A stretch of 64,000 bases of DNA from NCBI GenBank assembly GCA_973895155.1, contig OZ316899.1:5769241-5833240 (forward strand), written 5' to 3'. The notes under the pieces are model-generated. The model worked only from the letters and a program-made list of their open reading frames with translations, ran no database searches and was not told the DNA's origin. Position 1 is the first letter of the stretch. The number at the start of each line of letters is the position of its first letter. Origin of the DNA: Marsupella aquatica. Taxonomy: Eukaryota; Plantae; Marchantiophyta. This document shows positions 1 through 64,000 of this stretch, piece by piece. Made by a program: the position numbers and the translations under genes.

Positions 1-99
1 GCGGAGATGGAGGGCAGGAGAGCATTAAGGTAAGTATTGCTCTAACCGAACCCTTAGTAGCTGATAAGGTACCTGTACGGGATGTCCCTGCCGGAGAGA

Positions 100-1920
100 A
101 GATACCTAAAGTTAAGGCAATGGATCCTAAAAAATTGATTTTTGTGAATGTTACTTCTATGGTAATTTGGGTGTTGCTTTGGTGGATACAGGCGCGATCG
201 CCTGCTTCATAAGTGGGCAGGCGGCAGCACGTCTTGGGGTGGACGTGGAAGAGTTGCTACAACCGTTAGTGTGCAAGTTTGCCAACGACACAAAACGGAT
301 AGTGTCGAGAGTAGTACATAGACTTTGAGTAGAGGTCATAGGCAAACAACAAAATTTTGTTAGTCAGGAGATGTTCTACGTTCTAGACGGTCTAGCCATA
401 GACTTCATTTTGTTGGTAGGTTATCTCAAAAAGCACAATGTTACCTTGAAACCGGGGGGTGAAGTGCTCCATTTTCCCAATAAGGGCGGAGCCCATCATT
501 GTACACAAAATTACCGAAAATAAAAAAAGATTTCTCAAAGTAAGTAAAGTGTCGTGGTTGTCTCCGTGTGTATCGGCAAAGCAATGGTGGAAATACTTCA
601 AGGGTGGACATGAATGTTTCTTCTTTCATCTCCACCCAGTTAAGGAGGCTACTTCGCAGCCTAAGGTTAAGTCAGCTAAGGTCGGGCCCGATTGCGGTCA
701 AATTCCTGAAATTTTAGAGGAATTCAATGACGTGCTCTCGCAAAAGCTACCTAAAGGTTTACCCCCGCGGAGAGAAGTGGATCACCAAGTTGAGTTGGAG
801 CCGGGTTTGGCTCCTCCGGCTAAAGCTCCTTATCATCTGAACCTGAATGAGCGAATGATGTTGAAGAACGCCTTGGAAGAGTTGATTGACCAAGGGTTCA
901 TTCGCCCTAGTAAGAGTCCTTATGGGGCGCCCGCGCTATTTGTGTCCAAAAAGGATGGTACTTTGAGATTGTGCACAGATTACCGGCCTTCAATAAGCAG
1001 ACGGTAAAGAACAAGTACCCGTTACCTCATATGGATGACCTCTTTGATTGCCTCTCCAGGGCTAAGAAGTTTTCAAAGGTGGACTTGCGGTCTGGGTATT
1101 ACCAGATCCACATGGCTAAGGGAGACGAGTATAAGACTGCAATGCGCACAAGGTTTGGATCCTATGAGTTTTTGGTTATGCCATTTGGGTTGTGTAATGC
1201 AACCGCGACGTTCATGAAGATGATGAATACCATCTTTCATGACTTGTTAGACCAGGGATTGGTTGTCTTTATTGATGACATCCTAATCTACTCGAAAATG
1301 TTGGAGAAACATGAGCAATTGCTCAGAGAAGTGTTCTCTCGCCTTCGTAAGGCTTGTCTCTTTGCTAAACCTAGCAAGTGCGAGTTTGCAATGAACGAGA
1401 TTCAGTTCCTCGGCCATACCTGTACCCCGGAAGGGATTACGCCTAGTGAGGACAAGCTTAAGGAGATCAAAGAATGGGAGCGCCCGTCCAATGTAAGGCA
1501 GGTTAGAGCCTTCTTAGGATTTACGGGGTTCTATCAGAGATACATGAAAGACTGTGCAAGGATCGCGAGGCCCCTAAATGCGCTAACATTGAAAAACAAA
1601 GTGTTTGTGTGGACACAAGATTGCAAGTTAGCATTCCTAGAACTTAAGCGGCTAATGATAACGCCATCGGTTCTAAAGTTACCTGAGATGGGGAAGCCGT
1701 TCGAGATTTGGACAGACGCAAGTGATTATGCCATTGGCGCTTGTCTTCATCAAGATGGCCATCCTGTGGCCTTTGAGTCATGTAAGTTGGAAAATCATTG
1801 GATCAGACCTGAAAGGGAAATGTATGTTATGATCTATGCATTGAAGAAGTGGGAGATTTACCTTAAGAATGGTCCCAAAGTGGTAATCCACACAGATAGC
1901 TTGCCGGTCGGGTACTTCAG
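100..1920 (+). pseudogene. pol: Element A pol: aspartic protease, reverse transcriptase and RNase H (frameshifted)
   Basis: ALVDTGA protease motif near 175-200; PSKSPYGAPALFVSKKDGTLRLC, MPFGLCNA and FIDDILIYS (RT); WTDASDYAIGA (RNase H). ORFs 459-1007 and 971-1933. Confidence 0.92.
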
Positions 1921-2821
1921 TGTCACGTCGTAGGCTTCGGCCTTAACTCAGATTTCAGCTTAGACGGGCACATCCCTCATAAATCTGAGGGTTCGGGCAG
2001 GAAGGGAAGCACGTAATGCACCTTATTCTCGTAAACTAGCGCTAAGTGCGCATACTGCTAAATACGAACACCTCCTAGGTATGGTTTGTGTTCCGCCGCC
2101 GGAACTTACCTTAGTCGATAGCAGGATCGACCCCGGCTTAAGGGCTTCTAAGCCTTCGTGCTGTCCGCCTTCGATCCAGATTCGATGATACAGGTCCTCA
2201 ACCCGTGCTCGCAACCACTTACCCGTAGGCTGCACCCTGTGCACGTCTCGGGTAGTGCGTTCGGCCTGGCGCTGCCACCCATATACGAGAAACCCACACA
2301 CATATGCGCACACATGCATACAATCTCGATTTACACGAAGGAAAATGATGGGAAAGGATTTTACTACAAAGGGAACATATGCGTACACTTAGTTGACACG
2401 ACAGCCCTGGAATGCACAGGTTCAAGGCCGAGGGTGCACACTACAACAGAGCCCGGCTCCGCACTCGCCCGGCGAGCTTAGTCCTACCCCCTCCCCTTGG
2501 TACTCTGTCATTCCCAGAGGTCGGGACTCCCCGCATGTCCCGCGGATGTCCGACTCTGAAACTAAAAACCCCCCCCCCTTGCCTCTACCGAGGGGTGCAC
2601 TAAATACTAAGAGCCGAGGAACGGGGTGTCCTCTCGCCGAAGATTCGCTGACTAAGGTCCTAACTAAGCTGACAGTCAGGCCGGAAAATGGCTGTGTCTT
2701 ATTAGAAGATCCTAATCTACGCAGGCTGGACAGCAGGGCAGCGCTGCTGTACCTAAGGCAGGTGCCTGTCCCAAGAGCCTGACTAAGCCAATCCTAATCC
2801 TAATCTATTCCTACTCCGCCG

Positions 2822-5470
2822 CTAATGCCTGGCACGCTTGCCAGAGCCGCCCGAATGGGAATGGCCATCCCGCTGCCTTCGAAGCCTGTCATTGTCCGCT
2901 TTGAGGAGCTGGACCTGGTCCAGCAGAGATTCGTTCTCTCGCCTCACCGCGTCCGTCTCCTCTGCTGCCTCCTGACATGCCTCCTCCAGCTGCTGGGCGT
3001 CGCTCGTCAGTTTACTCGCCAGCTGGTCCTGCTTCTCGGCCTCGGTTTGGAGCCGTGCCATCTCGGCCTGCAGCGTGGCTATCTCCGTCGCGTCCCGCTG
3101 GGCTCGCTCCTTGGCCTCCTCCAGGTCTTTCTGCCAGGTGACAGCTTGTTTCTTCAAACTGTCAATCTGGTTCCGGAGTCGTGTAATCTCGGCCTCGTTC
3201 CCAGCTTTGGCCTGTTCGGCTAGGGCGGTAAGAGCGTACGCCTTTGCTAACAACTCATCGGCGGCTGCAACCTTGGGTCGTAGTTGCAGAAGCTCAGCCT
3301 CTTGAGCCACCACTTCGTTCTTTAGGTACACGGACTCCACCCGGTACCGCTCTATCCTCTGAAGGGCCTCCGACTGGGCCCGATCTGCCTTTACGGCGGC
3401 AACCAACTCCTGATTGAAGAAACAGGCTACCTTTCGGGCCATGAACTCCCCGGTATCCCGGGCAATTTGATGAGAGAAATCTCCCAGAAGCCCGTTCAGA
3501 AACGTACCCTGTACGAAGAGTTCCGGGTGGTCCAAGTTGTGCCTGTCCGGATTTGGGCACGGGCAGACATCAACACGCGCAGGGGCCGGGGCAGTGACGT
3601 CCAGCCCTGGGGACATAACGTTGGAAGGGGCTGGAGTGTCCTCCTGCAGCGATGTCCGGTTCTCCGGAATTGCCATCGGCGGGTCCTTGGGAGACCCGGG
3701 TTCGGGTAAGACCTCTGCCGTACCAACTTCTGTACTTAGCCCGGCTAGTTGGGTCGCATCAACGGTTGCGACGACCGACCCCTCCGGCGCCTCCTCGGTT
3801 ACGATTACAGCTATTTGTGGAGGTGGGGTGGGTGAAGCTGGCGTGTCCACTGGACTTCGGGCCTCGGGTTGGGGCCGTCTCTCCAATGCCGGAAAAACCC
3901 ACCTAGCTGGGACCAGCTTTGTAACGTTGATGCAGGGAAGGGTTCGTCGATCAAACCGGGCGTACCACTCAAGAATGATTTCGATATGGCTAGCGAAATA
4001 CGCCTTCCCGCCAATGTACAGTGTCTTCCTTCGCCGCTCCATCTCTTCATGGAATTTCTTAGCGAAGTACGACGCCCATTTCCTAGGTCGATAGTTCTCG
4101 ACCTGGATAACCTGGGCGGCGGAGATCTCCCCCCGGGGTTCCATCATGTGGAGAGCGTACCTCTGGAACTCCAGCCGCTCAGCTATCTCGGGCATGAGGC
4201 AGGTCCTCATCACGAACCCGTTGTCTACTGATCCCTCTGAGGGAAAACTTGAAGATTGGTACTTGGCCCCCTTGCCCCCGGGAGCCCGTGATTCGACTCG
4301 ATGGTCACCTTCGGGTAACCCGAAGATCATCTTGAGCCGTTCTTCTGTGAGGGACATATTCCTTCCCCACAGCCGAGTCTGTTGACGTACGTCGTCATAA
4401 TTCTTGACGAATTCTGTCATGTCCTCCCCGTAGTACCTGCAAGTGTTCCAGGGGAGAGAGGTGAGGTGCTCAAATCCCTGAGTCTTCAGGTACACCGCAT
4501 GCTTTGGATGGAGGATGTTGCTATGAACGTTTTCCCCCATGCGATGCATCGTCACCTTGGCTACGGCTACCGTGGCCAACGGTAACCCGGATGCAGTGGC
4601 GGATTCCTTCCTCTTCTTTCCCCGTGACTGACTCGGGGAAGGTGATACTTCCCCATCCTCCCGATCGGGCCTGGGGAGTGCCACTGCGGTTGGTAACGGG
4701 CCCGGGGCGGCCACGGTCACTATGTTGTCTGCTGGGGCCGCTCCTGGGGTCAGAGCAGGGGGTGGGGACGATATAGTGTCGGCCCCCCGCGCGCTTGTTC
4801 CTCTGGGCCGCCTGGTCAAGGGTGGGGTAGCCTCGTCGTCATCGCTAAGATCCACAGCGTTGATGACGGAGCGTACCTGTGCTGGCTGGGTGATAGGTGG
4901 TGGAGTTTGGCTAGGCTGCGGCTGAGGCTGAAGCTGAAGTTGAGGCTTGGGTTGCATGGGCACGGGTACGGATACGGGTACAGGTCCGGCTGAGTTGGTC
5001 ATGTTGGTTGATGGCCGAGTTCCCATGAAGCTCTGCAGGTGCTGGTAGAAGTTCTCCGAAGCGAGTGCGGACGCCCTTGTCGAACGGTTGGTACTGGACT
5101 CGCCGTTAATGACAGCCCGAACCTGGGCAGGGATGTGGTCGAAGTGATGTCGCTGCAGGTCGATTGTACCCGGGATATTGAAGACCTCGTCCGGAAGCCG
5201 AAGCAATGCTTCCCAGAACCCGATATATTTGTCTCCGTTGAAGAAGTACCCAGATACCTCAGCTGGTCGGTAAAGCTCGCTCTGAGACGGGTAGTCAAAG
5301 TTAAGGACGTAGTGGTGTCGTCCTGCTAGGCGGATGGCTCTCTCATATTCGCATTCGATCTCGTATCGGCGCGGGTTGGCGTGTTTCAATGAATCGGCCA
5401 AGTGCCTTCCGGTAGATAGGAACTGCGTCCAGAATCGAATGGCCGAGCTGGAGAGGATCGTGTGCGACAT
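2822..5470 (-). CDS. 882-aa S1 protein: globular N-terminus, P/Q-rich linker, plant-mobile-domain/Transposase_32-like core, C-terminal coiled coil with basic tail
   Basis: Uninterrupted ORF with TATAAAAG about 100 bp upstream. The segment EFVKNY...LWGRNMSLTEERLKMIFGLPEG recalls retrotransposon accessory ORFs. A homologous decayed copy lies at about 29100-30490. Confidence 0.75.
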   Translation of the reverse strand: MSHTILSSSAIRFWTQFLSTGRHLADSLKHANPRRYEIECEYERAIRLAGRHHYVLNFDYPSQSELYRPAEVSGYFFNGDKYIGFWEALLRLPDEVFNIPGTIDLQRHHFDHIPAQVRAVINGESSTNRSTRASALASENFYQHLQSFMGTRPSTNMTNSAGPVPVSVPVPMQPKPQLQLQPQPQPSQTPPPITQPAQVRSVINAVDLSDDDEATPPLTRRPRGTSARGADTISSPPPALTPGAAPADNIVTVAAPGPLPTAVALPRPDREDGEVSPSPSQSRGKKRKESATASGLPLATVAVAKVTMHRMGENVHSNILHPKHAVYLKTQGFEHLTSLPWNTCRYYGEDMTEFVKNYDDVRQQTRLWGRNMSLTEERLKMIFGLPEGDHRVESRAPGGKGAKYQSSSFPSEGSVDNGFVMRTCLMPEIAERLEFQRYALHMMEPRGEISAAQVIQVENYRPRKWASYFAKKFHEEMERRRKTLYIGGKAYFASHIEIILEWYARFDRRTLPCINVTKLVPARWVFPALERRPQPEARSPVDTPASPTPPPQIAVIVTEEAPEGSVVATVDATQLAGLSTEVGTAEVLPEPGSPKDPPMAIPENRTSLQEDTPAPSNVMSPGLDVTAPAPARVDVCPCPNPDRHNLDHPELFVQGTFLNGLLGDFSHQIARDTGEFMARKVACFFNQELVAAVKADRAQSEALQRIERYRVESVYLKNEVVAQEAELLQLRPKVAAADELLAKAYALTALAEQAKAGNEAEITRLRNQIDSLKKQAVTWQKDLEEAKERAQRDATEIATLQAEMARLQTEAEKQDQLASKLTSDAQQLEEACQEAAEETDAVRRENESLLDQVQLLKADNDRLRRQRDGHSHSGGSGKRARH

Positions 5471-5570
5471 TCAGAGGAGATAGTAGTGGCGACCTAGAGA
5501 GAACGAGAGAGCTGGGGTCGAAGCTGGCGCGCGGACTGATGGACTGGTGCACTACAAAGGGTTGGCTCCC

Positions 5571-5578
5571 CTTTTATA
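5571..5578 (-). promoter_or_regulatory. Putative TATA box of S1
   Basis: cttttata on + reads TATAAAAG on -, about 100 bp upstream of the ATG at 5470. Confidence 0.55.
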
Positions 5579-5941
5579 CTTTGAGGGCTTGTCGATCCCC
5601 GACGTCTCCTCGACGCCCATAGGTTGAACCGCTCACGCTTGTGGTGTACCGGCCACTCCGCCGGTCTGAGTCAGCGTGCGTCAGTGGCCGCTTCCTTAAG
5701 TTCGTTATACGGACCCGAGGGAGGGGCCCCTCCACGCTCGTAACCCGGGTGTGCGAATAGCGACCCGCCGCCAGCCCGAACCTGAAGTCCCCCTTATTGC
5801 CTAATGATGTCCTACCCCTAATGATTACCTAAATACTGTCGTTATGCTAATAATAGCGGCCTAAGACCCACCTAACGCGCGTGCCGAGCGCAGTTAGACT
5901 GAATCACTCATTAACCGCCGTACCGGCGGCGTCACATTCAG

Positions 5942-6403
5942 CTCTAAGCCAAGGCTAAACCCCAAGGAAATGCGCTGGTAGATGTTCTTGGCGGATTTTG
6001 ATTTTGAAGTCCGTCACGTTCCTAGGAAGACAAACACGACAGCCGACGCATTATTGCGCAAGGACCAGCATCGTGTCAATGGGATCACGATGCTCAAATC
6101 CAAGTGGCCAAAGGTTCTGGCCGCAGCGTATGGGGATGACAGGTTAGCTAAGGAATGGCAAAGCAATGGGGGTAGCCAAGGCAAGGTAAGGCACGTATTG
6201 TTGGGGTTGGATGCGACGCATAATGTTTAGTTATGGCAATATAAGCAGAGGCGTGTGTACATACCAGAGTCTCTAAGGTTAGAGGTTCTGCAAAAGTACC
6301 ACAACTCGCCCTGGGGAGGGCATGGAGGACAAGCCGCTACGCATCGCAGCATGTTGCGAGATGTGTATTGGCCGGACATGAAGAAATCAGTCCTTCAACA
6401 CGT
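5942..6403 (+). pseudogene. pol: Element A pol continuation: end of RNase H and integrase zinc-binding region
   Basis: RW*MFLADFDFEVRHVP..NTTADAL; YHNSPWGGHGG...YWPDMKKSVLQHV. Confidence 0.88.
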
Positions 6404-7252
6404 TGTCGCGAGGACTTAAAGTTAGGGGCTCCTCGGGCAAACTGAGCGTTTTTGGCTGCGATTGGGATAGGCAACAAGCACTGTTTGGAGCAAACTCTCA
6501 CTCCTTTATATTTTTTACTTTTCTCACAAAGGTTACAATAGGTGCCCTCGAGTAAGCTTGCCCACAAGAGTCTCATAACTGGCCCTACGGCGGGCCGCTA
6601 CACCTAACTTGTCAAGTAGAACTCCTCGAGTGACTAACTACTCAAAATCTGACGGAAAAACTATCCTCCTTAGCTCACAAAACCAAAACTCGACTAGCTA
6701 CTCCACTAGTCTAAAACAGCTCACACGGAACTCGGGCCTGGACCAACGAGGCTCCAAACTCAAGAAATCCTCACCTGGATCGACAAGACTCCAAACTTGA
6801 GAAATCCCTGCCTGGATCAATGAGACTCCAAACTCAAGAAATTCCCCGCCTGGATCGAAAACTCCACACCTGGATCCAACACTTGCTCAGAACTCCAAAA
6901 CCGCCGCACAACAGTCGAGTTCTGCAGAACGGAGCGGAACTCACAGAACGCAACTCAACAGATCTCAATAGACAACCGCCAACCTCAATGAGCCCAGGCT
7001 CAAGTCTTAAGTAGCATTGGAAACCCAACCATCCAGCCTGAGCCATTTGCCATCAGCGAGGCTCATCCAAACTCCAAGCCTGGTGACTCACCCAAACACC
7101 AAACCTGGTGACGACGAGTCACCCAATCACCAAACCTCAATCCATCCAACCAAGCAGCCCCTTCGAGTCAGCATGCACGCAACCCAACCAGGAGGCCTCG
7201 CCCATCATCCCCTATAAAAGCCATTCCTGAGCCAAATTCTTTCGACATGACA
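6404..7252 (-). repeat. Element B 3' LTR (849 bp) with an internal ~38-bp tandem repeat at about 6750-6880
   Basis: Direct repeat of 13159-13510 plus 22533-23029. PPT GGGGAGGA on - at 7253-7260. Confidence 0.92.
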
Positions 7253-7308
7253 TCCTCCCCTAGTAAACCTGAGCAGCCTCCGGTCTGCTCCAATCCATCA
7301 GATTTCCT

Positions 7309-10300
7309 CTAAGTCTGAGTCCAAACTCGAGCCATGCGCCTAGACCACTTCCTCCTCAAGAAACTCAAACCCAAAGCCTTCAGACTCGGCCTTAGGCACT
7401 CCACTTTCCAGAAACTTGAGTCCAACTCATCCGAATCAGAACCAGTCAAGCCACTTTTGAAACTCAAGTCCAACGGATGCGCCTGGACTAGTGCCTTGTC
7501 TTCAAACTCACTCAAGTTGGAACTTGAGTCCATTCCCTTCTCGGTCCTCCTCTTGAAGATCTTCACCCTTTTCCCTGCATAAGGTACTTGGTGAACTGTT
7601 CCATCCAACTCCCGAATAGTGTAGGTCGCATTTGCATGAACAGCAACCACCACATACGGACCTTGCCACCTCCGAGCAAACTTGTTTTGGCTCAAGTGTT
7701 GCTTGTCCAACTTACTTTCGTAAACCAGAACCCAATCCCCTTCCTTAACCAAGACAGGCCTCAACCAATGAGTCCTGTCGAACCTGCCCTTGTTCCTTAA
7801 CCTTGCCATCTTCAATTGTTTCCGAGCCACCTCAATCTTCGCGGGTAACAAGTTGAAGTGTTCGATCCTTCGAGCCAGCAACTCCTCTCTTGAAACTTCA
7901 TCTTTCCATCCAATCAGTCGCCAGCTGCAAACATCTTCCTCGAGTGGCATCATCGGCAAGTGCCCAGTAAGTAGCTCAGTCGAAACGTATCCGGTCACTG
8001 AGCTACAAGTCATCCGATCCGCTAACAGAGCAAGTGGAAGGAGACTCGATCACCTGCCCAAGTCCCCATCACAAGCCTTAGCCAAAGCGCCCACAATCTG
8101 GATGTGCCCCCTTTTAGATTTCCCATTGCCTTTCGGATTGTAACTCAAAGTCAGCTTCAATTTGATGCGGTATTGGTCAAAAAACTCTTGCGCTTCCTTG
8201 GAGCTGAGCTCCCCCCTATCAGCTCTGATTCTTGTAAAGCACCCATGCCTTGCAATGATGTCCTCAAGTATGAACTGGCAAACGACAACAGTAGTGTTCA
8301 AAACCAACGCTCTCCCTTCCACATAAGAAGACAAGTCTTCTCTCGCCAAAACCAAGTATCTCGCCCCATTGCTCTCTCTCGGCATGTACACCACATCAAC
8401 AGCCCATTGAAAGTGTAGAGCCACGGGGTAAGTCGGAACCAATCCATCCCTATGTCGGATCCTCGAGTAAAACTGGCAAATCTCGCAAGTCTCGACATAG
8501 TCTCGAACGGCCAAGTATAAACCTAGCCACCAGTACAGCTTCCGAACCCTCTCGTAAGTCGAATGCACCCCTTTGTGCCCAGCCATGTCAACATCATGGC
8601 TCTCTTTGAGAATTTGGTCTTTCTCATCCTTAGTATCCACAACCCTCTGCAACAACTGACTTGGGTCCTTATGCCTTCGCCACAAGTAGCCCTCCCTCAA
8701 TAGGAACTTGTAAGATCTCTTCTGGATCTTGATAAACTCCTGGTAACTCCACTCTGGTTGCTTCTCCAAAGTGCTAATGTAACGCCCGATATCCAACAAC
8801 TCTCCCAAGTAGAGTTCTTCCTTGAACTCTAGACTTCCAACACTTTCGGTTCCGGTCACCTCGCCAACTCTCATTGCTACCTCATTTCCGAATCTCGCCC
8901 TTGACAGCATGTCGGCAACCAGATTATCCTTTCCTGCAATGTGACTTGGCTTAGGGTTGAACATCCGAATGAAAGCAATCCACCTGAGCATCGCTATGTC
9001 AGGCGTGTCACAATTTGCAATCATCCCCAGCAGCGATTGGCAATCAGTCTCAACCACCACCGGCGCCCCAATCAAATAGTCCCTCTCTTGATGGAGTGCC
9101 ACCTTGGCACCCCAAAGCTCCCTCTTAACTTGGGCATGTCTCCTTTGCCTTTCTGTAAAAAAATTTGCCCCAAATCTGATCGCATACCTTTCCCCATTCT
9201 CGTCATCTTGCCCAACAGCCCACCCAGCTGCGAACGGACTCGCATCAACAGTCATGATCAGTGGTCGCCCGCTCTCATAGTGCGCAGCTCGGAGAACTGG
9301 CGGGCTCATGAGAGCGCTCTTAAGCTTAGCCATTGCTTCACTATGCTCGGGTAGCCATCTCCACTTAACCTTTTTCTTCAACAGCTCATAGAGCGGGTCC
9401 GCCAGGTGCGAGAAGTGAGGGATCCAGATCTTGTAAAAGACACAAGCACCCAGAAACCTCCAAACTTCCGGCACCGATTCGCAATCCTTCATCTCGCTAA
9501 TAGCTCTCACCTTATCCATGTTCGGCTTCCTTCCATAAGATCCGCACATTTGCCCAACGACTTTCACCTCTTTCATCCTGAATTCAGACTTCTCCCCCGA
9601 AAGAGTGACTCCCACATCAATCAGCTTCTCGAGAACTGCCTTAACATTCACAATGTGATCCCACACAAACTGCCGGATCCCATCACTCCTCAAGGTCTCA
9701 TCCTTTCCTTCAGCCAAGCACCCATTTATCAGGACATCATCAATGAACGGTCTTGCTTTTTCTGGAATGAATGGCTCCAAGATTTTACTCATCGCATTTT
9801 GCATGTGCGCTACTGAGTTTGTCGCCCCTTGAGGAAGAGTGCACATCCTCAAGAGGCCTAGCGGGATCCTCATAGTCGTAATGTCTCGGCTCTCTTGCAC
9901 CAACTAGAACTGGTTGTTACCTGAAAACAAATCACCCATGGAGTAGATCGCCCTCCCAGCAAACTCCTCCGCAAACTCATCCACGAGTGGCCCAACTCCC
10001 ACATTCTTGATGGTCACCTTGTTCGGAGGTTGCATATCCTGAATGAACCTCAAGCTTCCATTCTTCTTTCTCATTGTAAACCATCTGTTCGAGTAGGGAG
10101 CATCAGACCTCTCAAGAATCCTAGCACTCAGCTTCTCCTTAAGCAGTTCTGCAAGCTTTGGAGCTAAAGCCCGCGGAACCAAAATCGGTTTCAGATCCCA
10201 TGGAACATGAGGGACAGTAAAGATGACCATCGGTGTCACCTTACTTGGATCCGCACAACCAATCTCCTCAATCAAAAATGAGAATGCCTTGCCATGCTCC

Positions 10301-13120
10301 ATTATCATCTTTCGAAATGCCACTTGCTCCACCTCCGTAAGTAACCCATCCGAACCAATCTTAAGCTTTGCCAAACTCTCTTGAGTAAACTTATGCCCTA
10401 TCCGATCAGTTGGCCTCAGCCTTGGTTCCAATCTCGCTCGATCCATACCCTCCATTGCATCGTCCGGCAAAGGTATCGCCGCCGGCCTCACCTTCTTGTG
10501 GACCGTCTTGTATTTGGTACTCGAGTATACAAGCACGGCCATAGACGAGTACTGCCTTTCCAACTCCTTCTCCAGCTTGTCCCTTCCTAAGTTAGACTCC
10601 GCACATTCGAGTGGCTCTTCCTTTCCATTATCCATCCTGTTTTCCCTTTCACAAGGAGCTAAGGAACAAGCACTCCGCCGATCCACTCTTTTCAGCGAAG
10701 TGCCAAGTCATTTTCCGGACCTGGACCAGAGTCGACACTCTCAACCCTCAACCCTTTCCTATTCCTCTCGTTTCCAGGTAAAACAGCCGGAAATTGAACC
10801 ACCTCTTTCCCATCTTTGCTCCGAACCTTCACCATGAAGGTAGTATCATCCAGAACCTTCGTCTCCATCCTCCATTCAGTGATGAACGGCATGCCCAATA
10901 TCACCGGAAATGACAAGTGCTCATGAACAAAAATGTTACAAGCCTGCTTGACATTCCCGAACTTCACCATCACATTCGGACATCCGCCCCAAAGATAGTC
11001 CTTCATTGAACTCACCGAGTTCACACTCAAAAGCAACTCATTATCCACCGGCCAATTCTCCTTTTGAAACACCTTTGGATCCATCAAGTTGATCTTCGAG
11101 CCAGTATCAATGAGCACCCGCACCTTGCCTTCCATTCCTTCCACCTGGCACTCGCTCTCCGGACTTGCTCAAGCCCAGTATCCATCTCGGTAAGCATAAC
11201 CGTTTCCTTTCATTGAGCCCATGACATGAATGGTCCTCGACTGCACGGTAATGCTTTCTCATTCTCCCCCTTCAGTCGGGTCCCTGTTTGCCACAGACTC
11301 AACTTTGCTTCCGGTTCCCATGAGCTCCTCTTCTGCATCAAAGAACTCATCGTCCAAGTTCATGAGCTCCTCTTCAAGGGACTTGACCTTCTTTGGTTTC
11401 CCCAAGTCTGACTCTTTGGGGCCAGCAAGCTTACTACCTGAACCCATGGACACCCCAGCAGTGTAAGTTCGGAAACTCCCAATTTCCGTCTCGCCAGCCT
11501 CCCCCATCAAGGTGTGAGGGCCCTCTTTGTAAATCCGTTTCCTCTTGGATCTCTCCAAGATCGCTTCCGGGATCTCCCGCCTCATACTGCCAAAGAACTC
11601 TGCATTGGTAAACCCTTGAGCCTGTTGGCTCCAAAACTTCTCAGCTACAACCTCCGGGTACATGGCCTGGTCCACATCCCTGCCAAGCACCCAGCCCGGG
11701 TCCTTCCTGATTGGTTTCCCTTTCTCCGGCTCTTTCTCGCTCATTTCCTCTTCTTCGAACCTAACCCTTCTTTCCTTGTCTCGAGTATCCCGCCTCTCTC
11801 GCTCCCCTAATTGAGACGGAGTGTCATCCTTGTCGGTTTTCTTCCTTTTTGACTCAACCGAGGCATCCCAGCTAGCCCCAACCTCAACCGTTATCACATT
11901 GATCAGCACCGGGTCACTCCATCCGGATCTCTCTCGCACCAGATCCGCCAAGCGCTTGTAAAACTTATACGTTTCCGTCACGGGGCCATCCAACTCCACA
12001 TTGTAAACATTCGCTTCTAGGTGCAAAGAGGACGCCTCTTCAACTCGCTTCCCAGCTCGCTTCTTAGCCAAAGCCTTCATGCCTCCCTTGTTGGAGTTGA
12101 ATGGAATTGGCTCTTCAGTATCGGCAAACGATATCTTTTTCTGACCAACTTCACTGACGAACTTGATCAGCCCTTTATCCGCAGCTTCCCTTAGGTCCAA
12201 GCACTCCCATTTATCATGCTCTTTGCTATTGCACCACATGCATGGCCAACTCTGCATCTCTTGCTTCCTCTTGGGAGCACTCGCAACCCTCAGTTTTGGA
12301 TTCTCAACCGCATGTGCCGCCAAGATCTTCAGGTTCTGCATCATTTTCGCGAGATCATCCACCGATGGTTTGATCTCATCCTTTGCTGGTTCTTGCTTCC
12401 CTTTCCTCAATATCGGTTCCGACGGCCTTAGGTCGAGAGTGGTAGCCTCCTTGTCTAGCTCTCACCGCCGGTGTTGATTGCTCACTTTTGACACCGCTTT
12501 CTCAACTTGGTTCTAGTCGTTAGACAAGGTAACTCTCAAAGGTTCCAGCAGCTCCATCGCGTTCTCAAGCTCCTCTCGAAGGTCCTCATTGGCTGCCCTC
12601 AAGAAGGGCGTCAAGCGCTCAACTCAATGATTCCCACATCCCGCTTCGGTAACTGAGACACCCTTCTCTTGAACTCCCTTAGGAGCTCTTGCGGCCCCTT
12701 CAGCTTCTTGTTCCTGTCATTCACCCAATCCAAGAAGGTAGCCTGCGTGACCCGACCAGCATCCTCCGCTTGGAACTCCTCTTTCATCTTCTGGTCGAAG
12801 TCATCCCAGCCCTCAGCTGACTTAACGATGGTCCGCACTGTCAAACTCAACTCCTTCTCAACCAGCACCATGAACTCTTTCACAGCTGTCCCTTCGTCCA
12901 ACTTGTAGACAGCTGCTTCTGTCAAGTAAGACTTAAGGTAGCTTGTCACATTTCTCCCATCGAACTGCCCATTCTCCTTCAGAATCTCTTGGAGACACCG
13001 AGTAGTTCTATTCGCTTCCCTGTTCGCCCTTTCCGACTCAAGCTCTTCCTTCCTTATGGTTCTCATCATCGACATGATGATGCTTGAGATTCGATTGACT
13101 TTGTCATAGTCACCCATCTC
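7309..13120 (-). pseudogene. gag-pol: Element B gag-pol (several stops and frameshifts)
   Basis: Gag FDGRNVTSYL and CMWCNSKEHDKWEC knuckle; protease LIDTGSKINL; RT LPQGATNS...FIDDV; RNase H TVDAS; integrase GHKG..CEICQ, WAVDVV, RADRG and WQGPY. Confidence 0.92.
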
Positions 13121-13142
13121 ATCCAATCGCCCCAAGGAATCC

Positions 13143-13157
13143 CTAGTATGGCCGCCA
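13143..13157 (-). promoter_or_regulatory. Putative primer-binding site of B (TGGCGGCCATACTAG); primer not identified
   Basis: TGG-starting sequence 1 nt inside the 5' LTR boundary at 13159. Confidence 0.6.
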
Positions 13158-13510
13158 ATGTCACGAGGACTTAAAGTTAGGGGCTCCTCGGGCAAACTGT
13201 GCATTTCTGGCTACGATTGGGACAGGCGACAAGCACTTTTCGGAGCAAACTCTCACTCCTTTATATTTTTTACTTTTCTCACAAAGGTTACAATAGGTGC
13301 CCTCGAGTAAGCTTGCCCACAAGAGTCTGGTAGCTGGCCCTATGGCGGGCCGCTACCTCTAACTTGTCGAGTAGAACTCCTTGAGTGACTAACTACTCAA
13401 AATCTGACGGAAAAACTATCCTCCTTAGGTCACAAAACCAAAACTTGACTAGCTACTCCACTAGTCTAAAACAGCTCACACGGAACTCGGGCCTGGACCA
13501 ACAAGGCTCC

Positions 13511-14915
13511 TGTGATGCCTAGACAGGAATCACTCGGCGAGTTAAGTGGGTAAAGCAGGAATGCACCCTGGAAACACCTTAGTATAGGGACAAAACAAGG
13601 AAAATATAAACAATTAGGGGCGACTATGGAACCCGGGCCGAGGCCGGAGGTAAGGACGCTGGGGGTGAAAACTCAATTAGGGTTAGGGCGCGCTAAGCGT
13701 CGGCGGCTAGGAAGGATCAACGGGAGGAAGGACCGGAAGAGGAGAGGGGTAAGGAGTGCTTGCAGGAGATGGTGGCTCATTTGCGAGCACGAACTAGGCA
13801 GACGACTACGGGAGGCCAACTACTGTCAGCTGCTTAGGCAAGCACTCGGAGAGAGAGTAGATACCGACGACCGACCTAAGGAGGGTATGAGCAACGTCAA
13901 TCAAGCGGCACATTTCTGGGGATGCCTGTTCGAACGGGCAACTGAGTACATCAAGACTTACGAGGACGAGGAATCAGAAAGGGCAGCTCAAGAACGGCAG
14001 GAGCTCGCTCGATTGTGGGAGCTGCAGAAGACGGCTTTCTTAGGAGGCGTGAGTGGGCAGGGCGGGCGCTGATCTCCAAGTTTAGGATTAGGATCAGGAC
14101 CAGGAGCGGCCCTGACACTTAGCTTAGTGGGATTGCGGTTCCACTGGTAGGAGCAACACTTGTGCTCCTGCCTTGCTGTACATAGGTAGATCCGGGCAAG
14201 TAGATTACTGTTAGGTAGATTAGGCTTACGCTGCAAAGAATTAGGCGGATCCACTACCAGGATAAGTACCTGGGCAGCGGGGAGCTCAGGGCCTCTTCTT
14301 TAGCAAGTTTTTAGTTTGCACCAGCCGGGCTGGGATCAAGTAGTAAGAGAAGCTCTCGGTTAGTCATACAGTGACCCTTGTGTATATTCATGTTTCCTCA
14401 TGCCTAAGAGCTGAATAGAGTTGGCCTCACGGCTTAGTTCGCAGAGTTTGTGTATGAGATGTACTATTTGTATGGCCAGTGCATGGTATGACTCAGTCAG
14501 AAGGAGTCATTTTGCTATTTGTGTGTCGCATTAACTTGTGTGAAGAGTGCCCACATCAACTAATAGAGGAAGGAAAGTAAGCAGGGGAGTGAGAGTTGGA
14601 TGTGTCGAGCTGAGAGAGGTCTTAGCGGCTTAACCAAGCCTATTGGGGATCATTCCGGCGGCGGAATCCAAACATACCTAACAAGACGGAGGGGAAGACA
14701 AGGGAAGGCCTAGATTAGGCCGGCTACGTATCTCATGACCCGATGAAGGATCTGTCCAGTATATGTGTGTAAAATGTTAATAGTAGTAGTAGAAGAAGGT
14801 TAGCAGCGTCCCATGCCGCTAAGCCGCGGAAACGGCCTCGCCAAGCACGAAACCTGCGGGAATCGGCTTGAGCTGGGGGGTTTCTTGGGTTTAGGGAGCC
14901 ATGGGACGCACCACA
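13511..14915 (+). repeat. Element C 5' LTR
   Basis: TGTGATG...CACCACA, repeated at an offset of 7612. Confidence 0.96.
13626..14072 (+). CDS. 148-aa LTR-encoded ORF (basic N-terminus, helical charged C-terminus)
   Basis: ATG-initiated and open in both LTRs; no recognised domain. Confidence 0.45.
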   Translation: MEPGPRPEVRTLGVKTQLGLGRAKRRRLGRINGRKDRKRRGVRSACRRWWLICEHELGRRLREANYCQLLRQALGERVDTDDRPKEGMSNVNQAAHFWGCLFERATEYIKTYEDEESERAAQERQELARLWELQKTAFLGGVSGQGGR

Positions 14916-14919
14916 TTTT

Positions 14920-14937
14920 TGGCGCTAGATGGAGGGG
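14920..14937 (+). promoter_or_regulatory. PBS of C, complementary to plant tRNA-Asn
   Basis: TGGCGCTAGATGGAGGGG versus the expected TGGCGCTAGAAGGAGGGG (tRNA sequence recalled from memory; one mismatch). Confidence 0.75.
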
Positions 14938-14984
14938 GCATTTCTTAAGCCGTGAGATATGAAGTTAGAAAGGAAGCATAGGTA

Positions 14985-17900
14985 ATGACTGACCTTACAC
15001 CGAGGGAAGAAAGAGTGATTCAACGGGAGAGAGCTCGACTGCAGCAGCTCGCCGGGTGGCATGATACACAGCGACTGAGAGGGGCAGAAAGAGCTGGTAG
15101 CTCCGAAGCTGGGAGTGGCATCGAAGAAGACATACCAGAAGAAGAGTCGATAAGGAGAAGTGAGTCTCCAACCGACATGGGGGAACCAGAGGCACGGTCA
15201 GACGAGAGGCCAGGGACCAGACTGAGCCAGCGGTCGCGCATTCATTACAAGGCATTTCATGGGAGAGGAGATGAGGATCCGGACGAATGGTTGGATGATT
15301 TCGAAGGAACCGCTGCAGCAAATGGAGAATCGGCCATCAAGATGCAGATTCTTCCCGGCCTGTTCAAGGGTGAGGCTAGGCCTTGGTACAGAGCATTAGA
15401 TGTGGAAGATCAAGCCATCTGGGATATCTTTAAAACACTCTTTGTTAAGGAGTTTCGACCCATTGGAACTTCAGAACTAGTAGTGCTGAAGTTGGGACGA
15501 CTTCGGTTCAAGGAGAACAAATCCTTCAGGAAGTTCTTGCAACGCTTTCAGAAATTGGTAAGACGTACAAAGACCAATGCATCTGAAGGTATGCAACTTC
15601 AATGGTTGGTGAATGCTTTGCCACAGAAGATGAGTTTTGCAATTAGGAAGGAGAACCCGGAGACCTTGGCCGAGGCAATTAAGAATATTCAATTATACAT
15701 TAATGCAGATATCACAAGCCGGAAGAAACAGCTTAAGTCTGAGAGTTCCTCATCAGAGGAGGGATCACCCCATAAGAAAAAAGATAAGAAGAAGAAACAT
15801 TCTAAGAACTCAAGCTTGGATAGTGGAAGTAGCAAGAGTGAGTCATCTTCTAGTTCTGAAGAAGAAAAAATAGGAAAAGAAAGGGCAGAAGGAGAGGGAA
15901 GACGAAAGTCAAGCTGGAGGCTAAGCCACCAGATAACATCGTGGCCCTTACCGAGCAACTTAAGGCTATAATTGCAGAGGTAAAGCCAAAGAAGAAGGTA
16001 GTACAAGAGGATAGCTCTGTATGGTGTGCCTTATGTTATAAAATCGGACACCATAAAGATGCGTGTCCTAAACTTAATACTAATCATGTTCGGCATGTGG
16101 CCGAGATCAGACCGTGTCAGGGAGAAGTAGAGTACTTTTTAGGAGATGCCGCTGATAGTGTTTTCGGCATCAGTGAGACTGGAGCACGAGACCTATCCAA
16201 CAGACCTGCATCCCTGTGGTCAGGATTAAGGAACAATCCAGGAGAGATGTATCCTCGGATTATTCAGAACCCGTCAGTACCTCCTAGGCCGAATGTGCAA
16301 AGATTTGTGGCATGCTATAATTGTGGTCAACCTGGCCATTTTGCTAGAGAATGCCCGAATGCACGCAAACAGGGTGATGGACAACCAGCTCAGCTATGTA
16401 TGGGATGCCGACAGGAAGGTCATATGCTAGGGCAATGTCCTACTTGGGTGGCAGGCCTGGCCGCAAATCCTAAACTCTTGCCAGTTAAGGTCTTACCGCC
16501 AGGTACTACCCCCGGAGGAGTTCAAATCAACCACATCGAACTAGGATGGCAAGAGGATGCCGAGGCAGAGTTCGTACCATCTGATGATGAGACCGAAGCC
16601 CTATCAACCTTCTCAGAAGAGGATTTAGATCATGATTGCTACCGAGTCTCTACTCGATTGACTAGAAGGAAGGAAAGGTGGGATGGGCTGGCCAAAAATA
16701 AAGGGAAGGTTACAGAGGAAAAGATCGACTCTTCGTCAACATCAACGGAAGGAGAAGGGAGGGCTCCGGCAATATAGGTAAGCCATGAGCCCACTTGTGA
16801 ACCCAATCCTTCACAAGATAGCGACTTCAATCGAGATCATCCTAAGTTGTTCTACCCCTCTGTTACGGCTAGTGTTAATGAACAACTGAGAGAATTAGAA
16901 ACCCTGGAGAATACCGAAGCCATTGCCAAGGATGTGAAACGAGCAAAAGCATTGTTTGCTTTGGAGGATCCAACAGCTGCGGAGATTAGCGTGGCAAAAC
17001 AGGCCGAATCCAAGATGGGAACACCACCAGAGGAGAAGCCGATTGTTCCCTATGACCTGGCTAAAGATATACTAGAATCTAGAGTCTCGGCAACAGTAGG
17101 TCAACTATTGAAAAATAGCCCGTACTTTCGGAAGCAGTTAAGAAAGGCGATCCTCGGCAAGCCAAGATTACCCAAGGTAGCGACCAGATCCGACGTACTA
17201 ATGATAGAAGAAGATCGAGGAGCCCCAACATTACCATTAATGATTCAAGGAGAATTATTACTACGGGTACCCATCGATGGAGGATCAGGGGTATGTATTA
17301 TGATTGATTCAATAGCAAAAGGGTGGGGTCTAACTCCAGAGATGACTGGAAGAGTGTTGAACATGGCCAATGGATATCAGGTCATTCCCACGGGAGTGTT
17401 AACCGGCATCAAGACAGAGATAGGAGGTATCTTTTTTAGCATTAACTATGTAGTAATGAGGCCGGTAAATCCTACGTCATTCCGGCTATTGATTGGTAGG
17501 CCGTGGCTATACCTAGCCAAGGTAATAGAGGATTGGGGTAAGAAGGAGTTCACTTTTGGGACCCCCTCTATCACGGTATCCTGGGATACCAAGGATGACA
17601 GCAGAAGAAGCATCAGGGAGGTAGACGGGTACGACAGTGGACTGGAGTCAGCCGATGAAGTACGTTGGCTAGAATGCCTCACTGACCTAACCGAAGAAAG
17701 TGTCTTTGGACCAGAGGTACCCCCCAGCGGATTATGGCAAGAACCAATGGAAGGTGACTTGGAAGAAGAAGACGAAGAGGTCGAGGACTGCTTTACAATA
17801 GAATCCACCTTTTTAGCTGCAATTCCGGAGGAAGTAAAGGATGTAGACCAATTGGATGAAACGGCTAAGTGGGGAGCAGCAGCAGGGACAGTGGATTTTC

Positions 17901-20900
17901 TGCAGGCGTTGTGGCAGAGCCGGCAGGGTTCACAACGCCATCGATCATCGGCAAAGAATTAAATACCAAGGGATCGGCATACAAGCCGATTACGAGGGCA
18001 GAACAAATTGAGGCCCTATTAGAAGCCGGGAGAGCACAGCTCCTGACCCTCAAGAGGAAGAGGTGGATGAGATGCACAGACACAATCCAGAGCCGAGGCA
18101 GGAAGGGAAGCCGACCACCAATTCAAAACCGGATAAACCGGCAAGGGGACAATCTATGGACACCAAGGAAGAGACCGACTCGGCTAGTACAGCCGAGATT
18201 CCAGTTTATGGAGGTATGAGACTGGAGAGACTGGAAGCCGAGCTGGACCCGAATTTGAAGAAGCAGATTAATATGATCCAAGCGCGGCAATATCGGAAGC
18301 TCGACTTAGGAGAGGGAAGAGAACTGAACTTAGGGAGAAACCTAGCACCTGAGCTAGAGAAAGAGATCAGTGACTTATTGATTGAATTTCAGGATGTGTT
18401 TGCATGGAGTCACCAAGATCTAAAGGGAGTAGATCCAACATTAGGGGAACATCGAATTGATCTCATGTTAGGAGCCAAATCATTTCGACAACCAATTCGA
18501 AGGATGAACCCGAAGTATTCCCTGCTGGTCAAAATGGAAATCGACAAACTAGTGGAAGCTGGATTCATCACTCCAGTCCTGCATTCAGACTGGGTGTCTC
18601 CAATTGTGATAGTTCCCAAGAAAGCTGGACCCGATGGTAAACCCAAGATCCGGGTTTGTCAGGATTACAGGAAGCTGAATGAAGCAACGTTAAAAGACCA
18701 TTTTCCTTTACCCTTTACTGATATGGTACTAGACATGGTAGCCAGTCATGAACTATATTCATTCATGGATGGGTACTCTGGTTATAACCAAATCAGGATT
18801 CGGCAGGAAGACCAAATCAAGACGGCCTTCATCACGGAATGGGGGATCTATGTCTTCAATCGTATGCCGTTTGGACTCTGCAACGCATCAGCTATGTTCC
18901 AACGATTGATGGTGAACATTTTTCATGATTACTTGAGAAAGTTCATGGAAATCTTCATTGATGACTTTGCAGTATTCGGGAAGGCATCAAAACATGCTAA
19001 ATATCTCAGGAAAACCTTCATGAGATGCAGAGAGGTGGGTCTCAAGTTACACCCAGATAAATGTTTCTTTGCAGTAACCGAGGGGGTGCTACTAGGTCAC
19101 AAGGTATCAAGGAAGGGCATTGAGATTGACAAAGGTAAGCTAGCAGTATGGCTAGATATCATGCAACCTAAGAACATAAAGGATGTAAGATCCTTCTTGG
19201 GATGCATTGGTTACTATCGCCGGTTCATCAAGGATTTTGCCAAGCTAGCTTTACCATTAACCAACATGCTCAAGGCAGGAGCAGACTTCGAACCCACACC
19301 CGAACGAGTCACAGCGGTGGTAGAATTGAAGTAGATGTTAGTAGAGGCCCCAGTCATGATAGCACCGGACTGGAACAAAGATTTTCATGTTTTTGTCAAT
19401 GTCTCGGGCTTCTATATCGGCTCAGTACTAAGTCAGTTGGATGAGAAAGGAAGGGACGATCCCATATACTTTGCAAGCCGTCAGCTTGCCGATGCCGAAC
19501 GGAACTACTCCACCACAGAGAGGGAAGCATTAGGAGTCATTTATTCTTGTAAAAAGTTTAGGCATTATTTACTAGGGTACAAGGTAATCTTTCATACCAA
19601 TCATGAAAGTTTGAAGTACCTAGTCAATAAGCCGAACCTTACAGGCAGAGTAGCAAGATGGATTTTGCTATTACAGGAGTTTGACTATGAGCTAAGGATC
19701 AAGCCGGGAAAGTTACACGCCAATGCCGATTTTTTTTCAAGAATCACAGGTGAACCTGCCACGGATTGCATCGATGATCGATTCCCCGACGAGGAGCTAT
19801 TCGTTGTGGAAATAGCTGATACATGGTACCCTGAGATTTTACATTTTCTCAGCACTTCCAGATTACAGCCAGGATTAAGCCGAGAACAAGCCGCAGTCTT
19901 TGTGCGGAAGGTCAGACAGTATCAGTGCATTAAAGGCATACTGCACAAGCATGGAATCAACGGCATGATTCAAAGGTGTTTGGAAAAGGGAGAGGTAAAA
20001 CGAGTCCTACGGGCCATGCATGGAGAGGAGGCCGGAGGACATTTTGCCCCAGTAACCACGTCTAAAAAGATATTAAATGCCGGTTACTGGTGGCCCACCT
20101 TGCACAAGGATGTCTATCAGTTTATCAAACAATGCGATCCTTGTCAACGAGCGGGAGGACCAAGGGCGTCCACCAGACATCCACTGCACCCTATTCTACC
20201 TCTGGCACCATTCGAGAAGTGGGGTATTGATTACATCGGACCTCTGAAACCACTGACCCACCCTCGACGAAACAAGTACATAATCCTGGCTACGGATTAT
20301 GCAACTAAATGGCTAGAGGCCAGACCGACCACGAAGGATGATGCAATTACTACGGCTAGATTCATGTATGAGCAGATCTTCACCAGGTATGGTGCACCCC
20401 TAGAATTAGTTAGTGATAGAGGAACCCATTTTCTGAATGATATAATTAGTCGTTTAAATGAGCAGTATTTAGTTAGACATAGGCCTACTACTCCCTACCA
20501 TCCAAAGGCAAATGGGTTGACAGAACGAGCAAACGGAATTATAGGAAAGATAATGAACAAGACAGTAGCTCAAAACAAACTCGATTGGGATGATAAATTG
20601 TTTGCTGCTGTTTTTGCTTACAATCTAGCCTATAAATCCACTACCGGTCATACACCCTTCTTCTTAACCTTTGGACAAGAAGCCCTGGTACCCATGCAGC
20701 TTGAGATACCGACATTTCAAGTTACAATTGAGGAAAAAGCCTCAGCGGAGGAGAGCCTAAAGGAGCGAGAATATAAGATAGAAGCTTTAGAAGAGGCGAG
20801 AATGATTTCAGCCGAGAGAGTAGAATATAGACAGAATATCATGAAGCAGCAGTATGATAAAAAGTTGAAAGTAGTTAGTATTCACACCGGTGATCTTGTG

Positions 20901-21134
20901 TTACTTTATGACAGTAGGTATAGTAGGTTTCCAGGAAAGCTTTACACTCGCTGGTTAGGACCCTTTAGAGTAACCATGAGGTACTCCAATGGCTCCGTAC
21001 AATTGGCCAACATTACGGGAGAAGTATATCCAGTTTGCATCCATTATGACCGCCTCAAGAAATACTATATGGACGAAGATGAAGTTGTTCGCGAGGACGC
21101 TTCACAATTAAGTGGGGAGCTATGTGATGCCTAG
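14985..21134 (+). pseudogene. gag-pol: Element C gag-pol (few stops and frameshifts); integrase ORF ends inside the 3' LTR
   Basis: Gag FHGRGDEDPDEWL and CYNCGQPGHFAREC; protease IDGGSG; RT MPFGLCNA and FIDDF; RNase H IYFASRQL..NYSTTERE; integrase WGIDYIGP, SDRGTHF and WLGPF. Confidence 0.95.
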
Positions 21135-22527
21135 ACAGGAATCACTCGGCCAGTTAAGTGGGTAAAGCAGGAATGCACCCTGGAAACACCTTAGTATAGG
21201 GACAAAACAAGGAAAATATAAACAATTAGGGGCGACTATGGAACCCGGGCCGAGGCCAGAGGTAAGGACGCTGGGGGTGAAAACTCAATTAGGGTTAGGG
21301 CGCGCTAAGCGTCGGCGGCTAGGAAGGATCAACGGGAGGAAGGACCGGAAGAGGAGAGGGGTAAGGAGCGCTTGCAGGAGATGGTGGCTCATTTGCGAGC
21401 ACGAACTAGGCAGACGACTACGGGAGGCCAACTACTGTCAGCTGCTTAGGCAAGCACTCGGAGAGAGAGTAGATACCGACGATCGACCTAAGGAGGGTAT
21501 GAGCAACGTCAATCAAGCGGCACATTTTTGGGGATGCCTGTTCGAACGGGCAACTGAGTACATCAAGACTTACGAGGACGAGGAATCAGAAAGGGCAGCT
21601 CGAGAATGGCAGGAGCTCGCTCGATTGTGGGAGCTGCAGAAGACGGCTTTCTTAGGAGGCGTGAGTGGGCAGGGCGGGCGCTGATCTCCAAGTTTAGGAT
21701 TAGGATCAGGACCAGGAGCGGCCCTGACACTTAGCTTAGTGGGATTGCGGTTCCACTGGTAGGAGCAACACTTGTGCTCCTGCCTTGCTGTACATAGGTC
21801 GATCCGGGCAAGTAGATTACTGTTAGGTAGATTAGGCTTACGCTGCAAAGAATTAGGCGGATCCACTACCAGGATAAGTACCTGGGCAACGGGGAGCTCA
21901 GGGCCTCTTCTTTAGCAAGTTTTTAGTTTGCACCAGCCGGGCTGGTTTCAAGTAGTAAGAGAAGCTCTCGGTTAGTCATACAGTGACCCTTGTGTATATT
22001 CATGTTTCCTCATGCCTAAGAGCTGAATAGAGTTGGCCTCACGGCTTAGTTCGTAGAGCTTGTGTATGAGATGTACTGTTTGTATGGCCAGTGCATGGTA
22101 TGACTCAGTCAGAAAGAGTCATTTTGCTATTTGTGTGTCGCATTAACTTGTGTGAAGAGTGCCCACATCAACTAATAGAGGAAGGAAAGTAAGCAGGGGA
22201 GTGAGAGTTGGATGTGTCGAGCTGAGAGAGGTCTTAGCGGCTTAACCAAGCCTATTGGGGATCATTCCGGCGGCGGAATCCAAACATACCTAACAAGACG
22301 GAGGGGAAGACAAGGGAAGGCCTAGATTAGGCCGGCTACGTATCTCATGACCCGATGAAGGATCTGTCCAGTATATGTGTGTAAAATGTTAATAGTAGTA
22401 GTAGAAGAAGGTTAGCAGCGTCCCATGCCGCTAAGCCGCGGAAACGGCCTCGCCAAGCGCGAAGCCTGCGGGAATCGGCTTGAGCTGGGGGGTTTCTTGG
22501 GTTTAGGGAGCCATGGGATGCACCACA
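21123..22527 (+). repeat. Element C 3' LTR, with a second copy of the 148-aa ORF at 21238-21684
   Basis: PPT AAGTGGGGAG immediately upstream; near-identical to 13511-14915. Confidence 0.96.
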
Positions 22528-23033
22528 GCTCCAAACTTGAGAAATCCTCGCCTGGATCGACGAGACTCCAAACTTGAGAAATCCCCGCCTAGATCAATGA
22601 GACTCCAAACTTGAGAAATTCCCCGCCTAGATCAAAAACTCCACACCTGGATCCAACACTTGCTCAGAACTCCAAAACCGCCGCACAACAGTCGAGTTCT
22701 GCAGAACGGAGCGGAACTCACAGAACGCAACTCAACAGATCTCAATAGACAACCGCCAACCTCAATGAGCCAAGGCTCAAGTCTTAAGTAGCATCGGAAA
22801 CCCAACCATGCAGCCTGAGCCAGTTGCCATCAGCGAGGCTCATCCAAACTCCAAGCCTGGTGATTCACCCAAACACCAAACCTGGTGACGACGAGTCACC
22901 CAATCACCAAACCTCAATCCATCCAACCAAGCAGCCCCTCCGAGTTAGCATGCACGCAACCCAACCGGGAGGCCTCGCCCATCATCCCCTATAAAAGCTA
23001 TTCCTGAGCCGAAATCTTTTGGCACGACAACGT

Positions 23034-24225
23034 CCAAAGTTGTTACTCATGCCAAAAGAACCAAACGGTCTATAGGGCAAAAGGAGGACTGTTGCAACCC
23101 TTATCAGTAGCTGCGGCTCCATGGGAGTCTATCCCCATGGACTTCATTGTTGGGTTACCTGAGTCCCACGGCAGTAACTCCATCTTAACAATCATGGATA
23201 GTTTTTCGAAGATGGCGTATTTCTTGCCTACTACAAAGATCGTTTTGGCCCAAGAGGTTACCGGTCTAGTGTTTGACAATGTCTTCCGACAATGGGGATT
23301 GTTGTTGCATATCCTGTCCAATTGCAATACCAAGTTCACGGGCCATTTCTAGAAGGCGTTGTTTTGGTTATCCGGAATGGACCTGACTAGGGGATCAACG
23401 TATCATCATGAGACAGATGGCCAAACAGAACGGGTTAATGGTATCGTGGAGGACTACTTGCGTCACTTTGTGTTGGCCAATCAAAAAGATTGGGCAAAGC
23501 ATTTAACAATGGCCGAGTTTAGGTATAACTTGACCAAGCATTCGGCGACAAGGTTTGCGCCGTTTGTGTTGGCCACACAAAGGATGCCAAGGGCGCCCTC
23601 CTGGTTTATAAATCCGGAAGCTTGGCGGACGGAAAGCAAGGTTCCTTCTGTGGACGATTTTATTTGAGAGCGACGCCTAGTTGTGGAAGCGGCTACCAAG
23701 GGTATGACCTTTGCCCAAAGTTGGTACAAGGAGCAAGGGGATAAACATCGACACTAGGTAAGCTTTGAAATTGGGGAGAGCGTCTGGTTGCAGTTGAGAC
23801 CTGAGCAATACCACGGGAACATAAGTAGGAAGTTGGCTTCCATATATGCGGGGCCCTATTGCATCATACAATGGGCCCACAAGGATAATTCGGTTTTGGT
23901 GGTGTTGGAGACACCCAAGGAAATGGGCGTGGGCAAAAGCTACCATGTTAGCCGGCTCAAGAAGTTTGTCAAAGACGATGATCCCAACCGGGATCAAGTC
24001 TTGCGTCTGGACACCACGCTGGTGGAGGACGCTGAGGAGTTTGAGGTGGAGGCAATTCTGGACCACCGTTACAAACGCAAGTTGGGGAGGCAAATCTTAG
24101 AGTATTTGGTGAAGTGGGCTGGCTACGATCAGGCCGAGAGTACTTGGGAATCGGAAGAAAATTTGGATAATGCCTCAGAGATCCTTGGAAGCTATCGTAA
24201 GCGAAGTGGCCTACCGCCATTGTGA
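23034..24225 (+). pseudogene. pol: Element A integrase core and C-terminal chromodomain
   Basis: PWESIPMDFIVGLP, YHHETDGQTERVN, YAGPY, then FEVEAILDHR...EYLVKWAGYDQAESTWESEENL. Confidence 0.93.
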
Positions 24226-24663
24226 ACTGGTACAGGCAGCTGTAGCTACCTTTGTGAGTTGTATCCTAGTTTCACTACTCTCGGCTTCTTAAGGATAAAG
24301 TCGGATTGCGTTGGGGCTAGAGGTTGTTGGGCGGCCAATTTTCTTTTTGCAAGTGGAGGTTGATGGTGCCCGCCTTACATATGTGGGCGGGCTGGTTTGA
24401 ACCAAAGGGGAGTACCCCAAGGGAAGGACAATGGGTCTGACGAGTTTGAAGTTAGCTTACCCGTTTGGACTGGCATCCTACTTGGATAAGTGGGATAGGT
24501 TAGAATTTCCTAAGTCTGGAATGCGCATACCAACCTGGTTTGCATCAGCCTTATGGGCAAACCATTTGTTACCTCATAAAAAATTTAAGGCCCAAAGTGG
24601 TCTATGCGTGTTGGAACGTTTACTCAGGTCACGCGGGCGTGACCATTTTTAAGGGGGGGTGCA

Positions 24664-26231
24664 AGTCGCGGAACTTGACTACCTTAACACTTAGCTCCGG
24701 TGTCGCTGACTCCAACGCCAAGCTCCCTTATGGTCCAGGCCCGGATAGGCCATCCGGGGAGGACTTAGCATGGGGAGACTTGCGGGCAATGAGACGTGGC
24801 ACTAGCAAGGCAGGAGCCAAGCTGGGGACACACACTAAGGACTTGGACTAGCGAATAACTGGTCGGGTCAAGGGGAAATGGGCCGGGCTCAAGGATGGCT
24901 GTCCGGACCTCCGGATGGACTTTGAGTTCTGAGGGCTTGAGTGTGAGCCCTCTTGGGCCCAAGGCCAATGGAGTTGACGCCATGGGCAATGGACGCTTGG
25001 GGCGCAAGTTGTGGCCTGATCCAGGTTGGGCCGGTCGGGGGCCCTAAGCGGCGATCGGATCTGAGGGCCTAGGCATGAGCACTGGGTCGGCCAGTTGTGG
25101 CCCGATCCGGGTTGGGCCGGTCGGGGCCCCTGAGCGGCAATCGGATCTGAGGGCCTAGGCATGAGCACTGGGTCGGCCCGATCACAACGGGCTAAGGCAC
25201 TCCGCTTGCGGATGCCTAACGGGAAAGTTATGGGCGTTGCCAGTTGGTGGCGCGCCCATTATGCGCGATAGGATCCGGGTTGGGGGCCAAACGATTAGGG
25301 ACCAAAGCTGGTCCGGGTGTGGCAGGTCTCCAGCAGCATATATGAGGGGAGTCGTGTCTCCCTGGGGGCTAAGAGCAAGCCAAAGTCGTGTGCCACGGCG
25401 GTGGCGACACCAAGGGAAACCGCCAAACGGAAATGACGATATCTTCCGACGGAAAGGACTTCTTGGGTGCATTGGAAAGATCTTGAAGAGGGCTACGCCC
25501 TCCTAATCTCAGCTGGGTCTGGGGGTACCTTGGGTTCTCAGGGTTTGGGGGTGTTAATTCGCCTGCTTGCCAAATCTTGCCGAACAGCAGCCAAGCCGCG
25601 TTCAATCTCCCAAGGGAGCTTGCGTTGGGGAGGCAAGGCCAAGTAGGTGTGGAGGTTGAGTCTCGGGAGTTTTTGGTCCCTAGACCATCAGTGGGGCAAA
25701 CCGGGAGTTGGTTGCTAGAGCCGGGGCCATTCTGGTCCCGGCATGTTGGGACAAGCTTGGGACAAGCTTTAGGACAAGCTACGCTACTTGGGCCATGAGC
25801 ATGTCCTGGGGTCAGGGTGGTCAGTTGGTGATGGATAGGTACAAGGGGGAACCCGGGCCGCGCCCAAGGAAGGAGCTGTTCAGGACAAACAGTGGGCGTG
25901 GGTTCTGGTTCCGGCTTATCGCATCGGGAGGACTTATCGCTGACCTATTTACCAATGTCTGTTGAGCTTGAGTTAGGATGCTAGACTTGGCAAGTTCTAG
26001 ATCCTGAGGGGTTACTTACCGAAGTGCTTGGTTGCTTGTGCAGATAGTGAGGACCGTTGAGTAGCGGTCGTGTAGGTGAGCAAGTGCGGCTTCGTATGGG
26101 AGGGGCCACTGGTGGTGCAAGTGGCACTAGGGTGCTTGCTCGAGGTATTCCGTGGAGGCATTCGGGCACCAGGGGCACTTAGGCGTGAGTGCTGGGATTG
26201 GTGAGGGCGTTGGGTGGCGGGGTCCACCACT
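24664..26231 (+). repeat. Element A 3' LTR with AGT...ACT ends and an internal 86-bp tandem duplication (about 25007-25178)
   Basis: PPT AAGGGGGGG at 24651-24659; homologous to 44006-45461. Confidence 0.85.
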
Positions 26232-27349
26232 TTGTGTGAGGACGGTCCTCCAACCGTCTTTCCTTTGCGGGCCGCCTATCCTTGGGTTCTCTAGTGGATT
26301 TTGGTGACACTCCCCGCGTCTTGCGGGCACCATGACCTCCCGGGGCTGAGGCATCACCCGCATTGCCCTAGTTCTGCTTGGTCAAATTATCCACAATGAC
26401 GTCCGGCTTGACATCATCCTCTAGTTCCGTCATTGCCCGACTTGTCCTCTAGAGGATCGACTACCTCATTTCCTTTAAGTTGACTGCGCTCCACACTTGA
26501 TGTGTTTGTTGCGGCGGTCAACGGTTCAGCTGCCACATCCTCGTCATGCTGCTTGTAACGTTCATCTAGGGAAGTCAACCCGTCCTCCTTCTGTTCTTCT
26601 TGAACTTGGGCTCTCCCCTTGGTGGGAGGAGCCTGCTTGCCACTCTTTGATCGAGTGTTCTTCACCATGTCTCCAGTGACCAAATCTGCCCACAGTCAAC
26701 TCGCCGGGCATGTTGAAGGACTAAGTCCCCACAAAAATCCGTAAGGATTTTTGGATTCTGACTTAGCACAACCCCTGCCCGGTGTCTATGCCAGCAATCG
26801 CTCTAATACCACAAGTGGTGGACCTTGCCACCCAGCGCCCTCACCAATCCCGACACCAACGCCTAAGTGCCCCTGGTGCCTGAACGCCTCAGTCCACGGA
26901 ATACCTTGAGCAAGTAACCTAGTGCCCTTTTACACCACCAGTGGCCCCTCCCATACAAAGTTGCACTTGCTCTCCCACACAACTACTACTCAATGGTCCT
27001 CATTGTCTACGCAAGCAACCAAGCGTCTCGGTAAGTAACCCTTCAGGATCTACATCTCCCCAAGTCTAGCATCCTAACTCAAGCTCAATAGACATTGGTA
27101 AGTAGGTCAGTGATAGGTCCTCCCGATGCCATAAGCCGGAACCAAAACCCACGCCCACTGTTTGTCCAGAATAGTTCCTTCCTCGGGCGCGGTCCGGGTT
27201 CCTCCTCGTACCTATCCATCACCAACTGACCGCCCTGACCCCAGGACATGTTCATGGCCCAAATAGCGTAGCTTGTCCCAACATGCCGGGACCAGAATGG
27301 TCCCGACTCTAGCAACCAACTCTCGATTCTTGCCCCACTGATGGTCTAG
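26232..27349 (-). mobile_element. A-family relic A': partial 5' LTR (26814-27349), tRNA-iMet PBS (26800-26811) and start of gag, interrupted by element A
   Basis: TGGTATTAGAGC on -; ORF MVKNTRSKSGKQ at 26414-26683; inverted LTR homology. Confidence 0.8.
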
Positions 27350-27685
27350 GGCCAAAGGCCAATGGAGTTGATGTCATGGGCAACGGACCTATTGCTGACC
27401 TACTTACCAATGTCTATTGAGCTTGAGTTAGGATACTAGACTTGGGAGATCTAGATCTTGAGGGGTTACTTACCAAGACGCTTGGTTGCTTGTGCAGACA
27501 ATGAGGACCATTGAGTAGCGGTTGAGTTTAGTGGCAAGCGCGGCTTTGTATGGGAGGGGCCGTAGGCGGTGCAAGGGACACCAGGTTGCTTGCTCAAGGT
27601 ATTCCATGGAAGCGCTCAGGCACCGGGGGCACTTAGGCATGGGTGCTGGGATTGGTGAGGGCACCGGGTGGCAAGGTCCACCACT
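27350..27685 (+). repeat. Internally deleted A-family LTR in opposite orientation, forming a fold-back with 26814-27120
   Basis: Matches about 24955-24995 joined through GGAC microhomology to about 25929-26231. Confidence 0.8.
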
Positions 27686-28130
27686 ACTGGTGATTTAGAA
27701 GACGAATTGAATTCCAATAGATCAATACTTTCACTAACTCTGGAATATTATAGTCCTCTTGGAATTTTGATAGTGTACTTTTGGAAAATTGAATGCTACT
27801 TCTTAGAAATTTCAAAACTGTTACAACCCATAGGTTAGGCTAACCCTAGGATTAAGGCAACCTTGGCTAGATCAAGGGTTAAGGTGGTAGTTACGACTAC
27901 CCACCTATGTAATACCTGGGAGAGTGTGGATATCCCATTCATTCCATTATCAATACATATACATGTTGGAGAGTGAGATCTGGCTATGGTGTCTATTAAC
28001 ACGTTATCAGCACGAGCTTCAATCTTTGAATTTGTTTTTAGAGATTTTAGAAATCTTTTAGCCTTGATTCTTAGATTTTATATGGACTCCGGATTCAAAA
28101 TCAAATTGAGCTATTTGAATATTACAAAGG

Positions 28131-30490
28131 TGTTGCACCAATAATCCGGGCCTTAAATCTGAGTTAGCATATTTGGCATGGCTCAGCCACCAGTAAGGGT
28201 GAGGTTTTGAGCAAGGAGGGGTGTAGTGGCCCTATTTAGTCAGAAACGGACTATATATATTGGTACAGTATTACACAACCATCGTACCATCATAGGTATA
28301 TTTGACTTCCACCGCTGGAATGAGCCCACAGTTAGTGACTCGGACTAACTCCCGGCTTGGGGACTCTCAAGCCATTGCCAACGACCAGACCTTGCAGCAC
28401 ACACTTCCTTACAATCCCAACCATTAGTCTGCACCCAGCACGTCCCTTGAATGGCGCCTTTGTCAAGGCAAGGCATGCATGCAACACAGACTACTCACAA
28501 AAGATTGGAGGGAAGGACAAGATTTACTCAGATAAGCAGAAGCACTTTACATAGTTGGCTTGACTTCTAAATGATCAGTAGGCCTAACGGCAGTCAATAC
28601 CCAGTCTCTACGTGACCCCGTCTTGCACTTGCCTAGCAAGCTCAACTCTGGCTCTCACTCCTTAGTGCTCTTTGATCCTACTTAGGGGGGGACTCCTCGT
28701 GCATTGTGCGTACTTACTTACAAAAATAAACCACAAGCCTCCCCTTTCCTAGAAAAAAGGGGAACCTAAATACTTCTCTCCAAGGGCCGGGGGAAGAATG
28801 CTACCTCCCCTAGCAAGCGCCTGACTAACTAACAACTGATTGACACGGTTGACTGCCAACATACCATCGAGTTGATTGTCAACGGCCGAGGTGGTTGACT
28901 GCAGCGCTAACACCTAAATCCTATTGTCATTTGTTTCTAGTCTGTTGATTGCTGTCTATCCTACGCTTGATGATCTTAACTAACTTGTCCTAATCCTGCC
29001 TACTGCGTTGCTAATCGGTGCCTAATGATAGCTATTTTGTCGCTATGGTTAACTCAAAAAGATGCCTCTGTCCGCCGGCTGCACAGCGGTTGCCTGACCG
29101 CCCCCCGCTAACCACCCCTTATGCGCGTCACGCTGTCGGTCCAGGGTTTGTCCCTCTGTTGGGCTGGGGCCTTGAGCTGCCCTGATCAGAGGCATTTCTT
29201 GCCCCACCCCTCTGGCTTACCAGCAACATGATTCGCTCCTGCAGGGCCTTGTTGTCCCGCACTGCCTCCTCCGCCTTGTTAGAGAATTTGTCCACCTTCG
29301 TTTGGAGTCAGGCCACTTGTGCACTAAGCAGGACATTTGTTTTAAGGTTGGCCTGGTTCTAGGCCAACTGCTTATCCCGATCAACGGTGATCATATTCAC
29401 CTGTTGGGCAGCCTAAACAAACTGGTTGTTCAGATTGGTCAGGATGGTAACTCGAGCCAAGGACTCCATTTCCAGCTGAAGCACCATAGTCTCTAGTCCT
29501 TTAAGGTTTGCCTAAGTCTTGAGTAGCTCCTGATTTAGTATGTCCCATTGTTCCAAGATGCGGACTAACTCCTCGTGGCGAGAGGTGGTAGCCTCCTCTA
29601 GTTCCATAGTCATCTGAAGATCCCCAATCTCATTCCCTTTGGCCATAAGCTCATCCTCCAAGCGGGTTACCAGCCATGGGTAGTGATCTAACATGAAGAA
29701 GGCTGGTTGGAAGTAATGTGTGACCTGTTGCCCAATGTATGTTGCTAAGTCCCCGGATAGGTCCTGACTAAATATCTGGACCAAATTGTGGGCCAAGGTC
29801 CCGGGACTACCTGGTAGTCCTCCACTCTCTTGGGCAAGGGTGCATCCATGGTCAGGGCGATGCCATTCTCCATAGTCCACACCGGGGAGGGAATGGGTTC
29901 CTCAGGTGGTGGAGGAATTAGGGGTGGTTGAGTTGGGAGCAGCGGGTGGTGGTGGTGGTGGCGCATTTTTCACAATGGTGCCAAACAGAGTAGAGGCGGG
30001 GAGTAGGTTGTGATGCAACGGAGTTGGGGTTTACCCGAGCAGTGGTGGTCGGGGTGCTCAGTGGGGGTGCCATCGTTGGGGCCAAGGTGGCCATATTCTT
30101 CCCTTTGGCTTCGCACCGGTATTTGTACGTACCAGCCTAGGATAATCGCAATGTGGCTCCCCAGGTAGGTCTTCCCTCCGATAGGCATGCCTGTCTGAGC
30201 TTGCTTGAGCTCTCCCAAAAATTGGCAACTAAAGAATTGGGTCTAGTTCTGCCACTTGCACTACTCCACCTGCACAATCGTGCAGAGGGAAATCTTGGAA
30301 TGAGGTTCAATCATATGTAGGGTAGTCCGTATGAAGTTGAGTTGCTCCATACAGGTCAGGTTGGTACATGAGCCTTGCTTGTACCCATTGTCCATTTTGC
30401 CCTCAGGCTTGAAGTGCCGCGGTGTGTACTCCTTATCCCAAATCTGGAGTTTGACCGACACCGGCCCGGTTGGCAGACAAAGTATCTGAT
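28131..30490 (-). mobile_element. S2: truncated, decayed relative of S1 (LTR end plus pseudogenised ORF)
   Basis: TGT terminus at 28131 and shared motif at 28293-28320. Peptides GGKTYLGSHIAIILGWY, DNGY..MEQLNFIRTTLHMIEP and FSQDLSGDLATYIGQQVTHYF align to the 882-aa protein. Confidence 0.8.
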
Positions 30491-32147
30491 GAGGATGATA
30501 CCCCATTGCAGTCAGGGGAATGAGAAAGAAGGGAAACTTGTGATCGAGAGAGGAAGGTAAGGTTTGAAGAAGAGGAAATCGAGAATCAACCGGCTGCTGA
30601 AAAGCCGATTAGGAAGGATCCGGGTTGGGTGCTCGGAAGAGATTTGGATCAGGCCATGTATCCGGAAATGGTGGCCAAAAAGTTTTGGAGCCAGCAGGCT
30701 CAAGGGTTTTCCAATGCTGAGCTATTTAGGAGCATGAAGCGAGAGATCCAGGAAGCCATTTTGGAGAGGTCAAAGAGAAAACGGAGATACAAAGAGGGAC
30801 CTCATACCTTGATGGGGGAGGCCCAAGGGTTGGACTTGGGTGGATTTTGGACTTATGCAACCATTGCTGATGCAGAAACTGATGATGAGTTTGAGGATGC
30901 GAACAAGGAATTTGAAGAGGAAGCTGAAAAGAGCGAAGTTGGAGTTGTGCTCGATGATAGGCTCGTGGCCAGAGTCAAAAGTCCAGCGACTGAGGTCCAG
31001 GTAAGGTCGTTTGCAGGCTTTGGAACGACGAAGGAAGGTTTCACTTACCAAGATGGGCATTGGGCAAGGGCTTGCCCAGAAGGCAAATGCAAAATAAGGG
31101 GAATGAAAGGCAAAGTGAGGGCCTTGTTTGACTCAAGTTCCGAGATTAACTTGATGTCTAAAAGTGTTTATGAAAAGGGGCAATGGATGATTGATAAGGA
31201 GTTAGTTTGGGCTGTGAATTCTGTGAGTTCCATGAGGGATTTCCTTTCACTACAACATATTTTGCCCTTTTGCGAAGCTCATTTGCGTCCGGACACACGT
31301 TTGTGATTCCAGATGCTTCAAACCGTTGATGACTCAATACGCATTGCAATTTGCGATACTTGTGGTATCGCAACTTTGGTCTTCCATGCGATTTGCATCG
31401 CAAACATTTTGCGAACTTTATTGTATCACAATATTTTGCGAAACTACAGAGATTACAAAACACATTACGAAGGCTCCGCGACCGCTCCGAAAGTCCGAAA
31501 CCACGGTAACATTAATGATGCGAAACAATTAGTATTGGAGGATGTTTGCGAAAAGGTTAGCTTCAAACAATTTGCGATGGGTTTGTATGGCAAATGTGCG
31601 AAACGATGTGGATGGTAAATGTGGGATGGTCTGGATATCGCAAAATAGTGAAGCGTATAGTATGGAATAATTGAGAAACGGTTTAAATGGCAGAATTGCG
31701 ATTTGGTTGGGATTTGTTTAGTTTCGCAAACAGTTCGCAAACGTTTATGTTAGACTTGTGTGTGCATCTAGGTTAGAGTTTGAATGGGGGAGGAGGAGGG
31801 AGGGAGGTGAAAGGTGAAAGAGGGAGGAAGGGAGTTGGAAGGTGGATGAGGGACAGAGGAAGAAGGGAGTCCAAAGAGGGTTTACTAAAAATAGGAGAGA
31901 CTTTAGCGAAGAGGGAGGGAGGAGAAAAAGCTATGGAGTTTTTGGAAGAGGAAGGAGAGTTTGGGTTCAAAGAGGGAGGAGGGATAAGGGAGGGAGTACC
32001 CATGTCACTTATATGCATGACCTCTTTTGAAAGTAGGAGTCCAACATGAAAATACCTACCACACTAATGGTGTATGAAATATTAATTAAGAAACAACATG
32101 AACAATCCATGATATAGATTTTTGGTTTAAATATCCATAAGTGTCTC

Positions 32148-35100
32148 TCACACTTGGTCACCTTCAATGTCCTCTACATCTGACACAAAAATAGTGTCTG
32201 GCTTGTCTGAAACAATGGAACGAGACCGTGGCACATATGTGATGACAAGTGACCACTCTGGGTCTAAGGGGTATGGAACGTAGAAACATTGCTCCAAGTG
32301 AGATGGGAAAGTAAATGGCTCTGACGTTTGCCAATGAGATGCTTGAAAACTAGTGGCACTTGTCCTCAACCGTGTAAACCCACTCTCATCTTGGAGTACA
32401 GTGCGATTATTACCAACAAGGTTCACTTTGAACCACTTGCACTTGAAGACATACTCCTCAAACTTAGATTGGTTGTCATATGAGACCACCAAAATCTCCT
32501 CTATCTTCCCATAGTGTGGCACAACATCACGAACAATGTTCCTGTCATGTCGGCTACTCTGGGAGTCCAGACAAAACTGCCCTTGAACTCCACAATCAAA
32601 AGTACGAGCCCTCTTCTCATCAAGGGAAGAAATCCTGAAATTAACAAGACCCATATATTGTTACTACTACACAAAAAACACTAATCATGTTATGAGGAAC
32701 CTTTCATACCAAAAGAGAAAAACACACTTATCTTAAGTAAAATGATTACTATATCTTAAGTAGTAGTACATGAATATGGAAAACAAGGTTAGGAACTAGT
32801 GAAACCTGAAGTGTCTCCCTTGGGTCCACATGGCCGTCTTGGATGTTACCACTCTCAAAGGGCCATGAACAATTGTCCAAGTGTCATTTGTCATAGTAGG
32901 AAACTGTGAGACATCTCCTCCTTGTGCCAAAATGCCATCCAACTCAACCAACTTTTCCTTCATAAACTCATGCAACTTAGGAAAAATCCTTGCCCTTTGA
33001 CTCATTCTTTTGGCATTGTCATAAAACTCCCTCCATTCATCCATGACATTGCTATTACTCAACATGAATGTATTCAACTGTGTCCACTCTGTTGATGTAA
33101 GCATGCGTGTTTTTGTTGCTCCTGTTAAACGGTCCTCCTCCTCTTGCCTCTCCTCCATCCAAGTACTGGTAAAGTCCGATCAATGGTGGCCAAGATGTTA
33201 CTACAATAAAACATGCTCTCTGCAGCCAAGTATCCTGTAGCTATGCTTCCCTCCACTCGTGCACGGTTACGTACATAAGCCTTCAAGATTGACATGTAAC
33301 GCTCAAGCCAGTACATCCATCGACAATGAACTGGACCAGCAATGGCAACCTCCCTCACAAGATGCACAAGTAAATGAACCTGACAATCAAAGAAGGAAGG
33401 AGGGAGGGCCTTCTCCAACTTGCAAACCACCTCAGCAGCCAATACCTCCATTCCAGGAATCTCTTCCACATATATCTCCTTTGAGCATATCCATCTCAAC
33501 AAACGACCCAATGACCAAATGGCATCTTGCACTTATTTGGTCCCCAACCCTATAATTGCCACTGGCAATATATGCTGCAATAAGCGGTGATAGTCATGTG
33601 TCTTGAGATACCGTGGCCATTTGTGATTGTCCTCCATCCCAAAAGCTTTCCTCAAATTGGCACCACAACCTGTAGGAAACCGCATCTCCCCTATACGATT
33701 CCGGAATTCACGTCTTTGGCCAACACTAAGCACCCAAGGAGCAGAAGGACGATGTTCCAAACCTGTGGCAGGATCAACTTGTACCCATACATCTGGATGC
33801 ATTTCCAACTCTTCACATGCCTCCCTGAAGTTAGTGTCCTTCTCCCCATAAAAATGAGCTATCAACGCCTTCCCCACATTTCCCTCTATGTGCATGGGGT
33901 CTAAAAGATGGCGGATCTTCAACTCTGACCAATAGGGCAAACTGGCTAGTATACTCCACCTCGTCAACCCAGTACCATCAAAGGTGAGGGGATCATCAGG
34001 GTCTGCCACCCTATCAGCTAGTGACTTCCAATGCCCAAAAGTTGTTGGTTCCGGAATTTCCCGCATATCACCAAGGGGCATGTCAAAGGAGGAAAATAAA
34101 AGTGGGTCAGACCTCATCTCATGCCCCATCGGAAGAAACTTTGTATGCCCAATGTAAACAATCTTCCTAAGCCATGGGGACCAAATTGCCATATCTTGCA
34201 ATTGTGGACCACAGGTGGAGCAAGCTTTGTACCCCTGAGTTTGCAATCCAGAGACAAAGCCAAACCCTGGTTACACCAAAAATAAAACCAGACTAAATGT
34301 TAGGGTTGTCACATGACAAACAAGTATATTAAAGAGCATATCAAAGAAGGGTGGCATATGGTCAAAAAGTCATCTTACCAGGATAGTCATGCATTGTCCA
34401 ACAAACTACCCCTCTCAATTTAAATACACGTGGAATGCCTCCTGTATTTTTCCTGCCATCATATGCCCACACTCCACCCCACAGTTTTTGGAGTTCTCCA
34501 ATCAATAGTGCCAAATAAGTGTCAAAGTTCTTCACCTTTTTTGGACCTGGAATAATCAAAGACAGCAAGAGGAACCCCTTCTTCATGGATAGCCATGGTG
34601 GAAGGTTGTAATTCATCACAACCACAGGCCAAACTGATGTAGGTCTTCCCTTGCCTCCAAGGGCATGAAGACTAACCCCATCAGATGCCAATCCCAACCT
34701 CACATGACGAGGATCATGTGCAAAGTCTGGCCATGTTTCCTCAATATGTTTGACTGCAGGAGAGTCAATTGGCAACCGCATAACACCAGGCTCTGATCGA
34801 TGAGTCTTATGCCATACCATCAACTCTGCCAAATCAGAACACCTGTACATGTGCAACAACCGAGGAATGATGGGAAACCAACGAACAGCTTTTCTTGGCA
34901 CCTTCTTTGTAATCATGTTGGGGTCATACCGTGGCTCATGACATTTAGTACATTGTGTCTTCTTCTCATCGGCCCCATGAAATAACATGCAATCATTCAC
35001 ACATGCATGAATGATATGATATTCCATGTCAATTGATGAGAGAACACGCTTGGCCTCCTTCCAAGTTCCTGGCAACACATTGCCAAAAGGTAACATAAGG

Positions 35101-36845
35101 TCATGGCAAAGTGCAAACATATCAGATAACAAGGCATTGCTTGCCTTGTGTTTGGCCTGTAGATTCATCAACCCCAAGATAGCAGAAAGACGACTCAAAC
35201 GAGCACCCTCATAGATAGGAGTTTGGGCATGTTCCTCTGCTTCCTCCCATTGGCGCTGTCCCTCGGGGGTATGTCTTGGTCGTGGATCATTGGGGGGCAC
35301 ATGACCTCCTTGATCAGCAGACACCTCAGCATCATCACCAGGGACGTCAACACCAAACCAATCAACCATAAAATCATCCATGGCTCTATCTTGGTCATCA
35401 ATAACCTGTTCATATGTTCTGGGTACATTGCGATCAGGGTTGTTGCTTCCACTGTCACTTGATGAGGAATGTGACTCAGAGCCTTGTCCTTCTTCCAGCA
35501 TACCCATTTCCCGATATGCTGCTCTCAATCTTCGCGGTAACATATTTTGAGAGGGTCGCACATTCTAAAAACAATGCAAACAATTGAAAGTTACAAAGCA
35601 AATAGTTACAACATGTAGAAGAATATATGGGGGTGTGCAAACATGAAATAATATCGGTACTGGTGTAAATACAAAATGTGGCCAAACGCCATGTGTATGG
35701 TCATTTTCTAATACCACACATAGTGAGTAAACAACTCATCACCTGAGTAGCTACAACCAGACAATGGTCATGATGATATGTCTGGCCATAAGGGGCTGGT
35801 GGAGGACCCTCAATGAAAACCCACTCACAATTTTGCCTACGCTTGGGGCGAGTCCCCACCGTACTGTTTATGAAACCAGCTATATTCCCAGTTCGTATGG
35901 GGTCCCCATCTATCACCCGCTGCTCACTATACCTCCTAGTGTTTCCATCAAAAGTATCTAACTCCAAGGCATAAGTCTTCCACTCAGGATGTTGTGCAAG
36001 GATCATGTTCCAATGTCTTCTCTTGTAGATGGGTCCACCATAAGGAAACAACGTAGGTCCTTCTCGACCGCGTCCACCACTACCACTCTCGGTATCCACA
36101 ATGATGTCTTCACAAGCAAAAACTCCATAGCCATGTCTATCCCCAAGTGTGGAAGGTTTGATAACCCAACGTCTTCCCCAAACCTCTACCTCCTCACCAT
36201 AGGAAAGCTCTTGTGGCAAACCAAGAGTCTGGGGATCCCAGTCCTTGATGATAGGAACACATCTGCTAGTAAACTCACAATCACCCCACCTACCGGTAAC
36301 CACTGCCTTGTACAAATCAGTATCCCCTCGGGGCCGTCTCTTGGAACGCTTTCTCCCTCTTGGGACAACAGGCTCACCCCCAACTGCCCTAGGACTAGAG
36401 GGGGCTGTTGCTAGACCCAAGGCTTGTGAGAATGCATTGCCTATAGCATCTAGAACACCTTGTGATGGGACATAAGGTGCTGATGCCGCAGGTCTAGGCC
36501 TACTAGATACCTTTTCCACCCAAACCAAAACAAACAACAAGAGGTGTGAAATTAAAAACCTTCACCATTGCGATGTGGAAATAGGGTAGAAACTAAGGCG
36601 TAAACACTTACCACATGGGATGAGGAAGCCCCTGTTGTATGACGTCCGTAACGTCCATATCTCTCAATATGCTGGGTGCATATATAGGACTTTTTGGAAA
36701 CCTGACCCACGCATTTGGCACATTGGCAAAGCTGACGGGGTGGACCACGAGGAGGAGGTGCAGTCATGTGAGGTTGAGGAGGAGGTGGTATATCTTCATC
36801 GGAGGAGGAAGAATCTGTGGTGGAGATCTCAGAAGATGAAGACAT
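32148..36845 (-). pseudogene. CACTA TnpD/Tnp2 transposase. Predicted exons 36845-36612, 35564-34379, 34266-~32810 and ~32636-32148; one stop and one frameshift
   Basis: IHACVNDCMLF, RLGLASDG, YNLPPWL, HDYP|GFG, HLLDPMHIEGNV, LKTHDYH, PPSFFD..HLLVHL, WMYWLERYM and YGKIEEI..FKCKWF; canonical GT/AG junctions. Confidence 0.92.
35709..36510 (-). CDS. SET-domain exon inside the first transposase intron (C-terminal motif frameshifted)
   Basis: IKPSTL..GYGVFA, YGGPIY, YALEL, IDGD..GNIAGFINS, NCEW and LVVAT, then GDELFTHYVWY* in a shifted frame. AG acceptor at 36512-36511 is in phase with exon 1. Confidence 0.8.
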
Positions 36846-38209
36846 TGCCCCTACAAAGATGTATAATTTGCAAGTTAGGGGTTATTACCAAATAACATCA
36901 CAATATCAAGCTGGACAAATGTAAGTTCTCAAGTAATGATGACATGAAACCAAACACAAAAGGAACACTAAAAAATACCTTTCTGAGACCCAGGCTCAGC
37001 GGTGCCAATAGGTCTTGTGGTTCTAAAATAATGAACCGAATCTAGAAGTATGAGAAAAGCTGCAAGTACACAAAGCGAACACCTTACATACATGTCCTCT
37101 TTATAGATAGTGGGAACCAAAAATTTTAATTACATGAATAAGCCTAACTAGACCCATCTATTTTAGTCCGTACCTCCAGATGCCCGGGCTCTCACGATGC
37201 ATACGCATTAGCTAGTATCAATTCATGCAAAAGTGCCGCACCCTGCAAGTTGTCATAGCTCCTCCTCCTTTGTTAGCATAAAACCCATGGAAAAACCATT
37301 AAAACCCAAAAGATCCATAAAACCCATTAAAACCCATAAAACCCATGGTAAAACAACTAAAACATTAATCTCATCTAACCTTGCTTTGCCTTTTCCAAAC
37401 CCTCACCCCCAAACCTCTGACCTATTACAAAAACCTAGACCCTCACTCCCAATCCCCTTCCTCTCTTTTGTTTTAAACCCTAAACCCTTGCTTGAACCCT
37501 AAAAGCCTACAACCATAAATGCAAACCCTGCTTAAACCCAAAATTAAAGACTTAAACCCTAAACCCAAACCCAACTTTAATCCTAAACCCTTTCCTCACT
37601 TATTAATTTTAAACCAAAACCCAACTCTTATCAAAATTAGCCTACACCCACACCATGTATAGCTTAAAAAACGGAAGGTTTGACTGGTAATCTCGCTTTT
37701 AACCCCTAAAAAAACCAGCTTCATCCAAGACCCAACCCTAACAAACGCCGGGATTTGAAACGGCGGAATTTCTTAATTACACAAAAGGGCATAGTATAAC
37801 TTACATGGCCTAAACAAAAGGAGGAGGGAAAGAATGTGAAAAAAAATTCGCTAGGAATTGCCACGATATTGAGAACCGACCTGCTTCGCAACCTGCTTCA
37901 GAATTTGGTCACATTATTTGTGAAGCAAAATGTTTCGCAACAGCTTCAGAAAAACAGAGCCCGAGAGCGTTTTTTTGCGTCTCTGCAGCTTTGCGAAGGC
38001 TTTGCGAAGCGTGTGGTTTCGCATTGGTTTTGGAAAGTTGAGATACTAGTTGCAAAGCGGGCTGATTCGCAAATTGCGATGCGGACTGCGTCGCAAATGT
38101 GTTTGTCTGGGCATTCGGACCTTCCCGCCGGGTTACGAGGCCCATTCGATGTTTTTTGAAGTGAGGGAGGGCAGGAGGAGAGCTTGCGCGCGCTTGGTGT
38201 TGGATAGCT

Positions 38210-40253
38210 ATGGATTCTAGTGGAGGGCGTGGAGGGGATGGGGCAGGGGCAAGTGGGAGTGGCAATGGCAATGGAGGGAACAGGAATGAGGAGAGTAATC
38301 AATGGACGAATTTGATGGCCGAGCATCTCAATGCCACACAGCTGAGCCATTTGGATTTGAGTACACCAGCTGGGATTGCTTCTTTGAGTGCAATTCTAGG
38401 GCAAGCTTTGCAAACCGGGGTTGCAGCAGGGCAGGCTCAGAGGGAGAAAGAGGCAAAGGCTGCAGCTGAGGAGAAGGCTAGAGAGAAGAAACGAAAGAAG
38501 GAGGAGAGGGCTAAGGCAGGAGTACTCTCTCCTGCAGCCCTCGAAAAGAAGAGGAGAAGGGAGGAACGAGATGAGATTCGAGCACAACGTGAGGCGCAGC
38601 GGAAAAAGGAGGAAGAGAGGAAGAAGCTGCCATTGATTGCCTTGGTTGAGGGCATTCCTACTGAGTTGGCCTACACTGGGGCAAAGAGCACTATCAGGCT
38701 TGCTGTGAGGACTAGCTTTGCACAAGGTGTTGAGTGGGGGAAACTAAGCAGAGCAGAGCAGAGGAAAGTAATGACTCAGGTCAAAGATTCATTCAGAAAT
38801 GGAGCAGAGATTGATGACCAGTGGCTTGCAGATAGAATTTTGAATTCAATGTCTCAAGCACGATACCATGATAGGAGGAAGGTGAGGGCCTACCTGGCAA
38901 GCTTGCAGGAGTACAGGAACGTGAGGAGGCCAGTGCAATTCATAGAGGATGTGTGGAATGTGTTCTATAAGGTCGAGGTGCAGCTGAAAGCAGCCAAGGA
39001 CCTCCAATTCTGGAAGGAGAAGGAGGCCAAGGCACTTCAGGCCGGGAAGTCAGACCAAGACCTCAAGGCATTGGCTGAGAAGGTCTCTCAGTTGCAACAC
39101 ATCGTGGATGAAGTGGGGACACCACCCCAGAAGTTCATCCTTGCAGCAGACCGAGTCAGCAAACGCCCCAAGACCACACACAAGATGGGGCAAGGTGGAC
39201 TTCCCGGCCTGAAAGCAACCTTCGTGAGTCCTCTCCTCTCCTCCCCTGCTTCTTTTCCTTCGCCTTCAATTGTTGTTTGCTTGCCTGCAATGCCCCTCGC
39301 AGACCTCTGCTTTACCCCTTATGGCCTCCCCTTTCGTTTTAGGTCACCCTGACACATTGCGTGCCTTAGCCATTTCTCGGATTTTTTTTAAAGCACAGTT
39401 TGCGAAACAATTGCGAAGCGGGTTGCCTCGCAATTGTTTCGCAAACTCTATTATAACCTTTTTCCCGTAAGGTTTGCGAAGCCATTGCGAAGCAATCCGA
39501 TTTGCAGTCTATTTCGCAAACTTAAATATATTTGAATTTGCGAAGGTGGGAGTTTTGCAAAGCTTGTTTCATTTTGAAAAATGTTTAGTGTCGAGTGACA
39601 AATGTTTGTTAGGGTAATGGGGTTTTTTTCTGGTTAGGGTACCCTTTTTACCCTTTTTAGGATTCCTTTTTTGCTTAAGTACCCTTAGTTACTAACCCGG
39701 GCCCTTATGTTTTGGTGTTTCATTTTTTTGTGGTAGTATAAGAGGTACCGCCGCAAGATAACAACAAAGGAGATGGAGATAGGGGCAGAGCATGGGGCCA
39801 GACATCTCTTTGAGTTGGTTGATGCAGAGTTGGCTAGTGTGAGTGATTTGTAGTACCCTTTCTAAACCCGCACCCATTCCATTTATAAGGTTTATACATT
39901 TTTCCTATTAACCCTAAACCCGAATTAACCTTGTGACATGGAAGCAGGATAAGGAGGAGCAGGAGGGGAGTGAGGATAGCAGTGAGGAGGATAGCGGCGC
40001 TGATGATGGGGACACTACCGGGGCCACCACGAGTGGGTCCAGAGGGGCAGGGAGTGCTGCCACACCTAGCACACCAGGAGACCAGGAGGATGATGATGAG
40101 GATGATGACGATGATGAGGATGAGCCAGATGGGGAGGAGCAGCAGGCACCGCCACCACCACCACCACCCCCCTCCCGTCCAGCTCGTCCCGCCCAAAGCA
40201 AGAAGGACAAGGGGAAGAGGCCAGCAAAGAGGAGTAGGCGGGCTCCATTCTAG
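38210..40253 (+). CDS. CACTA second ORF (TnpA-like); three exons 38210-39223, 39737-39838 and 39948-40253, about 470 aa
   Basis: Phase-0 GTGAGT donors at 39224 and 39839 with AG acceptors give an open frame. HKMGQGG resembles Ptta/En/Spm proteins. Acidic and NLS-like tail. Confidence 0.7.
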
Positions 40254-42692
40254 AGGATGCAGATGTAGTTCACTCCATATGGCATATGGATTAGTCAAAG
40301 GACAGTGTCTTGGTATTTGATACCCCATAGGGTTTTAGAAAACCCTAATTTTTGTACATTCAGGGATTTTTGGCATATATAAAGTTTTGCTTTGGTATCT
40401 TCATGTGGAGCAATAAGACCCCAACCCAATTATGAACCCAAATATACAAAACCCAGCCCTCAAACTATCCTTGCGAAACACATGCGAACGCCATACTATC
40501 GCAAACTTGCCATACATTGAGTATTGGAACATTGCGATACTTTTGGTTCCGCAATTGTGCGACACCCTGACTGACGCAGTTATGCGATACCATATGAATG
40601 GCAACGGAATTGTCAAGACAACAGATTCGCAAATAAGTTATAGTTCAGAGCGCGTCGCAAACCGATAAAGAGTCTGTCGAGATCGCATAAATGTGATTTA
40701 TGTACGATAAAATAAGTTTTGCAGTGTGCGAAGGTGTTGCAAAGGGGTTGTGAAAGTCCGATTGCGAAGCTGTGGGTTTCAAAGAATGCGAAAGGGTTGC
40801 GATGCGTAGCGTTTTGCAAACGCCGGAATTTCATAATTTGGTCATTTGTTAGTTGCGATGGGACGGGGTTCGCAAAAGGGGTCGGTAGTGTTGTAGTGTT
40901 TGGGGAGGCTGTCCTGATGTTGTTGTGAAGTTTGGGAATGTGGCCCAACCTTGTAATATTTTTGTTCATGAGTTGTTATCGTTCCCAGTCATTTTGGGCA
41001 TGCCGTTCATAACTGCATTGAGAATGGAGACCAAAGTACTAGATGATACTACTTATATGGTGAAATTTCGGAGTAGCGATGGGATCTAGGTGGTGCAGTT
41101 CCCTGCTGTGTTCCCTAGAAATGTGCAAAACCAGAAGGAATTGCGAGAGCCAAAGACTGAGGTTGAGAGGAACTCTAATAAAGAAAGAGAACAGGGAAAC
41201 GGTTTTGCGCTCAGCTGAAGTTCGTGGACCAGCGGAGTGCTTGTGTTTTGGCTCCATAGGATAATGAGTGTTTTTCCAGTTTGTTTGTAGGTTGCACTCA
41301 AACTAGTGAAGTTACCTATGTTGGTGGGAATGAGATGACCGGACGGCACAAGAGATATGTGAAAGAAGCAAGTCAGACTTTGGCCGAGTCTAACGAGCTT
41401 GACAATGATGAGAGTCTGGAAGGGGTTTTGGTGGAAACCGGATGTGACGAGCCACTCAAGAGTGTGGTTTTTGACTTGGAAAGTGGGAAGATGGAGATAG
41501 AGTTGAGCGAGTATTAGTACTCACTCGTCTCTGAGATTGTCCATTCAAACACAAAATACAAGACCGTTGATAAGAAAGTGAGACCCGCAGCGATACCATT
41601 ACCGGATAATGCGATGGAGGTGATGGAACGAGCCAGACTGGAACCGAGATTGAGACCCGAGGGTCGAATAGGGCATGTGTTTACCCAGGAGAGTCTAGCG
41701 AGGCTCAAAATTGGTTCTGATGGGCTGCAAGGAAGCTCAAGAGTTTTTCAACCAGTACCGAATCAAGTTGAAGCTTATCAAGTTACAATCCGGAAGGCAA
41801 TGGGAAATCTGAACGAGGTCATGTTCAGATCATTAGTGCATTGGCGAAGGCCTATGATGGGGATCTTGGCAGGTGGTCGAGTCTTCTTCCACTTGCCTTG
41901 CTTGCTGATCGGATGACTTGCAGTTGTGTTACCGGATATGTTCCCGCTGAGTTGCTTACTGGACATTTGCCAATGATACCTCTTGAGGAGGACATTTGTA
42001 GTTGGAGATTGATTGGTTGGAAAGATAAAGTTTTGAGAGAAGAGTTGCTGGCTTGAAGGATTGAACATTTTGGGCTGTTACCTGCAAAGATCGAAGTGGC
42101 TTGAAAACAATTGAAAATGGCGCGGCTAAGGAACAAGGCAAGGTTCGATCGGACTCATTGTTTGAGGCCGGTTTTGGTTAAGGAAGGAGATTGGGTTTTG
42201 ATTTACGAGAGCAAGTTGGATGAGCAACACTTGAGCCAAAACAAGTTTGCTCAAAGGTGGCAAGGTCCATATGTGGTGGTGATTGTTCACCCGAATGCTA
42301 CCTATACAATTCGAGAGTTGGATGGGACTATTCACCAAGTACCTTATGCAGGGAAAAGAGTGAAAGTCTTTAAGAGGAGAACTAATAAAGGAATGGACTC
42401 AAGTTCCGACTTGAGTGAAAACAAAGATGAGGCGCTGGTCTAGGCGCATTGAAAGGACTTAGACTCGGATTTGCGCAAAGAGAAGGGAGTTCAGACAGGT
42501 TCAAAAGATTTAAGTTCTAAAGGAAGAAAAAGGGAAACTGAAGCAGATTCTGAGTACTTGGATTTTGGATTTCTTGAAGGAGAAGTGGTTCAGGCGCATG
42601 GGATAAGTTTGAGTTCCGATTCTGGTTCAGACTTAGACGATTTTGATTAAAGTGGAGCAGACCGGAGGCTGCTCAAGTTTATTGGGGGAGAA

Positions 42693-43493
42693 TGTCGTGA
42701 CAAATTGTTTTTGTGCTGCAACCAAGAATGAGGAAGTCGGTTGGTGTTCCGTTTTCTGTGAGTTGCGAATGGTTTGGAGTCGAATCATTTTGACTTCAAG
42801 CTCGACTCCAAGAGTCGATTGGCGTTCCATTTTCTGTGAGCTGCGAATGGTTTGGAGTCGAATCGTTTTGACTTCAAGCTTGACTCTGAGTGACGATTGG
42901 TGTTTTGTTTATGATGAGTTTTGGGCATGCAGAAGCTAAGGAGTTGGGAGTTGGTTGCGATTGGAATGCAAAGGGCTGTTGGTTCATCTTCTGGCGACCA
43001 AGAGTCTGGCTGTTGAGTTCTGAACCCGCCTCGAGGTGACTCGTCGGGCGGGGATGCTGCTTCTGAGGCGTATTTGAGGGTTGGGCTTCAGCTCAGTCCA
43101 GGGGGAGTTAATCATTTATGGTGATTTGGATTGAAGATTGGGGTGCTGCCGATTGTGGACCAGCAAACCTGAGTGTTGGATCGTTGGCGATGCGAGCTAG
43201 AGATTCTGAGTTTTGAGCTTGAGCACTTGAGTAATTGGATTTTGTGGATTTTCCGACTTGATAGCCTTTGAGTGGACGATAGCCCGATGGAAGATAGATA
43301 GTAGCCTGCCAAAGGGTTAGAGATCAGACTTCCACGAGTGACCCGCCCAAGGGCACCCATTGTATTGATAACAAGATTTCCAGAAAGTAAAGTGTTTGAG
43401 TTTGGGCCCCAAATTGTGTTTGTCACTCATCTGGATCGCAGCCAGAAACAGTCCGTTTTCCTGAGATGACCCTTGCATTCAGTCCACGCGACA
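42693..43493 (+). repeat. Element D 3' LTR (801 bp)
   Basis: TGTCGTG...CGCGACA after the PPT; followed by CCGG and resumption of an A-family chromodomain. Confidence 0.85.
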
Positions 43494-45461
43494 CCGGAGG
43501 AAAATTTGGGTAATGCCTCAGAGATCCTTGGAAGCTATCGTAAGTGAAGCGGCCTACCACCGTTGTGAACTGGTACAGGCAGTTGTAGCTACCTTTGTGA
43601 GTTGTATCCTAGTTTCACTCCTCTTGGCCTCTTAAGGATAAAGTTGGACTGCGTTGGTGCTAGAGGTTGTTGGGCGGCCGATTTGCTTTTCGCAAGTGGA
43701 AGTTGATGGTGCCCGCCCTACATCTGTGGGCGGGCTAGTTCAAACCAAAGGGGAGTGCCCCAAGGGGAGGACAATGGGGCTGACGAGTTTGGAGTTAGCT
43801 TACCCGTTTGGACTGACATCCTACTTGGATAAGTGAGATAGGTTGGAATTTCCTAAGTCTGGAATGCGCATACCAACCTGGTTTGCATCAGCCTGATGGG
43901 CAAACCATTTGTTACCTCATAAAAATTTTAAGGCCCAAAGTGGTCTAGGCATGTTGGAACGTTACTGAGGTCACGCGGACGTGACCATTTTTAAGGGGGG
44001 GTGCAAGTTGCGGAACTCGACTACCTTAACACAGCTCCGGCATTGTTGACTCAGACGCCGAGCTCCCTTATGGTCCAGGCCCGGATAGGCCATCCGGGGA
44101 GGACTTAGCATGGGAAGACTTGTGGGCAATGAGACGTGGCACTAGCGAGGCAAGGAGCCAAGCTGGGGGCACACACTAAGGACTTGGACTAGCCAGGCCT
44201 GGACCATAAGGGTAGCCGTCCGGACCTCCGAATGGACTTTGAGTTCTCAAGGCTTGAGAGTGAGCTCCTCTTGGGCCCAAGGCCAATGGAGTTGACGTCA
44301 TTGGCAACGGACGCTTGGGGCGCAAGTTGTGGCCCGATCCGGGTTGGGCCAGTCGGGGGCCCCGATTGGTGATCAGACCTGAGGGCCTAGGCATGAGCAC
44401 TGGGTCGGCCTGGTCACAACAAGCTAAGGCACTCCGCTTGCGGATGCCTATCAAGAAAGTTATGGGCGTTGCCAGTTGGTGGCGCACCCATTATGTGCGA
44501 TGAGATCCGGGTTGGGGGCCAAATGTTTAGGGACCAAAGCTGGTCCGGGGGTGGCAGGTCTCCAGAAGCATATATGAGGGGGGTGGTGTCTCCCTGGGGG
44601 CTAAGGGCGAGCCGAAATCGTGAGCCGCGGTGGTCGCGACACTAAGGGAAACCGCCAAACGGAAATGGCGATATCTTCCCAATGGGAAGTCCGTTGGAGG
44701 ACTTCTTGGGTGCGTTGGAAATCTCTGGAGGAGGGCTACGCCCCCTTGAGCTCAGCTGGGTCTGGGGTCCCGTGGGTTCTTGTGATTTGTGGGTGATAGC
44801 TCGTCCGCTTGCCAAATCCTGCCGAACAACAACCAAGCCGTGTTCAGTCTCCCAAGGGAGCTTGCATTGGGGAGGCAAGGCCAAGTAGGTGTGGAGGCTG
44901 AGTTCCCAGGGTGCTCGGCCCCTAGACCACCAGTGGGGCGCACCGGGAGCGGTTGCTAGAGTCGGGGCCGTTCTGGTCCCGGCGTGTTGGGACAAGCTTT
45001 AGGACAAGCTATGCTAATTGGGCCATGAGCATGTCCTGAGGTCAGGGCGGTCAGTTGGTGATGGATAGGTACGAGGGGGAACTTGGGCCACGCCCAAGGA
45101 AGGGGCTGTTCTGGACAAACAGTGGGCGTGGGTTCTGGTTCCGGCTTATGGCATCGGGAGGACCTATCGTTGACCTATTTACCAATGTCTGTTGAGCTTG
45201 AGTTAGGATGCTAGACTTGGCGAGTTCTAGATCCTGAAGGGTTATTTACCGAGGTACTTGGTTGCTTGTGTAGATAGGGAGGACCGTTGAGTAGCGATCG
45301 TGTTAGAGAGCAAGTGCGGCTTCGTATGGGAGGGGTCGCTGGCGGTGCAAGGGGCACTAGGTTGCTTGCTCGAGGTATTCCATGGAGGCTTTCGGGCACC
45401 AAGGGCACTTAGGCATGAGTGCTGGGATTGGTGAGGGCGCTGGGTGGTAAGGTCCACCACT
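43494..45461 (+). mobile_element. A-family copy A'': chromodomain end, 3' UTR, PPT and 3' LTR (44006-45461), inserted in the Helitron Rep gene
   Basis: High similarity to about 24150-26231; Helitron coding sequence starts at the base after ...CCACCACT. Confidence 0.9.
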
Positions 45462-47849
45462 CCTTTTCATAACATTTACTTCCAATCCTGAATGGCCTGA
45501 AATCATACTGGAATGCTACCCCTACCAGACCCCGGCCGACTGTGATGACATTGTTGCAAGAGTGTTCAAACTGAAGTTGAAGGCCTTGTTGGCGGATATT
45601 TGGGCAGGGGTATTAGGTAGACTTGTTGCCTCAATGTATGTCATTGAATTTCAAAAGAGGGGGCTACCGCATGCCCACATTCTGATAAGATTGGTGGAAC
45701 AACATAAGCTTTGCACCCCGGAGTTGGTTGACCAGTTGGTTTTGGCAGAGATACCGGATGCACGAGTACATCCCCAATTATATCAGACTATAATGAAGTC
45801 CATGGTGCATGGTCCTTGCGGCCGTGGGTATCCAAACTCACCTTGCATGGTTGACGGACAGTGCAGCAAGGGTTATCAGCAATCATTCTCAACCAAAACA
45901 GTTTTTGGAGATGATGGATATCCTTTGTATCGACGCCGGGATGATGGCCACAGTTTCTCAAAGGATTGCAACGGGTTTGAGTTTGACAATAGGTGGGTTG
46001 TTCCTTACAGTCCATATTTGAGCATGAGATTTAATGCTCATATCAATGGGGAGATTTGTTGCTCCATTAAAGCAATCAAGTATTTATATAAGTACTATTA
46101 TAAGGGGCACGATAAAGCAACGAGATGAAGTGAAGGAGCATTTAGATGCCAGGTATGTGTTTGTTGCTGAAGGAGTATGGCGCATTAATCAGTTTGAAAT
46201 GTCTGAGAGTACTACTTTGGTGCAATGGTTGCAAGTGCATTGTGAGGGGGAACAATTGATAATGTTCAATGAGGATTCAAAGATCAATGATGTGGTGCAA
46301 CGAGAATCTCACAGGGACACAACTCTCACAGGGTGGTTCAAAGCTAATGAATTGCATGAACATGCAAGAGAACTTTTATACAACAATTTCCCCCATGAGT
46401 TTGTATGGGATGCGTCGTCCCGTGCATGGAACCCATGAAGAAGAGGGTTTAGCATCGGTAGGATGTATTTTGTGCCGCCAGCCGCAGGTGAATGGTACTA
46501 CCTAAGGGCGCTTCTTCTTCACATCAAGGTGCAACATCGTTCATTGACCTTCGCACTTTTGAGGGCACTATATACCCAACTTTTCAGGTTGCGGCTCTTG
46601 TCCAAGGTTTGTATGAGAATGATGAGGAATGGGATAGATGCCTTCAAGAAGCGACAAGCATGCACACCGGGGCGCAAATGAGGCAACTATTTATTACAAT
46701 ATTATTGTTTGGAGGTGTTGCCAAACCGTGCGACCTGTGGACACAACATGCATCCAATTTGAGTGATGATTGTAGGCATTGTTTGCAATTGATGGGGTTC
46801 TTAGATTCAACGGAGCAACAACAACAGAGTTTTGCTCTATATTTGATGGATGAGGCTTTGAAAAGTGTTGGTAAAACATTGTTGGAGTTTAGTCTTCCGA
46901 AACCAGGTATGCAGTTTTTCCAAGAGGAGGTGAATAGAAATTGTTTGATAACAGAGGAGATATGTTATCCGATGGATGTCCTTCTACAACAACTTGCAGA
47001 ACAAGAGCCGTTATTGAATGAGGGTCAAAGGGCAACATACAATGCAATACTTGCAGCGGTTAGGACTCGAGATGGATCAACATACTTTATTGATGGACCT
47101 GGGGGGACGGGGAAAACTTTTGTGGAGAATGTTCTACTTTGGCGAGTCCGTGCAAATGGGGACGTCGCACTGGCCGTAGCTTCCTCGGGTATTGCAAGTC
47201 TTTTGTTAGATGGAGGACGCACAGCGCATTCATGATTCAAGCTACCATTGAAACCAATCTCGACATTGACATGTGCCATCCCAAAACAATCTGACCTTGC
47301 TGGATTATTGCAGAGGGCAACTTTTATTTTGTGGGATGAAGCACCCATGATTCATTGGCATGGAGTGGAGGCGTTGGATAGAACTTTATGCGATATAGGA
47401 GGTAATGACCGGATCTTTGGAGGGGTTGTAGTTGTATTTGCAGGAGATTTTTGACAAGTACTTCCAATGAAGGCAAGGGCAAGTCGTCCAAAGATTGTGG
47501 GGTCATGTTTGAAGAAGTTTTATATTTGGAGCTGTATATGGACTTTCAAGCTAACTGAAAATATGCAGGCAAGAGGAACTATTGCATCCCCTGAATTTGG
47601 TAATGTTACATTTCCGGAGTGGCTACTAAAATTGGGTGATGATAAACTCCCAAAGGGATGGTCTTCAAATAATCTAATTACTTGCCCTGAGTCTATGGTG
47701 GTGGATGGAGGACGTGTGGAATCATTGATTCATGCAATTTACCCATCTCTTGCTAATGTGGACAATAAGTTCTTAAGCAAGAGAACTATCTTGGTTCTGA
47801 CAAATGATGAGGCGCTAAAAATTAACGACTATATCTTAGAAGGACTTCC
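45462..47849 (+). pseudogene. Helitron RepHel: HUH-Y2 endonuclease and PIF1-like helicase
   Basis: [55 protein letters not shown] and AGDF*QVLP. Confidence 0.95.
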
Positions 47850-48488
47850 CTCGAGGGGGTCACTGTATGTAGGGCTCTACATCGCGTGCGACGTTTTAGG
47901 GTCTGGACCCCCTAACTTTTAAGTGAATTTTTTTTCCCCACTCCCTTACTTTCTGAAAAGCGGCCATTTTTTGAATTGTTTACCCCTATAAAACTTTATG
48001 GAAAGTTTTATGATGATTTAAAAAATGCCTATTAAGGAAAGTAAAGTACCTCAATAGTGTAGAGCCAATTGTGCAAATTGATGCGCATTTCCAATACATT
48101 CAATGAATTTGCATCTTGAAGCTGAATATCTTGTAATGCATTCATTGTCATCCAACAACTTGTAGTTTTCACTCTTGAATAGTGAAGCATGGTGGGTGCC
48201 AGATACTATGAATAGGTAACCGAACATCTTAGGTTGCCTATTCAAGGCATCGGTACTCTACCTTGTTTCACTATAAACTCCAGCATGATGATGTCCACAT
48301 CTCTACCTTCCTTCACAGACTCATGCAAGATGATGTCCACATGACGGAGGGGAATTGAACCCCTGATTGAGCATAAATCTCAATTTGCCAATCCGCCATC
48401 CCCTACTCTACTCCCTCCCACTAACCCTACACATGCATCACATACACACACAACAAACTACTTTTAATAAACAATAGTCAATTATATA

Positions 48489-51400
48489 TCACAATTTACT
48501 CACACTCTGAATGTATGCAATCAAAGCTTGCAAGTCACTTGCATCTAGTATATACACTTTGTCAACTATCCCAGACTTCATTGTCAAGTTCACATTTGAA
48601 ATTACCATCTCAATATCAATCCATTGTCCATCTGTTGCATCATAAGTGAACAAAGTTTTGTTGTTACCAGTAGATTTGTACCAATTACACTGCAAGCGGC
48701 ACACACTTCCACTCTGTCCAACTGCAGGTACAGGCCTGTCCAACAGATCTATTGCTTTCCGATGTCTGACCCAATAGGAGCCATTCTTCTGTATCATAAA
48801 CTCAATCCTACCCAACCAATATTCCTTCTTTGCAGATGTTGCGTCAACAACAGGCCCTTTATCTATTCCCTTCCTCTTCTTTGACTTGGATGATCTGGTA
48901 GAAGGACCAACCTCTGCAGCAGACTCAAACAAAACTGCTATATCAGTACCAATGTCAACCAAACAAGTCACAGAGTCACCATTTTCCTTCTCCTTACTAG
49001 TAGTGTAATAGGTCTTCTGGGCTATCCTAGTTAGCCTATCCTTTGACATGAAAGGATTGCAGCACAATTGACTCACAAAAGTGGACTTGTAGATAGTCCT
49101 TCCCTCATAAGTTATAGTAGACACTACTGACCGGGGTGTCTGCACATCAGTTAAGTCTGCTTGAACTCCAGCCAAGACATGCCTTACTTCATGTCCTAGT
49201 GTCTCCATCTCACAAAATGGGTTAGTGTCCACCTCAATCGAACAATCATCAACTGTTAGTGGCTCAATACAATCCTGACTGTCCAGAGTGTCCCATGAAT
49301 CAATCCGATTGAGATCTTCTTCAGGATCTTCAAACTCTAGAAACTCTCCAATTGGGGGCTCAGGTCTAGGGCCTACAATAGATCGATGCTCAACTGTGTC
49401 TTCAGCATCATCACATAACACAACCTCTTTCATGACACTTGTATCCGGCCAAGTCTCTGCCTCCACCTCCCAAGGATGAACCCACCATCGTCTTTTTGCT
49501 GCTGGCAAAGAACTCCTTGGTGACATGTTCAGCTTGCACAACAAATCCTTTGCTTCCTGCAAACCTTCCTTTAGAGCATCAACAACCATCTCATTAGTCT
49601 GAACTGCAGAGTAATCAAATAAATTTGGAGCTTGTTCTCCTTCATCCAGAGGATGTAAAGTTGCCCAAACATGATCCTGTTTATCATGTGATCGACGTAT
49701 CTTCAATCCCTCTGGTCCATACTCTAATCCAGCTAGTCGATTCAGTCCCACTGCACTGTCCAGTCGAGATCCAAAGTCATAATTTCTCTCATGGCCACTC
49801 ATGCCACCTACCTTGCTAAAAAATATTTCACAACAATCTGATCCCAACAAGTGAAATGGAACTTGCAGATATGGGAACTTGTCCCGAAAGGCACAGATTA
49901 ACAATACTACAAAATGACAAGACATGTTGATATCATGGAAAACCTGCACAGAAATCATGTTCTTCTCTGTGATAGATCCAGCATTCCCTATCACAGAATG
50001 ATCACCATACCTCAACCATAGCCTCCACAATTGGAAGAACCAAGATACCTTTGATGCCAAGACAACACGGGTTCTTAGGTCATGCTTAACAGAGAAGAAA
50101 ATATCCATGTAGTCTGCACAAACCTCCAAGTATATCATGGTCCCAAAGCTTCTATCATGACGAACATCTCGTCGCTCATACATATGCTGCAGGCAGGCCT
50201 ACACTCTCCTGGAAGCTATTCATTGTGGGCCAGCCCAGTTTTGTCTATCTGTCCTATTCACATCATCCCAATGCAAACCATGCTCATGAATTGCATAATG
50301 GTTATAAACAGATGTGACATATGACAAAGATGCATGCTGATCACCAAGAACTAACATAGCAGACACTCGGTCCAATGGGTTAATTGCCTTCTTGCCATTG
50401 TGAGGTGGGTCTTGGTCTCCAAAACCATATCGATCTCCATTCGGAAGTATGGACACTGAGTATTGCCACCCAACCCATCCTACACTGTACCTAGGAAAGG
50501 AATCATTCACAGCAGTATAATCTTCCATCATCAATTTCCTACGACGAGCATCACCATCACTAGCATGGCCCAACAAAGGACCAACACTGTCTTTGCAATG
50601 TGTGTTCCACATGGACTTCAGCTGCACCCAATGCTCTCTTACCCAGGGAGCTCTAAACTTGTTACATGTTGGTAGAACACACAATGCCAATTTAGGCATC
50701 TTTGCATGCAGAGGATTGACAATGATTACTCTAGCATACATGTCTTTGGCATATTGCTCAAAAGTACTTACAATCTTGTCATACCCTTCAATACCTGCTC
50801 CAACCAGTACTTCCAAGCCAAAAGAACATGTGTGCTCCTCTAAGGGGCCACAGAAACCAATGAGGGTGTCATATTTAGCTTCCCATCTGTCACACACAAT
50901 ACAAAACACACATCAGCTCATGACGTGCAAACTCATCCAACACATTCAAAAGAACAAGCTAATTTACTACAGAGACAAAAACACAAACCTGGGTCTCTCT
51001 TTTATCCTTGTTTCATCCTCAACAAACATTACTGGTACATCTCCTGAAATTCCAAGTGTCTGCTTTGATGCACATAGTACTCTGCACACCTCCTGGAATA
51101 TCTCTTTTCGAATGCCAACTCTAAAGGGTGGTAGTTTTGCTCTATCACGTTTCAAGGTCTTTAGACCTGGACCACCTAGGTTTGCCTGGAAACAATGAGC
51201 CACTTGTCTACCTCCAAACTGGAACATGGCTTGGGAAAAGGCCTTGGTTCTCTTACTGTATCGATAACCCTTAGCAACTCTTTGCAAGTTCTTAGCTACA
51301 TCTGTCAGGAAATCCCACAACCCTTCCTTGCCACCAAAAGCACCACGCCTATGTCCATTCACAATATTTCTCAGAAACAGTCTTAAATCTTTCCTATCAT

Positions 51401-53084
51401 GGGCTACTCCTAATAAATCTTCTAGCTTCTTTCGCCTAACACTCAAGGCACAAATTTTCTGAGCTTGTTGTGCCAACAGCCAACGCTGTTTCCTAAAGCA
51501 AGTGTTGAGGTTACCAACATGTTCCCTCAGTTTGGTTTTGGTCAAGTATGCCAACCTCATCCCACCCTGTGTAGTCCTGTCTCCTCTCTGCACTAATGCT
51601 TCCGCTTCCCTGTGCACCCTGCCACAAAAATCATCTTCACGTTTTATTGAATCACATAGAGTGCAAGTGAGGTTTTGAAAACCACCTCCATTAATGGACA
51701 CCCTGTGACATTGCTTGTGCCTAAAACAACCCTGTATACCAACAACTGACTGGCTAGTTACATTGAAAACCTCAGCACAGGTGGTACGGTCACAGTCCCA
51801 AACATTCCCTCCCTCTTGATCATCAAGTATGCCCTTCACAGCCATAGAATCCCCTGTCCACTTGACCTCTGACTCCCATAGGCCCCAACAAAGCAAACTT
51901 AAACTTGGCTCAATGGAGGAATACAACCCACCTCTGCCTGAACTGCTCCCTGCAGCAGAGCTGTCCTCTCTAAAGAAATTCAGAATAGAATTTTGAGATG
52001 GAAACAGATCACGAGCATCAGGCTTTCTTGGTCTCCCCTTCTTCCCTGCCCTCAGTGCAGCCTGGGTACTGGTGACGACATTCTCAAGTGCATCCATATG
52101 ATCCCGACTGACAAGGTGTTGCCTTAAATTGTGTTCCAAATTGGATTTCTTAGGGCACATGTCAGTATGTAGCTTGCCACAGACTGTACATCTAACCTTA
52201 AACAGGAATGACCTCTGTGCAAATGTTGGATCAGTGGGAGATGGTGTGATAGAGAACACTTCTACCACGCCACCTACCTCTGCATTCAACTTTCCAACTA
52301 TTTCCACACCAGCCCCTATTTGCATACTATGATCAAACAGTGGTTGCTGTATAGTGTCAGCAGGCGTCACCAAAGCTCCAGCTAAACCCCTTCGCTTACA
52401 CCAGTTCTCCTTGTGTTTAGGGTTGGTCAGGTGCTTTGTCTTGAAGTTGCTAAAGCAATTTGCGATGGACTTGAGCACCTGTGAAGTGGCTGCATTCCCA
52501 TAAGTCTCCCTACACTCTAAGCATTCTAGATGACCTCGACACTCCCCTCCCTCATCCCATGTTTGCACTTTCCACTTGTGCTCACCAAAGCCCTTCTGGT
52601 TCACCCAGGATCGTAGCTTCAACCACTCATCATTCCAGGCCTTTGATGCAGCCTCAAACATGAGGTGAGACTCAAAGGAGCCTGTGACAGGCTGTATAGT
52701 CGCCTGTACTGGCACCCCTTGTGTTTGTCCTTGAGACAATGGAGTCATGCCTACCACATTGGACACAGTGGCAGCAGATGAATGAGAGGAACCAATAGTG
52801 ATCCTCTCAGCAAGCAAGGCAACTGAGGGTAACTTTGCAATCACGTAAATTGTCCCTTGAAGTTCAGTCACCCCAACAGTCTTCTCTGAAAAGCGTCGGA
52901 CTCGACCAGGCAACCTCTCATCCCAAAAATCAAAGTCAAACTCTACTGCACCAACACATTTCAGACGAAAATCTGCTAGAGTCTGCCCTTCTTTGAAGGA
53001 CATGACACAGATTGGTGTATCAGGCTTTCCTCCCTCCTCACCCTTTTCTACCAATCTGACAGAGCTCATGCCTAGGTGTGCCAT
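48489..53084 (-). pseudogene. About 1500-aa P-like DDE transposase; intron 50887-50988; two C-to-T-type nonsense codons at about 50200-50222
   Basis: Candidate catalytic motifs VEDET, ASDGDARRR, DQDPPHNGKK, DRQN and GSDCCEIFFS. The intron joins PR|WEAKYD in frame. Confidence 0.8.
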
Positions 53085-53459
53085 GATGGACAGTTATACA
53101 GGCTCTGAAAGTAAGGGATAGGGATTAGGTACATGAACCTGTCATACAACAATGGACAGACATGGAAAAAGATCAGGACTCAAGTCAACCATTCACAATG
53201 TCATTTGAACACTCAATCTATTGTAGTCAATGAAACTTACTTAAGTCCATTTCAGTTCATCAAACTTCCACTTCGTTCAACCAAATACTTAAGTCCATTT
53301 CATTCATCGAAATACTTAAGTCCATAGCATTCAACCAAATACTTAAGTCAATCCATAGCATTCAACCAAATACTTAAGTATAATTTAGGTTGTCTTATGG
53401 GTCCACTACAAAAAAGGTTCAAGTTATAAGATGGTGGAATTAGTAGCAGTCATGCTAGT

Positions 53460-54185
53460 CTAGTCATGGGTACTTGGGATATCAGAACCCTCTGGGATGA
53501 CATGGCAAGTATAGTAAATCATGCGCCACTGTCCAATGTCCCAGGTGTCTCGGCCCCTCACCCTTCTCCTCAAGTGCTTGTCTGTTGTTGGTCCTTCATC
53601 ACAACACCATGCACGAGGGCATCTACGACATTGGACAAAATCCCAAATGCCCTCCCGATACTCCTTACAGACCTCACAGTAATGTCGTGGGCATATAAGA
53701 GCATCAGGATGTGCATCAAGGTTATCTGGATGGCGGGTGAAAGGCATTTCCCCCAATCGCAGAAGTGTCCGAAGACAACCCACATGGTAAAATGAGTAGC
53801 AGTCATCATGAGAACATTGGATCACAAGGGGCTCGTCTGTGGTGGGTCTCAAGGTTCTGCCAAGGAGTCCACAACCAAAACATCTTCCTCTGTTTTGCTG
53901 ACAGAGGTCACAAAGCCAAGCTGCAGCCCAATCATGACCTCTGGAAATGACAATCCGCTGACATGTAGGTCCATGGCCATCTTCCTCATCGGGGTTGTGA
54001 CCATCAACTACATAATGAAAATGGCAACCACAAGGGCCATCACAAAACAAAACAGCTCCTCCCTCATCACATTCAAAACAGCAAGGGGGATCCATATGAA
54101 GGTGCTCCCTATGCCCAAATCTTGGATCCAGCAACTGACTAGCAATGTGTGCCATGCTGAACAAGATCTGCAAAATTACCTTCAA
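53460..54185 (-). CDS. EDM2/NSD-type multiple PHD-finger module carried by the P-like element
   Basis: CFECDEGGAVLFCDGPCGCHFH..WLCDLC..CFGCG..CSHDDCYSFYHVGC..CPRHYCEVC..QCRRCPRAW..RMIYYTCHVI. Confidence 0.85.
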   Translation of the reverse strand: MKVILQILFSMAHIASQLLDPRFGHREHLHMDPPCCFECDEGGAVLFCDGPCGCHFHYVVDGHNPDEEDGHGPTCQRIVISRGHDWAAAWLCDLCQQNRGRCFGCGLLGRTLRPTTDEPLVIQCSHDDCYSFYHVGCLRTLLRLGEMPFTRHPDNLDAHPDALICPRHYCEVCKEYREGIWDFVQCRRCPRAWCCDEGPTTDKHLRRRVRGRDTWDIGQWRMIYYTCHVIPEGSDIPSTHD

Positions 54186-55098
54186 AAATTAGGGGCAGGC
54201 AGAGGGGCAGGCATGTGATGTACCAGAAGGAGCGATAGTCTACCAACAATCATAGCCAGTAGGCACCACCAGGGGCATGACTTCCCTGTGGGCTCCTTTG
54301 ATCCATCCTGCAATGTGAGCAATGCAGAATCAAAAGTCAACAACTTGAGTGTGCATCACCATCATGGGCAGAACCTGGACGTGTCCCACCACAGACACAA
54401 TCATTGATGAAATGACAGGTGTTCCACGCCAGGCAACCACCCCATGACATTCTTGCCATGTACTGTGCAAAAGTCTGCACTATGTTAGAGTCACCTCCCC
54501 TACAATGATCACATGTCTGGGTGTGACAATGGAGACAAGCCTCCAAGAAGACACGGTCCTCATCCAGCACCCCATCTGTCTGTTTAACTAGACGGATACT
54601 GTTTGGGGCTGGTGGGGATTACTTAGCCTCCGGTAATGGTTGCGAGGCACAGATGGATAGCCCCAGGTCACAGCACAGTCTGTAGGCACGATCCCAAAAT
54701 GGATCATCTTCACACGAAAGTGCTCACCCTTCTATCGATGGTACTCAGACAATACACTGCGTGTGACAACCATCTTCAGTGCAGTACACAAGAGATTGTG
54801 CCCACTCCAACAAAATGACAAGGCCACAACAAACAAGGTATCAGGATTGACCTTAGCAAGGGCCTGAACACAACCTCCCCAATTCCCGACTTCTACCAAT
54901 TGATCCCTGCAAGAAAGAAAGGGAGTTGAAGTTATATTTCATGCATACAAGTATCAAACAAACATACAGAGTAGACAGTGTCCAAAAATAGACAAACTCC
55001 TATATGCAAACATTTGCATCAGACAAGCAGGTCTTTATTATGTAAACTGCACCAAACACAGGGATACACTTGGAAAACGTAACCAGTCCTATATACAC

Positions 55099-55554
55099 CT
55101 GCGTTTTGGTATGATCAAGTTTACACTTTGCCAAAGGGCATTTGCCTCATCCTGTTTAATCATTTCTAGGTTCCTCTTGGTATTGTGAGCCTCAGATTCT
55201 ACCTCAGTCAACATTAAGTTGAAAGGGCCTTCTTGCAGACGTACCCCTACCTTTAAGGATTCACACATCCATTCAAATGAGACAACTTTCATTGCCTGAT
55301 TTTGAACAAAGTGATTCACATCAGACCAGGACCATGTGGACAGGACTGCTTTCCATGAATCGGCAACAATGTGAGTGGTCTTGGTGGATAGAATATCACA
55401 TTGTCCACCATGACGTTCTATCAGCTTTCTATGAAAGACTTGAAAACGAGCTTTGGAAAATCCATTTTGAACTAAGATGGTTCACACCTTGGAAAATGGG
55501 GTTTGATACTGAACTAGGTGTGGCTTTTTGTGGAATGGCTTGTCTACAACTCAT
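55099..55554 (-). pseudogene. BRCT-domain exon (Pol lambda-like) with one frameshift near 55480
   Basis: IFQGV/ILVQNGFSKARFQVFHRKLIERHGGQC..TTHIVAD..VVSFEWMCESLKVGVRLQEGPF. Confidence 0.75.
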
Positions 55555-56589
55555 GGTACACTAAACCATAAACTATACGAAACCGTCTGCTGCTCTGCAA
55601 CAAAATGAAGCTTACTTGAATCCTCCAAACAGATGCCTAGAATTGCTGCTCTGTGATAATTCAATACAAAACCCCTGCACAAGTCCCACACACAACAAAA
55701 AGCTCAATAAAACATCAATAGTCTCAACATACACCAAAAGCTTTGTACAGTGAAAGTGAATGAGGACCGCAAACTCTCTCACTGTGACACTCTTTACAGT
55801 CTCACCAGAAATGCTTTGAAAAACAAAAATGCCAGGTTAAATAAACTGCGCAGGTAAAAAAAACCAGGTTCTCTATCACATTGACAAACAAGCTTTCTTT
55901 CATAGTCCGAGGGTCTGTCTGTCTACTATCAGTTTTCTGCTAACATGTTCCAACTCTGATAGTAGACCCCCCTTGAGAGACTGTCAGTTTTTTGCTAACT
56001 ATGTGCATTCTGCTAAGCCAAGCTGCAAGTAAACATAGTTAGCAGAATTTCATTCACTTTGGAACCCACAAAAAGAGTTGCTATATATGAATAGCAATGT
56101 TCTTACCTTCACAGCACAGTCAGTGCAGGATTGGATTGGATCTGATTTGGATGGCAAGCACCGATCACAACGAAGATCAAGCACCGATCACCAACCAAGC
56201 AGCACTCACCAAGAAAGCACCGATGTCTCTTGCTGAGTTCACCCTAAATGGACAATCTTGCCAATGCGAGTGGGGATCAGATGCACAACTTTTTAGAAGC
56301 TTCTATAACTGAACAAGCTGGATTTCAGGGTGGCTCTTTTCAAGGCAATGCAAGCACATAGGCTTGTGACTGTGACAACATAGACTCTGTTTGTATGGAA
56401 ACTTCCAATTACAAACTCACAGGAGTGATAGATTCTAACCTGGCAGATCAAACACTTCCTTCTATCTTCCGCCCTCACCAAGCATCCCTTCTGGGTCCGC
56501 GTCTGTCTGCAAGCAATATCACGCAGCTCAACCCCGCAACTAAAGAACCAGACAACAACAGACATCCAGCCAGCATCGCCCTCCGGACC

Positions 56590-57210
56590 TCTTCAATGAA
56601 AGGAAAGACCACGTTGCAAGTACAGAGGAAATGCTAGCAAAAATTAGCAACATCAATGTGGGACAACATTTGCAATAGGAGCGACCTCCAAGGGGACATA
56701 GAAGCTCAGAGTGTCACCTTCTTTCTGCCAATCCGAGCTCTGTAAAGTAGTGTTTGAAACCAAGTAGCAGTCGACCTCCACACGCCTCCACAGTCTACCT
56801 ACTCTCCAAACTTGCACAACAACATTCCTTCCGCCCTCCGAACTTGCCGCAACAGTAGTCCTCCCAATTGTCTCAAAGAGAATGGACGGACCTCTAAAAC
56901 CGTGGCAGCAACAGTCCTTGTGGTCTCCATAGTTGACTACAGCTCCAGCTTGCAGCAGCTTGCAGCAATCAACCTTTGTTTTCTCACAAAGAACATGGAG
57001 AACCTCTGAACTCGCGCCAACAACAATCCTCCCGACCTCCTCAATCAACTAGAGCTCCTCTTGAATGAAACGAAAAGACCACGTCGCAGGCAAAGAGGAA
57101 ATGCTAGCAAACAAATAGCAATTGACATCAATGTGCGGTAGCATTTGCAAGAGGAGCAACCTCCAAGGGGCTACATAAGCTAGGAGCATCACCTGCTTTC
57201 CGCCAACCTT
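56590..57210. repeat. Imperfect ~150-bp direct duplication (about 56590-56735 and 57060-57210)
   Basis: Both copies contain AAGACCACGT...GAGGAAATGCTAGCAAA...ACATCAATGTG...ACCTCCAAGGGG. Confidence 0.7.
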
Positions 57211-58222
57211 TCTCTGTAGCGTTGTCGTCCTCCTAACACATATCAGAAAGAAACATAAGAAGAAGCAGTACGCAGGGAAACAAGCAAAAAGCTATGGTGG
57301 AAACCTGCTCAGTTTCTATCAAGCTTGATCCAAACCAAGTAACAGTTGGCCTCGACAATGTACCTCCTCTGAAAACTTGCACCAGAACTCGTGGCAACAA
57401 CAATACTCAGTCTACCCCAATCCTCTCCTCGGTCCTCTCCTATGTCGCGGCAGCGCAGCGCAGTCGAATGATCCTCCAAAGTCACGGCAGCGCAGCGCAG
57501 TCCCGATTGTCACGAAGAAATTAAACTTGAAGATCCTCCAATGTCACGGTAGCGCAGCGCAGCCCTCTCGATTGTCACAAAGAGAGTCACGGCAGCGCAA
57601 TGCAACCCTCCCAATTCGCACAAAGAAAGTGAACATTGAGTTTGAAACTCAATGTTCGCGCGTCCTCCCCCATCCTCGGGCCCACAATCCCCATCTCTAA
57701 AGCCGCCACCCGGGCCATTATTAACCGTTCAATCTTAAACCCTAAACATGGACGGCCCTCGCAAACCCCGAGTGGTATCATTGTTCCCCCGAGGGTCCCT
57801 TAACCCACTTTAGACCCCGTCCCAATAAATCAAAAACTGAAATCCTTCACAATATAGTTTTTGGACAAAAGTTTGGTTACAATAGGGCAAAAATTGAAAC
57901 ATTCATGTTGCAGCAAAAAATCATATGTACCACCTAAAACCACGTGTTGCAATTACATGGAGACACGTGGTCCAACCTAAACATGACCCGTGTCGCATGA
58001 ACATATGGCAATAAATTCCCTAACTTTCCTGGACACCTTCCGTGGAATATGTCCCATATAAAAAATGCCTATTGTTCTTTAAAGCATCCCAACAATTAAA
58101 ACGGACCCTTTTGTTCTTCCACCAAACTTTGGAAGTCTTCCGCTGAACCCAATTAAATGGCCCTATACTTCGTCGCACGTGATGTGGCACTTTCGTGGAA
58201 GTGACCCCCCCGAGGGACTTCC

Positions 58223-58580
58223 CAGGGAATCAACTGAGTTCCTTAGCGTTGATCGTCCGGATCAACTTGAAGGGGAGAATTTCTACCCTACATAGTTCTT
58301 GAATACACTCACGCCAAGTGGTCTGCCACCTCATAAGTTGGTACTCAAGGTTGGATGCCCTATCATTTTACTTAGGAATATAGATCACTCTTTGGGATTG
58401 TGTAATGGCACTCGACTGATTGTGAAAGCCATGAGTCGTCGTGTCATTGAGGCACGAGTTCTTGCAGAAAAACATGCAGGGACCCTTACATTTATCCCAC
58501 GCATTCCATTGACATCTGATGAATCACTTCCCTTTTTATTACGTAGGGTCCAATTTCCCATCCAAGTGGCATATGCATAT
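58223..58580 (+). pseudogene. Helitron helicase C-terminal part, truncated before the TINKSQG motif
   Basis: GLPPHKLVLKVGCPIILLRN, GLCNGTRLIV and RRVQFPIQVAYA. Confidence 0.92.
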
Positions 58581-58589
58581 GCCACTTTA

Positions 58590-58818
58590 CCTCTCTCAAC
58601 ATCTTCCTCGCCTTGACAACTTTACCTCTATCAACATCTTGCCCTTGCCGCAATATATTTCCCTCACCTTGAAATCTTGCTCTCACCTTGACATCTTGCC
58701 TTCACCTCAACATCTTGCCCTCGCCTCAACATCTTTCCCTCACCTTGAAATCTTGCCCGCCTCAACATCTTGACCTCGCCTCAACATCTTGCCATCCCCT
58801 CAGAATCTTGCCCTCACT
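58590..58818 (+). repeat. Degenerate ~18-bp tandem repeat in the Helitron 3' region
   Basis: Recurring CCTCAACATCTTGCCCTCG-like units. Confidence 0.75.
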
Positions 58819-58854
58819 CTAAATCTTTCGTGCAACGCACGGGCATGGGGCTAG

Positions 58855-58899
58855 TCCCCTATAAAAGCCATTCTTGAGCCGAAATCTTTTGGCACGACA
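58855..58899 (-). repeat. Terminal 45 bp of a B-family LTR (the Helitron target)
   Basis: Near-identical to 22985-23029. In intact LTRs the preceding base is A, giving the Helitron A|T target. Confidence 0.88.
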
Positions 58900-58983
58900 C
58901 CGGCCTAGTCGAGAGTGAAACCTGCGGGAATCGGCTTGTGCAGGGGGGTTTGTTGGGTTTAGGGAGCCATGGGACGCACCACA
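58900..58983 (+). repeat. 3' end of a C-family LTR (target of the B-family element)
   Basis: GAAACCTGCGGGAATCGGCTTG...GGGACGCACCACA matches about 14849-14915. Confidence 0.88.
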
Positions 58984-59554
58984 TGGTTCTAAAGTGGATT
59001 TGGGTATATGGAACCCTGGATGATTAAAAATGAACATTCTCCATTGTATTTTGAGTGGACAACCTTCTCAGATTGGTGATTGGCTTAGCAAATTATATGA
59101 ATAGAGTAGAGTGGAGATAGAGGATGACATTGTTTGGATTTTGAACGTTTTGACCCAATGCCTAGCCGGGTTATTCATGGAATATTCTCTTTGCACATGT
59201 TGTTTTGGGACATATTATTGACCTTTTAGTTGAAGGAATTTTCCTGTTTCCTTTTTGCTATTTCCTGTTTGGATTTTCCTGTTTCCTGGCACGGTGGTCA
59301 TACCCGTCGCCAACTTTACCATGACATATTCAGTAATGTATAACTAAGCTGCCTAATCTGCACAAAATGTTTCATAAGATTTGGATTACATAGCCAATTA
59401 GACGGATTTCTACTATCGCCGTTCAGTTTAATTTGACACTCCATAAAATCATTACCGACAAATGATTCTATAACTACCAAAATGTATCAAAACTTTGAGG
59501 CTACAACGTTCCGCTATTTCCTACAAGTAAATGTGTGCGATGTTTACTAGAAAT

Positions 59555-60358
59555 TTATATTTTTTGTACATTCACTTTAGTGTACACCCCCAATTCAACT
59601 CTTGCCGAGAGGAGATCATTAATTTTTACCCATAGATTCTGGACATTGTCACACATCTCCCATAGCCTAGCCTGCACATCTACATAAAGGCTCATAAGCT
59701 TTTGGAAGTCTGACTTGGTGTCCGCAATCTCTGCATCCAAACTCTTCAGCAACTCCTTAGCAAACCCAAAGTCAACATTAGCACATTTTGAACACTCGGC
59801 ACTGGGCGAGTCCTTGTGGCTGGTTATGTTGTCACGACCGCGGAACTTAGCCGCACCACCTATGGGCATCTTCAACTTCTCATTCATTTTGTTTGCACCA
59901 CCAATAGCCTTGCCATTATCTGGAGATCTCAACAGACGAGGAGCTTCACCATCACGGTTAGGCAGTGTGGTAGCCATTGCAATAGGATGTTTCCTGGGGC
60001 GACCTCGTTTCCTCTTCTCTGTCAAGAGCCGAGGAGCTTCATTATCAGGTAACGCGATTGATATTAGGATGGGATGCTTCCTGGGATGACCTCATTTCCT
60101 CTTCTCTGTCAAGAGCCGAGGAGCTTCATTATTAGGTAACGCTATCAACATTATGATGGGATGCTTCCTCGGCCAACCTTGTTTCCTCTTCTCTGTCAAG
60201 AGTCGAGGAGCTTCATTATCAAATAACGCTATCAATATTACAATGGGATGCTTCCTTGGCCGACCTCGTTTCCTCTTCTGTGGGACGACGCCCAAAATGG
60301 TGGAGATAGTGGGTGTGTGTCTATCTTGGGCACCAATCACAGACTCCACTCTGGCCAT
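59555..60358 (-). pseudogene. Protein with four AT-hook repeats (87-bp period) and a C-terminal coiled coil; one CGA-to-TGA stop
   Basis: KRKRGRPRKHPI units at 60002, 60089, 60176 and 60263. ORFs 60092-60358 and 59555-60025 are in the same frame. Confidence 0.7.
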
Positions 60359-60669
60359 GGTATCATACAGTACATTAGTTAGAAATGATAGAAAAATTAT
60401 AAATTTTGAACTTTTTCTAAGTCAAAGGTGCAGTATAGTTACCTTTTGTAGCAATTTAGATCAACTGAACACTTTACCTAATGCCATGCTACACCGGAGA
60501 CTACTTCCTATTCTGGATCTTGAACAACATCGGAAGTCTTTACCTTTCTATCGGCATTACGCTCAAGACATGGATGCAATTTGAGAAGCTATGCAGACAA
60601 ACGCTTTCACGAGAGTTCAGCAACCAGATCAGACAACACTACTCCAACAAGATTTTATTTGGAAATTTT

Positions 60670-61825
60670 TAGGAACTTTTCAAGTAAAACCCGCGAAAAC
60701 CCACGGGAAGGGGGGCCAAAGTAGCCAAAACAACAGCCAAAAAAACCAAGCAACCAGGGCCAAAGTCCCAGTGAACAGAGGTAATCGGCACAGACACATA
60801 TGAATTTAAAAAGAGACCAAACCTAAAGCAAGACAGTCGGACACCAGGAAGCCAGGGGAGACCCCGGACCAACGGCCGGTCCGCAGTAGAAGGCCGCACA
60901 CAACTATAGATCCGCCCTCTATGAGGTGCTCCGGTAAAAGCAAAAACTGTAGTAAAATAGCCAATTCTAAGGAGCCAAAGCTCACCTCAAATCCTAAAGC
61001 ACCCTGTAAATCAGATCGCCTCACCATGTCACAAATGCATCCTTCCTTCCTTCCTATCCACCTCCTCCTCTCAGTGATCATCACATCCTTGGCAAGGAGT
61101 AGCCACGAGTGCTTGCGGCCAGGGCCAAAAGTATCACACAGCCCATGAATGTTAGCAGCCATTTCAGATAGGACTAGGTTTAAGTTGAAGGATCTGCTTT
61201 TAAGGGGGTTGAAAAGCTGGTCATTTTGAGCATTCCAAAGTGCCCACAGGACCTGATACACAATGAATGCCACGATAGTGTTCGTGTGACGGGGTCCTTT
61301 AAAAGATCCAAGCAGCACTAGAATGTTTGCTAGAGGCCAAAGGATAAAACCAGGAAAAGTCTGGAACACCAAACTCCAACATTTACGAGCAAATTGGCAC
61401 TCAAAGAAGAGGTGAGGGATAGACTCCAGTTCAGTAGAGCAAATTTGACACATACCATTGCTCTTTCCAATTCTGAGGGCCCGAGTGCCTATGAAAAGTC
61501 CTTGCGCGAGTACTCTCCAGACAAAGATGCGGGATTTCAGAGGAAGATCCGAAGTCCAGAGTGACAGCCAAAGGCTGTTCCAGCCCAACTCCGAAAGAGT
61601 TGAATGCCAGATCCGATTGAGGCGACGGTAGTCTGATCCTTTTGGGCGGAGCAGATGATACATACGAACATTAGGTAAAGTGAATTTCCTCATCCGTTCA
61701 GGTTTGTCGGCCCACCGCCACTGCCCAACAGAAACAAGCCCAAACCGCAGTTGATCTGTAGTTCTGGTGAAATTGCTCAAGAATCCCAAGCTCAACTCTT
61801 TAGTCCTGTCGTCCAGGCTTCGCAT
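60670..61825 (-). mobile_element. 5'-truncated L1-type LINE fragment (zf-RVT region of ORF2 and 3' UTR)
   Basis: LWTSDLPLKSRIFVWRVL...CQICSTELESIPHLFFECQFARKCW...LWALWNAQN. Confidence 0.85.
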
Positions 61826-64000
61826 CCTAGCTAATTTACTAGAGTAGAGAGCGGTAGTGCTTGGAGAAGGATCTTTTAAATCCGCAATATCTCTCCAACA
61901 AGATTAGTTGTCCTACGACAATAGTTTAGATCAGCTGATCTCTGCAATTTTAATTAAATAGCTTAAGTAGTCAGAAAAGTCTCATACTTTTTCAGGAGGT
62001 AGCCCTTATGTAGTAGACCCTACCCTGAAAGTAGCCCTTATGTAGTTTAGAAGTTATTAGCATTTTAGTTTTGTAAAAAGCGTGAGTGCGCAAAGGCGCA
62101 ACGGCGCAACGGCGCTTCCGACACTTGGAAAATTTTCCGGAAAAATGTATTTTTTATCCAACAGCACTTTTCACCTATTTTATTAAGGCACTTAGACACC
62201 TCATAAAAGTCTAAAATTTTGCCAGCATGTAGCATGTATGTAATCCTTGCACCTAGAAAATTTTCACCCCATTATGACCTTTGTGTTAGAAATTAAAATT
62301 CAGACAAAGTTACTATTTGTTAGTTTTATCACAAAAGTGCAAAAACACTTTTACTCCAGTTAACACTAGAGATTATTTTTGATTAGTTTTTATTTCCATG
62401 AGCATTCTAGTGAACCTTAAGTACTCCTGTAACATATTTTCATATTTTTTACTTTAGTTTATGACCCTTAAGATATGAAAGGGCATGTCCTTTCATTATC
62501 TTGCTCCCCTTTAGTCCCTGCTAGCCTATATGTAGTAGAATTTTTGTCACTTTTAGTGTGAAGGAATTTCATGAGTGCTTAGTTGCAAGATTACAACTTT
62601 GTTACCTCCATTTGTAGCAAGCACTCCATTGCATATAAGTACTTAATACAAATAATTTCTTCCCCCTTCAAGTCTGAATGAATGAGAAGTTTGGACCCTT
62701 GAAATAAAATTGTTGTGATTGTTAAATCTTTGGTATATGTAGAAATAGATTCCTTGTTGGTGATGTTTCACATATTCCTTAGTTCTTGATGCATAATTGT
62801 TGGCGTGACATTGCTTGTGCACCGGATGCAAAGAATGTTATTCACCAATTACTTATGGCTTCAAATTTGATGATGATTGTATCTCTTATTCGTGACACAA
62901 AGTACCGATTGGATACAGAAGTGATTGATTACTAGTCTCCACTCAATATCTTGGAAGGAAAAGTAGAGACATGTTGACGGCATCTTAGTAATCATCCTAG
63001 TACCGTAATCCTTTCCAAAAATGTTCTTACGACCTAAATCATCTCAAATTAAGTGATGTTGAGGAGTCACCTTGGTTGTTTCCTAACTCCCTCACCATAC
63101 CTCAAGATTTTCATTGTGTTTTGTTAATTGATTCTATTTTGTTATTTTATTTACAATGTTAAGCAAACATTCAAATCTGTGCCTTGCTGAGCAACCATAG
63201 TAAAAGGCTCAAACCTGTGTTTTTTGTTACTTAAGTCATTCATAAGTGCTAAATCATAGAAAATCAATCCTTTACATGTTCTTCTATAGGAATGAATACC
63301 GAGTTTTGGATCTTAAATGTTTATTTATATCCCTGGTGTGATACTACACATGGTGCTCTCCCCTGATGAGAAAGAAGGTGAAAATTGGAGGGCGCACCGC
63401 GCTGCCACATTGCCTTCATCTCCATCTTTGTTCGCGTCATGTTTACCAAGGACTTTCATAAGAATGAGTCTGGATGGAACGATTGTTTTACATCATATAC
63501 CAAACGACCACTCAAATATCACACCAAATATGTACTAACCGGGATCGGGTAATGGAAGCAATCGGCGTACGTATAATGGGTACATGTCTATTCACATGCA
63601 TGTCACTTTCCTTCAACGCTATCTAGTCCGTGTTGAGGTGACTTGCAACGTACAAGACAATCATCATCATCGCCACTAAAAATTCAGCAATTATTGGTAT
63701 CCTACCCCTAGACGGTTGAAGGGACAACGACGTCCACTTGTAATAACGGGTACATGTCCTTTCACACACACTCCAGGTTTGGCCAACAAATGAGTTAATA
63801 TTGATTTGACCTGCAACGGTCAAGACTGTCATGATTAGTTTTGGGGATTGTACGAGCGTATGATTCCACAGTTACTATGTAATCCCATTTTGGCGAGGAT
63901 CTCTGAGATCTGAGGCCAACAACTTCTTTGTTGAATTGACGACAAAGGGTTTAGGGTTTAAGTACATCTCGGAGAGGGTCTCCAAGATTTGGCGGTTCTC

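What the first reader, a model, noticed from the sequence alone, without database searches (positions are those of the whole stretch)
53460..54185. Transposon-borne EDM2-like PHD reader
Seen: three consecutive Cys/His clusters ending in CRRCPRAW...TWD...RMIYYTCHVI. Known: Arabidopsis EDM2 has this atypical PHD array, reads H3K9me2-containing marks, and with ASI1/IBM2 and AIPP1 allows full-length transcription through heterochromatic introns. Inference: the element captured a heterochromatin reader that may help its own expression or targeting, or act as a decoy. A further degenerate Cys-rich exon at about 54340-54906 may belong to the same gene.
Basis: partly seen in the sequence, partly recalled or inferred. 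Interest (0 to 1): 0.85.

Follow-up and report, generated by a model that had tools for sequence, protein, structure and literature searches.

The report
Transposon-carried EDM2-type histone-reader gene
A 10.4-kb cut-and-paste transposon of a liverwort-type plant genome carries, just ahead of its transposase gene, a small separate gene made only of the triple zinc-finger "histone-reading" module of the host anti-silencing factor EDM2, and the transposon lineage has kept that gene under selection, so it probably uses a chromatin reader of its own.

Summary
Window 53460-54185 is one open frame of 241 codons (231 aa from its conserved ATG) with three Cys/His fingers.

It passes Pfam PHD_NSD. A three-sequence profile matches 208 proteins over the whole ~205-residue array, including Arabidopsis EDM2 (E 6e-14, residues 223-425). 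The predicted fold matches the NSD1/2/3 PHD5-C5HCH tandems. It has no other EDM2 domain (no RFD, no Mtase_EDM2).

The gene sits inside a discrete element, 47850-58214, with 15-nt TIRs and an 8-bp target duplication (GGACTTCC). The element interrupts a Helitron helicase gene and is multi-copy in two organisms' sequencing runs.

The carrier's transposase-type protein matches the GTP-binding insertion domain of the Drosophila P-element transposase (Z 11.8, next hit 4.3). So the carrier is P-like, not CACTA.

The PHD-then-transposase layout recurs in a 65%-identical copy. More distant relatives (Riccia, one Logan copy) lack the gene. dN/dS is 0.26-0.36, the same as the adjacent transposase ORF. 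The gene has no introns, whereas the host array has about five.

This copy is decaying: two in-frame stops in the transposase and a Cys-to-Tyr change at one zinc ligand. Reader function is inferred, not shown.

Earlier notes of this scan report similar PHD genes in this genome on CACTA elements. I did not check those.

The parts
47842..47849 (.). Left copy of the 8-bp target-site duplication, GGACTTCC
   Evidence: Read directly. The identical direct repeat lies at 58215-58222.
47850..47864 (+). Left terminal inverted repeat, CTCGAGGGGGTCACT
   Evidence: Inverted-repeat pair I2, read. A second conserved subterminal module, ACATCGCGTGCGACG, lies at 47879-47893.
48489..50183 (-). ORF564, the C-terminal part of the transposase-type protein
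   Evidence: 31 homologues, mostly Riccia liverworts. It is 57% identical to the intact 774-aa protein P0006. The P0006 model matches the GTP-binding insertion domain of the P-element transposase at Z 11.8. The ESM Atlas lead is PF21789/PF21788.
50220..50909 (-). ORF229, the middle part of the transposase-type protein. It is in the same frame as ORF564 and cut off from it by one in-frame stop at 50220-50222.
   Evidence: In L004/L005 the equivalent of ORF229+ORF564 is a single 774-aa ORF. The frame arithmetic comes from the coordinates.
50967..53084 (-). ORF705, the N-terminal part of the transposase-type protein, with BED-like CxxC...H...H motifs. It is in the same frame as ORF229, with a stop at 50967-50969.
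   Evidence: Homologues P0003, P0004 and P0005. P0004 (936 aa) aligns as one HSP across ORF705 and ORF229, 53018-50202. No Pfam hit.
53085..53459 (-). Poorly conserved spacer between the PHD gene and ORF705
   Evidence: 375 nt here and 299 nt in L009, with only patchy ~70% identity.
53460..54185 (-). Stand-alone EDM2-type triple-PHD gene: 241 codons open, with the conserved 'MA' start at 54155. Finger 1 is residues 36-95 (54080-53901), finger 2 is 102-168 (53882-53682), and the derived finger 3 is 170-228 (53678-53502).
54235..54322 (-). Strongly conserved upstream block with a short uORF-like ATG. It may be a 5'UTR, promoter or upstream exon.
   Evidence: About 90% identical to L009, against 74% for the coding sequence. 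No RNA data.
58200..58214 (-). Right terminal inverted repeat, CTCGGGGGGGTCACT on the minus strand. The subterminal module lies at 58171-58185.
   Evidence: In each of runs X1 and X2, 12-15 contigs break off exactly at 58214 into unlike flanks.
58215..58222 (.). Right copy of the 8-bp target-site duplication, GGACTTCC
47467..47841 (+). Left half of the interrupted Helitron PIF1 helicase gene (the insertion target)
   Evidence: PF05970 PIF1, profile positions 158-218 of 223.
58299..58616 (+). Right half of the interrupted Helitron PIF1 helicase gene
   Evidence: PF21530 Pif1_2B_dom, E 5.7e-19.

Best explanation
The 241-codon minus-strand ORF is an accessory gene of a P-superfamily-like DNA transposon family of liverwort-type plants.

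It encodes a free-standing ~230-aa protein that consists only of the triple PHD array found in EDM2-family proteins (PHD-1st, PHD_NSD, variant PHD). In EDM2, the protein's H3K9me2 binding is attributed to its PHD fingers.

The lineage acquired the array once from a host EDM2-family gene. The best candidate donor is the liverwort Mp1g03210-type paralogue. The array may have come through a spliced transcript, because it has no introns here.

The lineage has kept the gene directly upstream of the transposase gene under purifying selection.

Inferred mechanism: the protein binds histone H3 tails at the element's own chromatin or at target chromatin. It would either compete with or redirect host readers (anti-silencing or decoy), or tether the transposition machinery to a particular chromatin state.

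Shown: identity, fold, location in the transposon, linkage, selection.

Inferred: histone binding and benefit to the element.

This particular copy is a decaying relic. Its transposase has two in-frame stops and one zinc ligand is mutated.
For: Identity:
- Pfam PHD_NSD passes the gathering score.
- The profile hits 208 proteins over the whole array. The top non-TE hits are liverwort proteins at 97-112 bits. The Arabidopsis EDM2 cluster scores E 6.3e-14.
- Hit proteins of about 1250-1330 aa that were scanned (seven, among them the Arabidopsis EDM2 cluster's representative and two named EDM2-like) carry DNMT1-RFD followed by the three NSD-type PHD models.
- All ligands of fingers 1 and 2 are invariant.
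- The AlphaFold model (pLDDT 72, pTM 0.71) best matches NSD2/NSD1/NSD3 PHD5-C5HCH, including the NSD3-H3K9me3 complex, at probability 1.0.

Transposon-borne:
- TIRs and an 8-bp TSD.
- The element splits a Helitron helicase gene whose two halves flank it.
- Hundreds of contigs at 85-99% identity in four runs from two organisms. Many of them end at 58214. The PHD region is covered as deeply as the transposase ORF.

Carrier type:
- P-element transposase GBD at Z 11.8, rmsd 2.8 A over 168 residues; the next hit is Z 4.3.
- Foldseek's top two hits are both the P-element transposase.
- The Atlas lead is THAP9-type families.

Linkage and capture:
- L009 has the PHD gene and then the ORF705 N-terminus at 65% identity. 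P0001's contig has the same layout.
- The gene is absent from the 10 kb upstream of two Riccia copies and from the 1.2 kb upstream of L004.
- Host proteins match only the PHD ORF.
- The host array has about five introns and sits in conserved synteny.

Selection:
- omega is 0.26 (NG86) or 0.36 (YN00), against 0.27 and 0.21 for the transposase N-terminus. Third-codon positions change about twice as often as the others.
- ORFs at 56-66% identity are intact and start and stop at the same places.

EDM2's H3K9me2 binding and its '2 1/2 atypical PHD fingers' are taken from PMC7529245.
Against: - There is no RNA evidence. All four runs are DNA contigs, so expression and transcript structure are unknown.
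- Finger 3 is derived in all transposon copies: the conserved His is replaced by Cys and the next Cys is lost. This copy also has Cys-to-Tyr at residue 225. The model is less confident there.
- The array sits on a very long branch of about 3.3 changes per column.
- The donor is not secure. A 121-row quick tree puts the TE clade outside all land-plant arrays. A 37-row careful tree puts it inside the liverwort Mp1g03210 group at 100/100. The AU test does not reject the outside position (p 0.31).
- The P-superfamily assignment rests on the fold of one domain and the TSD length. No Pfam or PDB sequence match and no THAP domain were found.
- Only three coding sequences were available for dN/dS, and dS is saturated for two of the three pairs.
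Confidence: 0.8

Rival explanations
1. The PHD frame is not a separate gene. It is the first coding exon of the transposase gene, spliced to ORF705, so the transposase carries an N-terminal histone-reading array that directs integration. This would resemble chromodomain integrases or the PHD finger inside Rehavkus transposases.
For: The two ORFs share a strand and a conserved order, and only 300-375 nt separate them. A PHD finger inside a transposase has precedent in Rehavkus elements (PMC6446971). Transcript structure is unknown.
Against: The PHD frame ends at the same place in three subfamilies, and its C-terminal tail is conserved almost up to the stop. ORF705 and its homologues in L004 and L009 align from their own Met-1. 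The spacer is poorly conserved and varies in length.
Confidence: 0.12
2. The array is a passenger: a host gene fragment picked up by the element, as in Pack-type capture, and carried along with no function for either the element or the host.
For: This copy has a mutated zinc ligand, and finger 3 is degenerate in the whole lineage. L009 has a premature stop. Six private changes listed in this copy's PHD ORF show no third-position bias.
Against: omega is 0.26-0.36 between subfamilies, equal to the transposase. The 16 ligands of fingers 1 and 2 are invariant at 56-66% overall identity. Intact ORFs share start and stop positions. The PHD region is as well conserved among copies as the transposase ORF, and about ten times better covered than the 54.6-57.9 kb region. 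Decay of single inserted copies is expected for any transposon gene.
Confidence: 0.05
3. The direction of transfer is reversed. The liverwort-specific Mp1g03210-type host genes arose by domestication of the transposon's PHD gene, and the transposon did not copy a host gene.
For: In the careful tree the TE clade is sister to Mp1g03210 plus Riccia, inside the liverwort group (81/35 within a 100/100 group).
Against: The array is ancient in hosts. Green algae have it together with Mtase_EDM2. The host genes carry about five introns within the array and lie in conserved synteny, which points to vertical descent. The TE stem is very long and its placement is unstable.
Confidence: 0.03

Closest known systems
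Arabidopsis EDM2 (ENHANCED DOWNY MILDEW 2) and EDM2-like plant proteins
   Same: Both have the same three-finger array (PHD-1st_NSD, PHD_NSD, PHDvar_NSD), alignable end to end with EDM2 residues ~223-425.
   Different: The window protein has no DNMT1-RFD, no Mtase_EDM2/ELP domain and no acidic or proline-rich regions. It is about 230 aa against about 1300 aa. Its gene has no introns, is multi-copy and lies inside a transposon. Finger 3 has a changed ligand set.
Liverwort Mp1g03210-type proteins (Marchantia polymorpha Mp1g03210, Riccia sorocarpa R1sor_003797, Calypogeia fissa, M. paleacea)
   Same: These are the highest-scoring relatives of the array (97-112 bits, 33-36% identity). They group with the TE copies in the careful tree.
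   Different: They are single, syntenic host genes of 620-770 aa with the array at the C-terminus, interrupted by about five introns. Their N-terminal ~500 residues have no counterpart in the element.
NSD1/NSD2/NSD3 PHD5-C5HCH tandem modules (PDB 2naa, 9gbf, 4gnd-4gng)
   Same: They are the best structural match to the model (probability 1.0, TM to target 0.5-0.64, 25-26% identity). NSD3's module binds the H3 tail, including H3K9me3.
   Different: Sequence similarity is only marginal (E 5.5). The window protein has no SET or PWWP domains. The NSD proteins are animal methyltransferases, not plant proteins.
Transposon-encoded chromatin tools: VANDAL VANC anti-silencing factor, PHD finger in Rehavkus transposases, TET/JBP genes in fungal DNA transposons, chromodomains of chromovirus integrases
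   Same: In each case a mobile element carries its own chromatin-directed protein or domain (PMC6446971; PMC12730594; the chromodomain example is from general knowledge).
   Different: None of these is an EDM2-type triple-PHD array encoded as a separate gene. My literature searches found no report of one.
P element / THAP9 transposase superfamily
   Same: Both make an 8-bp TSD and have short TIRs. The carrier's transposase-type protein has a domain that superposes on the P-element GTP-binding insertion domain (Z 11.8).
   Different: The carrier's protein is about twice as long (~1500 aa). No THAP domain and no Pfam TNP-like match were found. My searches found no report of P elements in liverworts.

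Membership tests
EDM2 family (whole protein) | Triple atypical PHD array (PHD-1st_NSD + PHD_NSD + PHDvar_NSD) | tested here: met
   The profile aligns positions 34-238 to EDM2 223-425 at E 6.3e-14. Pfam PF22908 passes its cut-off. Finger 3 is derived.
EDM2 family (whole protein) | N-terminal DNMT1-RFD-like domain | tested here: not met
   It is present in the seven 1237-1332-aa hit proteins scanned (among them the Arabidopsis EDM2 cluster's representative and two named EDM2-like). It is absent from the 241-aa ORF and from the rest of the element.
EDM2 family (whole protein) | C-terminal N6-adenine-methyltransferase-like ELP domain (PF26055 Mtase_EDM2) | tested here: not met
   There is no Pfam hit in the ORF. 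EDM2 aligns nowhere else in the window. The model does detect the domain in an algal relative.
EDM2 family (whole protein) | Binding of H3K9me2-marked chromatin and action with ASI1/IBM2 and AIPP1/EDM3 | not testable with these tools
   This is known for Arabidopsis EDM2 (PMC7529245). It needs biochemistry or genetics.
NSD histone methyltransferases | SET catalytic domain and PWWP domains | tested here: not met
   Pfam finds only PHD-type matches.
NSD histone methyltransferases | PHD5-C5HCH tandem fold | tested here: met
   Foldseek's top hits are 9gbf, 2naa and 4gnf/4gnd/4gng at probability 1.0.
P / THAP9 DNA transposon superfamily (the carrier) | 7-8-bp target-site duplication and terminal inverted repeats | tested here: met
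   An 8-bp GGACTTCC repeat flanks 15-nt TIRs. The terminus is confirmed by contig break points.
P / THAP9 DNA transposon superfamily (the carrier) | GTP-binding insertion domain within the RNase H-like catalytic domain | tested here: met
   VIA-align gives Z 11.8, rmsd 2.8 A over 168 residues, against 6p5a residues 338-529. The next hit is Z 4.3. The model's overall pLDDT is only 57, but it is 70-95 in the matched region.
P / THAP9 DNA transposon superfamily (the carrier) | N-terminal THAP DNA-binding domain and sequence match to TNP-like Pfam families | tested here: not met
   No Pfam hit even at E 10. No PDB sequence or profile hit. The ESM Atlas gives only a feature-level lead.
P / THAP9 DNA transposon superfamily (the carrier) | Catalytic DDE/D triad in an RNase H fold | not tested
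   The N-terminal 138 residues of the P0006 model and ORF705 were either not confidently modelled or not modelled at all.
CACTA / En-Spm superfamily (the carrier, as named in other notes of this scan) | CACTA termini, 3-bp TSD, Transposase_21 (TnpD) | tested here: not met
   The termini are CTCG..., and the TSD is 8 bp. Pfam finds no Transposase_21 in the element's long ORFs (ORF705, ORF229, ORF564), and tblastn with the window's own CACTA transposase finds nothing anywhere in the element.

The most novel reading that the evidence does not exclude
The same small EDM2-type reader gene circulates among unrelated DNA-transposon superfamilies in one genome. It is P-like here and reportedly CACTA at many other loci of this genome. 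On this reading it is a portable chromatin module that transposons exchange and keep because it counteracts, or exploits, H3K9me2-based silencing.
Probability: 0.3. Interest if true: 0.8.

Novelty: new variant of a known kind. Interest (0 to 1): 0.62.

Why it matters
Plants silence transposons through H3K9me2 and DNA methylation. EDM2 is a host factor that reads that mark to keep genes with heterochromatic introns working.

A transposon lineage that has carried its own copy of just the reading module, under selection, over a long time suggests a counter-strategy or a targeting strategy. As far as my searches show, none of this type has been described.

It also gives a compact, natural 'reader-only' protein whose histone specificity and effect on silencing can be tested directly in Marchantia or Arabidopsis.

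The carrier would also extend P/THAP9-like elements to liverworts.

Tried and rejected
- Plus-strand reading of the coordinates: broken by a stop.
- PDB sequence searches with the ORF and with its profile: only marginal hits, KDM5B at E 0.049 and NSD3 at E 5.5.
- Pfam on the three long downstream ORFs and on five homologues: nothing, even at E 1-10.
- PDB sequence and profile searches for the transposase: nothing.
- The proposed extra exon at 54340-54906 and the BRCT-like ORF at 55089-55319: no Pfam hit and no similarity to EDM2-family proteins.
- Bacterial-type promoter and terminator scan: at chance level and irrelevant for a eukaryote.
- Metagenome scan for more loci: 295 pattern matches, none confirmed.
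- P0104 cluster, suspected to be a second TE-borne array: it is a marine-alga EDM2-like protein with Mtase_EDM2.
- Marchantia Mp4g03050, a free-standing 280-aa array: no transposase within 10 kb, and the gene has introns.
- AU test on the 121-row tree: not finished after 572 s. It was replaced by the test on 37 rows.
- RNA evidence: no run is on record as RNA.
- Findings look-up by sequence: blank.
- Joined protein: I built no joined model of ORF705+ORF229+ORF564. The pieces were searched separately, and the intact relative P0006 was folded instead.

Full report
**Observation.** The reported coordinates hold one open reading frame, but on the minus strand: 53460-54185, 241 codons from the first possible start. 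The plus strand is interrupted by a stop. The translation contains the quoted motifs and three Cys/His clusters.
- Pfam PF22908 (PHD_NSD) matches residues 101-168 at E 3.3e-8 and 34.2 bits, above the 23.9-bit gathering score.
- A similar-length search of 5.8 billion proteins finds two relatives. P0001 is 247 aa and 66% identical. P0002 is 226 aa and 56% identical. Both carry PF22908.
- All three share a conserved 'MA' start, the same stop position and every Cys/His of the first two fingers.

**What the array is.** A profile of the three sequences was searched against 1.84 billion representatives. It finds 208 proteins at E<=1e-3, and the alignments span the whole array, profile positions about 34-238.
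- The best hits outside the transposon clade are liverwort proteins at E 1e-27 to 1e-22: Marchantia polymorpha Mp1g03210, Riccia sorocarpa R1sor_003797, M. paleacea, Calypogeia fissa and Mp4g03050.
- The cluster that contains Arabidopsis EDM2 is hit at E 6.3e-14 over EDM2 residues 223-425. Proteins named 'ENHANCED DOWNY MILDEW 2-like' from Mangifera and Salvia are also hit.
- Pairwise tblastn of Arabidopsis EDM2 against the window gives 29% identity over 165 residues, E 4e-11.
- Seven 1237-1332-aa hit proteins that I scanned, among them the representative of the Arabidopsis EDM2 cluster, share the architecture DNMT1-RFD, (PHD-1st_NSD), PHD_NSD, PHDvar_NSD. The window protein has only the array.
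- An algal relative shows that Pfam also has an EDM2 methyltransferase model, PF26055. That domain is absent here.
- A ligand map shows all 16 zinc ligands of fingers 1 and 2 invariant between the transposon copies, liverwort proteins, EDM2 and algal proteins.
- Finger 3 is derived in all three transposon copies. The conserved His of 'AWH' is Cys, and the following Cys is lost. This window's copy additionally has Tyr where the others keep Cys, at residue 225.
- An AlphaFold model built on a 20-sequence alignment has mean pLDDT 71.8 and pTM 0.71, with block means of mostly 78-93 (68 in one block) across fingers 1-2.
- Its best structural matches are the NSD2, NSD1 and NSD3 PHD5-C5HCH tandems, including NSD3 bound to H3 and H3K9me3 peptides (probability 1.0, TM to target 0.5-0.64).
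- At sequence level NSD3 is only marginal (E 5.5).

**It is inside a transposon.** An inverted-repeat pair lies 10.3 kb apart.
- Read base by base, the ends resolve into 15-nt TIRs at 47850-47864 and 58200-58214. A second conserved subterminal module lies about 15 nt further in. An 8-bp direct repeat, GGACTTCC, flanks both ends at 47842-47849 and 58215-58222.
- The element splits a Helitron helicase gene. The left flank ends in PIF1 profile positions 158-218, and the right flank resumes with the Pif1 2B domain.
- Four public runs from two organisms hold the stretch as hundreds of short DNA contigs at 85-99% identity.
- In each of two runs, 12-15 contigs break off exactly at 58214 into unrelated sequence.
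- The PHD ORF is covered as heavily as the adjacent long ORF, and about ten times more heavily than 54.6-57.9 kb.
- So this is a multi-copy family, and the PHD gene is part of its conserved core.

**The carrier.** Downstream on the same strand lie ORF705, ORF229 and ORF564, all in one frame and separated by single stops at 50967-50969 and 50220-50222.
- A Logan protein, P0004, aligns as one HSP across ORF705 and ORF229.
- In locus L004 the equivalent of ORF229+ORF564 is one intact 774-aa ORF, P0006.
- The window copy therefore has a decayed transposase.
- Homologues are numerous in Riccia sorocarpa and R. fluitans, and one occurs in a fern.
- No Pfam or PDB sequence match exists.
- The ESM Atlas pointed to THAP9/P-element families as a lead.
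- A model of P0006 has overall pLDDT 57, but 70-95 over residues ~140-325 and 75-95 over ~380-450.
- Foldseek's two best hits among 350,000 chains are both the Drosophila P-element transposase, at weak E values.
- VIA-align gives Z 11.8, rmsd 2.8 A over 168 residues, against transposase residues 338-529. That is the GTP-binding insertion domain. The next hit is Z 4.3.
- With the 8-bp TSD, this supports a P-superfamily-like element.
- The element is not CACTA. The termini and TSD do not fit, Pfam finds no Transposase_21 in its long ORFs, and the window's own CACTA transposase matches nothing in the element.
- I built no joined ORF705+229+564 protein. The pieces were searched separately.

**Linkage and capture.**
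- Locus L009, from another sample, has the PHD gene at 75% nucleotide and 65% amino-acid identity. About 300 nt later comes the ORF705 N-terminus, also at 65%.
- L009's PHD frame carries one premature stop.
- P0001's contig has the same layout.
- tblastn finds no PHD in the 10 kb upstream of two Riccia copies, nor in the 1.2 kb upstream of the 55%-identical L004 copy. The gene therefore marks one sub-lineage.
- Host EDM2-family proteins align only to the PHD ORF, 53472-54128, and nowhere else in the window.
- Mp1g03210 and its Riccia orthologue lie beside the same KH/CCCH gene, so they are syntenic host genes. About five introns interrupt their array. The element's array has none.

**Phylogeny.**
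- In a 121-row quick tree the three transposon copies form a 99% clade on a stem of 3.3 changes per column. That clade lies outside a 97% clade of 111 plant arrays.
- In a 37-row careful tree the copies group with the liverwort Mp1g03210-type clade at 100/100.
- An AU test does not reject the outside position (p 0.31).
- The liverwort paralogue is thus the best, but unproven, donor candidate.

**Selection.**
- Between the window and L009 the PHD gene has dN 0.22-0.24, dS 0.67-0.85 and omega 0.26-0.36.
- The adjacent ORF705 N-terminus gives omega 0.21-0.27.
- Third-codon positions differ about twice as often as first or second positions. For the pairs with L001, dS is saturated.
- Six sites listed in the PHD ORF, where all or nearly all laid contigs differ from this copy, show no third-position bias. 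That is expected for neutral decay after insertion.

**Upstream region.**
- The Cys-rich ORFs at 54337-54906 and the BRCT-like ORF at 55089-55319 have no Pfam hits and no similarity to EDM2-family proteins.
- A ~90-nt block at about 54235-54322 is more conserved than the coding sequence and holds a short uORF-like ATG. Stops separate it from the PHD frame.

**Mechanism.**
- Shown: a stand-alone EDM2/NSD-type reader module, transposon-borne, linked to the transposase gene and under purifying selection.
- Inferred: it binds H3 tails, and it serves the element either by interfering with or redirecting host readers, or by tethering transposition to a chromatin state. I cannot separate these two roles.
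- Because the protein lacks all other EDM2 domains, it should not be assumed to recruit EDM2's partners.

**Context in this scan.**
- Earlier notes on this same genome repeatedly report a 226-aa EDM2-type PHD gene on CACTA transposons, sometimes in a cassette with a Cys-rich ORF and a BRCT gene.
- I could not check those loci. Here the carrier is P-like.
- Either the cargo is shared between superfamilies, or the carriers elsewhere need re-examination.

**Literature.** My searches found no report of an EDM2-type array as a transposon gene, and none of P-type elements in liverworts. The nearest precedents are VANC, the Rehavkus PHD finger and TE-borne TET/JBP genes.

Noticed in passing
window 54235-54322 (minus strand): A ~90-nt block upstream of the PHD ORF is about 90% identical to L009, against 74% for the coding sequence. 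It contains a short conserved uORF-like ATG (MD.RSPQGSHAPGG) preceded by TTGCAG. It may be a 5'UTR, uORF, promoter element or upstream exon.
   Followed up: partly
window 47850-58214: The carrier element is P/THAP9-like by fold (GTP-binding insertion domain, Z 11.8) and by its 8-bp TSD. It has many relatives in Riccia liverworts and one in a fern. My literature searches found no report of P-type elements in liverworts.
   Followed up: partly
window 50967-50969 and 50220-50222: Two in-frame stop codons split what is a continuous or two-part long ORF in relatives (P0004, P0006). This copy's transposase is broken while its PHD ORF is still open.
   Followed up: yes
window 45562-47922 and 58299-58616: A Helitron (Helitron_like_N, PIF1 helicase, Pif1 2B domain) is the insertion target and is split by the element.
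   Followed up: yes
window 58113-58300: Contig word depth jumps about 10- to 100-fold just at and beyond the element's right end. The flanking Helitron is therefore a far more abundant repeat than the element.
   Followed up: no
window 34362-36845: A CACTA element (Transposase_21, E 3e-36) lies 12 kb away and carries no PHD gene.
   Followed up: no
L006 and L007 (Marchantia Mp1g03210, Riccia R1sor_003797): This liverwort-specific 620-770-aa paralogue has the EDM2-type array at its C-terminus and about 500 N-terminal residues with no Pfam domain. It is syntenic between Marchantia and Riccia. I did not search for any functional study of it.
   Followed up: partly
window 55089-55319 (minus strand): This 76-aa ORF has a BRCT-like look (VVSFEWMCESLKVG...), as another note of the scan suggested. 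It has no Pfam hit even at E 10 when scanned alone.
   Followed up: partly
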